Position numbers and translations under genes: made by a program
Shown here: in pieces, positions 1-64,000 of the stretch
How positions within the stretch are numbered: position 1 is the first letter of the stretch
Layout of the letters: every line of letters begins with the position of its first letter
DNA from: Armatimonadota bacterium
GTDB taxonomy: Bacteria; Armatimonadota; SYMT01
DNA length: 64,000 nucleotides
Assembly: GCA_041690135.1 (NCBI GenBank)
Contig: JAWLHY010000002.1
Location: forward strand, 976,342-1,040,341
Direction of reading: 5' to 3'
Notes under the pieces: generated by a model
Told to the model about the DNA's origin: nothing
Seen by the model: only the letters and a program-made list of their open reading frames with translations
Database searches by the model: none

Positions 1-332
1 TCGCCGAGTTCGTCCGCCTGACGGACACGCTCGGTGTAGCCTTGTATGGCCCGTTGTTCGGCATCGCGGATGGCCTTGAGCATGTCTTCCGCGCCATCCG
101 CTTCCGGGACGACCGACGGCTGTGTGGTGGGGTTTCCGCCCATGGCCGCGATGCGGTCCGCCAGGTACTGCGCGTGGAGTTGCTCGTCGGCGATTTCTGC
201 CTGGAAGAAGGTGCGGAGTTCCGTTCGCCACGGGCCTCGCACCTTGGCGGAATACTGGATGTACTGGATGATGGCGGCGTACTCGTTCGCCAGGTCTTGA
301 TTGAGCGCGTCGATCAGCGCTTGTTTGTCCAC
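1..332 (-). CDS. Ferritin-like (bacterioferritin/Dps-type) protein, 3' end truncated by window edge
   Basis: Not in the ORF track. Manual translation from GTG at 332 (SD AAGGAG upstream) gives MDKQALIDALNQDLANEYAAIIQYIQYS...AEIADEQLHAQYLADRIAAMGGNP, with ferritin-like E..Y and DExxH ligands. Confidence 0.85.
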   Translation of the reverse strand, partial: MDKQALIDALNQDLANEYAAIIQYIQYSAKVRGPWRTELRTFFQAEIADEQLHAQYLADRIAAMGGNPTTQPSVVPEADGAEDMLKAIRDAEQRAIQGYTERVRQADELG

Positions 333-417
333 GGTTGTCTCTCCTTCGGAAGCGCAGGGTTGCGGGGAAGCACCCCCCAGCAAGTCCCTTATATCCCCGG
401 AAACTACCCATGAAACA

Positions 418-458
418 GAAGAAGGGGCGAAAGCGCCGCAACGCCTCGCCCCTTCTTC
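418..458. terminator. Hairpin, probable intrinsic terminator downstream of the cyclophilin cluster
   Basis: GAAGAAGGGGCGA ... TCGCCCCTTCTTC stem with a T-rich flank. Confidence 0.6.
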
Positions 459-487
459 CTTTTCCTGTTTTCCGCCGGGGGAATCGT

Positions 488-1009
488 CTACTCGACCACC
501 CGTGCCGATCGGATCACCACCGGTTCTACCGGCACGTCCTGGTGTCCGCCGCGGCTGGTGGTGGGCACCTTCTTGATCTTCTCCACCACGTCCAGGCCCT
601 CGATCACCTTGCCGAAGACCGCGTAGCCGTAGCCCTGCGACGTCTGGTCACGGTGGTTCAGAAACGCGTTGTCCCGGACGTTGATAAAGAACTGCGCCGT
701 GGCGCTATCCACCACGGAAGTGCGCGCCATCGCCACGGTGCCGTAGTCGTTGGAGAGCCCGTTGTGAGCCTCATTCTTGATCGGCGCCCCGGTGCGCTTC
801 TCCCGCATATCGGCGGTCATCCCCCCACCCTGGATCATGAAGTTGGAGATCACGCGGTGGAAGATCGTTCCGTCGTAGTGGCCGGAGCGAACGTAGTTCA
901 GGAAGTTCTCCGAGGTGATGGGGGCCTTCTCGGGGTTCAACTGGATCTGGATTTCGCCGAACGTAGTGTCGAGCGCTACGATCGGGCTGTTGTTCTCTGT
1001 CTGGCTCAT
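488..1009 (-). CDS. ppiB: Cyclophilin-type peptidyl-prolyl cis-trans isomerase, cytoplasmic (PpiB-like)
   Basis: [33 protein letters not shown] and GYAVFGKV motifs; no signal peptide. Confidence 0.92.
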
Positions 1010-1605
1010 AGAAGTTTCGCCGACTTGATGACGACCGGCTCGACAGGCACGTCTTGATAGAAGCCGCGCGTGCCGGTCTTGACCTGGCGGATCTTATCCA
1101 CCACTTCCATTCCCTTGATCACTTTCCCGAAAACCGCATAGCCATGGCCGTCCGGGTCGGGGTAATCAAGACCTTGGTTGTCCACCACATTGATGAAAAA
1201 CTGCGCGGTGGCGCTATCGGGATCCTGGGTGCGCGCCATGGCGATACTGCCGCGCACGTTCTTGAGGCCGTTCTTCCCCTCGTTCTGGATGCCGTCGCCC
1301 GTCGGCTTCTCTTCCATGTTCGCCGTAAAGCCGCCGCCCTGGATCATAAACTTATCGATCACCCGGTGGAACACGGTCTGGTTGTAGTGGCCCTTCTTGA
1401 CGTAATCCAGGAAGTTCTTGACGGTGACCGGGGCCTTGCCGGGGTTCAGTTCCAGGTGGATGGGGCCGAGCGAGGTCTCCATCACAACCACCGGATTTTT
1501 GGCCGCGCTCTTTTTGGGTTCTTCGGCGGCGATGGCGGGCAGCATGCCGCCGGCTAACCCGGCGGCGAGGCCGGCGCGGAGCAGGGAACGTCTACTCTGG
1601 CTCAT
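1006..1605 (-). CDS. Cyclophilin PPIase with Tat signal peptide
   Basis: SRRSLL twin-arginine motif and hydrophobic stretch, then [14 protein letters not shown]; 4-bp overlap with the next gene. Confidence 0.92.
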
Positions 1606-1606
1606 C

Positions 1607-2359
1607 TCAGGTGCCCGATCCTTCCTTGGCTTCCTCTTTAGCTTCTTCTTTGATCTTTACGGACTTGATGGTCACTGGTTCGACGGGCACGTCGGCGTGG
1701 CCTTCCTTCATCGTGGTGGGCACGGTCTTGATGGCTTCCACCACGTCCATGCCTTCGGTGACCTTTCCGAACACGGCATAGCCGAAGCCGTCACTTCCCG
1801 GGTAGTCCAGGGATGCGTTGTCCGCAACGTTGATGTAGAACTGGGCCGTCGCGCTGTTCGGATCGCTGGTGCGCGCCATCGCGATCGTGCCGCGCTCGTT
1901 CTTGAGGCCGTTCTGAGCTTCGTTCTTGATTCCCTCACCCGTCGGCTTTTCTTCCATTCCGGGGGTGAAGCCGCCGCCCTGGATCATAAAGCCATCGATC
2001 ACCCGGTGGAAGATGGTGCCGTCATAGTGGCCCTTCTTCACATAGCCGACGAAGTTCTCCACGGTGACGGGGGCCTTATCCGGATACAGTTCCAGTTCGA
2101 TGGTGCCTTTCGACGTCTCCATCACGACCGGGACCGGCTTGCTCATGTCTACCTGGGTGCCTTCACCGCCCCCGCTGGTTGAGCCATGCTCGCCGGCAGG
2201 AGCATTCCCCGCGGCCGGAGCGGAGTCGGTGGGCACGGCCGCCCGCTCGGACGGTCCGCAGCCGAACAGAGTTAGAGCCAGTGCGCAAGAGGTCAGCAGA
2301 AACAGGCGCCGCGGCGTGGCTCCGTCTCGAGCCGCCGGTGCGGGGGGATGCGGATGCAT
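1607..2359 (-). CDS. Cyclophilin PPIase, predicted lipoprotein
   Basis: PRRLFLL...LTLFGC lipobox, low-complexity linker, cyclophilin core [14 protein letters not shown]. Confidence 0.9.
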
Positions 2360-2503
2360 TCGAGAGTACTCCCTTGATCAGTCGGTGCGATCTGAAATGA
2401 TTACGTGGGCGGGGTGGGATGGGGGTTCCGAACCGCTGGCCGGACGAGCGTTACGCCCGCGTGTATTGTACGGCAGGGAGGGCCGATTAGGCATGGGGAC
2501 GCC

Positions 2504-2603
2504 GCGCGCGGACGAACTTTCAATTATTTTTGAAACAAGTGTGGGCAAACGGTCCTGGCTCCTGGATAATGGTTTCAGAAAGAATTGAAACTTCGTCGCG
2601 CGC
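2504..2603. promoter_or_regulatory. About 33-bp imperfect inverted repeat, each arm carrying TTTCA-N8-TGAAA, around a sigma70-like core
   Basis: Arms at 2504-2536 and 2572-2603; TGGGCA (2542)-17 nt-GATAAT (2565) lies between them. Confidence 0.6.
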
Positions 2604-2618
2604 AGCAAGGACCTTCCG

Positions 2619-3434
2619 ATGTCCCGCCCTCCCGTAGACTGGCCGATACCCGTTTACGTCGCGGAGTTCCGCGAGCGTGGGCTGGTGGTATGCCGCGTGC
2701 CCGCACACTCGCTGCACGGTCGCGTGGCGCCTCCGCTTCAGCCCGTGATCGCGGGCGGCATGGCGACGGTGGTGTTGGCGCTGGGGAGTGGTCGGTGTCT
2801 CAAGTCGGCGTGTGGGTCCCGGATTCTCACCCGGGAGTTCGACGTGAGCGAGTTGTTCACTCCGGTGCATTGGAAGCCCGCCTGCCAGCCGGTGCGACTG
2901 GGGAACTGGAATCTCGCCGTCTCCACCACCGCGCCGGCCATCCGGCGGCTTCTGGAGGCCACCCTGGAAGTGGACGTCCGGGTGGAAGGCCGTAGCGCGC
3001 GGAAGGGACATTCATCAGGCGCCACGGCAGGCGACGTGCGGACCGGGCTTGGCTGTCGGGTGCGGATTGCACGGCCGGCAATCGAGGAATGCTGGCCGGC
3101 CCGTTCGGCCTTCGCTTCGCAGGAGGCGGCGGAAGGTCTATTGCTTCACCCGCAGAGCAGCTTCGTGCCGGACACCTCTGGGGAACTGGTGCGAGCCATT
3201 CCGGTCCACCATTACGCGCGCAGCACGGTGCACGTGTCGGCCGAGGAATGCGACCTCACCGGGGTCGCCACGCTTCTCGACCTGCCGCTGGAACAGGTGA
3301 CCGTGGATCATGTGCTTTTCCAGAAGCGCTGCACGCACACCTATGCCTTCCCTGCCGAACGGATTCCCCTGGCGCGCGCTTCCAGTTGCCGTCCGCGCCT
3401 GCTACTGCGTGAGGAATTAGCAGCCGCAGCCTGA
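2619..3434 (+). CDS. Hypothetical protein, possibly divergent DUF2071 family
   Basis: 271-aa ORF filling the gap. Segments WPARSAFASQEAAE and VTVDHVLFQK recall DUF2071 members (from memory). Confidence 0.55.
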   Translation: MSRPPVDWPIPVYVAEFRERGLVVCRVPAHSLHGRVAPPLQPVIAGGMATVVLALGSGRCLKSACGSRILTREFDVSELFTPVHWKPACQPVRLGNWNLAVSTTAPAIRRLLEATLEVDVRVEGRSARKGHSSGATAGDVRTGLGCRVRIARPAIEECWPARSAFASQEAAEGLLLHPQSSFVPDTSGELVRAIPVHHYARSTVHVSAEECDLTGVATLLDLPLEQVTVDHVLFQKRCTHTYAFPAERIPLARASSCRPRLLLREELAAAA

Positions 3435-3460
3435 TCGTGCTGTCCAGTTCCAAGCGCTGC

Positions 3461-3530
3461 TCCTGATCTTCATCCAGTTCCTTATCCTTATCCCGCCTTC
3501 CTTATCCTTATCCAGTCTCCTTATCCCCTT
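3461..3530. repeat. Degenerate 6-mer (CCTTAT) tandem tract between convergent genes
   Basis: ...CCTTATCCTTATCCCGCCTTCCTTATCCTTATCCAGTCTCCTTATCC; includes the stop codon of the acyltransferase. Confidence 0.75.
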
Positions 3531-4437
3531 GTAGCCACGCGTACCACCGCTTGTCCAGCCAGAACTGCCACATGTCGGGATGATCGCGGACGAAGCTCTC
3601 AAAAAGGTCCGTCCACGCCTGCGCTACGGCGGCCACGTCCGCGTCCCGGTTGCCGGTCTCGGGGAGGGTAAGTGGGGGATGGGTCCAGAGTTGGTAGCGC
3701 CCGTTCTCTTCGTGGAAGAAGGAAGAGAGTAAAGGGGCCCCGGTCCGGACGGCGAGGAAGAACGGTCCGGCGGGAAGATCAACGGGCCGTCCGAACAGCC
3801 GCACCGGGATGCCGCTTCCCGGGCGCTGGACCAGGTCCGGCGTGAGGGCCAGCACCCGGTTCTTCCGCAGCACCCGCAGGGCGGTGGTCATCTCCTCCAG
3901 CCCGTGGAACTGGGAGTTCTTGCGGGGGCGGTACACCACCTCCAGCCCCAGGGCACGGTACCACTGCTGCTTGATCGCCTCGTAATCGGCGTCGGGAGAC
4001 TCGCGGGCGAGCACGGTCACCGGCACCTGCGCGGTGGCCGTCCCGGCCATGATCTCGTGGCCGATGAGGTGCGGGCACACCATCAGCACGCCCTTGCCCC
4101 GGCCCAGGGCCTCCCGGTAGATCTCCTGGGCTTCGGGGTCGTGCTGCCAGACGGTGGAGAGGCTGCCGGCCTGCATTCCGGACCGGTAGACCGCCGCGGA
4201 GAAGGTGAACAGGTCGGCCAGGTGCCGGAAGTAGTCCCGCACGTGTTGTGCGGAATAGCCTTCCGGCCCCAGCGCGCGCCGCATGCCGTCCTCTACCTGC
4301 GCCCGCCAGCCCGGCACGGCGCCCAGGGCCGTGGCGAGCAGCGGCCGGCCCGCCATCACCAGGGACGGGGGAGCGTGCTTCGCCACCCAGATCAGCCGCG
4401 GCGCGAGCCTGGCCCGCAGAGTCTTGCGTTTCGCCAT
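3508..4437 (-). CDS. Lysophospholipid/lipid A acyltransferase (LpxL/HtrB-like)
   Basis: GKGVLMVCPHLIGHE (HxxxxE), LALTPD, VRLFGRP and HPDMWQFW motifs. Confidence 0.85.
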   Translation of the reverse strand: MAKRKTLRARLAPRLIWVAKHAPPSLVMAGRPLLATALGAVPGWRAQVEDGMRRALGPEGYSAQHVRDYFRHLADLFTFSAAVYRSGMQAGSLSTVWQHDPEAQEIYREALGRGKGVLMVCPHLIGHEIMAGTATAQVPVTVLARESPDADYEAIKQQWYRALGLEVVYRPRKNSQFHGLEEMTTALRVLRKNRVLALTPDLVQRPGSGIPVRLFGRPVDLPAGPFFLAVRTGAPLLSSFFHEENGRYQLWTHPPLTLPETGNRDADVAAVAQAWTDLFESFVRDHPDMWQFWLDKRWYAWLQGDKETG

Positions 4438-4455
4438 TTCAGGAAGCGCAGCCGG

Positions 4456-5493
4456 TTACATCCACCGCTTGAAGAACTTCAGCACCCCCTGGTCCCAGGC
4501 GATCCGGTGCGTGATTCCCGTTCCCTGCGCGATCTCGCCCTTGTGGTCCAGGTACCACTGGTAGGAGCGGATCAGGGCCTGCGAGTTGCTGTACTTCGGA
4601 TTCCAGCCCAGGGTCTTCTCGATCTTCTCCGTGGAGACGAACGAGTCCTTATCCGCCGTTCCGTACACCCACTTGTAGAGCGGGGACAACTTCATGGCCT
4701 CGAAGATGCCCAGCCAGAACTTGACGAACGGCGCCGGGGTGCCCATCACGCGGGCGCCGGACTGCGCATACTTGCAGAGCGCCCCCAGGTCTTCCTGGAC
4801 GGTGTTGAACTCTTTGGCGCCGACATTAAAGGTGTCGTTCGCCTTCTCGACCGGGGAGGTGGCGCACAGGAACACGGCTTCCGCCAGGTCTTCCACCTCG
4901 AGGAGTTGATACCGGTTGTGCCCGCTGCCGATCACCGGGATCCGCTTGCCGCTTTCCACCCAATCGTACAGGATCTGGAACACGCCCAGGCGCCCGCTCC
5001 CGATGAAAGTCTTGGGGCGGATCACCGGCACGCAGAGGTTCTTGGTCCGGAACTCCTCGCAGACTTTTTCCGCGGCGATCTTGCTCTCGCCGTAGGGCCC
5101 CACGCCGATGAGCGGGGAGTTCTCGAACAGCGGATGGACCTTGGGCACGCCGTAGACCGCCGTGGAAGAGATGAAGATGACCCGCTGGACCCCGCACTCC
5201 TGCGCGGCTTCCAGGACGTTCCGCGTCCCGCGGACATTGATGTCGTAGATCTCTTCCTTCTTCCAGAGCGGAAGCGCGGCCGCGCCGTGAACCACGATAT
5301 CCATGCCCTGGAACGCCTCAACCAGGGCCGCCTTGTCCCGCACATCGACCTTGCGGCACTCCACGCTCGGATCGTAGTCGGACGGCTCGAACGGAGCGAT
5401 GTCCAGCAGCCGTAGCGTGTAACCCCGGTTGATACCCATGCGGGCGATATGGTAGGCGAGGAAGCCGGCGCCTCCCGTAATGGCGATCTTCAT
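4456..5493 (-). CDS. NAD-dependent epimerase/dehydratase (extended SDR)
   Basis: ITGGAGFLA, SSTAVYG, YGESK (YxxxK). Confidence 0.9.
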   Translation of the reverse strand: MKIAITGGAGFLAYHIARMGINRGYTLRLLDIAPFEPSDYDPSVECRKVDVRDKAALVEAFQGMDIVVHGAAALPLWKKEEIYDINVRGTRNVLEAAQECGVQRVIFISSTAVYGVPKVHPLFENSPLIGVGPYGESKIAAEKVCEEFRTKNLCVPVIRPKTFIGSGRLGVFQILYDWVESGKRIPVIGSGHNRYQLLEVEDLAEAVFLCATSPVEKANDTFNVGAKEFNTVQEDLGALCKYAQSGARVMGTPAPFVKFWLGIFEAMKLSPLYKWVYGTADKDSFVSTEKIEKTLGWNPKYSNSQALIRSYQWYLDHKGEIAQGTGITHRIAWDQGVLKFFKRWM

Positions 5494-5529
5494 CCTATCT
5501 CCCAGGCAAATGGTGATGGGGCCTGTTCG

Positions 5530-6507
5530 TCAGGCCTGCAAATAGGGATCGGGCTGGGCCAGGTAACCCCGGACGTAGTCCGCCACGGCCTCTTCCAGCG
5601 AGCGAAATGGGCGGTTGAAGCCGGCCCGGCGAAGTTTTTGCGTTTCCGCCAGCGTGTGATATTGGTAGGCGCCGCGCAGCTCTGCAGGCATGTCCACGTA
5701 ATCGATCTTTAGATCGACTTCCATCGCGGCGGCCACGGCGGCGGCCAGGTCGTTCCAGGTGCGCGCCCTGCCGGTGCCCACGTTGAAAATTCCGTTGGCA
5801 TCCGGATGCTCGAGCAACCATTGGACGACTTCGACACAGTCCTTTACGTAAACGAAATCCCGCTGCTGTTCCCCATCCGCAATGTCGGCACGGTCGGACC
5901 GGAACAGCCGCACGCGGCCCTCTTCCTTGAACTGGTGGTAGGCCTTGAACACAAAGCTGGACATCGGTCCCTTGTGGTACTCGTTTGGGCCAAAGACATT
6001 GAAGAATTTGAGCCCCGCCATCCGGGTCGCCGCGCCGGTCTCCAGGGCCCACACGTCCACGGCCTGCTTGGAAGCGCCGTAAGGATTGAGCGGCCGGAGT
6101 TGCGGGGTCAGGCGATCGTCATCGGAGAAGCCGAGGGAACCGTCCCCGTAGGTGGCGCCGCTGCTGGCATAGATGAAGCGGACGCCGCACGCGAGGCACC
6201 ACTCCGCCAGGTCGCGCGTGTACCGGACGTTATTCTCCGCCAGGAACTCGAGGTCCCGCTCGGTCGTGGAAGAGCATGCCCCCATGTGGATGACCGCCTC
6301 CACCGGGAACGGCACGCGGTCGTCGCGTACTTGCCGGATGAAGGTCTGCTTGTCCAGAAGTTCCTGAATGCGGAGCGACCGCAGGTTCTCCGGCGTGGCG
6401 GTCCCCGACACTCCGTCCACCGCGACGACGGTGTCGATCCCCTCGCGGTTCAGCTTCCAGATGCAGGCGCTCCCGATGAACCCGGCGCCCCCAGTGACTA
6501 CGTACAA
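5530..6507 (-). CDS. hldD: ADP-L-glycero-D-manno-heptose 6-epimerase
   Basis: VTGGAGFIGS, HMGACSSTTE, YASSGATYG, PLNPYGASK, FFNVFGPNEYHKG, RDFVYVKD, YQYHT. Confidence 0.93.
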   Translation of the reverse strand: MYVVTGGAGFIGSACIWKLNREGIDTVVAVDGVSGTATPENLRSLRIQELLDKQTFIRQVRDDRVPFPVEAVIHMGACSSTTERDLEFLAENNVRYTRDLAEWCLACGVRFIYASSGATYGDGSLGFSDDDRLTPQLRPLNPYGASKQAVDVWALETGAATRMAGLKFFNVFGPNEYHKGPMSSFVFKAYHQFKEEGRVRLFRSDRADIADGEQQRDFVYVKDCVEVVQWLLEHPDANGIFNVGTGRARTWNDLAAAVAAAMEVDLKIDYVDMPAELRGAYQYHTLAETQKLRRAGFNRPFRSLEEAVADYVRGYLAQPDPYLQA

Positions 6508-6581
6508 CGGCGATCTTCTCCCTGGACCGTTCTCCGAACAATCCTAACACCAATAAGGTCGGTCGAGGGGTGGTACGTGAA

Positions 6582-6612
6582 GAGCGGTCCGGACAGCCTG
6601 TCCGGACCGCTC
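6582..6612. terminator. 14-bp perfect hairpin
   Basis: GAGCGGTCCGGACA-gcc-TGTCCGGACCGCTC just downstream of the 6637 stop; weak U-tract. Confidence 0.5.
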
Positions 6613-6636
6613 GGTAAACCTTGAACTGGGTGAGAA

Positions 6637-7530
6637 CTACAGGAGCGCGAGGCACTCGGCGATCAACGCGAGCAACTCGTCGGCCATCTCGCGGGAGATG
6701 TGCTTGCCGCGCTGCGCCTTGACCTGCTTTCCGAGAGCGGCCAGTTTCTCCGCAGCCAGTTCCGCCTCTCCGGCTTCGACTGCGGCGCGCGCATCCGCCA
6801 GCTTATCTTCCAGGCTGGTTCCCAGCTTGCGGATCTCACCGGCCGCCCGTCCGTCGGCGATTGCCCCTTCCAGGGCCTCCAGCGCCTCTTCCAGCGGGTC
6901 TTCCATCGGAGGCGGTGGGGGAGGCTCGACCACCGGCAGGTTGCCGAAGCAGACGTTGTCCGCGGCAATGAACCGGGCCTGGAAAGGCGGGTTCACCAGC
7001 GTGACGTTGGTGATCGTTCCCACGGGCGCCACAAAACCCAGGAAGGTAGGGGCGCCCGGTTGCAGGAAGACCGGGATGAACTCGCTGCCGAAGGTGCCGG
7101 TCACCAGCGCGAATACGGACGTGCCCGGAGGGGAGAGGAGGTCTCCCGGCAGCACGGAAAAGACTTCCAGGCTGGCGGCCTGCACGCCCGGGGCAAAGTC
7201 GATGACCAGCGGCGAAGGCTCGGGCATCGAGAAGTCGTTGGCCAGCAGCGCGTTGGAGGTGAGCCCCGGTATGCTGGCCGGTCCCACTCCCATCAACGCG
7301 TTTGGAGCCGGGGTGGTCGAACTGAAGGTCACCCCCGGAAGGCTTAGAGAGGGGAACTGGGCCATCTCGGGGAGGTCGTTGAAGTCCTCGCAGGTTAACG
7401 CGTTACCCGCCACGGCGGAAAAGCTGGCCGGGTCGAAGAAGGTCTGCACCTGCTGGGCAGCCGCGGGTGCCGGCTTGACGAACAGTCCCACCGCCACCAG
7501 GAGAGGGATCAAGAAGCGTGCTCGCGCCAT
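6637..7530 (-). CDS. Secreted protein with C-terminal helical FIMAH-like domain
   Basis: Start reassigned to ATG 7530 (MARARFLIPLLVAVGLF...AAAQ signal peptide). Beta-rich core, Pro linker, C-terminus SLEDKL...VKAQRGKHIS. Confidence 0.7.
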   Translation of the reverse strand: MARARFLIPLLVAVGLFVKPAPAAAQQVQTFFDPASFSAVAGNALTCEDFNDLPEMAQFPSLSLPGVTFSSTTPAPNALMGVGPASIPGLTSNALLANDFSMPEPSPLVIDFAPGVQAASLEVFSVLPGDLLSPPGTSVFALVTGTFGSEFIPVFLQPGAPTFLGFVAPVGTITNVTLVNPPFQARFIAADNVCFGNLPVVEPPPPPPMEDPLEEALEALEGAIADGRAAGEIRKLGTSLEDKLADARAAVEAGEAELAAEKLAALGKQVKAQRGKHISREMADELLALIAECLALL

Positions 7531-7682
7531 GTGCTGCGTCTCCGTTCTGCCGGTCGAATGCCGCTGGGCAATCCCGATAAGCGCCTGGTCGCCGGCTGAG
7601 GAGACGATACTCCACCCCAGGCCTGGTGTAATCAACACTTGGAGGGAGCAAGCGGCACTACTTAAGTTGACACGCACTCCAA

Positions 7683-9311
7683 CTAAAGGAGGTCTTTGTC
7701 GTTTGCTGACGGCCCGGCGAAGTTCTTACGGGCGGCTCCGACCCAGTAGACCGCGAGTAGCAAGCCCAGCAGGAGCACGGTCCAGAGAACGAGCTCATTG
7801 GGCGGAAGGCTGAAGATGACGGCCAGGAATCCGATCCAGGCCAGCGCCACGCTGTTCAGGGCCCGGCTCCAGCGGCCCAGGTTCCAGGGAGGCGGATTCC
7901 GGAAGGTCGATTCCGCCTTGGTCGAACGGGCGTTCCTCCGGTTGAGGTAGATGGGGATCCCGTAGGCCAGGTACAGCGTGATCGTGCTGATCGAGGTCAC
8001 CACGCTGAAGGCTGCGGCATAGAGGCAGATCCCCACGGCCAGGGCACTGGTGAGCAGAGTGGCCGCGACGGGTACATTGGTACGCGGATGGACCCTTTTG
8101 AGCCAGGTGGACCCCAGCATTCCGTCGTCGCGGGCGAACGCCCACCACATGCGGCCCATGGAGGTGACGGAAGCCAGTCCGCACAGCCACATCGCCACCC
8201 CGATGATGAGGGCAACCAGGTGACCGGCCAGAACCGGTAGATTCTCATACGCCACGAACAGGACGGGGTACGGATCGGCCGCCGTCGCCGCCACGTCTCC
8301 CCGCGGAATCCGCAGGGTCAACGCGAGCAGCAAGAGGTACCCTACGCCGGCGGAAACAGCCACGGAGAGAAACACGCCCCACGCGGAGTTCAGCCGGGCC
8401 ATCACCGTTTCTTCCGCCACGTGCGCCGAGGCATCGTAGCCGGTGTAGGTCCACTGCGCCTGGAGCAGCCCCAGGACGAACACGAGCGCGAAGGGCGCCG
8501 CCGCATACAGATCACGCAGGCCGGGGAACAGGGCGAAGAGGGGAGAGGGCAGCCGGGATTCGCCCAGGATCAGAACGGGCCCCGTCGCACCGTTCGGCAA
8601 TTCCGCGGAAGAGGCTTCCAGTGGCGACTCGGGTCCGCCGGCCCGCAGCAGGAACTCCAGCGGGTTATGGTGGCGACCCAGGAAAAGGAGCAGGAGCACG
8701 ATCACTCCCACCCCCACCATATGCCAGAAGGCGCTGAAGCTGGTCAACCGCGCCGTCAGCCGGATGCCGTACACGTTGATCGCGACCTGGGGAATCATGA
8801 TCAGCACCATCACCAGCACCTGGAAATACCAGTTGGTGACGGAGCCGAAGTAGGGGAGCGGTTGATCGCCGGGGATCCCCAGGATCCGCGTGACGGCCCC
8901 GATCAGGTAAGTGGCCGCCGCGATATTGATCCCCGCGGTGATGGTGATCTGCCCGATCATGTTCAGCCAGGCCGTCACCCAGGCCCACCCGCGTCCGCCC
9001 AGGCGGAAAGCCCAAAAGTAGAGGCCGCCGGCGGTGGGATAGGCCGAGGCCAGCTCCGCCATCGAGGCCGCCACGCAGAGTGTGAAGAGACTGGCGATGG
9101 GCCATCCCAGCGTGTTGATGACCGGCCCCGCGAACTTGAGGCCGTAGCCGTACAGCAGCACGGCCCCGGTCAGGATCGAGATGATCGAGAACGAGAGGGC
9201 GAAGTTGGAGAACCCGCCCATCTCCCGCAGCAATTGCTGGCCATAGCCCAGCTCGCGCAGATCCTCCGCATCCCGCGCCAGGATCTCTTGCTTGGTTAAT
9301 TGTGGTTTCAT
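7683..9311 (-). CDS. APC-family amino acid permease
   Basis: FSNFALSFSIISIL, ELASAYPTAGGLYFW, WTYTGYDASAHVAEET, AFARD; many TM helices. Confidence 0.93.
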   Translation of the reverse strand: MKPQLTKQEILARDAEDLRELGYGQQLLREMGGFSNFALSFSIISILTGAVLLYGYGLKFAGPVINTLGWPIASLFTLCVAASMAELASAYPTAGGLYFWAFRLGGRGWAWVTAWLNMIGQITITAGINIAAATYLIGAVTRILGIPGDQPLPYFGSVTNWYFQVLVMVLIMIPQVAINVYGIRLTARLTSFSAFWHMVGVGVIVLLLLFLGRHHNPLEFLLRAGGPESPLEASSAELPNGATGPVLILGESRLPSPLFALFPGLRDLYAAAPFALVFVLGLLQAQWTYTGYDASAHVAEETVMARLNSAWGVFLSVAVSAGVGYLLLLALTLRIPRGDVAATAADPYPVLFVAYENLPVLAGHLVALIIGVAMWLCGLASVTSMGRMWWAFARDDGMLGSTWLKRVHPRTNVPVAATLLTSALAVGICLYAAAFSVVTSISTITLYLAYGIPIYLNRRNARSTKAESTFRNPPPWNLGRWSRALNSVALAWIGFLAVIFSLPPNELVLWTVLLLGLLLAVYWVGAARKNFAGPSANDKDLL

Positions 9312-9371
9312 GGGGCTCTCCCGTAGGTGCGGCGACTGCGGCGACTCTCGGCTCGAGAACGGCCCACATTC

Positions 9372-9871
9372 AAACGCAAAGGGCGCAAAGGACGCGAAGG
9401 GCGCAAAGAAAAGCGCAAGCGCGTTGGGTTCAGAGATTCAAGACACGGCGATGAATACCGTCTTTCGCGCGTTCAACATTGAAATTGACCAGCAGACCCA
9501 GCTTGCAGCCAGTCAACCGCAAGTACACCAGGATCTGTGCTTCATGCACGGGGTGGATCGCCTCTACGGACTTGCACTCGATGATGACCTTGCCGCCTAC
9601 GAGGAAATCCAGCCGAAAGCTGCTCTTGAGGGGCGTGCCTTTATAGGAGACGGGGATCTTCTTCTCCCTTTCGAAGGGTATTCCACGGCTCGTCATCTCC
9701 AGTTCGAGTGCCTGGCGGTACACCGCTTCGGGCAAGCCCGGACCCAGCGTCCGGTGCACCTCGATGATCGTACCGATCACCGCGTATGATAGGGCGTCCT
9801 CCTCCGTCGGCATTTTTTTGCTCCTTCAATCCTTCTTTGCGCTCTTCGCGTCCTTCGCGCCCTTTGCGTTT
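9372..9871. mobile_element. Candidate GxxExxY cassette bounded by 39-bp inverted repeats
   Basis: 9372-9410 and 9833-9871 are reverse complements at 37/39 positions, each built of CGC(A/G)AAG(G/A)(G/A) 9-mers; they enclose only the GxxExxY gene. Confidence 0.6.
9430..9813 (-). CDS. GxxExxY protein (PD-(D/E)XK nuclease-like)
   Basis: LGPGLPEAVY, RLDFLV..IIECKS, HEAQILVYL, GLLVNF; SD AAGGAG upstream. Confidence 0.93.
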   Translation of the reverse strand: MPTEEDALSYAVIGTIIEVHRTLGPGLPEAVYRQALELEMTSRGIPFEREKKIPVSYKGTPLKSSFRLDFLVGGKVIIECKSVEAIHPVHEAQILVYLRLTGCKLGLLVNFNVERAKDGIHRRVLNL

Positions 9872-12372
9872 TGCGGTGCAGGCAGCCCCAGGTGTCTATG
9901 CAGGAAATTGAAGGACCCCACCCCGTTAATCTCGTGTGGCCCCACGAACCACTCGATCTCGGTGCGCTCGGGGATTCCCAGGCGGTGGTAGCGCTGGTCG
10001 ACGCGGGCGAACTCGTAGCCGACCCACTCGTCGATGGCGACGCCGTCGTTGCGGCCGCGCTCCACCATGAAGGGACGGGGGCAGATCAGCCATGCCATCT
10101 CCGCGTAGTTGAACGTGTTCCCCAGGTCGAACTCGAAGATCTCGTACTCGCCGGTGAACATGTAGCTGAAGGGGTGGCTCACGGTGGCGTTCTTCGCGAT
10201 CCACTCGTTGAAGTCGCCGGAGCAGATGGAGGCGCAGTAACGCTCCAGGAGGGCCGGCACCCGCATCGCTGTTTTGCCGCCGTAGCTCAGGCCGTAGAAG
10301 GCTATCCGCTCGGCGTCCACGAACGGCTGCCCGGCCAGCCAGTCCAGGATGCGCTCGTGCTGCCGGACGATCACGGAGAAGAGGGTTTTCTTGAGGGGGT
10401 TCAGCTTCCGCTGGAGCACGCGGAACTTGTCTTTGCCGATGTAGGGGTTCTGCGGGGAGAAGGTGATGAAGCCGCGTTCCGTGAGCCGGTTCGCGAACTG
10501 GTGGTAGTGGGGGTTGTTGACCTTCGGGTCGGCGACCTGCTGCGGCTTCCCTTCCAGTCCATGCTGGCACACCACCACCGGCCGCCGCTCGCCGGGCCGT
10601 AGGTCTTTCGGGACCAGCAGGATCCCGTAGGCGTAAACGTCGGGATAGACGTCCAGCATCACCTCGTAGCCGCGATAGGTTGGCTCGTCGTAAACCAGCC
10701 GGGTGCGCGGGTTCATCGGTTCGGAAGCTGGAGGCAGCTTGCCGATGACCTCTTCCCAGAACAGGTCGCGGTACCGGCGGGTGCTCTCGCGCCACTTCTC
10801 CACGCTCGACCCATCGGCCTTGGCCCACAGTTCATTGCGCCGGAACTCTCCCTCCCGCATCATCCGCTGCGTGTGTTCGACGAGTTGGTCGAATTGCCGC
10901 TTGAACCGGACCTCCGGGTCGAAGCCGGTCCGACGGTCCTTGAGGAGGCGCGGGGTGGCCGGGGCGCGACCGGAGGTTTCCAGGCCCAGGCCGCCCATGA
11001 GCTCGGTGAGGGCATTCCAGCTCCCCGGTTGCCCGCTTTTGCTTTCGACTACCTGAAGCCAGGGACGGCTGCCGAGCCCCAGCGTGAGCCTTCGGGCACG
11101 GTCTGCCTCCGCGGTCACCTCGGCCAGGGCGGGGGTAACGATGGTGCCCGGAGCGGCCCCGGCACGTCCCGTGCGGGCAGCGGGTGGGCCGGAGACCTCC
11201 GGAAACCGGCAGTGCTCCACCACCAGCGGGCGCGGGGCGATCAGGCTGCCGACCTCCGCATCTCCGAATTCCTCCAGCAGCCCGAACACGTTCCGGTAGA
11301 TCGGCTCGCTCCATACTTTCTCTCGCGGTTGGAAGTAGCCGCTCACCAGGGCCGCATCAATCCGCGAGTCGAGAGCCGCCGCATAGAGCGCCAGCAGCCC
11401 ACCCTCCCCATACCCGACGACCCCGATGGGGGTGGAAGGTAGATCCTGCCCTGCCCCGTTGGAGCCAGGATCACTCCCACCCCGAGCACCTGAAGACCCG
11501 AACACCCGAACACCTGACCGCCCGACTGCCTGACTACCCGACCCGCTCATCCAATCCACGGCGCTGAGCACCTTCTGGATCTCGTAGCCGATGACGTGGC
11601 GCCCCATCTCGAAGGCCGCCCGGTAGATGAATTCCCGGTGCGGCTGGTTGGTCATCCGGATCGCCGGGTTGCCGGAGTGGGTGTCCTTCCGGTCGATCAA
11701 CATGGGGATCAACACCCGGCAGCCCCGCTCGGCCAGGAGACGAGCGTAGCGGGCTTCCGGGGAAACGCCGGGCGCGAGGCCCGCCAGCATCTCCGGGGTC
11801 CAGTCGCAGTCCGGTAGGGCGATGATTTGCGCGGCCGGCCGATGGTCGTTCGGCTCCAGCAGGAGCCCCTCGGCCTCGAAGCCTTTCAGCACGGGCCACC
11901 GGACCGCCAGCACGCGATATCGCTTTGTCTTCGCGACTGCTTCCGTGCCGGTAGGGGAACCAATTACTTCCAGGTCGGCGAAAGGTTCTCGGGTGTCGAC
12001 CACCCCCAGGTACTTCCGCAGGCGCTGCCGGTTCGGCTCCACGAACCGGTGGTAAGCCTCGGGCGAGGAGAAGTCTCGCTTCCAGTGGTGAGCCCGCTGC
12101 TCCACCGAGCGGCTTAGCTCGCGGTCGAGGAAGCGGTCGATCCCCGCCACCATCTGTTCCGCCAGGTCGCCTTCCTGCTTCAGTAGTTGCGTGCCCCCGA
12201 GCGGTTCACCCGCGGCATCCGCCCGCGCCGCTCCCCCGGACAGCACGGTCGAAGTCACCGCGCCCACCGCCAACAGCACCCACACCCACATCGATCCGCC
12301 CACCGCTTCCTCCTCCGGCGCCGGCTTACTTTCGGCGACCCTAATCGGTTTCTCCCGCCGGAGCGGATCCAC
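9826..12372 (-). CDS. Secreted tandem alpha/beta-hydrolase (dienelactone hydrolase-like)
   Basis: Two hydrolase modules (GYGEGG; VVVCQHGLEG and YGLSYGG). True start may be ATG 12291 (MWVWVLLAV, signal-like). Confidence 0.8.
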   Translation of the reverse strand: MDPLRREKPIRVAESKPAPEEEAVGGSMWVWVLLAVGAVTSTVLSGGAARADAAGEPLGGTQLLKQEGDLAEQMVAGIDRFLDRELSRSVEQRAHHWKRDFSSPEAYHRFVEPNRQRLRKYLGVVDTREPFADLEVIGSPTGTEAVAKTKRYRVLAVRWPVLKGFEAEGLLLEPNDHRPAAQIIALPDCDWTPEMLAGLAPGVSPEARYARLLAERGCRVLIPMLIDRKDTHSGNPAIRMTNQPHREFIYRAAFEMGRHVIGYEIQKVLSAVDWMSGSGSQAVGRSGVRVFGSSGARGGSDPGSNGAGQDLPSTPIGVVGYGEGGLLALYAAALDSRIDAALVSGYFQPREKVWSEPIYRNVFGLLEEFGDAEVGSLIAPRPLVVEHCRFPEVSGPPAARTGRAGAAPGTIVTPALAEVTAEADRARRLTLGLGSRPWLQVVESKSGQPGSWNALTELMGGLGLETSGRAPATPRLLKDRRTGFDPEVRFKRQFDQLVEHTQRMMREGEFRRNELWAKADGSSVEKWRESTRRYRDLFWEEVIGKLPPASEPMNPRTRLVYDEPTYRGYEVMLDVYPDVYAYGILLVPKDLRPGERRPVVVCQHGLEGKPQQVADPKVNNPHYHQFANRLTERGFITFSPQNPYIGKDKFRVLQRKLNPLKKTLFSVIVRQHERILDWLAGQPFVDAERIAFYGLSYGGKTAMRVPALLERYCASICSGDFNEWIAKNATVSHPFSYMFTGEYEIFEFDLGNTFNYAEMAWLICPRPFMVERGRNDGVAIDEWVGYEFARVDQRYHRLGIPERTEIEWFVGPHEINGVGSFNFLHRHLGLPAPQNAKGAKDAKSAKKD
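11481..11544. repeat. Eight degenerate 8-mers (CC[C/T]GAnnn) inside the hydrolase CDS
   Basis: cccgagca cctgaaga cccgaaca cccgaaca cctgaccg cccgactg cctgacta cccgaccc. Confidence 0.75.
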
Positions 12373-12407
12373 CTGTGCCGGTACCGGTACCTGACCTCAA
12401 TGCAAGT

Positions 12408-12438
12408 GCGGACCCCGCCCAATTGGGGCGGGGTCCGC
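12408..12438. terminator. 13-bp GC hairpin after the Tim44-like gene
   Basis: GCGGACCCCGCCC-aattg-GGGCGGGGTCCGC. Confidence 0.5.
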
Positions 12439-12484
12439 GCACGGTCGCTGGGGGCAGCGTTTCGGTAGGTAGTAGGCGCTAATA

Positions 12485-13228
12485 TCAGGCAGGTCTGGGG
12501 CTGCCGGCGGCACCCACGGGCGCCGTCAACTCGTTCACCAGCTTCGCATACTGAAGGGAGAGTGAGCCTTCCTCGATGTTGGCCACCAGCCACCGGCCGT
12601 GCTCGAAAACGAGCGTCCACACGGCCTCCACGTCCGTGTAACCGGGCTTGCCCTGGACTACCTTACCGCTCTGGCGCTCTGCGAGGTAGTCTTCCATCTC
12701 GGCCGTGATGGAGACCACGAGGCGGGAACCCTCCAGGTCGCCCTGGTTGTTCCGGTAACGCACGAACAGCGGGCGGATGTTATTGATCTTCTTCACGCGG
12801 CAGTGGTTCACCAGCCCATCCCGCTCCCACTGGTCCAGGTAGGCCAGTTGCTGGTTCTGCCAGTACCAATCGGTCATCCACTGGGAGGCTTCGTACATGT
12901 CCTCTTTGCGCCATGCGGCATGCACCCGGTGGAAGGATTCGGTGACTCGCTCCTTGAGCTGGAGCCAGTCGAACGCGTCGTGTGTGCCGGCGAGTTGCCG
13001 CAGGTCGCGCAGCGTCCGCCGTACAGCGATCGATTCCGTGATCTGGACATACAGAATCAGCGGTAAGAAGATCAGCACCAGCAAAGTCAGGAAGATCTTG
13101 CCGGGTGTCGACCGGAACAGGCCGGAGGCGATCTTCCCACCGGGCGCCGCCAGGGCCGGGTCTGGGAAGAGGAAGAGGCAGGCAGCCACGGCGGCAAAAA
13201 CCAGCAGCGGGACCAGGTATTTCCTCAT
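12485..13228 (-). CDS. Tim44-like domain membrane protein
   Basis: ATG 13228 with GGAGG SD; signal peptide plus TM helix; F..VHAAW, and EAVWTL...WLVANIE at the C-terminus. Confidence 0.7.
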   Translation of the reverse strand: MRKYLVPLLVFAAVAACLFLFPDPALAAPGGKIASGLFRSTPGKIFLTLLVLIFLPLILYVQITESIAVRRTLRDLRQLAGTHDAFDWLQLKERVTESFHRVHAAWRKEDMYEASQWMTDWYWQNQQLAYLDQWERDGLVNHCRVKKINNIRPLFVRYRNNQGDLEGSRLVVSITAEMEDYLAERQSGKVVQGKPGYTDVEAVWTLVFEHGRWLVANIEEGSLSLQYAKLVNELTAPVGAAGSPRPA

Positions 13229-13413
13229 CAGTAACCTCCACAAGCAGGTAGCCGGCCAAGTCACTCGCTTTCCGGCACTTAATAGAGTGTTCCACACGCT
13301 TCAGATCAACTCCTGTCGTGAGAGGATCAGGCTGTGGAGTGCTGGCCACCCTGCCTCCAATAGCCCTGGGTGACAGATGCCTCGGCGGCTGTTCTGCAAC
13401 GCCTTCGACTCCC

Positions 13414-16400
13414 TCATCGACCCACTCCCAGCAGGCTGACGCGCGCGTTGGCACGGGCCGCGTCGGTCGTCACCAGATTCAGGAGGCCCTTCGAGCGTCC
13501 CCGGGCGGTGGGTTCATACTGGAGCGTAAGTGTTGCCGAACCGCGGGGCGGCAGCGTGAGGGTGCGGCCGCCGCCGACCAGCGTAAACGGCTGCGCCGGC
13601 TCGGGCACGGTGACCTGAAGGGGCTCGGTGCGATGGAGGTTGCGAATCACCAGTGGGCGAGTTCTGGAAGTGCCCAGGGTTACCTTCCCGAAGTTCACCT
13701 TGGCGGTTACCTTGAGTTTCCCGCCTCGCGTGGTGGCGCTGCCTTCGGCCGCGGAAGGGGAGTCCCCCGAGGCGTTGGTGGCCCATAGCCGGTAGTGGTA
13801 CGTGGTTCCGGGAGTGAGACTCGTATCGGCGTGGGAGAGCGTTCCCACCGGCACGCTGGCGAGGGGCGCGAAACCGCTCTTGCCCGTGCTGCGCTCGATC
13901 CGGTAGGCGGTTGGGGTGGGGTTCTGTTCGGTCCAGGTGAGGTCGGCTGCGGTCTTGGATCGGATCAGGACCTGCAGCCCCGCCGGCGGCAGCGGCAAGG
14001 TGTAGGCGGTTGCCGCGCCGGTGTAGGCGGAGCCGCCGCCGCTGTTCACCGCCCGCACCCGGTACGTGTAGGGGGTGTTCGGCGTGCGACCCGCATCGGC
14101 GAAGCTGGTGCTGCCGGCGCCGAGGGAAGCCAGTAGGGTAAAAGCGCCCGATCCGTGGCTCCGCTCCACCTCGAAGTGGGTCTCGTTGGTGCTGGTATCC
14201 TCCCAGGTGAGGTTGAGTTGAGTGGGGGAAACGGCCGTCACCGCCAGTCCCGTGGGCGCGGACGGCGGGTTCGGCAAGGTGCGGGCGGAGACTTCATCTG
14301 TAAAGGGGGATGCTCCCGAGTTGTTGACCGTCCGGATGCGGTAGACGTACTCCGTGTCGGCCGTCAGCCCGGTATCTGTATACGCTGTGGCGCCGGCGCT
14401 GACGGTGACGGAGAAGTCGGACGGACTTCCCGCGATCCGTCGCTCGATCTCGGTGGCGGCGGGCACGGGGTTGGGATCGTTCCAGCTCAGGGCCAGGCGG
14501 GTTTGCGACTCCACGCTCGCGGTGAGGCCGGCGGGCGGAAGGGGCAATGTGGTTCCTAGCACCGGTCCGGCATAGTCGGAAGCACCCCCGGCGTTGACGG
14601 CGCGCACACGGTAGGTGCGGCTGGAATTAGCGGGCAGCCCCGCCTCGCTGAACGTCACCGCGCCGGCAGGGAGGGTGGCGATCCGGGAATAGTTTTGATC
14701 CGTATTTCGCCGTTCCACTTCAAAGGCGCTTTCGTTGGTGCTGGCGTCCACCCACTGGAGCGTCAGTTGGGTGGTCGAGTCCGCGATGACGGTGAGGCCC
14801 GTCGGAGGGGCGGGAGGGAGGGGAAGGGTCTGCTCGCTCTCGGGCCCCGCGTAGGCGGAAGCGCCCCCCGCGTTGGTGGCGCGGACCCGGTAGGTGTATT
14901 CCCGCTCCGGCTCCAGGCCGGTATCGGCAAAGGCAGTCTGGTTCGGACCGAGCTTCACCAGCAGCGCGAAACTGCTGGGGTCTTGTCCGCGTTCCAGCTC
15001 AAAGAACTCCTCACGGCTGGTCTGGTCCACCCACTGGAGATTGATCTGGGTCGAGGAGACGGCGGTAGCGGTCAGGTGGGTGGGCGGGTCCGGGGGAGGG
15101 GGTAGTGTGGTGGCAGTTGCCATGGCGGAGTAGCGGGACGGGCCACCGGGGTTCACCGCCCGCACCCGGTAGGTGTACGTCGTTTCCGCGGTGAGGCCGG
15201 TGTCGGGGTGGGTGGGCGTGTCGGCGGCGGTTGACGCGATCCGCACGAAGGGCGCCCCGGAAGCAGCGGTGCCGGGCTTTCGCTCCAGCTCGAACGTCGC
15301 CTCGTTATCGCTGGCATCGACCCAGGTCAGCATCATCGTGGTCTGGCTCGTCGGAAGCGCGGTGAGGCCGGTGGGCACGGCCGGAGGCGGCATGACACCC
15401 ACTTTGCTGACAAAGGTATCGGCGAAGCCACGCCCGTGGCTCGGCTGGAACGGCGACGCCGTGGGAAAGTCGAGGCTGCTGGTTTCTCCCTGTACGTAGG
15501 CGTTTCCGGCGGCGTCCACGGCCAGCGCCACGCCCCGTTCCTCTCCGGAGCCGCCCAGGTAAGTGGAATACACCAGGCCCGGCGTTGCCGGATCTATCTT
15601 GGTGAGGAAGGCATCCGTGGCCGGGCTGGCCCGCTGCGCCTGCAGGGCCTCCACCGTGGGGAAAAGGTCCGATTGTGTTTCGCCCGCCACGTACACCGCC
15701 CCGGCCGGGTCCAGCGCCAGGGCGTAGGCGAAATCGTTGGCGTTTCCACCGAGTAACGTGGAGAAGGCCAGCGTGGGGCCACTCAGATCGACCTGCGCGA
15801 CGAATACGTCCGCCGCACCCCCGTGAACCGCCTGCAGCGGACGGACCAGCGGGAAATCGTCCGATCCGGTGTAACCCGTGAGGAACAGGGCTCCCTGCCC
15901 ATCCAGCGCCACTGCGTGGGCTTCGTCATCCAGGGCGCCACCGAGGGTGGAAGCGTGAAGGAGGCCGGAGCCGGCGCTGTTGACGTGTACCAGAAATGCG
16001 GACCGCTGGTCGCGCGGGAACATCGGGTTCACGAGTGGGAAGTCGTGGGAATGCGTGTAGCCAACCAGGTAGACGCTGCCGTCTGTCTCGAGCGCCAGGT
16101 CGGTCACCAGGTCCGTGTCGAAGCCGCCGAGATAGGAGGAGTAGACCAATGCAGTCGCCGTGGGATTGATCTTCGCAATGAAGCCTTCGGTGGAGAAGGT
16201 GAGCGGGACGCGAAACGGATTCAGCGTGGGAAAGTCACTGGACTGCGTGCTGCCCCCGACATAGACATTCCCGGCGGCATCCAGCGCGATACAGCGTCCG
16301 ATGTCCTCCGCCTCACCGCCCAGGTAAGTGCTGTAGAGCAGGACGTTTCCCGCGGCGTTAAAGTGGGCGACGAAGCCATCGATGTAACCCCGGTTCTGCT

Positions 16401-17544
16401 GCTGGAGCGATACAGTCACCGGCAGGTTGGTGGCGCTGGACTCTCCGGCTACATACAACGAGCCGTCGGCGCCGAGCACCATGTCGTGGATCATCTCCCA
16501 GCCGTTTCCACCGAAGTAGGTGGCGTAGGTGAGGCTCGTGCCGGTGGGGTCCAACCGGGCGATGAACGCGTCCGTTACGGAAAAGAGCTCCGGATCGAAT
16601 GCATTCGGCGCGGGAAAGTCCGGGGAGTAGGTCATCCCGGAGAGCAGGACGCTGCCATCCTCCGCAAGCAGGAGGGCGCCGCCGTACTCGTAGTTGCTTC
16701 CGCCGAGGTATGACGAGAAGGTGAGGACCGGATCGATCACCAGGGGGCGGCGGGGATCGTAACTTCCCACACTCACGGTTACTTGGCCGTCCGCCTGGAG
16801 GCAGTAACGGCTCTCGACCGGCTGGCGCTCGCCGTTAACCTCCTGATACGACACCGGCCGGAGCTGCCGCAGGTCTCCCGCATCCGTGTGCAGCAGCAGG
16901 TCCCCGCTTTCGGTCAGCGCGGTGCCCCCCGTACTTTCGTAGGTCATCCGGATAGACGCCGGGTCGGCGCCCGGGGCGACGATGAAGTCGTGCTCGAGTT
17001 GCTGCTGGTTGCCGTAATAGACCAGGTCGATCCCGGGATAAACCTCCTCGTACCGGATGCGACCGTACGTCCGCACATCCGTACGCCACTTTGCGGGATC
17101 GTTGCCGTGGTAGTAGTTCACCCGGCCGGGGAGTGGCTCCAGCTTCGTACCTGGCGCGGACTGGTTGGCGCCTAGCAGGCGCATGTGAACCACGGAGGGT
17201 GAATCGGTGGGGAGCGGAGGGGCCGACCGGTTCCGGGAGCCGCCCCGGACCCCGGTCATCATCTTGCGCGGGGCTGGAGGGACGACCACTACCGACTCGG
17301 TGGCCGAAATGGCGACGGCATAACCGGCGCCGCGGGTTACGAAATCCGGCGCCACCCCCTCTACCCCGGATAGGCCTTTTCCGTTTCCGGCTTCGAAATG
17401 GAGCGGCACCCGTCCCCAACTGCGCAGGAGGCGGTCCTGGGTCGGAGCACCGGCGGGGACTGTGGCCGGACCGACCTGGCCCCGGCTTGCGGCCAGCACC
17501 AGCATCCCCGCCAGCACAAAGAAAATGGAAGAGACACGACGCAT
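13414..17544 (-). CDS. Large surface protein: SBBP beta-propeller repeats, 6 fibronectin type III domains, C-terminal ASH/Ig-like domain
   Basis: ATG 17544 with signal peptide; VYPGIDLVYYGN/LVIDP N-domain; repeated YSTYLGG and G.T.S.DFP; six FN3 (W...Y.YRVRAVN); VNFGKV C-domain. Confidence 0.88.
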   Translation of the reverse strand: MRRVSSIFFVLAGMLVLAASRGQVGPATVPAGAPTQDRLLRSWGRVPLHFEAGNGKGLSGVEGVAPDFVTRGAGYAVAISATESVVVVPPAPRKMMTGVRGGSRNRSAPPLPTDSPSVVHMRLLGANQSAPGTKLEPLPGRVNYYHGNDPAKWRTDVRTYGRIRYEEVYPGIDLVYYGNQQQLEHDFIVAPGADPASIRMTYESTGGTALTESGDLLLHTDAGDLRQLRPVSYQEVNGERQPVESRYCLQADGQVTVSVGSYDPRRPLVIDPVLTFSSYLGGSNYEYGGALLLAEDGSVLLSGMTYSPDFPAPNAFDPELFSVTDAFIARLDPTGTSLTYATYFGGNGWEMIHDMVLGADGSLYVAGESSATNLPVTVSLQQQNRGYIDGFVAHFNAAGNVLLYSTYLGGEAEDIGRCIALDAAGNVYVGGSTQSSDFPTLNPFRVPLTFSTEGFIAKINPTATALVYSSYLGGFDTDLVTDLALETDGSVYLVGYTHSHDFPLVNPMFPRDQRSAFLVHVNSAGSGLLHASTLGGALDDEAHAVALDGQGALFLTGYTGSDDFPLVRPLQAVHGGAADVFVAQVDLSGPTLAFSTLLGGNANDFAYALALDPAGAVYVAGETQSDLFPTVEALQAQRASPATDAFLTKIDPATPGLVYSTYLGGSGEERGVALAVDAAGNAYVQGETSSLDFPTASPFQPSHGRGFADTFVSKVGVMPPPAVPTGLTALPTSQTTMMLTWVDASDNEATFELERKPGTAASGAPFVRIASTAADTPTHPDTGLTAETTYTYRVRAVNPGGPSRYSAMATATTLPPPPDPPTHLTATAVSSTQINLQWVDQTSREEFFELERGQDPSSFALLVKLGPNQTAFADTGLEPEREYTYRVRATNAGGASAYAGPESEQTLPLPPAPPTGLTVIADSTTQLTLQWVDASTNESAFEVERRNTDQNYSRIATLPAGAVTFSEAGLPANSSRTYRVRAVNAGGASDYAGPVLGTTLPLPPAGLTASVESQTRLALSWNDPNPVPAATEIERRIAGSPSDFSVTVSAGATAYTDTGLTADTEYVYRIRTVNNSGASPFTDEVSARTLPNPPSAPTGLAVTAVSPTQLNLTWEDTSTNETHFEVERSHGSGAFTLLASLGAGSTSFADAGRTPNTPYTYRVRAVNSGGGSAYTGAATAYTLPLPPAGLQVLIRSKTAADLTWTEQNPTPTAYRIERSTGKSGFAPLASVPVGTLSHADTSLTPGTTYHYRLWATNASGDSPSAAEGSATTRGGKLKVTAKVNFGKVTLGTSRTRPLVIRNLHRTEPLQVTVPEPAQPFTLVGGGRTLTLPPRGSATLTLQYEPTARGRSKGLLNLVTTDAARANARVSLLGVGR

Positions 17545-17859
17545 TCGAAATTCCCCGTTAATCCTGGTCAGGCCCGACGCAGCCAACAAATGCCGGTAAC
17601 CCAGGCAAAGTGGCGATCGGAAGACAGTTTTCCAGGCCGGAAAAGAGTTCCTGTTCCGGCAGTGCTTTTCGCGTCTCCGTGCAGTTTGCCGGTCGCCGGG
17701 TTTGGGGAAGGCATCCAGGCATCCTGCAGAGGAAGCGCAGGTTTGCTCCGTAGAGTTCCCCGTCGGCCGTGTTCCTCCCGGCCGGCGGCAGGCAGGGTCC
17801 CGCGCCCAATTGGGAGAACTAACTGACGGTTTGCCCGCTCCATCCGTCCGGAGGTCCCC

Positions 17860-19800
17860 ATGCGCCCCTCGCGACTGTTCCTCTCGCTTACCGTCGCCGG
17901 CTCCCTGGGAGCCGTGGCTCTTACGGTCTTCGCTGCGCCGCAGAGGAAGGCGTACTCGTCTCCCTCAACCCGGGGTGGGGAGTGGCGCGTTTACGGGGCG
18001 GACCACGCCGGGTCCCGGTACTCGGCCCTGGACCAGATCGACCGCGACAACTTCCACCGGCTGCGTGTGGCGTGGCGCTGGGACTCGATTGACAACGCCG
18101 TGCTCCGCGAGCGCAAGGACCTCCGCCCCGGCCCCAACGAAGGCACCCCGGTGATGGTGGAGGGGATCCTTTACACCAGCACCTCCCTCAGCCAGGTGGC
18201 GGCCCTCGACGCGGCCACCGGGAAGACGCTGTGGACCTATGACCCCGGCTCCTACGGCAACGTCCACCGGGGGGTGGCCTACTGGGAGTCGGGAAAGGGA
18301 GACCGCCGGCAGCGCCGGGTCCTGATCGGCACCAATCACGCCTACCTCATCGCCCTGGATGCCGAGACCGGGCGTCCGGTCTCCAGTTTCGGCCAGGACG
18401 GGCGAGTCGATCTCACCCAGGGGCTGCGCCGGCCGGTGGAGCGGAAGCTGGTCAGCGTCACCTCGCCGCCGATTGTCGTGGGCGATGTGGTGGTCATCGG
18501 CGGTGCGGTGGACGACTTCCAGGACCGGAAGGAGATGCCGCCGGGTGACGTACAGGGCTTCGACGTCCGTACCGGGAAGCGCCGCTGGATCTTCCACACC
18601 GTGCCCCAGGAGGGGGAGTTCGGCAACGACACCTGGGAAGACGGCTCCTGGCGCTATACCGGCAATACCAACGTGTGGACCGTGATGAGCGCAGACCCCG
18701 AGCTCGGCTACGTTTACCTCCCCGTGAGCACCCCCACCAACGATTGGTACGGCGGGCACCGCAAGGGGGACGGCCTCTTCGGCGAGAGCCTGGTCTGCCT
18801 GAACGCGAAGACCGGCAAGCGCGTGTGGCACTTCCAGATGGTCCACCACGGCCTGTGGGACTATGACCTCCCGTGCGCCCCGAACCTGATCGACGTGACG
18901 GTGAACGGGGAGCGGGTGAAGGCCGTCGCCCAGGTGACGAAACAGGCGTTCTGCTTCGTGTTCGACCGTAAGACCGGCAAGCCGCTCTGGCCGATCGACG
19001 AGCGGCCGGTGCCCCAGACCACCGTTCCCGGCGACCGCTCCGCGCCCACGCAGCCGTTCCCCACCCGTCCCGCGCCGTTCGACCGGCAGGGCATGTCGGA
19101 AGACGACCTGATCGACTACACCCCGGAGCTGCGCGCGGAGGCGAAGGAGATTCTCAAAACCTGGAACCACGGCCCGCTCTACACCCCGCCCACCACGAAG
19201 CGCACCATCATGATGCCGGGGTGGGTCGGCGGCGCGAGCTGGGCCGGCGCCGCGGCGGACCCCGAAACCGGCTGGCTCTACGTCCCCTCCATCACCAACC
19301 CCATGTGGCTCCAGCTCGCCAAACCCACCTCGCCCACCGCGGACGTGGATTACAAGATCGACGCGAACGGCTACCGGGTGGAAGGCCCTCGCGGCCTGCC
19401 GCTGGTGAAAGGCCCCTACGGCCGCATCACCGCCATCGACCTGAACACGGGAGACCACCGCTGGATGACCCCGCAGGGGGATGGTCCGCGCAACCACCCC
19501 GCGCTCCGTCACCTCAACCTCCCGCCCCAGGGGATCTACCACCGCACCTACGCGCTGGCGACGAAGACGCTGCTCCTCGCCACCCAGGAAAGCGGCTGGT
19601 TCAACCAGGAAACCCCGACCGAACCGGCCGAACTCCGCGCTTTCGAAAAGCAGAGCGGCAAGCTGATCGCCAAAATCCCGCTCCCATCCCATCCCACCGG
19701 CGCCCCCATCACCTATCTGGCCGGAGGCAAGCAATACATCGCCATCCCCATCGGCGGCAGCGGCAAGCCCGCGGAGCTCATCGCCCTGGCCCTCCCGTAG
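17860..19800 (+). CDS. PQQ-dependent (quinoprotein glucose) dehydrogenase
   Basis: RYSALDQI, HFQMVHHGLWDYDLP, PTQPFPT, PITYLAGGKQYIA; signal peptide. Confidence 0.9.
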   Translation: MRPSRLFLSLTVAGSLGAVALTVFAAPQRKAYSSPSTRGGEWRVYGADHAGSRYSALDQIDRDNFHRLRVAWRWDSIDNAVLRERKDLRPGPNEGTPVMVEGILYTSTSLSQVAALDAATGKTLWTYDPGSYGNVHRGVAYWESGKGDRRQRRVLIGTNHAYLIALDAETGRPVSSFGQDGRVDLTQGLRRPVERKLVSVTSPPIVVGDVVVIGGAVDDFQDRKEMPPGDVQGFDVRTGKRRWIFHTVPQEGEFGNDTWEDGSWRYTGNTNVWTVMSADPELGYVYLPVSTPTNDWYGGHRKGDGLFGESLVCLNAKTGKRVWHFQMVHHGLWDYDLPCAPNLIDVTVNGERVKAVAQVTKQAFCFVFDRKTGKPLWPIDERPVPQTTVPGDRSAPTQPFPTRPAPFDRQGMSEDDLIDYTPELRAEAKEILKTWNHGPLYTPPTTKRTIMMPGWVGGASWAGAAADPETGWLYVPSITNPMWLQLAKPTSPTADVDYKIDANGYRVEGPRGLPLVKGPYGRITAIDLNTGDHRWMTPQGDGPRNHPALRHLNLPPQGIYHRTYALATKTLLLATQESGWFNQETPTEPAELRAFEKQSGKLIAKIPLPSHPTGAPITYLAGGKQYIAIPIGGSGKPAELIALALP

Positions 19801-19827
19801 CGACCTTGGAAAAGGGAACCGTTGTTG

Positions 19828-19898
19828 CCCGCGGAATACGCGGAAAAGCGCGGAAGAAGACGGAAAGAACCTGGAAGGAAACGGAAAGATCGGAAGTG
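19828..19898. repeat. Degenerate ~9-mer purine-rich tract (CGCGGAAnn)
   Basis: cgcggaata cgcggaaaa gcgcggaag aagacggaaag..., immediately after the PQQ gene stop. Confidence 0.65.
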
Positions 19899-19966
19899 CG
19901 TGGGCAGACCGGAATGGGTCGCGACTTGGACTAAGAGTGAGCAGCCATATCGGCACGCGGCGGGTG

Positions 19967-20088
19967 GTAGCCCCGGCGCATGCGTCCGTAGGGAAGGGGC
20001 GAAGAGAGACGGGTGCCCGCGCGCGGGCGGGGGGGTGCGAACCCCCGGTCAATTGCGCCCCCGTAGAAGAGCCCCGGAGGGGCGACAG
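19967..20088. repeat. REP-like palindromic element
   Basis: GTAGCCCCGG..., GGGGGTGCGAACCCCC hairpin and AGCCCCGGAGGGGCGACAG hairpin. Confidence 0.5.
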
Positions 20089-20722
20089 AGCAACGGGTGT
20101 GCGGAAAGCTGAACGGCTCTGAATCCGGTCCAATGTCATCCTGAACCGCAGCCCAGCTTGATGGCTGATGGATCTCCTTGCGCTGCGGTCTCCGTCTCCT
20201 GGTTCGCCGGACCAGCATGCGTCCTGACCCCTGGTGTGGACTGGCCGATTGCATCGGCGCCTGGCGACCATGCTCTCGGTACCTGTCTTGCCAAGACCGC
20301 CTCGGCTCGGCGCAGGTCACTCTTAACGGCAGCCTGGCCGTGTGCCTGAACATCCGCCTTGCCGGTCTGAACTCCCGGATCCTGCCGCGGTGCAGCCTCA
20401 CTCGTCCGGGTGCCCTACCCGCCCTTCGTCAGCGCTGGTGGGTCCGGTGACCCATGGCAGCGTGACGCTGGACTCCACGCGCGTCGGCAATGACGCTGGC
20501 CGGATCGCGGACGAATAGAAGGCTGGAATCCTATGTGCCGATAGGGGGGCCTCCGCCCTACCTATGCGGGTGCGAAGGTAGAGGCTGTGGTGTTTGCCGT
20601 GAGCCGTACCCCACGGAATCTCACACATGATCGAATCAGCCGTGGACGCGCCGATCGCGGGTTACGGTAACGGGGTGGTGCGAGAGGGTACCGAGGGATA
20701 GTCGGAGGTCAAGGGCGGGCGG

Positions 20723-23062
20723 CTAACTCGCGGCATCCAGTGGAACCCTCTCCGGCAATCGCGCGATCGCATCGATCGCCGTCCCCAGATCCTTGAGGCA
20801 GATCGGCTTCGTAAGATAGCCGTCCATCCCGGCCGCCAGGCAGCGTTCCCGGTCGCCGCTCATCGCGTGCGCCGTCATGGCCACGATCGGAACGTGGTCC
20901 CGCGTAAGGCCTTCCAGATCGCGGATGGCGCGGGTCGCTTCCAGTCCATCGAGTTCCGGCATCTGCACGTCCATCAGGATGAGATCGAACCGCTCCTTCC
21001 TGAACGCCGCCAGCGCCATCTGTCCGTCGGGAGCAATCACCACCTCATGCCCTAGTTTCTCCAGCAACCGCTGGGCCAGCCTCTGGTTCACGAGATTATC
21101 CTCTGCCAGTAGGACCCGTCGCGCGACGCCCGAGGGAGGGCAACCGTCATTGGCGCTGGGTACTTGGGCGACCGGTGGCCGGAGGACCGGAAGGGCCGCA
21201 TGGAAGTCGCCCGGCCGCTCGACTTCGCCCATGGTTGCCGTGGCCTCCTCAACCGTCAGGACGGTCTCCTGGGCGGGTCCGAACCAGGCGGTGAACCGAA
21301 AGACACTTCCCTGGCCCAGCGAGCTCTCCACCCAGATTCGCCCTTCCATCAGCGCCACCAACTGGGAGGCGATAGCCAGTCCCAACCCCGTGCCGCCGTA
21401 GCTCCGGGTCGTGGAAGCATCCGCCTGGCTGAAAGACTCGAAGATCAGTGCCTGCTTTTCCGCCGGGATCCCGATACCCGTATCCCGGATGGAAAACTGC
21501 AGGCAGGTCCGGCCGGCGCTTTCTTCGACGACCCCGACCTCCAGCGCAACCTCACCTCTGGCCGTGAACTTGACGGCATTGCCCAACAGATTCAGCAAGA
21601 TCTGCCGGAGGCGACCCGCGTCCCCGTGAAGGCGCCGGGGCACATTGGGGGCTATCCGCCAGGTCACTTCCAGGCCCTGGCTCTGTGCCGCGAGCGCGAC
21701 CGCCTTCAGCGCTTCGGCTGCGCACTCGGCGGGTTCAAAATCCACCGGCGACAGGGCGAGCTTCCTGGCTTCGATTTTGGAGAAGTCCAGGATGTCGTTG
21801 ATCACCGTCAGCAAGGCGTCCGCGGAGCTCTTGGCGACGGTAAGGTACTCCCGCTGCTCGCGGGATAGGGCGGTCTGCAGGGCGAGTTCCGTCATGCCGA
21901 TCACGCCATTCATGGGCGTGCGGATTTCGTGGCTCATGTTCGCGAGAAACTCGCTCTTGGCGCGGTTTGCCGCTTCCGCCTGGTCCCGGCTGCGTTCGAG
22001 TTCTGCGGCCTGACCGGCTAATAAACGAGCCAGGCGGATGTTTTCCAGGATCGCCAGCAGCTGGCGCAGGAAGAGCAGCATCACGGTTCCCGCACCGAGG
22101 ATCATCACGCTCACGCGGGTGCCGGTATCTCCCGCGGTCTGCCAGACCTGCGCGAGCAGCCCGGCTTGCACCGGAACGAGCAGGTAGGGGAGGAAGATTC
22201 GCGACCACCGGGTTTCCGGAAGGGGAATGTCCGCTGACTTCTCCGGCAGGGTTGGGGCTTCGTGGTGGCGGCTGGCCAGGAGGGCGTAACTGCACCAGTT
22301 GAAGAGCATCGCCCCGATGTACCATCCGGAGTCGACCAGGCCTCCCGGTTGGTAGAGGCCCTGAAAAGTGAGAAAGCCGCACGCGAAGCTGGAGAACAAG
22401 AGGCACACGACGGCTCCCACCATGATCCGGGCTACACTTCGAACCTGTGGGGAGGTGCCCCGGAACCAGAGTAGGATCACCGTTGAGATGAGGCTCAGGT
22501 CACCCAGGGGGTACAGCACGGTTTGCCACTTGACCAGGGGCGTGAGGTTCGCGTCCTGTAAAATCGGAGTGATGATCCAGAACCAAATCGGCGAACCGGC
22601 GACCGCGAGCACAAGCGCGCTGTCCAGAAGCACCTGGACCCGGGAGAGGGACGACAGCCGGGGTCCGGGCAGCGAGAGCACGCCGAGAAAGGTACAAGGA
22701 TAGATGGCGAGATAGAGTGCGGTGATCCACTGCTGGTTGGCAGGCGTGCCTCCCGCGGCGAGCCGGCTGGAGCTGGACACGAGTTCGATAGCTACTTGCA
22801 TCACCCCGCCCAGCGCCAGAAAGCAGGCCGCGCGCGTTGCCGGATCGCTCCAGTTAAGGCCATCTCCCGCTCGCTTCTGCCTGCGGAGCTCCCGCCAGAA
22901 CCAGGAAGCGCTGATGGCGCTGCCCAGCAGGATGATGAGGGAAGCTACCGTTACCTGTGACTCACCCTGAAGGGGGTGCAGCCGCACCCAGGCCAGGTAC
23001 ATGAGGCCGAGGGCGGTCACGTGGTAAAGATGGGCAACGTGGCGAGGGGTGGGTTGGGACAT
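20723..23062 (-). CDS. Membrane hybrid sensor histidine kinase/response regulator
   Basis: Multi-TM N-terminus; [16 protein letters not shown]-box; NAVKFT, DTGIGI, GGTGLGL; REC domain (AEDN, MDVQMP, KP). Confidence 0.95.
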
Positions 23063-23425
23063 TCCTGGATTGAGCCTTGCAGAGAGCGTGCTATTGGCTC
23101 ATTCGGAAGGGCCCAGTGTCGGCAAAAGCCCCATTCGGTTAGAAGATCGGAGCCATGTGGCCATGTTGCCTCCGCACCGAATGGCCATTAAGTAATCAAC
23201 CATTCGGTGCGAGTGCATCCCACCGAGAGGTAGGCATCCCCTCCAGGCGCCCATCGCCGGTCGGGGCGTTGCTCCGATGCGTACGCCTTGTCACGCGGGG
23301 CCCGGCCGGCTGTCCCCGCTCCTTCCCTTCCCGTGCGGCGCCACTCCGCCCCGCTCTCACTCCTATTCCGCGTGAACCGGCCTGACGACGGGACAGAGCG
23401 CCACCCCGCCCCAGCTTCCTCGCTC

Positions 23426-23492
23426 CTCTCCGTGTTCGATCTCCGTGTCTCCGTGTCTCTGTGGTGAAGTCCGGAGGTGTCTCCGTGGTGAG
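23426..23492. repeat. Degenerate CTCCGTGT 8-mer tract
   Basis: ctccgtgttcgat ctccgtgt ctccgtgt ctctgtggtga...gtgtctccgtggtga, just after the PfpI stop. Confidence 0.65.
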
Positions 23493-23500
23493 ACCGGCCC

Positions 23501-24082
23501 CTACAGTTCGATCCGGGTCCCCAGCACCTGGAGGAACTTCGCCAGCCACTCCGGATGGGCGGGCCACGCGGGCGCGGTGACCAGGTTCCCGCACACGTGC
23601 GCGGCTGTGACGTCGATATCCACCCACTCGCCGCCGGCCGCCGCCACCTCGGGACCGCACGCCGGGTAGGCGCTGCAGGTCTTGCCCTTCAGCACGCCCG
23701 CGGCGGAGAGGATCTGCGCGCCGTGGCAGATGGCGGCAATCGGCTTGTCCGCTTCCGCGAAGTGCCGGACGATCTCCAGGACCCGCGGGTTCAGGCGCAG
23801 GTATTCCGGCGCGCGACCGCCGGGAATCAGCAGGGCGTCGTAGTCGGCTTCCCGGATCTCCTCGAAGGTGGCGTTCAGGGCGAAGTTGTGGCCCGGCTTC
23901 TCGCTGTAGGTCTGGTCGCCCTCGAAGTCGTGGATCGCCGTCCGCACCTTCTCGCCCGCGCGCTTGCCGGGGCACACGGCATCGCAGGTGTGGCCCACCA
24001 TCTGGAGGGCCTGGAACGGGACCATCACCTCGTAGTCTTCGACAAAGTCTCCCACCAGGAACAGGATCTTCTTGGCCGCCAC
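23501..24082 (-). CDS. DJ-1/PfpI family protease/glyoxalase
   Basis: GTG 24082 with AAGGAGG SD; [22 protein letters not shown]. Confidence 0.93.
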
Positions 24083-24446
24083 GGGGACCTCCTTTCGCGT
24101 CGTCGGATCAAAATCAGGGCAGTGCGAGGTCATTATACGGGCCTACCGGCCACCCAGGCAAAGCGCCTCCTGGCTGTGTGAGCAGCCGGCCTAACTCACA
24201 AGAACCCCCGCGAACGGGAGCTACCGGTAGGCATCGCAACGGTGGGTGAGACCGCTTTCGAATACCACCGTGCGGATGGCGGGTTCGCAGATGAACGCTC
24301 CGATCCAGATCGACTTCCAGCCACCACCCTTTCCCTTGAGGATCACCGACTGCATCACTTCCTGCGGGTTCCTCTTGGTTCGCCTTCTTTGCGTCTTTGC
24401 GGCCCATACGGGGCGTATGCCTTGGCGCGAGATTGTTCCCAAACGG

Positions 24447-25487
24447 CTACCGCACGGTGTCCGGGTCCAGGCTCGGGTTCTCGATGAGGCGGATGGAGCG
24501 CTCCGCGGACTTGCGCACCTGCTCGTCCGGATCGCGGAGGGCGGCCCGGAGCCCGGCCAGGTGCTTCGCGCTGCGGATCTCGCCCAGCGCGGTAGCGGCG
24601 TAGCGGCGGACCACCACATGTTCATCCTCAGCCAGGGGCTCTTCGATCCGAGACCCATGTTCGGCGGCTTTCAGGCGACCCAGCGCGTACACGGCCGTGG
24701 CGCGAACGTTAGGGATGGGGTCTTTCAGCAGGGGGAAGATATCCGAGATGAGGTTGCGATTCCCACTGTCGCCCATGGCGCGGGCGGTCCGCTCCCGGAC
24801 GTGCGGCGAGGGGTCGGCCAGGAGGCGCTTCGCAGCGGGGGCGCCGGGTACGAGCTGGACCACCGCCCCGCGCACGGCGGGTTCCGGGTCCGCGAGCAGT
24901 GCTTCCAACTCCTTCGCATCCCGCTGGAGGGTGAAGAGGCTGAAGGCGGCGTCGATGCGGACCCGGGGCTGGGGGTGGGAGAGGTGCTCGCGGATCGGCC
25001 CGGCGAAGCGGAGATCGCGTGAGCGTCCCATCGCATAAAGGGCGTTGTGCTTGATCTCCGGGTCCTCGCGGCGCAGGAGGTCTCGCAGCGCGTCCCGGTA
25101 TTCCGCTCCCAATCCGCGGTACCCCACGGCCCGCGCCGCCCGGGAACGGACCTTCACTTCCGGGTCGCGCAGCAACTGCCCGAGGATCTCGGCGTGGACG
25201 GACTTCGGAACGACATAAACGTACCGGGAGTCGAGCATCCCGACCGCCTCGATGCGGACCGCCGGGTCCTTCGTCGCCGCAAAGAACTCCCGCACCTGGC
25301 GCGCCCGCTCCAGTTCTCCCAGCGGCGCCAGGCTCCGCTCAAACTTCCAGACGGTCTCCCGCGGGGAAAGGGGGAGGGCCTCATCCGCCGGCTCCGCGGA
25401 CGACGCCGGCACCAAGACCCCCAGGCAAAGAAAGCCCGTCATTGCCATGCGTCCCATCCGGCGACTCGCTCCGCGTCGCAGTCCCAC
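24447..25487 (-). CDS. Secreted HEAT-repeat protein
   Basis: Repeated L.DP...VR..AA.ALG units; N-terminal signal; GGAGG before GTG. Confidence 0.85.
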   Translation of the reverse strand: MGLRRGASRRMGRMAMTGFLCLGVLVPASSAEPADEALPLSPRETVWKFERSLAPLGELERARQVREFFAATKDPAVRIEAVGMLDSRYVYVVPKSVHAEILGQLLRDPEVKVRSRAARAVGYRGLGAEYRDALRDLLRREDPEIKHNALYAMGRSRDLRFAGPIREHLSHPQPRVRIDAAFSLFTLQRDAKELEALLADPEPAVRGAVVQLVPGAPAAKRLLADPSPHVRERTARAMGDSGNRNLISDIFPLLKDPIPNVRATAVYALGRLKAAEHGSRIEEPLAEDEHVVVRRYAATALGEIRSAKHLAGLRAALRDPDEQVRKSAERSIRLIENPSLDPDTVR

Positions 25488-25774
25488 GGCTACCTCCGGA
25501 ACATCGTCCTCCGACCCGTTCTCCAGTCGAGAAGCTCACGGTTCATGACGTCTGCTTCTTCCGGCACGTTACAGGACAGTGCGCGGCAACCAGCGAAACC
25601 GCCACCAGGTTGCAATCGCGGTCAACTCCTATCCTCCCTTCTCTCCTCTTGGCGTCTTGGCGGTTCAAATCATCCAGCACTCGCGCCAACCGGAATGGCC
25701 GCCAACCGGGGTTCTCTCTTATAGTTCCGTGGCGGTGTGCTGCTTTCCCCGCCCTGGATCTGGAGTAACGCCCC

Positions 25775-26893
25775 ATGGATCTCCTCGACCTCACCCGCCG
25801 CCTCGTCGCGATCGACTCCGTAAGCCGCAACGGCAACCGCGAAATCGCCGACTTGCTCCACGAACTCCTGGACCAGGGTGGATTTACCGTCGAGCGCCTC
25901 AGCTACCGGGATGAGGCCGGCGCGGAGAAGGTGAGCCTGGTGGCGCGCCGGGGGGAGGGGACCGGCGGCTTCGGGTTCTTCTCCCACTCGGATACCGTTC
26001 CGGGGGACGGGTGGGACCGCGATCCGTGGGCGCCCACGGTGGAGGGAGACCGGCTGATCGGGCTCGGCAGCTGCGACATGAAGGGCCCCCTTGCCGCGGC
26101 GCTCGTTGCCGCCCTGGGGGCGGACCCCGAACGGTTGCAGCGGCCGCTCTTCGTGGTGATTACTGCGGATGAGGAAGTTGGCTACGGGGGCGCGAAGCAG
26201 GTCGCGGCCGAGTCCCGCCTTTTCCGGGAGGCGGGACCGGAGTGTGGCGTGGTCACCGAGCCGACCCTCTTACGGCCAGTGCACGCGCATAAAGGCGGTG
26301 CTTTGATCAAAGTCGTGGCCCACGGAACGGCCGCTCACACCAGCACCGACCGGGGGATTTCAGCCAACTTCCTCATCGCGCCATTCCTGGCGGAGATGGC
26401 GGAGTTGGCCCAGGAATTGAAGTCCGATCCCTCGTTCCGGAACCACGATTTTGACCCGCCGACTCTCGGCTTCAATATGGTGCTGAACGACGGCAACACG
26501 CGCCACAACGTCACGGCGTCGCGCACCGAATGCACCGTCTCTTTCCGGCCGATGCCGAACGACCGCAGCGCCGAAGTCGTGGAGTGGATTAAGGAGAAGG
26601 CACAGCGCCACGGTCTGGACTGCGAGGCGGCCTACTACACGCCCTTCTGGACTGCTCCGGAAGCCCCGGTAGTCCGGGCGGCCCTCGCCGCCACCGGCGA
26701 AGAGCGTTCCCACACGGTGCCCTACGGAACGGACGGCGCCGTGCTCCACCCCTACATCCAACTGGTGGTGCTCGGCCCAGGGAGCATCGCGCAGGCGCAC
26801 ACCAACGGCGAATGGATCGACATTAACCAGTTGCAGCGCGCCGTTCGCGTGTACCGGGCACTGATCGAGCGTCTATGCTATCAGGTGACGTAA
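25775..26893 (+). CDS. M20 metallohydrolase, acetylornithine deacetylase-like
   Basis: SHSDTVP, GSCDMKG, ADEEVG, VTEPT, YGTDG, GPGSIAQAH. Confidence 0.88.
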   Translation: MDLLDLTRRLVAIDSVSRNGNREIADLLHELLDQGGFTVERLSYRDEAGAEKVSLVARRGEGTGGFGFFSHSDTVPGDGWDRDPWAPTVEGDRLIGLGSCDMKGPLAAALVAALGADPERLQRPLFVVITADEEVGYGGAKQVAAESRLFREAGPECGVVTEPTLLRPVHAHKGGALIKVVAHGTAAHTSTDRGISANFLIAPFLAEMAELAQELKSDPSFRNHDFDPPTLGFNMVLNDGNTRHNVTASRTECTVSFRPMPNDRSAEVVEWIKEKAQRHGLDCEAAYYTPFWTAPEAPVVRAALAATGEERSHTVPYGTDGAVLHPYIQLVVLGPGSIAQAHTNGEWIDINQLQRAVRVYRALIERLCYQVT

Positions 26894-26948
26894 CGTCGCG
26901 ATCCTGGTAGTAACCATGGGAGCGTGATTCCAAAGTCCGCCGGTTGCA

Positions 26949-27791
26949 GTGGCTCCATTCCAGGGGGTGTTCCCGTTGGCCCGTCGTATGTCTCCGTATT
27001 TCCTCTTCACGTGCCTGTTCTCGGCGGCAGCCCTGTGCGGGCCGGTCACCCCGGCGCGTGCCCAGGCGCCGGTGAAGGCGGTCGCCTCCGGCCCGAAGCT
27101 ATCCGGCATCCAGTTCGTGGGCCTGCAAAACGTGAAAGAGACCTACGTGCGTGAGGCCCTGACGATGAAGCCGGGCGAGGGTTTCACGCCGGCCATGCTG
27201 GAAAAGGACCGGCAGGCGCTCATTGGCATGGGCTTTTTCCGCAGCGTCGGCGCCACCCAGCGGACAAACAGTGGGAAAACGGAAGTCACCTTCCGCGTCG
27301 TGGAGTGGCCGAAAGTCATCCATGTCCGCGTGCTGGGCAATACGGTGGTGGATCTCAAAACCATCCACGAAGTGATCTCCACCCAGGTGGGCCAGGTTTT
27401 TTGCGCCCCACAGCTCAAGGACGACATCCGCGCGATCGAGCAGCTCTACCGGGAACGGGGTTACGTGGCCCGCATCTCCGAGCGCTTGCTGGACGAGGCG
27501 ACCCGCAGCGGCATCCTGCGCTTTGAGATCCTGGAACTGCGCATCGAGGATGTACAGCTCGAAGGGGGTTCGAACGAACTTTGCCTCCGTTGCCGGAAGA
27601 TCCTGTCCCAGGTCACGGGCCGGTTCTACCGGCCGGAGAGCGTTTCTCTGGACCAACAGCGGCTGCTGCAGGTACGCGGGGTGCGCGGCGCCGTGCCCCG
27701 CGTGGAAGTGACGGCACCCGGAAAAGTGCGGATTCGGTGGCTGCTCAACCCGCCGGCCGATACCATGGAAGAGAAGCCAACGGAGGGCTGA
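26949..27791 (+). CDS. POTRA-domain protein lacking a beta-barrel
   Basis: Signal peptide; POTRA-like repeats (IQFVG..D..AL..MGFF, V.VLGN..DIRAIEQLY..RGY). Start uncertain (alternative ATG 26988). Confidence 0.75.
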   Translation: MAPFQGVFPLARRMSPYFLFTCLFSAAALCGPVTPARAQAPVKAVASGPKLSGIQFVGLQNVKETYVREALTMKPGEGFTPAMLEKDRQALIGMGFFRSVGATQRTNSGKTEVTFRVVEWPKVIHVRVLGNTVVDLKTIHEVISTQVGQVFCAPQLKDDIRAIEQLYRERGYVARISERLLDEATRSGILRFEILELRIEDVQLEGGSNELCLRCRKILSQVTGRFYRPESVSLDQQRLLQVRGVRGAVPRVEVTAPGKVRIRWLLNPPADTMEEKPTEG

Positions 27792-27801
27792 GAACCAAAT
27801 C

Positions 27802-28038
27802 TCAGGTCTTGAGACCGTACTTCTCGCAGTAGCGGTTCAGCGTGCTGCGCCAGTGCCGGACCAGGGTCGGACCCCACGGCTCGCCTTCGCCGGCGGCTTC
27901 TTCTGCGCGCTCCAATCCTTCCAGCAGGCAGGTGTAACCGGCGGCCACTTCGCCGAGTTCGGCGTAGTCCACCGCTTCGGCCGTGGCCAGGTCCAGAGTG
28001 CGCTCTTCGTGCGCGGGGATCTTCGTATCCTTATGCAT
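27802..28038 (-). CDS. Small hypothetical protein
   Basis: 78-aa helical ORF from ATG 28038 that fits between neighbours. Confidence 0.55.
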   Translation of the reverse strand: MHKDTKIPAHEERTLDLATAEAVDYAELGEVAAGYTCLLEGLERAEEAAGEGEPWGPTLVRHWRSTLNRYCEKYGLKT

Positions 28039-28149
28039 GGTAGAAGTGGTGTACGCCACACCGGGGCCGTTCGTCAACGGCTGCTCGGGATCCAATATTG
28101 TTGCAAAGGCTGGGAAACCCCGAGTAGGGGAGCAAAGGGGAGAGATCCA

Positions 28150-28545
28150 ATGCGCCGTTGGCTACCGGTACTGTTGGCGAGCACGTTCGTCCTGGTTGGA
28201 GCCATGGATGCCTGGGCCGTCAAGCTCGTTTTTCGCCCAAAGCTGGAGCGCCACAAGGGCACTCGCGACCTGCTCGTGCTGGTCAAGCTGGAGAACGCTC
28301 CGGACGAAGAGGACATCGCCCGGGTCCGCCTCGAAGAGGTCGAGCTCAAGATCAAAGACGCGGTACACGAACCCACAACGCCGCTGCCGCTGGTGGTCGG
28401 CGCGATCGAGGCGGGGAAGTCCGCATCGTTCAGTCTCCGTTTCGATCACGACGTGGCAAAGAAGGGAGACAACGGCCTTCTCACCCTCAAAGCCTCGGCC
28501 GGCAAGGAAATCGTCTCCGGTACCTACCGGGTCACTATTCCGTGA
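28150..28545 (+). CDS. Secreted hypothetical Ig-like protein
   Basis: ATG 28150 after GGGGAGAG; signal MRRWLPVLL...AWA; beta-strand pattern. Confidence 0.7.
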   Translation: MRRWLPVLLASTFVLVGAMDAWAVKLVFRPKLERHKGTRDLLVLVKLENAPDEEDIARVRLEEVELKIKDAVHEPTTPLPLVVGAIEAGKSASFSLRFDHDVAKKGDNGLLTLKASAGKEIVSGTYRVTIP

Positions 28546-28699
28546 AGGATGAAGGCAGAAGGATGAAGGCAGAAGGCAGCGGGTAAAGGCCCAACCACGT
28601 CCCATCCGACCGATCCGTCCAATGTCCCGACCACCTAACTGCCCGACCGCCCAACCGCCCAACGCCCCAATGCCCAATGCCCAACCACCTGAAAACCCC
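28544..28699. repeat. Composite tract of 7-mer, 9-mer and 8-mer tandem repeats
   Basis: (GAAGGAT/GAAGGCA)x5 at 28544-28578; gtcccatcc gaccgatcc gtccaat; cccgacca cctaactg cccgaccg cccaaccg... from 28626. Confidence 0.75.
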
Positions 28700-28810
28700 A
28701 ACATTGCATCGAGGTAGGAGGGTAGCGCGTCGCCGTCGAACCTTGTTCCAATGGCCGGTAGCGCGGGTGCATCCAGACCGGCCCTTCCTTTGTGGAGGCT
28801 AGCCTCGGGT

Positions 28811-30262
28811 ATGAAGTTTACAAGAAGAGAACTGCTGGAAGACGCCCTGTTTGCAGCCACGCTGGCGGCGACAGGCGGCCTCGCTTCGCGCAGCGCTTGG
28901 GCTGCGGAGAGCAAGCCTTCGGGTCGCGTGATTGGCCCGAACGACCAGATTCGCGTGGCGGTGCTCGGCGTGAAGGGCCGGGGCCGCGACCATGTGGGTG
29001 GTTATCTGAAGTTTTCGGACGTGACCATCGCCACCATCTGCGACTGCGATCTCAGCGTGGTCGGTCCCGCCCTCGAGCAGATCAAGAAGGCCGGCAAGCC
29101 CGAGCCGCAGGTCGTGCAGGACCTGCGCAAGGTGATCGAGGACCCGAACATCGATGCGGTCTCGATCGCCACGCCCAACCACTGGCACTCGCTAGCGGCG
29201 ATCTGGGCGATGCAGGCCGGCAAGGACGTCTACGTCGAGAAGCCCGTTTCCCATAACGTTCACGAAGGCCGCGTGATGGTGGATACCGCCCGCAAGTACA
29301 AGCGGATCTGCCAGGCCGGCACCCAAATCCGCTCCACCCAGGGCACCAAGGACGCCATGGCGTTCCTGCACTCCGGGAAGCTGGGCAAGGTGAAGGTCGC
29401 GCGGGGTCTCTGCTACAAGCCGCGCAACAGCATCGGCATCAAGGAGCCGGGCATGTGCCCTTCCAGCGTCGATTTCGACATCTGGCTCGGCCCCGCTCCC
29501 AAGCGGATGTTCCACCAGAACCAGTTCCACTACAACTGGCACTGGCGCTGGGATACCGGCAACGGCGACCTCGGCAACCAGGGCATCCACCAGATGGACG
29601 TCGCCCGCTGGGGCCTGGGTAAGGACGGCCTGCCCACCAGCGTCATCGGGTTCGGCGGCCGCCTGGGCTACAAAGACGACGGCGAAACCCCGAACACCCA
29701 CGTCGCGGTCCTGGACTACGGCGATGCCCAGCTCATCTTCGAGACCCGCGGTCTCAAGACCAATGACTACAAGGGCGCCCGCATCGGCAACGTGTTCCAC
29801 TGCGAGAAGGGCTACCTGGTCATGACCGGCTACTCCGCCGGCGCCGCGTTCGACCTCGACGGCAACCTGATCCAGAAGTTCGACGGCGGCGGGGACCACT
29901 ACCGCAACTTCATCGACTGCATGCGCAGCCGGAAGTCGGAAGACCTCAACGGCGAGATCATCGAGGGCCACCTCTCCAGCGCGATGTGCCACCTGGGCAA
30001 CATCTCCTACCTGCTGGGCGAGCAGACCTCGTTCGGTCGCAAGCCGGCCGCCTTCGACGGCAACGAGGCCGCGCTCGAAACCTACGAGCGCTTCGAGCAG
30101 CACCTCGCGGACAACGGCGTGGATATGCAGCAGAGCCACTTCAGCATGGGGCCGAAGCTCAAGATCGATCCCAAGAAAGAGAAGTTCGTCGGCAACAAGC
30201 AGGCGAATGCGATGCTCTTCCGCGAGGGTCGGGAAGGGTTCCGCGTGCCGAAGAAGGCCTAG
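28811..30262 (+). CDS. Tat-exported Gfo/Idh/MocA oxidoreductase
   Basis: TRRELL Tat motif; IATPNHWH, KDVYVEKP, GNQGIHQMD. Confidence 0.93.
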   Translation: MKFTRRELLEDALFAATLAATGGLASRSAWAAESKPSGRVIGPNDQIRVAVLGVKGRGRDHVGGYLKFSDVTIATICDCDLSVVGPALEQIKKAGKPEPQVVQDLRKVIEDPNIDAVSIATPNHWHSLAAIWAMQAGKDVYVEKPVSHNVHEGRVMVDTARKYKRICQAGTQIRSTQGTKDAMAFLHSGKLGKVKVARGLCYKPRNSIGIKEPGMCPSSVDFDIWLGPAPKRMFHQNQFHYNWHWRWDTGNGDLGNQGIHQMDVARWGLGKDGLPTSVIGFGGRLGYKDDGETPNTHVAVLDYGDAQLIFETRGLKTNDYKGARIGNVFHCEKGYLVMTGYSAGAAFDLDGNLIQKFDGGGDHYRNFIDCMRSRKSEDLNGEIIEGHLSSAMCHLGNISYLLGEQTSFGRKPAAFDGNEAALETYERFEQHLADNGVDMQQSHFSMGPKLKIDPKKEKFVGNKQANAMLFREGREGFRVPKKA

Positions 30263-30275
30263 CGGTTTATTTTCC

Positions 30276-30331
30276 CTCCGCAGACACGGAAAGGCCCCGG
30301 CGGTTGCCGGGGCCTTTCCGTGTCTGCGGAG
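30276..30331. terminator. 26-bp perfect hairpin after the oxidoreductase
   Basis: CTCCGCAGACACGGAAAGGCCCCGGC-ggtt-GCCGGGGCCTTTCCGTGTCTGCGGAG. Confidence 0.65.
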
Positions 30332-30420
30332 TGGTGCCGCCAAAATGCCCTCACCCGAATAAGGAAGTCCCTCTTTCGGAGGCGAACAGAGGAAACGTCT
30401 TTTATCTCCTGGTAGAACCC

Positions 30421-31440
30421 ATGAAAAGAACTCTCCACTTCACGCTCCCCTGTCTTCTTCTCCTGGCGACCACCTTTTCGTTGGCCACTTCCCGGCCCGC
30501 CGCCGAGGCCGCTCCGCGGGCGAAGAAGATCCCCGTCATCCTCGATACCGACATCGGGGACGACATCGACGACACCTGGGCGCTCGGCCTCCTGCTCCGC
30601 TCGCCGGAACTGGATGTGAAGCTCGTCGTTAGCGACGACGGCAAGCCGCTCTACCGGTCGAAGCTGCTGGCCCGCTTCCTGGAAACCGCGAAGCGCACCG
30701 ACATCCCGGTCGGCGTGGGCATGGAGACCCACAAGAAGGGGGAGGGTGGCCAGGCCGGCTGGGTGCGCGACTACAACCTCAACCGGTACCCCGGCAAGGT
30801 CTACCCGGACGGCGTCCAGGCGCTGATTGACACGATCATGTCCTCGCGCGAGCCGATCACCGTCCTTGCCATCGGCCCTGTTCCCAACCTGGCCGCGGCG
30901 CTGCAGCGCGAGCCGCGGATCGCCCAGCGCGCCCGCTTCGTGGGGATGCACGGAAGTGTCCGCGTCGGCTACGGCGGCAGCAAAACCCCGCACGCGGAGT
31001 ACAACGTCAAGCAGGACGTGCCCGCCTGCCAGAAGGTGTTCGTCGCGCCCTGGGAGATGACCATCACCCCGCTCGACACCTGCGGCATCATAAATCTTGA
31101 AGGAGAACGCTACCAGCAGCTCCGCACCTCGAAAGACCCTGTCGCCGCGGCGATTGTGGAGAACTATCGCCTCTGGAGCGCCGCCCAGAAGCGCCAGCCG
31201 AACCAGGCCGACCCCTTCGAGACGCGCAGTAGCATCCTGTTCGACACGGTGGCCATCTACCTGGGCTACACGGACGAGTGGCTGAAGATGGAGCGTCTTC
31301 CCATCACCGTCACCGATGCGGGGATGACCGCCATCCAGCCCGGCGCCAAGGAGATGAACGTCGCCACCGAGTGGAAGAACCTGGACGCCTTCCGCGACCT
31401 CCTGGTGGAGCGCCTCACCCGCGCCGACCGTAAGCGGTAG
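30421..31440 (+). CDS. Secreted inosine/uridine-preferring nucleoside hydrolase family protein
   Basis: ILDTDIGDDIDD, IGPVPNLA, AEYN, PLD; signal peptide from ATG 30421. Confidence 0.88.
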   Translation: MKRTLHFTLPCLLLLATTFSLATSRPAAEAAPRAKKIPVILDTDIGDDIDDTWALGLLLRSPELDVKLVVSDDGKPLYRSKLLARFLETAKRTDIPVGVGMETHKKGEGGQAGWVRDYNLNRYPGKVYPDGVQALIDTIMSSREPITVLAIGPVPNLAAALQREPRIAQRARFVGMHGSVRVGYGGSKTPHAEYNVKQDVPACQKVFVAPWEMTITPLDTCGIINLEGERYQQLRTSKDPVAAAIVENYRLWSAAQKRQPNQADPFETRSSILFDTVAIYLGYTDEWLKMERLPITVTDAGMTAIQPGAKEMNVATEWKNLDAFRDLLVERLTRADRKR

Positions 31441-31445
31441 AGCCG

Positions 31446-32885
31446 ATGAAGTCGAACCGGGAAAACCTTGGGCGGGTGCTGGCGGGCCTCCTGGCGGTGG
31501 CTCTTGTTATGGCCGCGAGTGGGCGGGCTCCGGCCTCCGCCGCGGAGCGCCCGCCCAACATCATCCTGGTCTTCGTCGACAACCTCGGTTACGGCGACAT
31601 CGGCCCCTTCGGCTCGACCCTTCACCGCACGCCCCATCTCGACCGGATGGCTGCCGAGGGCATGAAGCTCACCCACTTCTACGTGAGCTCCGGGGTCTGC
31701 ACCCCCAGCCGTGCCAGCCTGATGACCGGCTGCTACCCCCGGCGGGTCAACATGCACGAGTCGGTGCTGCGGCCCATCGCGGAGCGGGGACTCCAGCCGG
31801 ACGAGATCACGGTGGCGGAGGTGCTGAAGGGCGCCGGCTACGCGACCGGGATCTTCGGGAAATGGCACCTCGGCGACCAGCCGGAGTTCCTGCCCACGCG
31901 GCAGGGCTTCGACGAGTACTTCGGCATCCCCTACAGCGACGACATGGTCCACACGCACCCCCGGGGCCGGGAACTGGGCTGGCCGCCGCTGCCGTTGCTG
32001 CGGAACGAGCGCGTGATCGAGGCCCCGGCGGAGCGCAATACGCTCGTGAAACGGTGCACGGAGGAGGCGGTCGACTTCATTCGCCGGAGCAAGGGCCGGC
32101 CGTTTTTCCTCTACCTGCCCCACACGATGCCCGGCTCGACCCAAGCGCCCTTTGCGAGCGATGCCTTCCGCGGTAAGTCGGCCAACGGTCCGTATGGAGA
32201 TGCGGTCGAGGAGCTGGACTGGTCCGTGGGCCGGATCCAGGCCGTGCTGAAGGAACTGGGCCTGGACGAGCGCACCCTCGTGATCTGGACCTCGGATAAC
32301 GGCGCGCCGCCACGGACGCGCGGCTCCAACCTCCCGCTCGGTGGCTCGGGTTACACCACTGCGGAAGGCGGAATGCGCACGCCCTGCCTCGCGCGCTGGC
32401 CGGGCAAGATTCCGGCGAGGAGCACCTGCGCCGAACTGGCCACCACGATGGATCTCTATGTCACCTTCGCCCGTCTCGCCGGCGCGCGCCCGCCGCAGGA
32501 CCGCAGCATCGACGGGCTGGACATCCGCCCTCTGCTGTTTGCGGAGCCGGGCGCCCGTTCGCCCCACGTCGCCTTCTACTACTACGCGGGAGAACAGCTT
32601 CAGGCGGTTCGCTCCGGCCCCTGGAAGCTTTACCTCCCGGTGAAGCGGTTTGCCGGCCGTCCGCCCAATCCGGCCCTGGCGCCCGGCCGCGCCGCCCTGT
32701 ACGACGTGGTCCGCGACCCCGCCGAGGCACGGGATCTGGCCGCGGAGCATCCGCAGGCGGTCCGCATGCTGGATGCCCTGGCCGAAGCCGCCCGCGAGGA
32801 CCTCGGAGATCAGGATCGTCCCGGAAAGAACCAGCGCCCCGCCGGTCACGTCGCGAGCCCGAAGCCTCTCATAAGGCGCCCTTGA
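31446..32885 (+). CDS. Arylsulfatase (Cys-type S1)
   Basis: CTPSRASLMTG, GKWHLG, WTSDNG, EGGMR. Confidence 0.95.
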   Translation: MKSNRENLGRVLAGLLAVALVMAASGRAPASAAERPPNIILVFVDNLGYGDIGPFGSTLHRTPHLDRMAAEGMKLTHFYVSSGVCTPSRASLMTGCYPRRVNMHESVLRPIAERGLQPDEITVAEVLKGAGYATGIFGKWHLGDQPEFLPTRQGFDEYFGIPYSDDMVHTHPRGRELGWPPLPLLRNERVIEAPAERNTLVKRCTEEAVDFIRRSKGRPFFLYLPHTMPGSTQAPFASDAFRGKSANGPYGDAVEELDWSVGRIQAVLKELGLDERTLVIWTSDNGAPPRTRGSNLPLGGSGYTTAEGGMRTPCLARWPGKIPARSTCAELATTMDLYVTFARLAGARPPQDRSIDGLDIRPLLFAEPGARSPHVAFYYYAGEQLQAVRSGPWKLYLPVKRFAGRPPNPALAPGRAALYDVVRDPAEARDLAAEHPQAVRMLDALAEAAREDLGDQDRPGKNQRPAGHVASPKPLIRRP

Positions 32886-32897
32886 TTGCCCCGGCCC

Positions 32898-33749
32898 TTA
32901 CGGGCCGATAGGATTTCCGCTGCCGCCCTGGCTGAACAGCAACGGCGGAGGGGTCTTCACCTCCAGGGTGCGAGCGGGACCGTTCCACTTTACCTGCCAG
33001 TTGAATTTGCGGGCCACTCTACCAAACGGCACCCACCACCCATGCTCCTGCAAGCGGGCACCGCACTCTTGTGCTGCAAACCGGTACTTGCCGAAGCGTA
33101 GCGTGGGATTCCGGGGAAGGCCGAAAACCCTCACCCTCTGATCGCGGAGCAACTCGATGCGCACCCACACCTCCCGATCTCGTAGGGTCGGTGGCTCAAA
33201 AGCCCATAGTCCCATCGTGGGGTAACCGATCGACACGGTGGGAACCGGTGGCGGCGCCAGTAGTTGCTGCGTCGCCTGGGCTTGTTCCCAGAGAGGAACG
33301 CGCCAGGCGGCGACAAAGCCGTCTCGCGGAATTCGACCGTTCCCGTGTGCCTCCTGGCCGCTCATTGCCTCGACACTCACAGTGGAGACTTCCGGTTCAC
33401 CATCGGCATCGGCTCCGCTGTAGACCTGATGCAGTTGCCAGCTGACGCCCAGCACACCGAGCGTGTCTTCTCCCAACTGTGGATAGCAGGTTTCGAACGG
33501 CACCACTGCCGGGTCATGACAGGCGTGCGGTCCTGCGATTCGCTTCGCTTGCGTCAGCGTTACCCGCGGCACGAGAGGACCATGGAAGCGATCGGCTGGG
33601 ATCGAGCAGTGGTCGATGCGGCCACTCTCTCGGTCCAACGAAATCCGAAGATTGTTCTTTTCTCTTCTCTCCGCAACATCGGCCCGACCGCTCCATCCTG
33701 AGCATCCTGTCATCCTGTTCCCTCGGGTTCTCGTGCTCTCTTCGGCCAC
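32898..33749 (-). CDS. Hypothetical protein with C-terminal copper-amine-oxidase N-terminal/stalk-like domain; start uncertain
   Basis: C-terminus WVPFGRVARKFNWQVKWNGPARTLEV resembles a stalk domain. The 5' part runs through repeat tracts, so the gene may be shorter or degraded. Confidence 0.4.
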   Translation of the reverse strand: MAEESTRTRGNRMTGCSGWSGRADVAERREKNNLRISLDRESGRIDHCSIPADRFHGPLVPRVTLTQAKRIAGPHACHDPAVVPFETCYPQLGEDTLGVLGVSWQLHQVYSGADADGEPEVSTVSVEAMSGQEAHGNGRIPRDGFVAAWRVPLWEQAQATQQLLAPPPVPTVSIGYPTMGLWAFEPPTLRDREVWVRIELLRDQRVRVFGLPRNPTLRFGKYRFAAQECGARLQEHGWWVPFGRVARKFNWQVKWNGPARTLEVKTPPPLLFSQGGSGNPIGP

Positions 33750-34067
33750 CGACTGGCGGCGCGGTTCGGCTCAAGTTGACAGGGCCGCGAGCAACGTCTC
33801 AAAATAGACAGGCTCGGTGGGCCTTTTCAGGCACCCTCACCGGGCCTGTTCCATTTGAGGAGAAACTCGCATGGGGATTTGAAACTGCGAGCCAGGGAAA
33901 ATGCCGCCTCCGAGCCTGCGAACGGCACCCTCCCTCGCCGCCAGGACCCGGAGCCAGCCGCCGCGTCAGCCGTGAGCCACGCCTCCGGCGCGCCGATCGT
34001 GCCCAGCGTCCCCGAAGGGGACCCCACTCTTGCGTCCACGACCGCATCCCGACCGCCGACGAAGACC

Positions 34068-36899
34068 ATGAACTACCGCGACACCCTGAATCTGCCGAAA
34101 GACACTCTCCCGATGAAGGCGAACCTGCCGCAGCGGGAACCCGAATTCCAGCGGTTCTGGGAAGAGGCCGACGTCTACCGGAAATCCGTTGAGAAAGAGG
34201 CGCCCCAGGGGCTCTTCATCCTGCACGATGGGCCGCCGTACTCCAACGGCGACATCCACATGGGGCACGCCCTCAACAAGATCCTGAAAGACTTCATCAC
34301 CCGGCACCGCACGATGCAGGGGTTCAGCTCCCCGTATATCCCCGGCTGGGATAACCACGGCATGCCGATCGAGTACGCCGTGTCGCAGGCGGCGCGGGAG
34401 AAGAAGGAAGTCCTGGACCGGGTCGAGCTGCGGACGCGGTGCCGCGACTACGCGCGCAAGTACGTCGATATCCAGCGGGAGCAGTTCAAGCGCCTGGGCA
34501 TCCGGGGGGATTGGGACCGTCCCTATCTCACCATGTCGCACGACTTCGAGTCCCGCATCGTCGAGGTCTTCGCGGAGCTGGCGCTCAAGGGCTACATCTA
34601 TCGCGGCTTGAAGCCGATCCTCTGGTGCCCTTACGATGAAACGGCACTGGCGGAAGCCGAGGTCGAGTACGCGGAGAAGAAGTCGACCTCCATCTACGTC
34701 CGCTTCCCGCTCGCGCAGGACCCGAAGGGCGTGATGCCGGCGGGGGAAGCGAACTACACGATCATCTGGACGACAACTCCCTGGACGATCCCCGCGAACC
34801 TGGCGGTGGCGTACCACCCGGCGCTGGAGTATGTGGTCGTGCGCGCTACTCCCGCGGAGGGCGAAGCGGCGAACTACCTGCTGGCCGAGGGGCTGCTGCA
34901 GGCGACGATGGCGGCGGCCGGCATCACCGACTACGAGGTGGTGTCGCGCCACACCGGGCTGGAACTGGAGGGCATGGTCTTCCGGCATCCGTTGCACGCG
35001 CTGGACGCCACCTTCGACCGGTCGGCGCCGGTGGTGCTGGCCGACTACGTAACCCTGGACGCGGGCACCGGCGTGGTCCACACCGCTCCCGGCCATGGCG
35101 AAGAGGACTTCCGCACCGGTCAGAAGTACGGCCTACCCGTGCTTTGCCCGGTGGATGAGGAGGGGCGGTTCACGGCGGAAGCGGGGCCGTTCCAGGGACT
35201 CGCGGTCCGACCGGGCGATGCCGATATCGCGGTCCTCAAGGCGCTGGCGCAGCAGGGGAACCTCCTGAACAAGGAGTCCTACAAGCACAACTACCCGCAC
35301 TGCTGGCGCTGCCACGGTCCGCTGATCTTCCGGACCACCGTCCAGTGGTTCATGAACATCGACCACGCGCTGCCCAGCGGCGAAACGCACCGGCAACGGA
35401 TGCTGTGTGCGATCCGTGATACGCAGTGGGTTCCCGCAGAGAGCGTCAACCGGATCGAGGCGATGGCGGGCGGTCGTCCGGACTGGTGCCTCTCCCGGCA
35501 GCGGGCGTGGGGGGTCGGGATCCCGATCTTCTACTGCGGAAGCTGCAACGAGGCGATCCACACCCGCGAGAGCCTGGATGCCGCCATCCAACTCGTGCGC
35601 GAGCAGAGCGCGGACGCCTGGTTCACCGTGCCCGCGGCGGAGATCCTGCCGGAAGGCTTCCGGTGCCCGCACTGCAGCGCGGAGGGTCCGTTCACCAAGG
35701 AAACGGACGTGCTCGACGTGTGGTTCGACTCCGGCTCCACCTGGAACGCCGTGCTGGAAAGTGGCCAGTGGCCCGAGCTGCGGTTCCCGGCGGACGTCTA
35801 CCTGGAAGGGTCGGACCAGCACCGCGGGTGGTTTAACAGCTCGCTCACGGTCTGCACCGGGGTCAAGGGCGTGGCGCCGTACCGGACGGTTATCAGCCAC
35901 GGCTTCGCGCTCGACGCCAACGGTGTGAAGATGTCGAAGAGCCGGAAGAACGTAGTCGACCCCCTCGCGGAGATCGAGAAGGGCGGCGCCGACATCCTTC
36001 GGCTCTGGGTGGCCAGTGTCGACTACTTCGACGACGTGCGCATCGGCGGCCCCATCCTGGAGCACGTGCGGAACGTCTTCCTGCGCGTGCGGAACACCCT
36101 GCGGTTCCTGGCCGGCAATCTCGCCGACTTCGACCCGAACCAGCACTGGGTTGAAGAGGGGGATCGCCTGGAGATCGACCGCTGGGCGCTGCATCGCCTG
36201 CACGAAGTGCTGGCGAATTGCAACCGCGCCTACGACGAGTTCGTGTACCACGACGTGTTCCACGAGGTGCAGAACTTCTGCGCGGTGGACCTCGGGGCGT
36301 TCTACCTCGACGTGCTCAAGGACCGCCTCTACTGTTCACGCGCCGATTGGCTGCAGCGGCGCAGCGCTCAGTCCACGCTCTACCAGATCGCGGACCACCT
36401 GGCGCGCCTGCTGGCGCCGATTCTGGTCCACGTGTCGGAAGAGGTGTGGCAGGCCCTGCCCGGCGCCCGCGCCCGCTACGAAAGCGTGCACCTGGCCCCG
36501 TTCCCGGATGCCCACGGGCTCTGGAAGAACGAGGAGCTGGGCCGCAAGTGGGAGCGCCTGCGCGAGGTCCGCGACCGGGTGAACGCCGCCATCGAACCGT
36601 TGAAGCCGAAGACGAAGAACGACCCGAACTTCGTCCTGAAGACCAGCCTGGAGGCATCGGTCACGCTCACGGCCGGACCCGACTGGGCGCCGCTGCTGGA
36701 AGCCTACCGGGACGAGCTTCCAACCGTGCTCATGGTTCCCGTGGTGCAGTTGGAAAGCCGGAACGAAGCCGGGTTGGAAGTCCGCGTAGAGAAGCAGCCG
36801 GGACCGCGCTGCGAGCGCTGCTGGCTCGTGCTCCCCACTGTGGGCCAGGACCCGGACCAGCCGGACCTCTGCGCCCGCTGCGCCGAAGCCATCGCCTGA
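34068..36899 (+). CDS. ileS: Isoleucyl-tRNA synthetase (type 1)
   Basis: MNYRDTLNLP, HDGPPY..G.IHMGH, WTTTPWTIPAN, DWCLSRQR, EGSDQHRGWF, KMSKS, C-terminal CERC...CARC zinc finger. Confidence 0.98.
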   Translation: MNYRDTLNLPKDTLPMKANLPQREPEFQRFWEEADVYRKSVEKEAPQGLFILHDGPPYSNGDIHMGHALNKILKDFITRHRTMQGFSSPYIPGWDNHGMPIEYAVSQAAREKKEVLDRVELRTRCRDYARKYVDIQREQFKRLGIRGDWDRPYLTMSHDFESRIVEVFAELALKGYIYRGLKPILWCPYDETALAEAEVEYAEKKSTSIYVRFPLAQDPKGVMPAGEANYTIIWTTTPWTIPANLAVAYHPALEYVVVRATPAEGEAANYLLAEGLLQATMAAAGITDYEVVSRHTGLELEGMVFRHPLHALDATFDRSAPVVLADYVTLDAGTGVVHTAPGHGEEDFRTGQKYGLPVLCPVDEEGRFTAEAGPFQGLAVRPGDADIAVLKALAQQGNLLNKESYKHNYPHCWRCHGPLIFRTTVQWFMNIDHALPSGETHRQRMLCAIRDTQWVPAESVNRIEAMAGGRPDWCLSRQRAWGVGIPIFYCGSCNEAIHTRESLDAAIQLVREQSADAWFTVPAAEILPEGFRCPHCSAEGPFTKETDVLDVWFDSGSTWNAVLESGQWPELRFPADVYLEGSDQHRGWFNSSLTVCTGVKGVAPYRTVISHGFALDANGVKMSKSRKNVVDPLAEIEKGGADILRLWVASVDYFDDVRIGGPILEHVRNVFLRVRNTLRFLAGNLADFDPNQHWVEEGDRLEIDRWALHRLHEVLANCNRAYDEFVYHDVFHEVQNFCAVDLGAFYLDVLKDRLYCSRADWLQRRSAQSTLYQIADHLARLLAPILVHVSEEVWQALPGARARYESVHLAPFPDAHGLWKNEELGRKWERLREVRDRVNAAIEPLKPKTKNDPNFVLKTSLEASVTLTAGPDWAPLLEAYRDELPTVLMVPVVQLESRNEAGLEVRVEKQPGPRCERCWLVLPTVGQDPDQPDLCARCAEAIA

Positions 36900-36930
36900 T
36901 CGGCGGTCCACCACCGGCAAACGCCCAACG

Positions 36931-36985
36931 AAGGCGCCCGCCCTTGCCCCTGTTCACAGGAGTGGGGTGGGCGCCTTTCCTCTCG
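36931..36985 (+). terminator. Intrinsic terminator after ileS
   Basis: AAGGCGCCCGCCC...GGGTGGGCGCCTT followed by a pyrimidine tract. Confidence 0.6.
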
Positions 36986-37402
36986 TCTTCGGCTTCGTGC
37001 GCCGGATATCGGAGCAAAGTGTGGTTGAGGGGCCACAAGACCGGGCCCTGGTTAGCAAGGTCCTGGGTCGGAGCGATGCCAGGGGGTTGTTCCGGCCGTC
37101 GAGACCGATGCCGTGCCCAGAGCCCGGCCGGGGCGGAGATTCGGCCCTACATTTGACGGCGTCACAGCGCGTGCGTATGGACACGACGTTCTCCATGGCC
37201 TCGCGACTGCACCGCCGATGCCCTATTGGCGGCGCCTGTTGCTGTCACGGGATTCTGGTATAACCTTGCAGAGGATCGGACACCGGTGTGGAGTTGTTGA
37301 ACGCAGTTCGCTCCCCAAACCGGCACCGGGTGAGACTAACCGGATGGGTCCCGCAGAAGCACACTTTCAAGCGACGAACCGTTTGTCCAGAGGGATTCGC
37401 TC

Positions 37403-37975
37403 ATGAGCGCAGCCGTAGCCCTGGAGCCGATTTACACCCCTGAAGACCTGCTAGCCCTGCCCGATAGTGGCAAAGGGTACGAGCTGGTGGACGGGAAGCT
37501 GGTGGAGAAGAAGATGGGTGCGTTTGCAAGCTGGGTGGCTGCACAGATCAGTTATCTACTGGTCACGTACGGTCAGAACCACGGTCACGGTTGGGTTCTG
37601 GGCTCGGAGGGCAGCTACCAGTGCTTTCCGGATGCTCCTCGGAAGGTCCGGAAGCCGGATGTCTCCTTCATCCGCCGTGGTCGCCTGGAAGGGGAGCGCA
37701 TCCCGGACGGGCATGTCCTCATCGCGCCCGACCTCGCGGTGGAGGTCGTCTCACCGAACGACACGGCTTACGAAGTGGACGTCAAGGTCCAGGAGTATCT
37801 CGCCGCCGGCGTGCCGTTGGTGTGGGTCGTGAACCCCGCCACCTGCAGCGTCCACGTGTACCGCACCGATGGTTCCGTAGAGAGACTCGGGGAAGAGGCC
37901 GAGCTCACCGCCCCCGACCTCATTGCCGAGCTGCGCGTCAGGGTCGCGGACCTCTTCACCCTGGCTCCCCGCTAA
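37403..37975 (+). CDS. Uma2 family endonuclease (DUF820)
   Basis: YELVDGKLVE, RKPDVSFI, APDLAVEVVSP, K..EYL.AGV.LVWVVNP. Confidence 0.93.
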   Translation: MSAAVALEPIYTPEDLLALPDSGKGYELVDGKLVEKKMGAFASWVAAQISYLLVTYGQNHGHGWVLGSEGSYQCFPDAPRKVRKPDVSFIRRGRLEGERIPDGHVLIAPDLAVEVVSPNDTAYEVDVKVQEYLAAGVPLVWVVNPATCSVHVYRTDGSVERLGEEAELTAPDLIAELRVRVADLFTLAPR

Positions 37976-38121
37976 GAATACGCCCCTCCTTATCCTCATC
38001 ATAATCCGGACGGCGTCTATCCCCTCTCCCCCCGGGGTATATCGTGCTAAGCAACTCGACCGCCGCTGGCGGCGGCCGGTACTACCCGGCAGATAACCCC
38101 GCAAGATGGGAGCAAATAGAT

Positions 38122-38517
38122 ATGGCAACCGCAACGCAGCGTACGGACCTCGATCTCGATCACTTCCGGGAGTTGTTGTCCGAAGAACGAGCGCGGCTCG
38201 AGGACGACCTGGCGAAGTTGAATGCGATGGAAGAGTCGGGTGGGCCGCGAGGGGAGACCGCAACCGAGCTCGCGGATTATGACCAGCACATGGCCGACCA
38301 GGCGACGGAGACCTTCCTACGGGAGCAGGACCAGGCGATCCACCTGGGCTTGCGTAACTCACTCGACCAGGTGAACCGGGCCTGGGCCAAGCTGGAACGG
38401 GGCACCTATGGTATCTGCGAGCGCTGCGGCGCGCACATCAAGGAAGAGCGGCTGGAGTTTGTTCCGCACGCGATCTACTGCATGGATTGCGCCAGCGATA
38501 TCGAAGCCCGCTTTTGA
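38122..38517 (+). CDS. TraR/DksA C4 zinc-finger protein (YteA-like)
   Basis: ELADYDQHMAD, GTYGICERCG..I..ERL..VP.A.YCMDC. Confidence 0.92.
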   Translation: MATATQRTDLDLDHFRELLSEERARLEDDLAKLNAMEESGGPRGETATELADYDQHMADQATETFLREQDQAIHLGLRNSLDQVNRAWAKLERGTYGICERCGAHIKEERLEFVPHAIYCMDCASDIEARF

Positions 38518-38524
38518 ACCCGAA

Positions 38525-40603
38525 TTAGCCGCAGAAGGGGCCGTTCCCGAAGAGGGCGGCCACTTCCTCCGGCGCGAAGGTCAGGAACACCGGGCGTCCG
38601 TGGGGGCAGGTGTAAGGATTCTGGGCACTCCGGAGATCCAGTAGGAGTTGCTCCAGCTCCGCTGTGCTCAGGGTCTGCCCCGCCTTGACCGCTGTTTTGC
38701 AGGAGCGTCCCGCAGCCACGGAGGCGACCTCTTCCTTCCGCAGCTTCACCTGGCCGCCGTGGGATTGGGTCGCCAGCTCATCCGCCAGGTCCCGGAAGAC
38801 GGCCTCGTAGTTGCGGCCCAGCAGGCTGCGCGGCACTGAGACCAGCCGGTACCGGTTCGGACCGAACGGCTCCACGCCGAAGCCGAGCTCGGCCAGCAGC
38901 TCCCGGTGCTCTTCCAGGGCCAGCGCCTGCGTACGGTCGACCTGCAGGGTTGGGGGTAACAGGAGCGGCTCGGCCGGCTCGGCGCCGCCCGTCGCCGCCA
39001 TCATCCGGTCGAACAGGACCCGCTCGTGTGCCACATGCTGGTCGATGACCCACAGCTTTCCGTCCCCTTCGGCCAGGATGAAGAGCTCCTTCACCTGCCC
39101 CAGCAGGGCCAGTTCGGCGATGGCGTGCCGCGGCGGCTCGGCCACGGGGGGCGTCACCCTGGGCGCGGCAGGCCGGGCATCGACCGTTCGCGTGGCCGGA
39201 GTCTCTTCGAACGGGTCGAAGTCGGGTGGCAGCGGCGCTCGGGCGGTCTCCGTTCCGGAGTAGCCGTGCGTAAGGGCTGGCCCGGCACTTGGGTGCGGAT
39301 CCCGGTCTGGAGTACGGCCGGGGCTCTGCCAGCGCTGGGGCGGGACTCGCCCGCCGATGGCGGATTGGGCAAATGGCAGCGGTCCGGTCTCTTCCGCGGC
39401 TGGGGCCGGCGGAGCGGCGGCGGGTTCCGAAACCCGCAGGCTCCGCGGTGGAAGATCCTCGAGTTCCGGCGCCGGGATCGGCGGCTGGACCGCCGACCCG
39501 CTCAGCTCGCCATCCCGGCTCAGCGCCTCCCGTACGGCGTGACGAAGGGCCGCCTGCACGGACCCCTCGTCCTGGAACCGCACCTCCGTTTTGGCCGGGT
39601 GGACGTTCACATCGACCTTATCCGCCGGGACCTGGATGAACAACAGCGCCACCGGGTACCGGCCCTGCGGCATGGTGGCGCGGAAGGCGTCGTCCAGGGC
39701 CCGGTAGAAGAGGGGGGAGCGGACGGAGCGGCCGTTCACGTAGAAGTGCTGCAGGGCGCGGTTGGCGCGCGTCAGCGTGGGCCGGCCGATGAACCCCGTC
39801 ACCGATACCATTGGAAGGGCTGTGCGGGGAGTCGCCTCCTGAAAGGGATCGTCACCGGCGTCTGCGAGACGATTGGCTTCCTCCGTCCCGCTGTTATCGC
39901 CTTCCGCCGGACCGCCACGGGGTCCCACCCGGATCATATCGCGGGCGATCGGCCGGCCGAGGACCGCCACCACGGCGTTGAGAGGGTCCTGGGAGCCCGG
40001 CGAGAGGAGCGATTCCCGGCCGTCGTGGATCAGCCGGAAGCTCACGTCGGCATGGGAAAGGGCCAGTCGCTGCAGCCAGTCGGTGATCTGTCCGGCCTCC
40101 GTCGAGTCCGACTTGAGGAACTTCTCCCGGACCGGCACGTTGAAGAAGAGGCGGCGGACCGTGATCGTCGTGCCCACCGGGGCGGCCGCGGGCTCTACCG
40201 TCTTTACCATCCCGCCCTCCACCAGAAGCCGGGTCCCGCCGGCGGCATCGGGCGTGCGAGTGAGGATCTCCAGCTCGCTTACCGCAGCGATGCTGGGGAG
40301 GGCCTCGCCGCGGAAGCCCAGGGTGTGGATGTTGAACAGGTCGTCCGCCGAGCGCAGTTTGCTGGTGGCGTGCCGCTGGAGGGCGAGGCGCGCCTCTTCC
40401 GGGGTCATGCCGCAGCCGTCGTCGCTGATCCGGATCAGCGCCTTGCCGCCGGCCTGGGTCTCGACCACGATGCGCCGGGCGCCGGCGTCCAGGGCGTTTT
40501 CGACCAGCTCCTTGACGGCGGAGGCGGGGCGCTCAACGACTTCGCCGGCGGCGATACGCTCCGCGATCTCGGGCGGCAGGATCCAGATACGGGGTTCGGG
40601 CAT
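38525..40603 (-). CDS. mutL: DNA mismatch repair endonuclease MutL
   Basis: IAAGEVVERPAS, GFRGEAL, DVNVHPAK, DQHVAHER, SCK.AVK, CPHGRP. Confidence 0.97.
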   Translation of the reverse strand: MPEPRIWILPPEIAERIAAGEVVERPASAVKELVENALDAGARRIVVETQAGGKALIRISDDGCGMTPEEARLALQRHATSKLRSADDLFNIHTLGFRGEALPSIAAVSELEILTRTPDAAGGTRLLVEGGMVKTVEPAAAPVGTTITVRRLFFNVPVREKFLKSDSTEAGQITDWLQRLALSHADVSFRLIHDGRESLLSPGSQDPLNAVVAVLGRPIARDMIRVGPRGGPAEGDNSGTEEANRLADAGDDPFQEATPRTALPMVSVTGFIGRPTLTRANRALQHFYVNGRSVRSPLFYRALDDAFRATMPQGRYPVALLFIQVPADKVDVNVHPAKTEVRFQDEGSVQAALRHAVREALSRDGELSGSAVQPPIPAPELEDLPPRSLRVSEPAAAPPAPAAEETGPLPFAQSAIGGRVPPQRWQSPGRTPDRDPHPSAGPALTHGYSGTETARAPLPPDFDPFEETPATRTVDARPAAPRVTPPVAEPPRHAIAELALLGQVKELFILAEGDGKLWVIDQHVAHERVLFDRMMAATGGAEPAEPLLLPPTLQVDRTQALALEEHRELLAELGFGVEPFGPNRYRLVSVPRSLLGRNYEAVFRDLADELATQSHGGQVKLRKEEVASVAAGRSCKTAVKAGQTLSTAELEQLLLDLRSAQNPYTCPHGRPVFLTFAPEEVAALFGNGPFCG

Positions 40604-40612
40604 GACTCAATC

Positions 40613-41497
40613 TTACCGCACCAAGCCCGCGCGCCGGAGCCACTTCAGGATGAGGTCCTCGAACGGCTCGTCGGTGATGGCCTGGAGGTAGTCGGCGCCG
40701 TACCGGCGGCACGTGTCCTGGATTCCGCCGCAGAACTGGTCCACCGCCTTCTGGTAATCTTTCAGCAGGCTGGGGCTTACGGTGATCTCCCGCTCCTCAC
40801 CGGTCTCGCAGTCCACCAGCTTCAAATCGCCGAGCACTTCGGGGCGCACTTCAGATCGGTCCAGCACGTGGACCACCGCCACCTGGAACTTCCGGTGGAG
40901 CAGGGCCTTGAGACCGGTCTCCCACTCGGGGTCGAAGAAGTCGCTGAGGAGGATCGCCACTCCCGGCCTGCGGGTGCGCAGGGCATACTCCTTCAGGCTG
41001 CCGGCGAGCGAGGTCTGCCCGTCCGGCACGGCGTTCTCCAGGAAGTTGAAGTACTGGAAGATTTGCTGTTTGCCGCGGATGGGGGGGAAGTGGTGCCGCA
41101 TCCGCTCGTCGAAGATGGTGCAGCCGACCCGGTCGTAGTTGGCGAGCCCGATGTATCCCAGCGAAGCAGCCACCCGGCGTGCATAGTCGAACTTCGTGGG
41201 CGACCCGTAAGCCATGGAGCGCGACCCATCGATCAGCACGTAGACGTGCAGGTCTTCCTCTTCCACGAACAGCTTCAGGAAGAGTTTCTCCAGCCGCGCG
41301 TAGGTGTTCCAGTCCAGGTACCGGGGATCGTCACCGAGCGTGTAGTTGCGGTAGTCGGCGAACTCCACGGAGGTACCGCGCCGGGTGCTGCGGCGTTCCC
41401 CCTTGAGCTGACCGGAGAAAACCTTCTTGCTGACGATCGAAAGCTGCTCCAGCTTCCGCAGGAATTCCGGTTCGAGCAGCGACGTCGTCAGCGGCAT
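40613..41497 (-). CDS. DUF58 (vWA-associated) protein
   Basis: G.SVEFADYRNY..GDD.R..DW, IDGSRSM, LSDF. Confidence 0.92.
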   Translation of the reverse strand: MPLTTSLLEPEFLRKLEQLSIVSKKVFSGQLKGERRSTRRGTSVEFADYRNYTLGDDPRYLDWNTYARLEKLFLKLFVEEEDLHVYVLIDGSRSMAYGSPTKFDYARRVAASLGYIGLANYDRVGCTIFDERMRHHFPPIRGKQQIFQYFNFLENAVPDGQTSLAGSLKEYALRTRRPGVAILLSDFFDPEWETGLKALLHRKFQVAVVHVLDRSEVRPEVLGDLKLVDCETGEEREITVSPSLLKDYQKAVDQFCGGIQDTCRRYGADYLQAITDEPFEDLILKWLRRAGLVR

Positions 41498-41602
41498 GAT
41501 CTCTGGCTCCAGGGGTTCGGTTGAGATGAGGGTAGGCGAACCGTGCCGCCTACCCTCCTAAATGCTTCCCAGTCCCGTTTTATTGCGCCGGGTGAAAATT
41601 GC

Positions 41603-42736
41603 CTATGCCTGGCGCAGCAGTTGCCGGAGCTCCTGGATGTTGCCGGCGTTGACCAGGGCTTCCTCCGTGGAGATGAGTTTCGCCTCCACCAGCCGCTGCA
41701 GGCTCTGGTTCATGGTGTTCATCCCGAAGTGGCGACCATCGCGGATGGTATTGTAAAGCTCGTTCGCGTTGGCCTCTTCGATGTGCTTCCGGATACTCGG
41801 CGTGTTGATCATGATCTCCACGGCGGGCACCCGGCCCGGACCCTGCCCGCGCCGCAGCAGTCGCTGGCTGACCACCCCGGTGAGCACATTCGCCAGTTGC
41901 GAGCGGACCTGGGCGCGCTCGTGCGGCGGGAACGCGTTTACGAGGCGCTCCACGGTGGCGCCCGCGGAAGTGGTGTGCATCGTCGAGAGGATCAGGTGGC
42001 CCATCTCCGCGGCGCTCAGTGCCACCGAAATCGTCTCGGGATCCCGCATCTCGCCCAGCATGATCACGTCGGGCGACTGGCGCAGCACGCTGCGGAGACC
42101 GCTGGCGAACGAGTGGGTATCGCGTCCCACTTCCCGCTGGTAGACCACGCAGTGCTTGTCCTCGAACAGGTACTCGATGGGGTCTTCGATCGTAACGATG
42201 TTCCCGTGACGCGAGTTGTTGATGTGATCGATCAGCGAGGCCAGGGTGGTGGACTTGCCGCTGCCGGTCGGCCCGGTCACCAGGATCAACCCCTGGCGCG
42301 CGTCCGCGAGTTCTCGCAGCACCGGAGGCAGGTTCAGCTCTTCCACACTGAAGGGGCGGAGCGGAATGATCCGGAGCGCCGCGGCCACGGTGCTTTGCTG
42401 GAGGAACAGGTTCGCCCGGACCCGAACCAGATTGGGAATGGTGAAAACGAGGTCGACTTCTTCCTTCTCGGCCAGCTGCGCCATCTGCCGCTCGGCGAGG
42501 GCGGGGATGTCGTCCGCTTCCTTGCCGGGGGCATGGAAGCGCAGCAGGTAGTCCCGGCTGGCGCTGTAAATAATGGACTGCGCCAGTTCTTCCGTGTCCG
42601 CCGGCTCGAGCGGCTTCAGCTTGGTGGCGATGACGGTGCCGTCGATCCTAAGGGCCGGAGCGGAACCCGCTTTGAGTAGCAGGTCGGATGCCCGGTGGCG
42701 AATGGCCAGCTCCAACAGCTCATGGATGTTAATCAT
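41603..42736 (-). CDS. pilT: Type IV pilus retraction ATPase PilT/PilU family
   Basis: GPTGSGKSTT, TIEDPIEY, QREVG.DT, LRQSPDVI..GEMRD, GHL..STMH. Confidence 0.9.
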   Translation of the reverse strand: MINIHELLELAIRHRASDLLLKAGSAPALRIDGTVIATKLKPLEPADTEELAQSIIYSASRDYLLRFHAPGKEADDIPALAERQMAQLAEKEEVDLVFTIPNLVRVRANLFLQQSTVAAALRIIPLRPFSVEELNLPPVLRELADARQGLILVTGPTGSGKSTTLASLIDHINNSRHGNIVTIEDPIEYLFEDKHCVVYQREVGRDTHSFASGLRSVLRQSPDVIMLGEMRDPETISVALSAAEMGHLILSTMHTTSAGATVERLVNAFPPHERAQVRSQLANVLTGVVSQRLLRRGQGPGRVPAVEIMINTPSIRKHIEEANANELYNTIRDGRHFGMNTMNQSLQRLVEAKLISTEEALVNAGNIQELRQLLRQA

Positions 42737-42926
42737 TACCAGCGTTTCCGGGAAGCGGAGGTCGGTCCCATTATAGCAGAGGAAGCCTTTTGCCGCTAAG
42801 GTTCTGGGCAGCGCTTCTCAAGCGGCGCGCCTCGTCTCTTTTAGACCGGCGAGACTGCCGCTCGGTTCCACCGGGCGGCCAGGAATTCTTAGTTTTAATT
42901 TAGAAAAGGCTGGCCGGAGAAAGACT

Positions 42927-43877
42927 ATGTTGCGGCGAGAGTACATTTACGACGAAGCGTTGATCCCTTCCTGCCACGCCTCCACCCTGGTGGCGACGGA
43001 GCGGGAAGTGCTGGCCGCCTGGTTCGGCGGAACCCGGGAAGGGGCGCCGGATGTCGCCATCTGGTTTGCCCGGAGAAACGGCGCCGGCCCGGAAGGTCGG
43101 TGGTCGGCACCGGAGAAGGTCGCGTCCCACAACGGCGTGCCCTGCTGGAATCCGGTCCTGCACCAGCCCCGCCGCGGGCCGCTGCTGCTCTTCTACAAAG
43201 TCGGCCCCAGCCCGCAGACCTGGACTGGAGCGTTGCTGCGCTCGGAGAACGAAGGGGCTCGCTGGTCGCCACCGGAGGTCCTGCCGGCCGGGATCCTGGG
43301 GCCGGTCAAGAACAAGGCGTTCGAGCTGCCGGATGGGACCATGGTCTGCGGTACCAGTACGGAAAGCTACCAGGTATGGGGGTGTTGGGTGGAACGCACG
43401 CCGGACCTCGGAAAAACCTGGACCAAGCACGGCCCTATCAACGTGCCGGGCCATCTCTACGGCATCATCCAGCCCGCGGTCTTTGGCACTCCGGAGGGGA
43501 AACTCGCGATGCTCTGCCGCGCGCGGGGCCTCCACCGGATGGTCCGGGCCAGCTCGGAGGACGGTGGAAAGACCTGGACGCAGGCCTCGGCCATCGACCT
43601 TCCGCAGAACAACAGCGGTCTCGATGCGGTGCGCCTGCGGGATGGTCGTGTCGTCCTGATCTATAACCACACCACTTCCGGCCGCACCCCGCTCAACCTG
43701 GCCGTCAGCCGGGACCTGGGGCAGACCTGGAAACCCGGCCCCGTGCTGGAATCCGAACCCGGCGAATATTCTTACCCGGCCATCGTGGAAGGCCCGGACG
43801 GCCGCATCCATTTCACCTACACCTGGAATCGCAAGCGCATCCGCTACGGCGTTCTCGACCCCGAAGATCTGGGATAA
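42927..43877 (+). CDS. BNR-repeat sialidase-like protein
   Basis: SCHAST, AWFGGTREG, GPVKNK; Asp-boxes (SEDGGKTW, SRDLGQTW); EYSYP. Confidence 0.88.
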   Translation: MLRREYIYDEALIPSCHASTLVATEREVLAAWFGGTREGAPDVAIWFARRNGAGPEGRWSAPEKVASHNGVPCWNPVLHQPRRGPLLLFYKVGPSPQTWTGALLRSENEGARWSPPEVLPAGILGPVKNKAFELPDGTMVCGTSTESYQVWGCWVERTPDLGKTWTKHGPINVPGHLYGIIQPAVFGTPEGKLAMLCRARGLHRMVRASSEDGGKTWTQASAIDLPQNNSGLDAVRLRDGRVVLIYNHTTSGRTPLNLAVSRDLGQTWKPGPVLESEPGEYSYPAIVEGPDGRIHFTYTWNRKRIRYGVLDPEDLG

Positions 43878-43908
43878 AAAACGGGCGCACCCGAAAGGAT
43901 GCGCCCGT
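43876..43908. terminator. Terminator between convergent genes
   Basis: A6 then ACGGGCGCA...TGCGCCCGT stem (U-tract on the minus strand). Confidence 0.7.
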
Positions 43909-43939
43909 CCATATTTCAACCCCGCAGGGTTCAGTTGGC

Positions 43940-44179
43940 TCAGTAATGTGGAGGCAACTGGAGGTCCGTGGGTGCCCAGTTTTCCCGGTGCGTCTCGATC
44001 CACGACAGGTAGCCGGGGTCGTCGATGTACGGGTAATTGGGCAGGGCCGACGTGCGGATCTGGTTGGATACCAGGGGTCCGTAGCAGCCGGTGACCACCC
44101 CATTGTAGTCTAACTGCACGGCGAATACTTCGCCGGACTGGCCGTGTTCCCAGAACTCAAAGATACGGTTACGATTCAT
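43940..44179 (-). CDS. Small hypothetical protein
   Basis: ATG 44179 with GGAGG SD; 79 aa, ends before the terminator. Confidence 0.65.
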   Translation of the reverse strand: MNRNRIFEFWEHGQSGEVFAVQLDYNGVVTGCYGPLVSNQIRTSALPNYPYIDDPGYLSWIETHRENWAPTDLQLPPHY

Positions 44180-44409
44180 CGTTTCCTCCGCCCCCATGGT
44201 ACCCGGATAGGGAAAAGGCTCTAACCAGGCGAGACGTCATTGTCCGCCATTGAGAGTGCCACGGAAGCTCGCGGTTGTGCCGCCAGGTCTATATTATCGG
44301 GTCTTGGTTTCGGTGGCATTACCCCTGGGTAAGTCCTGCGGTGCCGGGGCGTCCGGCGCCGGCCCCCTCTGGGGCCGCCTCCTGATGCCTCGCGGAAGGA
44401 GGACAATCC

Positions 44410-45117
44410 ATGGATATGGACCGAGAAAGAACGCACGACGTCCACATCGAGCGGGACGCAGTCATAGAAGGACGCAAGGGCGGCACTGTAGCCGCGACCT
44501 ACCCGGGCGCGATGGCCGTCCGGCCGACCGAGAGTGAGGTTGGCGAGGTAGCTTACCTGGGCCTGAGCCGCGCTTCCTGGTCGTCCATCTGGGCCGGTTT
44601 CTTCATCGGCACGATGGCTTACATCCTGATGAACGTCCTGGGCATGGCCCTGGGTCTGACCTGGCTGAACAACGACGCGGTGACGCGCGGTGAGATGCAG
44701 ACGGCGTCCGCGATCTGGTTGATCGTTACTTCGCTGATCAGCTTCTTCATCGGCGGCTTCGTGACGGGGCGGATGATGTCTATCCCCGGTCGCGGTACGG
44801 GAGCGATGAACGGCTTCCTGTTCGGTTGCTTCAGTATCCTGTTGCTGGCGACCTTCTCGATTGCGCCGGTGCTGGGTAATCTGCCGACAGTCGCGTCGAT
44901 CTTTATGCGCCTGAACCTGGGAGGCCAGGGTGGAATGCAGGTGAGTCCCGCTAACATGCAGGCCTGGGCCTGGTGGTCGTTCATTGGTCTGATCGTGGCG
45001 CTGGGCGCCGCCACTGTGGGTGGCATGTTCGGCGCTCGTCGGGCGGATGTAGACCCGCTGACCACGGGCGAGGAGCGCGACCATGGCCATCATCGTCGCG
45101 CCGAAGCCGCCGGCTAA
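44410..45117 (+). CDS. Integral membrane hypothetical protein (RxSWxxIxAG family)
   Basis: AGGAGG SD; SRASWSSIWAG followed by about 4 TM helices. Confidence 0.8.
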   Translation: MDMDRERTHDVHIERDAVIEGRKGGTVAATYPGAMAVRPTESEVGEVAYLGLSRASWSSIWAGFFIGTMAYILMNVLGMALGLTWLNNDAVTRGEMQTASAIWLIVTSLISFFIGGFVTGRMMSIPGRGTGAMNGFLFGCFSILLLATFSIAPVLGNLPTVASIFMRLNLGGQGGMQVSPANMQAWAWWSFIGLIVALGAATVGGMFGARRADVDPLTTGEERDHGHHRRAEAAG

Positions 45118-45149
45118 CGCTGGTTAGGACTGGTTAACGCAGACTAAGA

Positions 45150-45195
45150 GACGTGGAGGCACGGTCCCTGATATAAGGGACCGTGCCTCCACGTC
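45150..45195. terminator. 20-bp perfect hairpin overlapping the mutY start
   Basis: GACGTGGAGGCACGGTCCCT-gatata-AGGGACCGTGCCTCCACGTC. Confidence 0.6.
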
Positions 45196-46367
45196 GTTCT
45201 TCCCTTCCATTACCCCCTCCGGGCGCCGACCCGGATCCCACGCCAACGCTCGATCCCGAGCTCGCGCGGGCCATCTCCGAGCCCCTGTTGCTCTGGTTTC
45301 GCGCACACCAGCGGGACCTGCCCTGGCGGCGCGATACCCGCCCCTACGCGATCTGGGTGTCGGAGATGATGCTCCAGCAGACGCAGGTGGCGACGGTTAT
45401 TCCTTACTTCGAGCGCTGGATGCAGCGTTTCCCCACGGTCGAGGCGCTCGCCGCCGCGGAAGAGGCGGAGGTCCTGCACGCCTGGCAGGGCCTGGGCTAC
45501 TATTCTCGTGCCCGCAACCTCCTGCGGGGCGCCCGAGAGGTGGTGGAGCGCTTCGACGGCCGCGTGCCGGAAGACCCGGCCCAACTGCTGAGCCTGCCGG
45601 GCATCGGGCGCTATACGGCAGGCGCGATTGCCAGCATCGCTTACAACCGTTCTGCCCCCATCGTGGATGGGAACGTGATGCGGGTGCTGACACGCCTCTT
45701 CGCCCTGCGCGGCGATCCTCGCAAGCCGCCCTTGGCGCCTCGCCTGTGGGATCTGGCGGAAGCGTTGATCCCGGAGGGGCATGCGCGCGAGTTCAACCCC
45801 GCCCTCATGGAACTGGGCGCTACCGTGTGTACCCCGGCCCGCCCGCGCTGTGAAGACTGCCCCGTGGCGGAAGCATGCGAAGCCCGGGCGCTCGGCATTC
45901 CGGAGGAACTGCCCGAATCAGCCGCCGGTCCGCAGATCACGCCGGTTTCCATGGCCGCGGCCATCGTCCGGGATGGCGACCGCGTGTTGCTGGTTCAGCG
46001 CCCCGAAACAGCCAGCCGGTGGGCCGGGATGTGGGAGTTTCCCAACGCGGAAGTGGGGGAGCGGGAAACGCCTGAAGAGGCGGCCGCCCGCGCCGTCCGG
46101 GAGGCCACGGGGCTGGCGGTAGAATGCGGCGCCCGCGCGACCACCATCCGCCACTCCGTTACCCGCTACCGCATCACCCTCACGGTTTTTCACGCGGCGC
46201 TTGCAGGCAACTGTGGGAGCGATCCCGCACGGACTCATTTCGACTGGAAATGGGTCCATCCCGCCGAACTATCCGACTATCCGCTCCCGGCGGCGCACCG
46301 GAAGATCGCCGACCGGATCACGATCCATACGGAAGAGGTCCAGCGTGAGTTCAACTTCGGTGGTTGA
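45183..46367 (+). CDS. mutY: A/G-specific adenine glycosylase
   Basis: RDLPWR, SEMMLQQTQV, WQGLGYYSRARNL, LPGIGRYTAGAI, VDGNV, C-X6-C-X2-C-X5-C; C-terminal Nudix-like domain. Confidence 0.96.
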   Translation: MPPRRSSLPLPPPGADPDPTPTLDPELARAISEPLLLWFRAHQRDLPWRRDTRPYAIWVSEMMLQQTQVATVIPYFERWMQRFPTVEALAAAEEAEVLHAWQGLGYYSRARNLLRGAREVVERFDGRVPEDPAQLLSLPGIGRYTAGAIASIAYNRSAPIVDGNVMRVLTRLFALRGDPRKPPLAPRLWDLAEALIPEGHAREFNPALMELGATVCTPARPRCEDCPVAEACEARALGIPEELPESAAGPQITPVSMAAAIVRDGDRVLLVQRPETASRWAGMWEFPNAEVGERETPEEAAARAVREATGLAVECGARATTIRHSVTRYRITLTVFHAALAGNCGSDPARTHFDWKWVHPAELSDYPLPAAHRKIADRITIHTEEVQREFNFGG

Positions 46368-46761
46368 GGTAGCCCTGGCGCTGGTCCGGCGGCAGGGCTA
46401 CCTGCTCATCACGCGGCGCCCCGCGCACACCCACCTGGGCGGGCTCTGGGAATTTCCCGGAGGCAAGTGCCGCGCCGGAGAATCGCCCGAGGAATGTGCG
46501 GAACGGGAGACGCTGGAGGAGGTCGGCGTCCGCTGCCGGGCGGTCCGGCGTCGCGCGACGATCGAGTTTACCTACCCGGAGCGGACGGTCCGCCTCTACC
46601 CCATCGAGTGTGAGTATGTCGCGGGCGACCCTCGCCCACTGGAAGTCGCGGAGTGGGCCTGGGTCGCCCCGGCAGAACTCACCGCCTATCCTTTCCCTCC
46701 GGCCAACGCTGGTCTCATCCAGGATCTACAGGCCCCGGAGCTACAGGCCGGAGACGTTTAG
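46345..46761 (+). CDS. mutT: MutT/NudG-like Nudix (d)NTP pyrophosphohydrolase
   Basis: HLGGLWEFPGGK..GESPEECAERETLEEVG Nudix box, FPPAN; GTG start overlaps the end of mutY. Confidence 0.85.
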   Translation: MSSTSVVEVALALVRRQGYLLITRRPAHTHLGGLWEFPGGKCRAGESPEECAERETLEEVGVRCRAVRRRATIEFTYPERTVRLYPIECEYVAGDPRPLEVAEWAWVAPAELTAYPFPPANAGLIQDLQAPELQAGDV

Positions 46762-48042
46762 CAGCGGCTCGTGGATTCCGTCCGGGTCGTCGGAGGGGGA
46801 GAAGCTGGCCCCGCGAGCCACCAGGGCATCCCGCACCTGTTTCGGCGTGGCTTGCGGGTGGGTGGCCAGGTACAGGGCAGCGGCGCCGGCCACGTGCGGA
46901 GAGGCCTGGCTCGTGCCGCTGAACGAGGCGTACTTCTTCCCCTTGAACGTGGAACGTATGCTCACCCCCGGCGCCACCAGGTCGATCCGCTCGCCGTAGT
47001 TGCTGAAGTCGGCGAAGCTCTCGTCATTTTCGACGTAGTTGCGGCGGATGCGGAAGAGCGAGGGATCGTAGCCCGCGGAGCCGTCCCGGTCCGCCATGGC
47101 GGACACGGTAATCACCCCATCCAGGATGGCGGGGTAGATCGGAAAGGCATAGGGCAGGGCGCCGGCGATGTCCTGGCGGTCGTTGCCGGCAGCCACCACC
47201 ACGGTCACTCCCGCCGCCACGCAACTGGAGATGGCGCTCCGCAGCGGTTCGGGATCATCGATCTCGCCTCCCAGGCTGAGGTTGGCCACGTCGATCGTGC
47301 CGGCGTTGGCCGCTACCCAGTCGAGGCCCTTGATCACGTCCGACCACTTCCCCTTGCCGCTACGCGGCAGTACCCGGACCGACCACAAGCGCACGCCGGG
47401 GGCTACGCCCACCACGCCCTGCCCATTGTCCAGAGCGCCGATGATCCCCGCGACGTGCGTGCCGTGCCCGTGGGCGTCCGTGTACTTGCCGCCGCGCAGC
47501 ACGCCATAGCCTCCAGCGACCCGGAGGTCGGGGTGCCGGGTATCGATTCCCGTATCCAGGACGGCCACATCCACGGGGATGGGCGTGTCGATCCCGTCCA
47601 GGTCGGCCGTGGGGCTGTGGCCCGTGCCGCAGCGCGCGATACCGGTGGGCACCGCCTGTCCCCGCGCGGCTCGCGGAGCCCGGGTGGTCTGGGGGGTGTT
47701 GCCGACGGCGTCCGGCTGTCGCGGAATCTGTACGGTAAGGTCCCGCACGACTCGCCACACGCGCGGATCACTCCGAAGCGCCCGCACTTGCGCCGGCGTG
47801 AGGTCCGCGGCAAACCCCGCGAAGGCGCGCCCATACACGTGGCGCGGCTGCACTCCCGTCCGGCGCATGACCCCCGCGGCCGACTGGGACGCGAGCCCGC
47901 GGCGCAGTTGGACGATATAGCCGCTGGCGGTCGCTGGCGATTGCGCTACCGCGCTATGGACGGCCAGGGTGGCGGCGAGCGATCCGAAGACGAGTGCGGG
48001 ACGGACGAGGAGGCGCGGCAGGCGAGGGGAGGAACACGACAT
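46741..48042 (-). CDS. Subtilisin-like S8 serine protease with I9 propeptide
   Basis: VAVLDTG, HGTHVAG, AAGN, SGTSQASPHVAG; YIV propeptide. Confidence 0.93.
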   Translation of the reverse strand: MSCSSPRLPRLLVRPALVFGSLAATLAVHSAVAQSPATASGYIVQLRRGLASQSAAGVMRRTGVQPRHVYGRAFAGFAADLTPAQVRALRSDPRVWRVVRDLTVQIPRQPDAVGNTPQTTRAPRAARGQAVPTGIARCGTGHSPTADLDGIDTPIPVDVAVLDTGIDTRHPDLRVAGGYGVLRGGKYTDAHGHGTHVAGIIGALDNGQGVVGVAPGVRLWSVRVLPRSGKGKWSDVIKGLDWVAANAGTIDVANLSLGGEIDDPEPLRSAISSCVAAGVTVVVAAGNDRQDIAGALPYAFPIYPAILDGVITVSAMADRDGSAGYDPSLFRIRRNYVENDESFADFSNYGERIDLVAPGVSIRSTFKGKKYASFSGTSQASPHVAGAAALYLATHPQATPKQVRDALVARGASFSPSDDPDGIHEPLLNVSGL

Positions 48043-48313
48043 CGGGCGGATACATCCTCGGGAGGCAAACAGGCTCCCTCACATCATACCTTCGGACGGG
48101 ACTGAGATGCCGCCCACCGCTGGAATCTGCAATATTGCATGAGATCCTCAGGGTTTCCTGTACGAGACATGGCCGCGGAATAGGGTAGCCATGGGCGTGA
48201 TCGAGTGCTATACTGTTGCAGTTGCCCGGCGCGGGAGCTTTGCCGCTCCCTCCTCGGCGACAAATGAATGAGGGCACCGGTAAGCGGTGCACGAAACTGA
48301 AGGGGGCGGGGAA

Positions 48314-48736
48314 ATGAAGTGGTCGGGCGTTGGCTCGGGGATGGCGGTGCTGTGCGCCGTGCATTGCGTGGCGCTGCCGGTGCTGGCGGGCGCATCCTGC
48401 TGCGTCCACGATAGTCCCTGGTCCAGCCCCTGGGTGGAAGGCAGCATGCTCGGATTCACGGCCGTGGTGGGCTTCGGCACGCTGGGCGCCGGCTTCCGCC
48501 GCCACCGGCAGTTCCTCCCCCTCGTCATGCTGACCCTGGGCCTGGGGGCGATGCTTTTCTCCCACTTCCAACTCTCGGGCCCCCCCGCGACCGCCGCCAC
48601 CATCCTCGGCGCGTTGATGATCGTCGGCGCCCAGCTCTTCAACGGCCGCTGCCCCGCCGTCTGCTGCACCACCCATACCAGCCACCCGGACATGGAGCCC
48701 CAGCAGGCCACCGCATCCGCCCCCAGCCGCGCCTGA
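48314..48736 (+). CDS. MerC-domain membrane protein
   Basis: LCAVHCVALP motif, G.RRHR, 4 TM segments, Cys/His-rich tail. Confidence 0.8.
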   Translation: MKWSGVGSGMAVLCAVHCVALPVLAGASCCVHDSPWSSPWVEGSMLGFTAVVGFGTLGAGFRRHRQFLPLVMLTLGLGAMLFSHFQLSGPPATAATILGALMIVGAQLFNGRCPAVCCTTHTSHPDMEPQQATASAPSRA

Positions 48737-49130
48737 GCTGCCCGTCGCTCTCTTCCGCACCCTTTGGCACCAACGTTGACCTGCAAGCGTTACTCCGGCC
48801 TCCGGGGTTCCGGGTAACGCTTGCATTGTTCCGCTGATACCGCATAGCGCTGCGGCCACCCAGGCGGAGCGTACGTTCGCCTCCGCCCGCTGACGGCAAC
48901 CTGGCTCCCCACTCCCGGTGTCCGGGCCGCATCGCCATGTCCTGTTCTTGCTTGGCTCGCGTGCGCCTTACTTGTCCCCAGAGTCTAAATTTCATCTGAA
49001 TCCCGTGATGGATTTAGTCGAGACAAAATTCAATTCCAACTCCCTGTGACACCTGCGGTTCGGTGCGCTATACCTATGCCGTGCCTGCGCATCAGGCGTC
49101 CGTATCCTACCCCTATCAGGAGATTGGAGA

Positions 49131-49880
49131 ATGCGTGTTTCGGCGTCCCGCCGCGGCTTCACCTTGATCGAATTGCTCGTGGTGATAGCGATCATAGCCA
49201 TTCTGGCGGCCATCCTCTTTCCCGTGTTTGCCAAGGCACGGGAGGCGGCCCGGGCCACCAGTTGTCGCAGTAATCTCAAGCAGTTGGGCAATGCCCTGAT
49301 GATGTACGTGCAGGACTACGACGAGGCCTATCCGCTGCGGCGCTTCCAGCCGATCGTCGGCCCGCATTGGGACGACAACAGTTGGCGGACGGTGATTCAG
49401 CCCTACGTCAAGAACACCCAGGTGCTTGTCTGCTCCTCCAATCCGCACAAGCAGGCCCAGAGCTACGACCCCGAGTTCGGCATCTCTTACGCCTGCAACA
49501 CAAACTGGGCCGGTACCGACTATTCGGCGCCGGAGAAGGGGCTTTTCGGTAACGCCGTTCCCGTCAGCATGGCGGCGGTCGAGCGCCCCGCGGATCTGAT
49601 CGCAGTAGGGGAGCTCTACAACATTCCGTACGTGAGTCTCATCATCGACGTCGATACCGGAGCGGCCACCAGCCACACCGGGCAGCCCGTGACCTTTTAC
49701 GGAGAGGCGATTTTTGCCGGCCACAGCGGCCGGAGCAACTACCTGTTTGCGGACGGGCACGTCAAGGCGCTCAAACCCACCCAGACGGCACAGCCGGTGA
49801 ACCTTTGGTACATCGACCACTCGCCCCTATCCGCCACTGGCATGAATGTGCTTCGCACCGCGGAGTCCCGGTTCCCCTGA
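49131..49880 (+). CDS. Prepilin-type N-terminal cleavage / H-X9-DG (DUF1559-type) protein
   Basis: [64 protein letters not shown]. Confidence 0.93.
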
Positions 49881-50229
49881 TGTGGATAACGCCCTGGAAG
49901 GGAGCGCCTACGTGCAGGCGCCGTTGTACGTCTACGGCAGCTTCCATGCCCGCCACAACGGCAGCGGCTCCGTCCTCTGGGCGGACGGGCACGTCTCCAC
50001 GGAGCGTCCCAAGGTATTGCGCACCATCTACCCGGCGGGGAACCGCCCTGCCGATCGGGTCAAGAAGCTCACCCTCGGGGACGTAGACCGCGACGGCAAC
50101 CCGAGTACGGACGAACTGAAGAACCGTCTTCGTCACCAGCCACCCCTCCGGCAGGCGCACCCCGTGCTCCCCGCGCCCGCAGAGCCATCCGAGGGGCTTC
50201 CTGCGGAAGCGGGAGCTCCCGCTCGCTGA
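49881..50229 (+). pseudogene. Orphan C-terminal H-X9-DG fragment of a second DUF1559-type protein
   Basis: +1 frame relative to the upstream gene encodes FHARHNGSGSVLWADGHV...; no prepilin N-terminus. Confidence 0.7.
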
Positions 50230-50231
50230 GG

Positions 50232-51197
50232 CTACTCGCGGTACTGCAGGTACTGGTGTTCAAAAGTGCCGTCGTCGAACAGGTCGACGACGGCATAGCC
50301 CGCCTGGGTCTCCTGGTAGGGGCCCTTCCACCAGCCGCCCGAAACGGCGCCGTTGCAGAGGTAGGTGACGCCGTTATAATCGAGCCGGTCCCGCAGGTGG
50401 ATGTGCCCGCTCAGGCAGAGCCGCACGTTGGGATGCCGGACGAAGAGGTCCTTGATCCTCCGTGCGTCGGTGTGCATCCAGGCTCCCGGCACCACCCAAT
50501 TCCCTGACTTCTCGTTCTCCCCATCCAGGAAGGCGCACCCGCAGAGGATGGGGATGTGGGAGAGCACCAGCACCGGGGTAGTGGCGGGAATGCGGCGCAG
50601 CTCCGCGGCGAACCAGTCGAACTGCGCCTCATCCAGGCGCGCGGTATAGACGCCACCCTCCACCGCGTGGGTGCTGTCCAGCACGAAAAGCCGCCAGCCC
50701 TGAAGATCGAGGCTGTAGAACCGCTCCTGGAGTCCCAGCCGCTCCATGGCGGCCCGCTTCCCGAAGAGCGGCTCGTTCCCGGTGGTGCCGCTCTTCTTCC
50801 GGTCCCAGCCCCACACGTCGTGGTTGCCCAGGCAATGGACTATCCGGAGCTTGCAGTCCTCCCGCAACACCCGGTCCCAGAGATCCCACTGTTGCTTCGC
50901 GCGAGCCCAGTCCGTGCCCAGCGTGTCCATCACCATGTCGCCGCCGTTCAGGATCAGGTCCGGGCGGTCGGCCAGCCCATGCACGTGCTGGAGACAGGCC
51001 GCCATCCCCGCCGCGGCCTCCCGCTCCGGTTGCACGTGAATATCCGTCAGGTGCGCCAGCCGGACAACGCGGCGGCGGGCCCGCTTTTCGGACGTGGTCG
51101 CTTCCGCCGCCTCGCCGCTGTGCACCGGCAAGCTGGCTGTCGCCCCGGCCACCATCCCGGAGAGCACCGCTCGCCGGCTCCAACCCTGCGCTTCCAT
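50232..51197 (-). CDS. Tat-exported calcineurin-like metallophosphoesterase
   Basis: SRRAVL; TDIH, GGD, GNHD, SHIP, SGHIH. Confidence 0.92.
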   Translation of the reverse strand: MEAQGWSRRAVLSGMVAGATASLPVHSGEAAEATTSEKRARRRVVRLAHLTDIHVQPEREAAAGMAACLQHVHGLADRPDLILNGGDMVMDTLGTDWARAKQQWDLWDRVLREDCKLRIVHCLGNHDVWGWDRKKSGTTGNEPLFGKRAAMERLGLQERFYSLDLQGWRLFVLDSTHAVEGGVYTARLDEAQFDWFAAELRRIPATTPVLVLSHIPILCGCAFLDGENEKSGNWVVPGAWMHTDARRIKDLFVRHPNVRLCLSGHIHLRDRLDYNGVTYLCNGAVSGGWWKGPYQETQAGYAVVDLFDDGTFEHQYLQYRE

Positions 51198-51844
51198 GAA
51201 CGATCCTCCACTACAGCCAGCCAGTCAGTAGCCCCGGCTATGCCCCGCCACACCGTTCCCCACGTCTCGCCAACCCCACCAACCCCTGCATCCCTTCCCT
51301 GGCGCTCAGCAGCCCTCATCCCGAGCTGCGTACCAATCCTCATCCTGCACCCAGTGGGAGTCCGGGCGCCAGTCCGGAAACCTCGCGACCTTGCCCCCGC
51401 CTCCCGCCCGGCCAACCCACCATCCGTTCTGGTCATTAGTGTGGACTCGCCGATTGCATCGGCGACTGGCGACCTTGTCCCAGCTTCCCGTACCGCCAAC
51501 CCCACCAACCCTTGGGTCACTTCCTTCGCGCTCACCGCCTCAGGATCGCTTGCTGCTTACCAATCCCCACCTCCCGTCCTGCTCCCCGGGTCCCTGTTAG
51601 GTGTCGCCACCGCGGGTCACCTTCACAAAGCCATCACCCTTCGACAACGGGCGCGAGTCCCCACGTCCGAGATAGAGGAACGGGCGCGGCGCAGGTGAAA
51701 TCCGGCGAGCCCCGCGCCCCCGCTGACTTGAGCGCGTGCCCCTGCGTAGAATAGCACGGAGGCAGGTCGCGGATGCGGGACATCACCCTGCCGGCAATCC
51801 GGTCGCACCGCCCTTCTGCCTGCCGCCAACCCGTAGTATTGCTC

Positions 51845-52978
51845 ATGGAATCTTCGATCCCGTCCTCTCGCGACACCGCGTCCTCCGACGCTCCCTCCCG
51901 CCCGGGAGCCCGGCGCTGGCTGGTGCTGGCGCTGGTGAGCTTTCTGGTCCCGTTGATCGCCATCGGTGGCTTCCTGGTGGTCTACGAGTTGCAGCAGCCG
52001 GCCTGGAAACGGCACAAGCCCGCGCCGGAGTTCGCCCTCCAGGACCAATCCGCCCGGACCCATCGGCTTTCCGACTACCTCGGGCGCGCCGTTGTGCTCG
52101 CCTTCTTTCCCGGTGACGACGAAAAGAGCGTGACGGCGCTCCGATCCCTGCGCTCCGCCGCCCGCGAGCTGGACATGCACGGTGTGAAGGTCTTCGCCGT
52201 GAGCTCGCAGCAGGCCGGCCCCGCCGGCGAGCTCTACCGGCGCGAGCAGTTGACTTTCCCCGTGCTGGCCGATGCGAATGGGATGGTCGCGCGGGCCTAC
52301 GGGGTCACCAGTGATGAGGGCCGGGCGGGCCTGGCGACGGTGATTGTGACCCCCAGCGGCACCATCGGCTACACGCTGCGGAACGTCGACCCGAAGGCGC
52401 ACGCGGACCAGGTGCTTCCGCTGGTGCAGTGCTGCATGGACGAGTTCGCACCCCGTGGCTCGAAAGCCCTGGGACAGCCCCTGCCGAACTTCTCCCTTCC
52501 CAACGTGGTCACCGGGGCCCAGGAAACGCTGTTCGGCACGGAATCCCCCCGCGCTACGGTAGTGGTCTTCCTTTCGGCCGAGTGCCCCTGCTCGCAGGGT
52601 TACGACGCCCGGCTGCGGAGCCTCGCCGACACGTATGGGTCCCGCGGTGTCCGGTTCGTGGCCGTGAATGCCTGCCACGGCGAGACGCTCGACGAAGCGC
52701 GGCAGCACGCACGCCGGGCCGGTTTCCCTTTCCCCGTTTTCCGCGACGCGACCCAAACGGTGGCCGGCCGCCTGGGCGCGCGCGTCACTCCGGAGGTGTT
52801 CGTGGCGGATCGCCAGGGAGTGGTCCGGTACCATGGCCGCATCGACGACAGCCGCGACCCGGAAGGGGTCCAGAGCCGGGATCTCCAGGCCACCCTCGAC
52901 GCACTTCTCCAGGGCCAGGACCCGCCCCAGGCCGAGACCCGCGCCTTCGGTTGCGCGATTCCCCGGCCCGCCAGTTAA
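51845..52978 (+). CDS. Membrane-anchored tandem redoxin (AhpC/TSA plus thioredoxin-like) protein
   Basis: TM anchor; APEFALQDQ..LSDY first domain; second domain ECPC, TPEVFV, YHGRIDD, FGCAI. Confidence 0.82.
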   Translation: MESSIPSSRDTASSDAPSRPGARRWLVLALVSFLVPLIAIGGFLVVYELQQPAWKRHKPAPEFALQDQSARTHRLSDYLGRAVVLAFFPGDDEKSVTALRSLRSAARELDMHGVKVFAVSSQQAGPAGELYRREQLTFPVLADANGMVARAYGVTSDEGRAGLATVIVTPSGTIGYTLRNVDPKAHADQVLPLVQCCMDEFAPRGSKALGQPLPNFSLPNVVTGAQETLFGTESPRATVVVFLSAECPCSQGYDARLRSLADTYGSRGVRFVAVNACHGETLDEARQHARRAGFPFPVFRDATQTVAGRLGARVTPEVFVADRQGVVRYHGRIDDSRDPEGVQSRDLQATLDALLQGQDPPQAETRAFGCAIPRPAS

Positions 52979-53079
52979 CGAGCTAAAAACCCCTCAGAAG
53001 GGACCCGGAACTTCCGGCGAAGTAATGCCATATTACTTCAATAGAGTGTCGTTGCAGTTCAGGGAGTAGTGGAACGTTC

Positions 53080-53556
53080 ATGGATCTTGGTCCGGGAGGT
53101 GTGCGGGGTGGCGGGTCGGACTATTTGCTGGAAGCGTGGAGGCGTCCACACGGATCCGGAAAGGTTGTCGTGGACGGCCGGCTCCCGCGGTTGGTCCGCC
53201 GTTGGGGCCGGCTTCGGCGCCTGGACGACACGGAGGCCGCGGCGGCCCTCCGAGATTGGGTAGAGTTGCTGGACGTGGGCCGTCGGGTGACCCTCCAGCG
53301 CATCAACCCGGGTCAGGTGACCGGCCCCACGGGTCGGAGGGGCTGTTCGCTGGTGGGCGTGGTGGCGGATCTCGAGGGGGCCAGGATCCTCCACACCCGT
53401 AAGTTGACCAGCGAAGACCTGGTCCACGAGCTACTCCATCTCGCGCACCCGGAATGGAGCGAGACGCAGGTGGTCCTGGAAACGGCGCGGATCCTGGGTA
53501 TCCGGCCGTGCCCCCACAATGTGCACTCCCCGGTGTGCTCGCACCATCGGCACTAG
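53080..53556 (+). CDS. Hypothetical protein with HExxH motif
   Basis: DLVHELLHLAHP; SD-like GGGAG upstream. Confidence 0.55.
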   Translation: MDLGPGGVRGGGSDYLLEAWRRPHGSGKVVVDGRLPRLVRRWGRLRRLDDTEAAAALRDWVELLDVGRRVTLQRINPGQVTGPTGRRGCSLVGVVADLEGARILHTRKLTSEDLVHELLHLAHPEWSETQVVLETARILGIRPCPHNVHSPVCSHHRH

Positions 53557-53850
53557 GCTCGCGGGGGCCGTAACCCCGGAAACCGGTGCTCATCCGGAAT
53601 GGGCGAGTTCCATCTTCCGGTCAGAGAGCCGGTTGTTCCCGGCGTCCCCACCGATCCCATTCGAAACTCCGGCGCACAAGAATAGGAGAACGGAAGGCGA
53701 GTAGGGGAGGCGTCGCGTCCCTCTCCCGCCTTTCGTTCTCCCGTTCAGCCGGTGTGCACCTCGATGCACCCACCGAATGCCCGTTTGTTCCCCGGCGTGT
53801 TCCGCGCGTGTTGGCTGCCGGGAACCTCTGGGCGGGCCCCAAATGGGCTC

Positions 53851-54045
53851 TTAGCCCTCCGGGACGTTCAGGGTGTCGTAGGTCGCCTTGCTGATGAACT
53901 TGGTCAGGTTGGTGCCGTCCACTTCGGCCCGCACCGCATACCGCGGATTGCCGTTGCCCTGCGGGGTGTAGACAACCTTCTTGACCTGGCTCTCGTCCAC
54001 GCTGACCTTCTGGCGGGTCTTGACGTTATAAAACTCGATAGCCAC
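53851..54045 (-). CDS. Small basic hypothetical protein (64 aa)
   Basis: GTG 54045 with AAAGGAG SD; strong GC3 codon usage; MAIEFYNVKTRQKV... Confidence 0.8.
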   Translation of the reverse strand: MAIEFYNVKTRQKVSVDESQVKKVVYTPQGNGNPRYAVRAEVDGTNLTKFISKATYDTLNVPEG

Positions 54046-54433
54046 GTATGATCTCCTTTCGCCGTGCGACCTGAGGCCGAACGGCACCTACTTCCTAGAG
54101 TCAGGGGTCCTGGACCGCGCGCTTCCGGGGCTACCGTGCGCCTTCGTGCTTCCCTGCCTGGAACCATCTTCGGCTAGCGCGCACTGATTCCGCATACTTC
54201 CAGGCGAGGATCGGTGCCTACCGGTAGTCCTTTCCCGGCCAATTCGGTGATCGGCCGGAAGCCGAGGCTCCTGCCGATGAAACAATACTGCATTATGGTG
54301 GGCGGTTCCTGCCTGGACTGGCGGGAATGGGCGGGCCGGAGGGGACAGAGCTTGCGAAGATGAATTCGTCCCTGGAGCCCGGACGGCGCGGTGGTTCAGT
54401 GTCGGCCGTCCTGGCCCACGGGAGGAACTGCGC

Positions 54434-55195
54434 ATGCGACGATTTGCGGATCAGGTAGCAGTGGTGACCGGCGGTGGGGCCGGCATTGGCCTGGCCACGG
54501 CGCGCCGGCTGGGTGCGGAAGGCGCGCGGGTGGTGGTGCTGGACTGGACCGCCGCGGATCTCGACCGCGCGGCGGCGCTGCTTACCGAGGACGGCACGGA
54601 TTTCCGCTGCGTCCGCGGCGACGTATCATCCACCGCCGACTGCGAAGCGGCCGTCCGGGAGGCCCTCGACGCCTGGGGTCGCCTCGACGTACTGGTCGCC
54701 AACGCTGGGGTGCGCCATTTCGGCTCCCTCCTCGACGCCACGGAGGAAGACTGGCAGCGGGTCCTCTCCGTCAATCTGCGGGGCACCGCCAACGCCTGCA
54801 TCGCCGCCGCCCGGGAGATGCAGCGCCGCGACACTCCGGGCGCCCTGGTCCTCGTCTCCTCCGTCCACGCGGAAGTCGCGCGCGCCCACATGCCGATCTA
54901 CGACGCCACCAAGGCCGCTATCGTCAGCCTCACCCGCTCCCTCGCCGTAGACCTCGCCCCCCGGATTCGCGTGAACTGCGTCTCCCCCGGCTTCACCGTC
55001 ACCGACTTCCACGTCCGCCGCGCCGCCGCCGAAAACCGCACCGAGGCCGACCTCCTCGCCACCCCCTCCGGCCTTCTCCAGCGCGCCGCCCAGCCCTCCG
55101 AACTCGCCGCCGCTATCGCCTTCCTCGCCTCCGCCGACGCCTCCTACATCACCGCCACCAACCTCCTCGTCGACGCCGGCGTCCACGCCATCTGA
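54434..55195 (+). CDS. SDR family oxidoreductase
   Basis: TGGGAGIG, ANAG, YDATK, NCVSPG. Confidence 0.93.
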   Translation: MRRFADQVAVVTGGGAGIGLATARRLGAEGARVVVLDWTAADLDRAAALLTEDGTDFRCVRGDVSSTADCEAAVREALDAWGRLDVLVANAGVRHFGSLLDATEEDWQRVLSVNLRGTANACIAAAREMQRRDTPGALVLVSSVHAEVARAHMPIYDATKAAIVSLTRSLAVDLAPRIRVNCVSPGFTVTDFHVRRAAAENRTEADLLATPSGLLQRAAQPSELAAAIAFLASADASYITATNLLVDAGVHAI

Positions 55196-55260
55196 ACCGG
55201 TCCACGCCAGCTACGGGGACGCAACTCTGGAGGGGCGCGCCGCTTTGGTGCGAGGGGATT

Positions 55261-55320
55261 CCCCCTTCTCTGCGTCGGAGAAGGGCCGGGTACCCACGAA
55301 GTGGGTGGCGGGGGATGAGG
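55261..55320. repeat. REP-like palindrome (CCCCTTCTC...GAGAAGGG...GGGGGATGAGG type)
   Basis: CCCTTCTC/GAGAAGGG stem, inner ACCCAC-gaa-GTGGGT hairpin, GGGGGATGAGG end. Confidence 0.5.
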
Positions 55321-55593
55321 TCGTCCGGATCAACGGCAGCCTGCTTTGCCACAGCACCCACGAGTTGTTCTTACTCAGGAGGTACGCAGCCCCGAACGAT
55401 GGTTCCGGAAGCAACTCCATTCTAACCGCTCGGACGGCAGCCGTCCTTTCCACTACACGGGCGCTCGCCATCTGGCCGCGCCTGGAAGAGGTAGGTCTGA
55501 CGCATCACGCTGACCCCTGCAGACACGAAAAAAATAGCGCCACGAAAAGTGGCGCCAATGACTGCGGGGCTTGGGTTAGTTGACAGCCGCTGT

Positions 55594-55613
55594 TACACTC
55601 AAACTGGAGTAAA
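55594..55613. promoter_or_regulatory. Putative PadR operator 1
   Basis: TACACTCAAACTGGAGTAAA matches the reverse complement of the site at 56335-56354 (TATATTCAAACTGGAATATA). Confidence 0.6.
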
Positions 55614-55763
55614 ACGAGCGATTGCCGCCCTGCCGGCACCCGGTTTATGGCGCACCCCACAACCCGTCCGCCGGGATTCGCCGGCTATGAGAATCGCCCT
55701 TGAAACGAACCACGGCTTTCGCGGCGGAGCCCGGAGCAAGACCGTGGCGTACCGGAGGAACTG

Positions 55764-56324
55764 ATGTCGGTCCGTCTCTTCGTCTTGGGTATTCTCGCGG
55801 AACGGGACGCACACGGCTATGAGATCAAGGAGATCGGCCGTGCCTGGAAGCTGGACAAGTGGGCCGATGTGGGCTTTGGGTCCATCTACCACGCGCTCGC
55901 CAGGCTGCAGGAAGAGGGGTTGATCCGGGAACTCCGCACCGAACAGGAGGGAGACCGGCCTCCCCGCTCCGTCTATCGGATCACTCCTGCCGGGCGGGAG
56001 ACATTTCGCGAACTCGTGCGCGAAACTTGCCGTTCCGTGCAGCCGGAGCGGCGGGCCATTGACCTGGCGCTGCAGTTCCTCGCATACCTGCCGGCTGAAG
56101 AGCGGATTGCGTTACTCCAACAGCGCCTTGCTGCGTTGGAGCAGCGCCTCCGCGCAGCACCCGCAAGGCGGGAAGAGTTGAAGTTTCTGGAGATCAGCGC
56201 TCCGTGGGTGGGTGCGGCGCTGGAGCACCACCTGGCGCACCTGGAACTGGAAGTCCGCTGGACGCGGGAACTCCTCCAGCAGGTAGGGCAGTGGCCGGCG
56301 CGGGAATGTCAAAATGAGCCGTAA
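55764..56324 (+). CDS. PadR family transcriptional regulator
   Basis: LGIL...HGYEI, GSIYHAL.RL...GLI, VY.IT..G. Confidence 0.93.
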   Translation: MSVRLFVLGILAERDAHGYEIKEIGRAWKLDKWADVGFGSIYHALARLQEEGLIRELRTEQEGDRPPRSVYRITPAGRETFRELVRETCRSVQPERRAIDLALQFLAYLPAEERIALLQQRLAALEQRLRAAPARREELKFLEISAPWVGAALEHHLAHLELEVRWTRELLQQVGQWPARECQNEP

Positions 56325-56333
56325 CCGTTCGAA

Positions 56334-56355
56334 GTATATTCCAGTTTGAATATAC
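56334..56355. promoter_or_regulatory. Putative PadR operator 2
   Basis: Palindrome GTATATTC-cagttt-GAATATAC upstream of the CPBP gene. Confidence 0.65.
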
Positions 56356-56402
56356 AAGCCGGACCAATCGACGCACCGGCCCGGTGGCAAAGGAGGCGGA
56401 GA

Positions 56403-57086
56403 ATGGATAACGGTAAGCGGCTCGGGTTCCCTGGATGGCAGGTCTGGCTGGTTCTGGTCGGGTTTCCGGCGCTCTATCTGCTCAACAGTTTCACTCCCTG
56501 GTCTGTCGGCTTGTTCGGCCGCCAGGACCGTTCCTATTGGCTGCCGTTCATGACTTCTGTGCTGGTGCTCCACTGGGCCAGTGCCCTGGCGGTGTTCATC
56601 CTGGTACGGAAGGGCGGCGGCGCCCTCTCCGATCTGGGCCTCCGGATCTCGCCGTCCCGGGGTGCCCTGGGGCTGCTCCTGGTAATCCTCTGGAGCGCGG
56701 GTATGGTCTTCGCGCGTCACACCATGCCCCCAGCCTCCGGCTCGACGGCCCAGTATCCGTCCTGGCTGCAACTCTTCTATCCCCACACGCTTTCAGAGCG
56801 CTGTTTCTGGGTGGTTCTCTCGCTCAGCGCCGGCTTCTGTGAAGAGTTGGTCTATCGCGGCTATGCCATAACCGCGCTCCGACAGCGGGGTTTCCGCCTC
56901 TGGCCGGCGCTCGCTCTGGCGAGCACGTCGTTCGTGTTCGTCCATGGGTTTGCGGGGCTCTTCGCGTTCCCGATCTATTTCCTCAGCGGTCTGTTCTTTG
57001 CCTGGCTCTTCCTGTGGAGAAAGAGCCTCGTACCAGGAATGACGGTCCACGCCCTCTTCGACGTCAATGCCGTGTTCGCCGTGTGA
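56403..57086 (+). CDS. CPBP (CAAX/Abi) intramembrane glutamic endopeptidase
   Basis: AAGGAGG SD; EELVYRGY, FVFVH, HALFD motifs. Confidence 0.9.
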   Translation: MDNGKRLGFPGWQVWLVLVGFPALYLLNSFTPWSVGLFGRQDRSYWLPFMTSVLVLHWASALAVFILVRKGGGALSDLGLRISPSRGALGLLLVILWSAGMVFARHTMPPASGSTAQYPSWLQLFYPHTLSERCFWVVLSLSAGFCEELVYRGYAITALRQRGFRLWPALALASTSFVFVHGFAGLFAFPIYFLSGLFFAWLFLWRKSLVPGMTVHALFDVNAVFAV

Positions 57087-57340
57087 GGCCGATCCGCTAG
57101 GAATGGATACCAGTAGGCCGCCCTCCGCCTGTTGCCGGCCGGAGTGCCTGGCCCGAACAGGAACCGTGAGATTCGGGGACATGCGCCTTTCCCCTCCACC
57201 CTCCCGTCCCGCCCCGCACCCCCGGAGCGTCAGTCAGGAAGAAGGCAGAAGCGTGTGCTCCCTCCAGCCAAACGAGCCACGCTTCGGCCGCAGCCCTCCT
57301 TATCCTCATCATAATCTTTGTCCTAATCCGCGCAGCACAC

Positions 57341-57373
57341 TGCCGGGTTCTGTCAGGGTGACCCTGCTACCAT
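57341..57373 (+). promoter_or_regulatory. Candidate WYL-regulated promoter
   Basis: TGCCG-N5-TGTCA half-palindrome, then TGTCAG-N11-TACCAT with an extended TG. Confidence 0.45.
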
Positions 57374-57412
57374 TCTTCCCAGAGGAACCTTCCGACCCCG
57401 AGGGAACGACCC

Positions 57413-58423
57413 ATGGAACTGCCGAGCGACTACCCGCCTTCCGAAGGCCGCTGGACCCCCAAGCGCCCCGTCCTCCGCCGCATCCTGTGGTACCGCGAGC
57501 GGATCGTCCATCACGGCGGCTTCACCCTGGCCGAGGCTCTCGACGCGCTGGAGATCCACGAGCGGACCTTCCACCGCGACATGGCCTACCTCCGCACCCT
57601 CCACTGGGACCTCGACTTCAACCGCCGGACCCTCCGCTGGGAGACCGGCGATGGCCTGGCGCCGCTCCCCCTCGCCACGGTGGGGGAGGGCGAGATGCTG
57701 GCGCTGCTGGTCGCCGAGCAGGCCCTCCGCTCCTACGCCGGTACCCCCTACGGCGAGTTGGTCCACCAGGCGCTCCACAAGCTGATCGACTTCTTCGACG
57801 CGCCTCTTACCGTGGACCTCAACCAGCCGTTCGTGCCCGTCGTCGGCGGCCCGCCCGTCCGCCGCGTGCAGACCCAGCAGTACCTCCGGCTCTTCGCCGC
57901 CTGCCGCGAGTGCCGCCGCCTGGAGCTCGAGTATTACTCCGCGGACCGCGGCGAGTGGACCACCCGCCGCGTCGATCCCTACCGCCTCTGGCTGTACGGC
58001 GGTGACCCCTACCTCATCGCCTACGATCATCGCCGCGGGAAGCCGCTCACCTTCGCCCTCGGCGAGCGGATGCGTTCCATCCGCGATACCGGCGAGACCT
58101 TCGAGCTCGACCCGGAGTTCGATCTGGACGCCTTCCTCGCGTCCGGCTTCGGCCTCTTCCAGGGCGGCCCCGTGGAGGACGTGGTCCTGCACTTCAGCTC
58201 CCGCGTGGCCCACTTCCTGAACGAGCGCGCCTGGCACGAGTCGGAGTCCAAAACCTCGCTCCCCCACGGCGGCCTGGAGCTGCGGATGCGCGTGCCCGTG
58301 AACATCGGCCTGCTCCGCTTCATCCTCCAATACGGCCCCGATGTCACCGTCGTGGAGCCGGCTTCCCTGCGCGCAGACGTTGCCGGGCTGCTGCGCAAAG
58401 CCCTGGAGGGCTATGGGGACTGA
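57413..58423 (+). CDS. HTH-WYL-WCX transcriptional regulator
   Basis: wHTH (LEIHERTFHRDMAYLR); WYL domain (RRVDPYRL...YLIAYDHRR...TFALGERM); WCX domain (WH..., ILQYGPDV.VVEP..LR). Confidence 0.93.
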   Translation: MELPSDYPPSEGRWTPKRPVLRRILWYRERIVHHGGFTLAEALDALEIHERTFHRDMAYLRTLHWDLDFNRRTLRWETGDGLAPLPLATVGEGEMLALLVAEQALRSYAGTPYGELVHQALHKLIDFFDAPLTVDLNQPFVPVVGGPPVRRVQTQQYLRLFAACRECRRLELEYYSADRGEWTTRRVDPYRLWLYGGDPYLIAYDHRRGKPLTFALGERMRSIRDTGETFELDPEFDLDAFLASGFGLFQGGPVEDVVLHFSSRVAHFLNERAWHESESKTSLPHGGLELRMRVPVNIGLLRFILQYGPDVTVVEPASLRADVAGLLRKALEGYGD

Positions 58424-58666
58424 AGAGGGAGGCCAACTTAGTGCCGAGTGCCGGCCGCTGCTCCCCTCAATCTGTTGGTCAGGTAGTCGCTGTGGCGGAG
58501 ATGACACGCACCGCGAACGGAGAATGAGAGTTGTTTGGATATTCTTCTTGAAGCAGAGAAGGAACCGGCTGCTAGAGTATCGAATATTCTACGCGAACGT
58601 TTGGTGGTGGGCTGTTCGAATGTAAATCACACGCCTGCGGTGTGCGTGATGGGAGGAGATGCGGCG

Positions 58667-59293
58667 GTGAAGCGATACGAGGTGAGTTTTGAAGTTGAAG
58701 GGCCGGCCGCCATGTTCAACCGGCCGGACGCGGGTTCTACGCCCATTTCCTATCCGGTACCCACTTACTCTGCCTTGAAGGGCATGTTTGAAGCCGTTGC
58801 GCGCCTCCACGGAGCGTATCTCCGGCCGGTTCGTGTTGAGATATGCCGGCCCATCCGTTTTGAGAAATATGCCACGAATTACGGGGGGCCATTGCGCAAG
58901 CCCGACCAGATCAAGAAGGGCAACAACTATCAACTCGTAGCAACCATTCTCGTCGATGTTTGTTACCGAGTGTATGGGGATGTGCAACCCACGGGTGACG
59001 GTGATGGTTCGCTCAATCGCCTCCACGCGCTTCAAGTAATGTTCGAACGGAGACTGGCGAACGGGCAGTGGTACTATCCACCGGTGCTTGGCTGGAAGGA
59101 ATTCGTTCCAACGTATTTCGGACCTCTCCGGGACGGGAGCCGGCCGGAACCGGATGTGAACCTCTTTCTTCCCGCCCTGCTCCATTCGGTGTTCGATCGC
59201 CCGAAGGCCGGACGTGTCGCTCCGAGCTTTCGGCGGAATGTTCACGTTCGTGAAGGCGTGATCAATTTTGAGGAGGCGGCCGGTGCTGAGTGA
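58667..59293 (+). CDS. cas5: Type I-C-like Cas5
   Basis: GTG with GGAGGAG SD; EVEGPAAMFNRPD, SYPVPTYSALKGMFEAV, LVDVCYRV, MFERRL..GQ...P.LGWKEF. Confidence 0.9.
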   Translation: MKRYEVSFEVEGPAAMFNRPDAGSTPISYPVPTYSALKGMFEAVARLHGAYLRPVRVEICRPIRFEKYATNYGGPLRKPDQIKKGNNYQLVATILVDVCYRVYGDVQPTGDGDGSLNRLHALQVMFERRLANGQWYYPPVLGWKEFVPTYFGPLRDGSRPEPDVNLFLPALLHSVFDRPKAGRVAPSFRRNVHVREGVINFEEAAGAE

Positions 59294-61427
59294 AGTCTAC
59301 CGCTTGTGGTGTAGCCTCGACCGAGCAGGTGTGGAGTTACCGCGAGTGCATCCCCGGGTGAATATTCCGGGCAGTACCAGTGGGCCTTGTCTGCGAGTCC
59401 GACTTAACCCGGAAGGAAGAGTTGCCGGTCTCGACGGTGTCACCCCAGATGACTGGTCGGGGCTATGGACGGTAGTTAGAACCAGCGAGGGTAGCTTCCC
59501 GGTAATTCGTGTAAAGCAACCACTTCTTTCGGTGCCGGCTGGCCTTGTGCTGTGGGCAGAACTGGCTGAAGCAAAAAAGGCAAAGGATCAGCGCAGGCGC
59601 ATCCGGATCTTGCAAGAGGCTGTCAGCTTTGCTCCAGACGCGTTGTTGCTCAAGAAGACTCTTGACCTCATACGCCGTGTAAGAGACGAGAAGGCAGGCG
59701 AACTGCTCGCCTGCACCGACCCTTGCGATCCGGATTTTGCAGCCCTCCCGGAGTTCGCCCGACGTTTCCAGCTAGCGGCACGCGAGCCGCTAACTCTCCT
59801 CGGCGAGGTTGGTACACAGGCGGTAGCAGGTCTGCTTTCAGGGCAGTCGGAGCTTCTGGATGTTGTCGAGGTCCTTCTACTTGGGAAAGGCGCACCCATT
59901 GATGACGGCTCACGACCGGACATCAATATTCAGCTTGCCTTCTGCCTTGATGATGAGCGCCTCTACCGGCGCCGTCTTTATAGCCGACACATGCGAGAGT
60001 TCGTAATGCAGATCCTTCCCAGTGAGCCGGATGCAGGTGGCCGGCCAGCACCTACGGATGGACGTGCTGAGGCTCTGGAGTGCGCCTTTATCGGGGTTTC
60101 GAAGGGCCTGCAGCACTCTGCCTTTCCCCCAGTTCGGCTCCCCCTGGTTGCTGAGAAGGGGGTGCCGTTGGTCTCCATGTTTAGCGAGGCCGCGTGTAAC
60201 CGTCGCTACGGACTTACCGACTCCTCGGTCGTGCCTGTTGACAAAGGCATGGCCTTACAGATGGCTGCCGCACTCCGGTGGGTGACTCTTGATGAGCGAC
60301 GCGGTGTAACCTGGAGAGGCGTTGCAAGCGGGAAGTTCGAGGCTTCTTCCCGCGGGAAGGTGGAAAAGCGAGATCTCCTTCTGGTGTATGTCGAGGATGA
60401 GCCCGAAATTCGTGCGGAATTTGCTGACTTCTTTGGCACGGATGCCTCCACACTCCAGAAGCAATTCGACGTCGAAACGGCTTCTGTTTGCGAGGCACTC
60501 GAAGGTCTCTCCAAGCGGAAGCCTCAAAGTCAGCTAAACCTAATCCTCATTCGTCAGGCTTCCGAGGGTCAGGTGCACGTCGCTCTTGCAGAGTCCGTCT
60601 CGGTCGTGGAGCTTCTGCATGGGGCTCAGCGGTGGCAAGAAGGTGCCAGGAACCTCCCGCCAATCGCCTTGCCTGTTCCGGGCAGCAAAGGGCAGAAAGC
60701 CGAACTACATCGCCCACGTGCTCCCTTCCCTGATCAAGTGGTCCGTCTGCTATCTGAAGACTGGGTCACGAATGGGACCAGGTCGAACAAGGTGGAGGGG
60801 ATCGGCCTCGGTCAGGTACTCGAAGTAATGCTGTGCAAGCCGGGCAAGTGGGAGCCGGGAGCTCGGTACTTGTTGGACCTCACTCTGCGCCGCACACAAT
60901 CGCTGCTTGTAGGAGTATTTGGCGCCCTTCGCACACCCGACCGCCGGAAGTGGGATGACTATGGTGCCGCTGTAAGAGAGAATGCTCTTCGGAGTGTGAG
61001 CATAATGGGGATTCTCCTGAGTGCTCTCGACCGCCAGAAGGAGACTTATATGGATTCGCCCACATTTCTTGTCGGGCGCTTGCTGTCGCTCGCCGACACG
61101 CTCCACCTCGAATACTGCAAGCACGTACGGGGAGGCGATATCCCGCCGCAACTCATTGGCAATGCGCTGATGCCGGTCGCCCGTGATAATCCGCTGGCTG
61201 CCGTGGATCGGCTTGGCGAACGATTGAGTGTTTACAAGGCATGGGCCACCAAGGCATCCGGCGATGACGTGGGCCTCGCGAAGTGGGCGGTTGGGCAAAT
61301 GGGTGAGGTCTGCCGTAGTTTGGCGGAGAAGCCTCCGTCCATTACGACAAATGAGGTGGACAGGGCCGAGATCTTCCTCGGTTACATGGCGAGTACTAAA
61401 GGTTCGTCCGGTGGAACGAACGGTTGA
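59283..61427 (+). CDS. cas8c: Cas8c-like large subunit (divergent)
   Basis: Lies between cas5 and cas7; MLSEVY start; C-terminal FLVGRLL...IFLGY small-subunit domain. Confidence 0.75.
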   Translation: MLSEVYRLWCSLDRAGVELPRVHPRVNIPGSTSGPCLRVRLNPEGRVAGLDGVTPDDWSGLWTVVRTSEGSFPVIRVKQPLLSVPAGLVLWAELAEAKKAKDQRRRIRILQEAVSFAPDALLLKKTLDLIRRVRDEKAGELLACTDPCDPDFAALPEFARRFQLAAREPLTLLGEVGTQAVAGLLSGQSELLDVVEVLLLGKGAPIDDGSRPDINIQLAFCLDDERLYRRRLYSRHMREFVMQILPSEPDAGGRPAPTDGRAEALECAFIGVSKGLQHSAFPPVRLPLVAEKGVPLVSMFSEAACNRRYGLTDSSVVPVDKGMALQMAAALRWVTLDERRGVTWRGVASGKFEASSRGKVEKRDLLLVYVEDEPEIRAEFADFFGTDASTLQKQFDVETASVCEALEGLSKRKPQSQLNLILIRQASEGQVHVALAESVSVVELLHGAQRWQEGARNLPPIALPVPGSKGQKAELHRPRAPFPDQVVRLLSEDWVTNGTRSNKVEGIGLGQVLEVMLCKPGKWEPGARYLLDLTLRRTQSLLVGVFGALRTPDRRKWDDYGAAVRENALRSVSIMGILLSALDRQKETYMDSPTFLVGRLLSLADTLHLEYCKHVRGGDIPPQLIGNALMPVARDNPLAAVDRLGERLSVYKAWATKASGDDVGLAKWAVGQMGEVCRSLAEKPPSITTNEVDRAEIFLGYMASTKGSSGGTNG
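61050..61427 (+). CDS. cas11: Internally translated Cas11 small subunit (in frame within cas8)
   Basis: AAGGAG (61038-61043), 6 nt, then in-frame ATG at the start of the GRL...FLGY helical domain; 125 aa. Confidence 0.7.
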   Translation: MDSPTFLVGRLLSLADTLHLEYCKHVRGGDIPPQLIGNALMPVARDNPLAAVDRLGERLSVYKAWATKASGDDVGLAKWAVGQMGEVCRSLAEKPPSITTNEVDRAEIFLGYMASTKGSSGGTNG

Positions 61428-61445
61428 GAACAACAGGAGGAGAAG

Positions 61446-62309
61446 ATGGCAGATAGCGGGACGGAGTCGGTGCCCCGAGCGACGGGGTTGCTGGTGATCG
61501 AAGTGCGGAACTCCAATCCGAACGGTGATCCGGACCAGGAGAGTGACCCTCGTCAGCGGAGTCATGATCTGCGCGGAGTCATTTCCGGTGTGTCATTCAA
61601 ACGTAAGTTGCGTGACCTGGTGCAGGACAAGGAAGGACCAGTCTGGACTGAGGTGAGCCGGCACTTGGGCATTGGTGACCTGAGTGAGGAGTTTCATATT
61701 CTCGAAAGCCGCGGACGCGTGAGAAAGACCATTGAGGAAGAGATCAAAAGCGGCAAGTTCGAGGGTAAGTACTGGGACGCACGTCTCTTCGGCAATACGT
61801 TTCTGGAGAAGGATGGCACTGACTCACTCCGCACTGGCGTTGCGCAGTTCCCAATAGGCATATCCGTGGCGCCTATTCGCATCGAGCGCATGACGAACAC
61901 CAACAAGTCCGGTGTTCAGGAAGGTAAAGATCGGGGCATGGCTCCTCTCGGGTATCGCGTCGTTGAACATGGGGTCTATTGTATGCCGTTCTTCATCAAC
62001 CCCACGGCGGCTACTCGCACTGGCTGCACGCGCCGCGACGTCGAACTGCTGTTGAAGCTCATTCCTTACGCATATCCCCACACCGCTTCGCACGTTCGTC
62101 CCTACGTTGAAGTGCGTCACGCCTGGTATGTCGAGCACAAGTCGCGGTTAGGGTCCTGCTCCGACTTCGCAATCATCGATGCCTTGACGCCTCGTCGGAC
62201 AGGAAATCCAGACGCACCTTCGACGAGTTGGGCCGATTACGATGTGCCAACGGATCTCGACGGCCTTCGAGATCGCGTTCAACCCCTCCGCGACCTGGTA
62301 GCTGAGTGA
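61446..62309 (+). CDS. cas7: Type I-C Cas7 (Csd2-like)
   Basis: EVRNSNPNGDPD..SDPR, VSFKRKLRD, WDARLFG, TGVAQF, INP..A.RTG.T..D. Confidence 0.92.
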   Translation: MADSGTESVPRATGLLVIEVRNSNPNGDPDQESDPRQRSHDLRGVISGVSFKRKLRDLVQDKEGPVWTEVSRHLGIGDLSEEFHILESRGRVRKTIEEEIKSGKFEGKYWDARLFGNTFLEKDGTDSLRTGVAQFPIGISVAPIRIERMTNTNKSGVQEGKDRGMAPLGYRVVEHGVYCMPFFINPTAATRTGCTRRDVELLLKLIPYAYPHTASHVRPYVEVRHAWYVEHKSRLGSCSDFAIIDALTPRRTGNPDAPSTSWADYDVPTDLDGLRDRVQPLRDLVAE

Positions 62310-64000
62310 TGTCCGATCCTCTCGCCCATAGCCCGCGACCCCCGATTGCCTCCCAGAAGTACTGCGACCATGTGGGGAACGTGGGGAGAGGCGCGGCTAG
62401 GAACGCGTCCGCGGCCGCCACCTTCTATACCGGTGACAGTGCCCAGTTCGTGGATGTGGTCCGCGCGGCGGCGGACTACCACGATTTGGGAAAGCTGGAT
62501 GAAGCCAACCAGGAGGTGCTTCGCCGGGTATCGCGGGATCCGCTTCCGATAAGGCATGAGGACGCGGGGATCGCTGCACTCCTTCAGTTGCGCCGGAGGG
62601 AGTCGGCGATCCTCGTGGCGGCGCACCATGCGGGGCTCTTCGGTCAGGCCGCGGAGATGGAAAAGCCTGAGGGGCGATTGTTCCGCATTCCGGAAGTTGC
62701 GGATCGCACTGATCGATGCCTTGACGATTACCTTCGCGCTCATGAGGAAGCCGCATGCCCCGCCTGGTCGGAGTTACCGCCGAACCAGATTCACAGGTGC
62801 GGTTTCACGCGGCGGGTCGCGCTTTCATGTCTGGTGGATGCTGATCACGGAGATACGGCGCACAATTATGGTCGGGAGGTGGCCGTCGTCCCTCCCGACC
62901 CCAGGTGGGAGGAGCGCCTCGCAGCCCTCGACCGCTTTATTGCGAACCTCCCACGTGTGAACCCTGCTCGGGACGACCTTCGGCAAAGGGTGTTTGAATG
63001 TTGTCGTGCCGCTCCAATCGAGCCTGCGATCCGCTCCTGCGATGCCCCGGTCGGCAGTGGTAAGACGACAGCGGTCATGGCTCATCTGCTTCAGGCCGCG
63101 ATTGGAAAGAATCTGCGCCGCATCTTCGTCGTTCTTCCCTACACGAATATCATTCGCCAATCGGTGGAAATCTACCGGGATGCGCTCGTGCTGCCTGGCG
63201 AAAGGCCGGAGGACATCGTCGCCGAGCACCACCATCGGGCAGAGTTCCAGGACCTGGAGCTCCGTCAACTCGCCACACTCTGGCGTGCTCCCATCGTAGT
63301 GACCACGGCGGTTCAGTTTTTTGAAACGCTGGGAGCTTCTCATCCCGCCCGGCTTCGCAAACTGCACGAGTTGCCGGGTTCCGCAGTCTTTGTGGATGAG
63401 ACTCATGCCGCGATCCCCTCCCATCTTTGGCCGCAGATGTGGAAATGGCTGGAGACCTGGACGCGAGATTGGCGGGGGCACCTGGTTCTGGCGAGTGGAT
63501 CTCTACCACGCTTCTGGGAATTGGAAGAGTTTGTAGACCCACCGAGAGCGCCCAATGAGATACCGGATCTCGTCACCGAAGACCTCCGGCACGAGTTAGA
63601 GGCCGCCGAACAGGTGCGGACGCGACTACGCCGGCTTGACAACGGCTTGACCAGTCAGGAGTTGATCGACCTCGTAACCAGTCAGCCGGGCCCACGTCTC
63701 CTCATCCTGAACACGGTTCAGTCGGCGGCAGTGATCGCCGAACGGATGCGCAACCAGGGCCACCACGTAGTCCATCTCTCGACCGCTTTAGCGCCGGCGC
63801 ATCGGGATCTAATCGTTACGAGGGTGAAAGAACGGTTGCGCCTCGGATTCAACGACTGGACCCTGGTAGCGACCAGTTGCGTGGAGGCGGGGATGAACTT
63901 CTCCTTCCGTACCGGATTCCGCGAAAGTGCTGGAGTTGCCAACCTGATCCAGGTGAGCGGGCGCGTGAGTCGCGGTGGCGAACATTCCGAAGCCGTGGTT
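62309..64000 (+). CDS. cas3: Cas3 HD nuclease-helicase, truncated by window edge
   Basis: Not in the ORF track. TGATG overlap with cas7. Manual translation: LAHS, DH, YHDLGK, HEDAG, AAHHAGL, LVDADH, APVGSGKT, LPYTNII, TTAVQFF, VDETH, NTV, HLST, ATSCVEAG, QVSGRVSR. Confidence 0.93.
   Translation, partial: MSDPLAHSPRPPIASQKYCDHVGNVGRGAARNASAAATFYTGDSAQFVDVVRAAADYHDLGKLDEANQEVLRRVSRDPLPIRHEDAGIAALLQLRRRESAILVAAHHAGLFGQAAEMEKPEGRLFRIPEVADRTDRCLDDYLRAHEEAACPAWSELPPNQIHRCGFTRRVALSCLVDADHGDTAHNYGREVAVVPPDPRWEERLAALDRFIANLPRVNPARDDLRQRVFECCRAAPIEPAIRSCDAPVGSGKTTAVMAHLLQAAIGKNLRRIFVVLPYTNIIRQSVEIYRDALVLPGERPEDIVAEHHHRAEFQDLELRQLATLWRAPIVVTTAVQFFETLGASHPARLRKLHELPGSAVFVDETHAAIPSHLWPQMWKWLETWTRDWRGHLVLASGSLPRFWELEEFVDPPRAPNEIPDLVTEDLRHELEAAEQVRTRLRRLDNGLTSQELIDLVTSQPGPRLLILNTVQSAAVIAERMRNQGHHVVHLSTALAPAHRDLIVTRVKERLRLGFNDWTLVATSCVEAGMNFSFRTGFRESAGVANLIQVSGRVSRGGEHSEAVV

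What the first reader, a model, noticed from the sequence alone, without database searches (positions are those of the whole stretch)
57341..64000. WYL-led divergent type I-C-like effector operon (cas5-cas8/11-cas7-cas3) with no array or adaptation genes in view
Seen in sequence: a WYL regulator followed by tightly coupled cas5, cas8, cas7 and cas3, with cas3 last. Canonical I-C has cas3-cas5-cas8c-cas7-cas4-cas1-cas2. Cas8 is about 714 aa with little recognisable similarity outside its C-terminus. Cas3 has variant helicase motifs (DETH; ASGS in place of SAT). Cas5 reads EAVARL where canonical Cas5c has EAIYW(K), the region carrying the catalytic Tyr for crRNA processing, and no cas6 is visible. 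The cas genes use visibly more A/T-ending codons than the WYL gene and the chromosome. Established: WYL proteins sense nucleic acids and regulate defence loci. Inference: a horizontally acquired, stress-inducible Cascade-Cas3 variant that may use a remote array or non-canonical guide RNA.
Basis: partly seen in the sequence, partly recalled or inferred. Interest (0 to 1): 0.8.

Follow-up and report, generated by a model that had tools for sequence, protein, structure and literature searches.

The report
Complete, rearranged hybrid type I-C CRISPR locus
This is a complete type I-C CRISPR-Cas immune locus whose adaptation genes and a large spacer array lie just past the window edge; its DNA-targeting genes belong to a divergent, differently ordered lineage that appears to have been swapped in beside the host's own spacer-acquisition genes.

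Summary
The "missing" parts are only cut off by the window edge. cas3 ends about 0.5 kb past base 64000. cas4-cas1-cas2 and an 87-repeat array of typical I-C repeats (hairpin plus an 11-nt tail ending ATTGAAAC) follow. The remote-array or non-canonical-guide idea is therefore refuted.

The effector proteins are truly divergent. They belong to a populous clade (33 loci in species-representative genomes; 394 protein clusters at E<=1e-30) that always has cas3 after cas7. Its Cas8 is recognisable as Cas8c only by profile and fold. Its Cas5 has non-catalytic residues (Ala, Ala, Leu) at the three canonical Cas5c triad positions.

The locus looks chimeric. cas5-cas3 have third-codon-position G+C (GC3) of 0.61-0.67, against 0.89-0.92 for WYL and cas4-cas1-cas2. 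Cas4/1/2 are 64-72% identical to a same-family genome with a canonical I-C locus, while the effector proteins are only 25-27% identical or undetectable. The Cas1 and Cas7 trees disagree accordingly.

Verdict: a known kind of system and an ordinary function. The module swap and the Cas5 active-site question are modest points of interest. No expression or target data were found.

The parts
57413..58423 (+). WYL-WCX regulator gene (336 aa), host-like codon usage
   Evidence: Pfam WYL 63 bits and WCX 56.1 bits. PADLOC WYL 110 bits. GC3 0.92. A 30%-identical paralogue heads the genome's type I-E locus. An N-terminal HTH is inferred only from the homologue in L028, which has HTH_11.
58424..58648 (+). 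Intergenic region between WYL and cas5. The composition drops from about 58500. Presumed promoter/operator of the effector operon and upstream junction of the foreign module.
   Evidence: Sequence read. G+C step. No sigma-70-like site was found by the consensus scan, so the promoter assignment is an inference.
58649..59293 (+). cas5 (214 aa from ATG 58649; the mechanical ORF starts at TTG 58535)
   Evidence: Pfam Cas_Cas5d 33.6 bits. NCBIfam TIGR01876 34.8 bits, below the cut-off of 85. AF2 model pLDDT 85. The top 11 Foldseek PDB hits are all I-C Cas5c/Cas5d, TM 0.69-0.75. The canonical triad columns hold A51, A127 and L128.
59268..61427 (+). cas8c, divergent large subunit (719-aa ORF; 714 aa from 59283)
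   Evidence: PADLOC Cas8c PDLC01562 E 6e-136, full length. No Pfam or NCBIfam hit. AF2 pLDDT 84. The 9 Foldseek hits with E<=1e-5 are all I-C Cas8c chains. hhalign against canonical Cas8c of the same phylum gives only 72% probability and 14% identity.
61050..61427 (+). Internal cas11c reading frame inside cas8c (125 aa): ATG preceded by AAGGAG with a 6-nt spacer
   Evidence: Met is present at this column in 29 of 30 clade cas8 genes (one GTG), with a strict Shine-Dalgarno core in 24 of 30. The C-terminal part of the model matches Cas11c chains, TMt 0.58-0.75 over about 110 columns.
61446..62309 (+). cas7 (287 aa)
   Evidence: Pfam Cas_Cas7 168 bits. NCBIfam Csd2 110.8 bits, below the cut-off of 182. 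It sits inside the clade of cas3-last loci, separated from canonical-order Cas7 with SH-aLRT 100.
62306..64000 (+). cas3 (735 aa; HD nuclease fused to an SF2 helicase), cut by the window end. It runs on to window-equivalent 64513.

The rest of the locus lies BEYOND THE WINDOW in the same contig and strand (window-equivalent coordinate = L001 position + 56658):
- cas4 64575-65207
- cas1 65204-66238
- a 383-bp repeat-bearing gap
- cas2 66622-66912
- a 242-bp leader
- a CRISPR array at 67155-73561 (87 repeats of 37 nt, 86 spacers of 33-42 nt)
   Evidence: cas3:
- NCBIfam cas3_HD 46.7 bits and cas3_core 68.6 bits.
- PADLOC Cas3c 313 bits for the full protein.
- The HD motifs, motif I GSGKT, II DETH, III SGS and VI QxxGRxxR are conserved.
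- It aligns to the I-C Cas3 structures 8zns and 8g9u, E about 1e-32.

Downstream parts:
- PADLOC Cas4c 259 bits, Cas1c 476 bits, Cas2c 126 bits.
- GC3 0.89-0.92.
- 64%, 72% and 68% identical to the same-family genome G021.
- The array is documented.
- The repeat GTCGCACCCGGCCACCGAGCCGGGTGAGGATTGAAAC folds into an 8-9-bp hairpin followed by an 11-nt tail. It occurs nowhere else in the 9.1-Mb genome.

Best explanation
The finding is the front half of a complete type I-C CRISPR-Cas locus: WYL, cas5, cas8c (with an internal cas11c), cas7, cas3, cas4, cas1, cas2, a leader, and an 87-repeat array.

How it most likely works (inferred from the family):
- The array is transcribed from the leader.
- Each repeat forms a hairpin and is cut at its 3' base. 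This leaves crRNAs with an 11-nt AGGAUUGAAAC 5' handle.
- Cas5, several Cas7, Cas8c and internally translated Cas11c assemble on the crRNA into Cascade.
- Cascade finds a PAM-flanked DNA target, forms an R-loop and recruits the HD-helicase Cas3, which degrades the DNA.
- Cas4-Cas1-Cas2 add new spacers at the leader end.
- The WYL-WCX protein probably controls transcription of the effector operon.

What is special is the evolutionary make-up. The effector module (cas5-cas8-cas7-cas3) belongs to a widespread, deeply divergent I-C lineage in which cas3 always follows cas7. In that lineage Cas5 lacks the canonical Tyr/Lys/His triad. The adaptation module, the repeat type and the WYL gene are of the host lineage's own kind. 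The locus is therefore a hybrid made by exchange of the effector module. Both lineages use the same crRNA handle, which would make such an exchange workable.
For: SHOWN
- Completeness: cas4, cas1, cas2 and an 87-repeat array lie directly downstream in the same contig and strand.
- Repeat: a hairpin plus an 11-nt tail ending ATTGAAAC, as in the 32-nt repeats of most relatives.
- Family assignment: the Cas8 and Cas5 models hit only I-C Cas8c and Cas5c structures at the top. The PADLOC I-C profiles match.
- Cas3: catalytic motifs are intact.
- cas11c: the internal start with its Shine-Dalgarno sequence is conserved.
- Clade and gene order: 33 related loci came from many phyla. cas7 is followed by cas3 in 32 of 33 (the other contig ends in cas8). 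cas4-cas1-cas2 follow in 25. In 7 the contig ends first, and 1 has none within about 7 kb.
- Family size: 827 clusters at E<=1e-3 and 394 at E<=1e-30.

HYBRID ORIGIN
- Composition: GC3 is 0.92 for WYL, 0.62/0.61/0.64/0.67 for cas5/8/7/3, and 0.91/0.92/0.89 for cas4/1/2, with sharp steps in both intergenic regions.
- Comparison with G021: this same-family genome has a canonical cas3-cas5-cas8(Pfam Csd1 294 bits)-cas7-cas4-cas1-cas2 locus. Cas4/1/2 are 64/72/68% identical to it. Cas5/7/3 are 27/25/26% identical, and Cas8 is undetectable by BLASTP.
- Cas1 tree: the query pairs with G021 (SH-aLRT 98) inside the canonical-order clade (97).
- Cas7 tree: the query lies inside the cas3-last clade (100).
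- AU test: forcing the query Cas1 together with the 21 clade-type Cas1s is rejected (p-AU 0.007).
- Repeats: 12 of 14 canonical loci of the phylum, and G021, carry the same 37-nt repeat type as this array. 13 cas3-last loci carry 32-33-nt repeats.
- Distribution: the divergent Cas8 was found in 1 of 41 genomes searched (G000 and its 40 relatives), namely G000 itself. Canonical Cas5c is over its cut-off in 76 of 301 genomes of the phylum.
Against: - No expression data: no RNA run is on record.
- No spacer matched the genome itself or the phage collection, so activity and PAM are unshown.
- Cas5 has Ala/Ala/Leu at the three canonical triad columns. Cas5-catalysed processing is therefore an assumption. 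Only a neighbouring His126 (present in 12 of 31 clade members) and a clade-specific invariant TNYGGPLRK motif are candidates.
- The flanks show no synteny with G021, so an in-place swap in this lineage is not shown directly.
- GC3 is not uniform even in G021's canonical locus (cas8 0.64 against 0.84-0.98), so composition alone is a soft argument.
- The AU-test group was defined after seeing the tree.
- The trees are quick searches with LG+G4 on 39 and 48 rows, and the canonical rows come from one phylum only.
- WYL sits upstream of cas5 in only 2 of 29 related loci with enough upstream sequence, so its regulatory link is by position only.
Confidence: 0.8

Rival explanations
1. One reading: an effector-only Cascade-Cas3 operon without its own array or adaptation genes, which borrows a remote array or uses a non-canonical guide RNA.
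For: Within the 64-kb window no array or adaptation gene is visible. The Cas5 active-site region is non-canonical.
Against: cas4-cas1-cas2 and an 87-repeat array follow cas3 directly in the same contig and strand. The repeat has the standard I-C hairpin-plus-handle form. The genome's only other arrays carry a different repeat and sit at the type I-E locus on another contig.
Confidence: 0.02
2. The whole locus, already a hybrid, arrived in this genome in one piece from another organism. The exchange of modules happened elsewhere, and the composition contrast was inherited.
For: Two other cas3-last loci combine the divergent effector module with canonical-type Cas1 and 37-nt repeats: L023 (Armatimonas) and L003 (Nitrospira). 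They show a milder GC3 step. The flanks have no synteny with G021. The divergent Cas8 was found in none of the 40 relatives.
Against: WYL and cas4-cas1-cas2 have GC3 of 0.89-0.92, and the window upstream of the locus is 65% G+C. The nearest Cas1 is that of a genome of the same family, at 72% identity against 58% or less for L023 and L003. The WYL gene has a paralogue at the genome's I-E locus with the same GC3.
Confidence: 0.12
3. The effector module is not a working interference machine. Cas5 cannot process pre-crRNA, so the locus is decaying or serves another role, while the array is a relic of the earlier canonical system.
For: The Cas5 triad columns hold Ala/Ala/Leu. No protospacer matches were found. 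There is no RNA evidence.
Against: - All eight genes are intact, and the Cas3 nuclease and helicase motifs are kept.
- The same Cas5 type is conserved across 30 aligned loci (mean column identity 55%), which keep adaptation modules and arrays of up to 70 repeats.
- The 52 leader-proximal repeats of this array are identical, as expected for recent spacer uptake.
- 3 of 18 canonical Cas5c proteins scoring over the NCBIfam cut-off also lack the 'invariant' Lys, so the triad is not a reliable test of activity.
Confidence: 0.06

Closest known systems
Canonical type I-C (Dvulg) CRISPR-Cas: Desulfovibrio vulgaris, Neisseria lactamica and Bacillus halodurans systems (PDB 7KHA, 8DEX, 8G9S-8G9U, 4F3M)
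   Same: - Three-gene Cascade (Cas5, Cas8c, Cas7) with no Cas6.
- Cas11c read from an internal start in cas8c.
- HD-helicase Cas3.
- Cas4-Cas1-Cas2 adaptation module.
- Repeat with a hairpin and an 11-nt handle ending ATTGAAAC.
- The Cas5 and Cas8 models match these structures best.
   Different: - cas3 lies after cas7 instead of before cas5.
- Cas8 is about 100-150 aa longer and shares no BLASTP-detectable similarity with canonical Cas8c of a sister genome.
- Cas5, Cas7 and Cas3 are only about 25% identical.
- The Cas5 triad positions are Ala/Ala/Leu.
- Cas3 motif III reads SGS instead of TAT/SAT.
The cas5-cas8-cas7-cas3 clade of I-C loci in public genomes (for example Syntrophorhabdus aromaticivorans UI, Nitrospira, Armatimonas, Brocadiaceae and Desulfobacteraceae MAGs; loci L002-L034)
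   Same: Same gene order, same Cas8 family (26-51% identity), same Cas5 type with the TNYGGPLRK motif, and the same internal cas11 start.
   Different: Most members (21 of 23 in the Cas1 tree) have their own Cas1 clade, and 13 loci have 32-33-nt repeats. This locus, like L023 and L003, carries canonical-type Cas1 and a 37-nt repeat. A WYL gene upstream is seen in only 2 of 29.
HTH-WYL-WCX transcription regulators of defence loci (for example BrxR, CapW and the Synechocystis sll7009 repressor of a type I-D system; names recalled, not from a call)
   Same: WYL plus WCX domains, a length of about 330 aa, and a position at the head of a defence operon.
   Different: No ligand, operator or regulatory effect is known here. 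The HTH is inferred only from a homologue.

Membership tests
Type I-C CRISPR-Cas | Signature large subunit Cas8c | tested here: met
   PADLOC Cas8c PDLC01562 453 bits, full length. The 9 Foldseek PDB hits with E<=1e-5 are all I-C Cas8c. However, there is no Pfam or NCBIfam hit, and hhalign to canonical Cas8c gives only 72% probability.
Type I-C CRISPR-Cas | Cas5 of the Cas5c/Cas5d type and no cas6 gene in the locus | tested here: met
   The top 11 Foldseek hits are all Cas5c/d, TM 0.69-0.75. hhalign to canonical Cas5c gives 99.7% probability. No Cas6 lies among the locus genes. NCBIfam TIGR01876 scores 34.8 bits, below the cut-off of 85.
Type I-C CRISPR-Cas | Cas5c catalytic triad (Tyr/Lys/His in B. 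halodurans and S. mutans) for pre-crRNA cleavage | tested here: not met
   Profile-profile and MAFFT alignments place A51, A127 and L128 at the three columns. The triad and its variability are described in passages of PMC8524198. 3 of 18 canonical Cas5c also lack the Lys.
Type I-C CRISPR-Cas | Cas11c made from an internal translation start in cas8c | tested here: met
   ATG at codon 595 with AAGGAG 6 nt upstream and 125 aa remaining. Conserved in 29 of 30 clade genes. The C-terminus matches Cas11c chains. Translation itself was not tested.
Type I-C CRISPR-Cas | Cas7 of the Csd2 family | tested here: inconclusive
   The best NCBIfam match is Csd2, but at 110.8 bits against a cut-off of 182. Pfam Cas7 scores 168 bits. 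In the tree it is a clade apart from canonical-order Cas7.
Type I-C CRISPR-Cas | Gene order cas3-cas5-cas8c-cas7-cas4-cas1-cas2 | tested here: not met
   The order here is cas5-cas8-cas7-cas3-cas4-cas1-cas2. cas7 is followed by cas3 in 32 of 33 related loci, and cas4-cas1-cas2 follow in 25. The 15 canonical loci examined all have cas3 first.
Type I-C CRISPR-Cas | Single-chain HD nuclease plus SF2 helicase Cas3 with intact motifs | tested here: met
Type I-C CRISPR-Cas | Adaptation module Cas4, Cas1 (I-C type) and Cas2 next to an array | tested here: met
   Cas1c 476 bits, Cas4c 259 bits, Cas2c 126 bits. Array of 87 repeats.
Type I-C CRISPR-Cas | Repeat with a stable hairpin followed by an 11-nt handle ending ATTGAAAC | tested here: met
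Type I-C CRISPR-Cas | crRNA-guided, PAM-dependent DNA interference | not testable with these tools
   No RNA run was available, and no protospacer was found.
HTH-WYL-WCX regulators | WYL ligand-binding domain followed by a WCX domain | tested here: met
   Pfam PF13280 63 bits and PF25583 56 bits.
HTH-WYL-WCX regulators | N-terminal DNA-binding helix-turn-helix | tested here: inconclusive
   There is no Pfam HTH hit at E<=0.01 in this protein. The PADLOC WYL profile covers residues 31-319. The 28%-identical homologue in L028 has HTH_11, E 7.5e-11.

The most novel reading that the evidence does not exclude
The cas5-cas8-cas7-cas3 loci are a distinct, so far undescribed I-C lineage. Its Cas5 has given up the Tyr/Lys/His triad and matures crRNA with a different set of residues, or leaves the job to a host RNase. 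In this genome that lineage's effector module replaced a canonical I-C effector module while the native Cas4-Cas1-Cas2, the array and a WYL regulator were kept. This would be a natural experiment showing that deeply diverged I-C Cascades are interchangeable on the same repeat handle.
Probability: 0.3. Interest if true: 0.5.

Novelty: new member of a known kind. Interest (0 to 1): 0.3.

Why it matters
Two modest points remain.

First, the locus is a clean example of effector-module exchange within one CRISPR subtype. The native spacer-acquisition genes, repeat type and regulator were kept. This bears on how Cascades and arrays stay compatible, and on how hosts may escape anti-CRISPRs aimed at Cas8 or Cas7.

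Second, a large natural clade of I-C systems carries a Cas5 without the catalytic triad defined in the model enzymes. A simple cleavage assay could show how far the "Cas5 replaces Cas6" mechanism can vary. Compact I-C systems are used for genome editing, so a divergent lineage that works on the same crRNA handle could be of practical use.

Tried and rejected
- RNA evidence: no RNA holder was listed for the cas genes.
- Spacer targets: blastn-short of the 86 spacers against the whole genome gave only 18-22-nt chance matches. Megablast of the array against 50,697 phage records gave no match. No PAM could be inferred.
- Promoter scan of 57000-58800: no sigma-70-like site, and one weak terminator-like site on the minus strand.
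- Synteny of the flanks with the G021 locus by tblastx: only short low-scoring fragments, treated as noise.
- Literature: searches were run. Passages were read in PMC10333696 (there 'I-C variant' refers to what is now called I-G), PMC10910872, PMC8616872 and PMC12669027 (the 2025 classification, whose text mentions I-C only for a transposon-associated form). None described the cas3-last I-C clade or its Cas5. Figures and supplements of the classification papers could not be seen and may show it. The 2015 classification paper (PMC5426118) is not held.
- Typing of the system as I-B or I-G was considered and rejected. The I-B and I-G profiles score well below the I-C ones for Cas5, Cas7 and Cas3.
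- One alignment call failed because one row (L029) held a stop codon. It was repeated without that row.
Those parts are now described under the cas3 part.

Full report
**1. What is in the window**

- A WYL-WCX protein at 57413-58423.
- cas5. The mechanical ORF is 58535-59293. All homologues align from about residue 45 onward, so the ATG at 58649 is the likely start.
- A 714-719-aa cas8 at 59268-61427.
- cas7 at 61446-62309.
- cas3 from 62306, still open at base 64000.

Pfam and NCBIfam do not recognise Cas8 at all. Cas5 and Cas7 score far below NCBI's I-C cut-offs: 34.8 against 85 bits, and 110.8 against 182 bits. The PADLOC collection holds a Cas8c profile that matches the whole protein (E 6e-136). 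It also holds Cas3c, Cas5c and Cas7b/c profiles that match better than those of other subtypes.

**2. What lies just beyond the window**

The window is G000:C2:976342-1040341. I read 20 kb from C2:1033000 as locus L001, where window coordinate = L001 position + 56658.
- cas3 ends at L001 7855 (735 aa).
- cas4 follows at 7917-8549, then cas1 at 8546-9580 and cas2 at 9964-10254. PADLOC scores are Cas4c 259 bits, Cas1c 476 bits and Cas2c 126 bits.
- After a 242-bp leader comes a CRISPR array of 87 repeats of 37 nt at L001 10497-16903.
- The repeat, GTCGCACCCGGCCACCGAGCCGGGTGAGGATTGAAAC, folds into an 8-9-bp hairpin followed by an 11-nt tail. This is the architecture of I-C repeats.
- The repeat occurs nowhere else in the 9.1-Mb assembly.

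The operon does not lack its own array and adaptation genes, and it has no need of a remote array or an unusual guide. That impression came from the window edge.

**3. The array**

- There are 86 spacers of 33-42 nt, of which 82 are unique. One block of four repeat-spacer units is duplicated exactly.
- The 52 leader-proximal repeats are identical. Older repeats fall into blocks whose hairpin stems differ by compensatory changes, such as GGCC/GGCC, GGTC/GACC and GACC/GGTC.
- I read this pattern as selection on the hairpin and as successive 'epochs' of the leader-proximal template repeat. That reading is an inference.
- No spacer matches the genome itself beyond 22 nt or any of 50,697 phage records. 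Targets and PAM are unknown.

**4. A populous clade with cas3 after cas7**

- An alignment of Cas8 relatives found 33 loci in species-representative genomes. They come from Nitrospirota, Armatimonadota, Thermodesulfobacteriota, Planctomycetota, Chloroflexota, Bacillota, Acidobacteriota, Gemmatimonadota and others.
- Mapping the eight proteins of this locus on them by tblastn shows cas7 followed by cas3 in 32 of 33. The remaining contig ends in cas8.
- cas4-cas1-cas2 come next in 25. In 7 the contig ends first. One locus (L033) has none within about 7 kb.
- None has the canonical cas3-first arrangement. L021 has an extra 487-aa cas3-like ORF upstream.
- A full scan of 1.84 billion protein representatives found 827 clusters related to this Cas8 at E<=1e-3 and 394 at E<=1e-30. 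The lineage is common.
- NCBI already names one relative 'type I-C Cas8c/Csd1'.

**5. How far the clade is from canonical I-C**

I collected 15 canonical-order loci from the same phylum, among them G021 from the same family.
- Against G021, Cas5, Cas7 and Cas3 are 27, 25 and 26% identical.
- Cas8 has no BLASTP match with E below 1. The profile-profile comparison reaches only 72% probability at 14% identity.
- Structure prediction settles the family. The Cas5 model (pLDDT 85) has eleven I-C Cas5c/Cas5d structures as its best hits, TM 0.69-0.75, well ahead of the I-E and I-B Cas5.
- For the Cas8 model (pLDDT 84), the nine hits with E<=1e-5 are all I-C Cas8c chains. Its C-terminal 110 residues match Cas11c chains.
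- Inside cas8, an ATG at codon 595 is preceded by AAGGAG with a 6-nt spacer, and 125 codons remain. The Met is present in 29 of 30 clade genes, with a strict Shine-Dalgarno core in 24. This is the internal Cas11c start known for I-C (title and abstract of PMC7684278, from search listings).

**6. Cas3**

- The HD residues (YHDLGK, HHAG, VDADH), motif I (GSGKT), motif II (DETH, a normal DExH form) and motif VI (QxxGRxxR) are all present and conserved.
- Motif III reads S-G-S in 30 of 32 clade members aligned, where N. lactamica Cas3 has T-A-T.

I see no sign of inactivation.

**7. Cas5 active site**

- Passages of PMC8524198 give the triad as Tyr50/Lys120/His121 in S. mutans (Tyr46/Lys116/His117 in the earlier work). 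They state that only the Lys is invariant.
- MAFFT of 31 clade and 18 canonical Cas5 and hhalign of the two alignments (probability 99.7%) agree. This protein has A51, A127 and L128 at the three positions.
- A His (H126) sits one residue before the Lys column, at the start of the predicted helix 122-137. It is present in only 12 of 31 clade members. The other 19 mostly have Arg at the Lys column.
- The clade has an invariant TNYGGPLRK motif where canonical proteins have RNEV.
- 3 of the 18 canonical proteins, all over the NCBIfam cut-off, also have Ala at the 'invariant' Lys column.

The canonical triad is not met, so I cannot say whether or how this Cas5 cuts RNA. The conserved hairpin-plus-handle repeats, and the absence of any cas6 in these loci, make Cas5-dependent processing with a remodelled site the most economical guess. 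This is an inference.

**8. The locus is a hybrid**

- Composition. GC3 is 0.92 in WYL. It is 0.62, 0.61, 0.64 and 0.67 in cas5, cas8, cas7 and cas3. It is 0.91, 0.92 and 0.89 in cas4, cas1 and cas2. In 40-codon windows the steps fall in the two intergenic regions.
- Identity to G021. Cas4, Cas1 and Cas2 are 64, 72 and 68% identical to G021, whose locus is canonical (Pfam Csd1 294 bits for its Cas8). This is three times the identity of the effector proteins.
- Cas1 tree. This Cas1 pairs with G021 (SH-aLRT 98) inside the clade of canonical-order loci (97). 21 of the 23 Cas1s from cas3-last loci form a separate clade (99).
- Cas7 tree. This Cas7 lies inside the cas3-last clade, separated from all 15 canonical ones (100).
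- AU test. Forcing this Cas1 into the cas3-last Cas1 clade costs 74 log-likelihood units (p-AU 0.007). The group was defined after seeing the tree.
- Repeats. The repeat type follows Cas1, not the effector. G021 and 12 of 14 canonical loci of the phylum have 37-nt repeats ending GAGGATTGAAAC like this array. 13 cas3-last loci have 32-33-nt repeats.
- Other hybrids. Two other cas3-last loci, L023 (Armatimonas) and L003 (Nitrospira), show the same combination and a milder GC3 step. Such exchanges seem to recur.
- Distribution. The divergent Cas8 was found in none of the 40 relatives searched. Canonical Cas5c is over its cut-off in 76 of 301 genomes of the phylum.

Modular exchange between adaptation and effector modules is a known theme in CRISPR evolution (PMC6452270, search listing only). 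This is a clear case of it within one subtype.

Caveats:
- The flanks show no synteny with G021.
- G021's own cas8 has a low GC3 of 0.64.
- The trees are quick searches on a limited sample.

**9. The WYL gene**

- It has WYL and WCX domains and host-like codon usage.
- A 30%-identical paralogue with the same GC3 stands at the head of the genome's second CRISPR-Cas locus, a type I-E system on contig C3.
- Among related cas3-last loci with at least 900 bp upstream, only 2 of 29 have a WYL gene there. G021 shows none.
- One PADLOC Cas3c profile of 1009 positions matches WYL proteins with its N-terminal part. This suggests that WYL-Cas3 fusions exist in I-C.

I take WYL to be a resident regulator of the effector operon. 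No operator, ligand or effect is shown, and 'stress-inducible' remains speculation.

**10. Verdict**

This is a complete type I-C CRISPR-Cas locus of a known kind, with an ordinary predicted function. The proposed oddity (no array, no adaptation genes, non-canonical guide) is not. What remains of interest is the effector-module exchange and the unanswered question of how this common I-C lineage processes its crRNA without the canonical Cas5 triad. I found no paper describing this lineage. Figures and supplements of the classification papers could not be checked.

Noticed in passing
G000:C3:831810-850139 (locus L094 = C3:836500-852500): A second CRISPR-Cas system, type I-E (cas6e, cas5e, cas7e and cas11e by PADLOC), with three arrays of about 21-44 repeats at a 61-nt period. 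It has its own WYL gene (L094 10254-11255, minus strand, GC3 0.92, 30% identical to the window's WYL). The I-E cas genes have GC3 of about 0.78-0.80.
   Followed up: partly
L001 9581-9963 (window-equivalent 66239-66621): An unusual 383-bp gap between cas1 and cas2; the gap is 14 nt in G021. It holds runs of the heptad ATTACGC and two copies of an approximately 80-bp stretch that includes the region just upstream of the cas2 start. The 13-mer ATTACGCATTACG occurs 31 times in the genome against 0.27 expected.
   Followed up: partly
L001 10497-16903: The array shows blocks of repeat variants whose hairpin stems differ by compensatory changes. It also holds an exact duplication of four repeat-spacer units (spacers 12-15 equal spacers 16-19).
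   Followed up: partly
L078 10104-11828 (G021, canonical I-C locus): The canonical cas8c of the sister genome has GC3 of 0.64, while its neighbours cas3, cas5, cas7, cas4, cas1 and cas2 have 0.84-0.98. This hints that cas8 alone may have been exchanged there.
   Followed up: no
Loci L052, L054, L056 (canonical Cas5c of the same phylum): 3 of 18 canonical Cas5c proteins that score over the NCBIfam cut-off have Ala at the Lys column that PMC8524198 calls invariant.
   Followed up: no
L021 5582-7042; L007 13244-18195: L021 has an extra 487-aa cas3-like ORF (HD plus DEAD) upstream of cas5, in addition to the cas3 after cas7. In L007 the cas3 matches are split by about 2.6 kb, possibly an insertion.
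   Followed up: no
L001 17500-20000 (window-equivalent about 74160-76660): Downstream of the array lies a stretch rich in short tandem repeats: TACTCC x12, TAATCC, AATGCCTG x4, and a 115-bp unit x2.4-2.8.
   Followed up: no
window 55764-57083: Just upstream of the WYL gene lie a PadR-family regulator (55764-56321) and a CAAX/Rce1-like protease (56346-57083) on the same strand.
   Followed up: no
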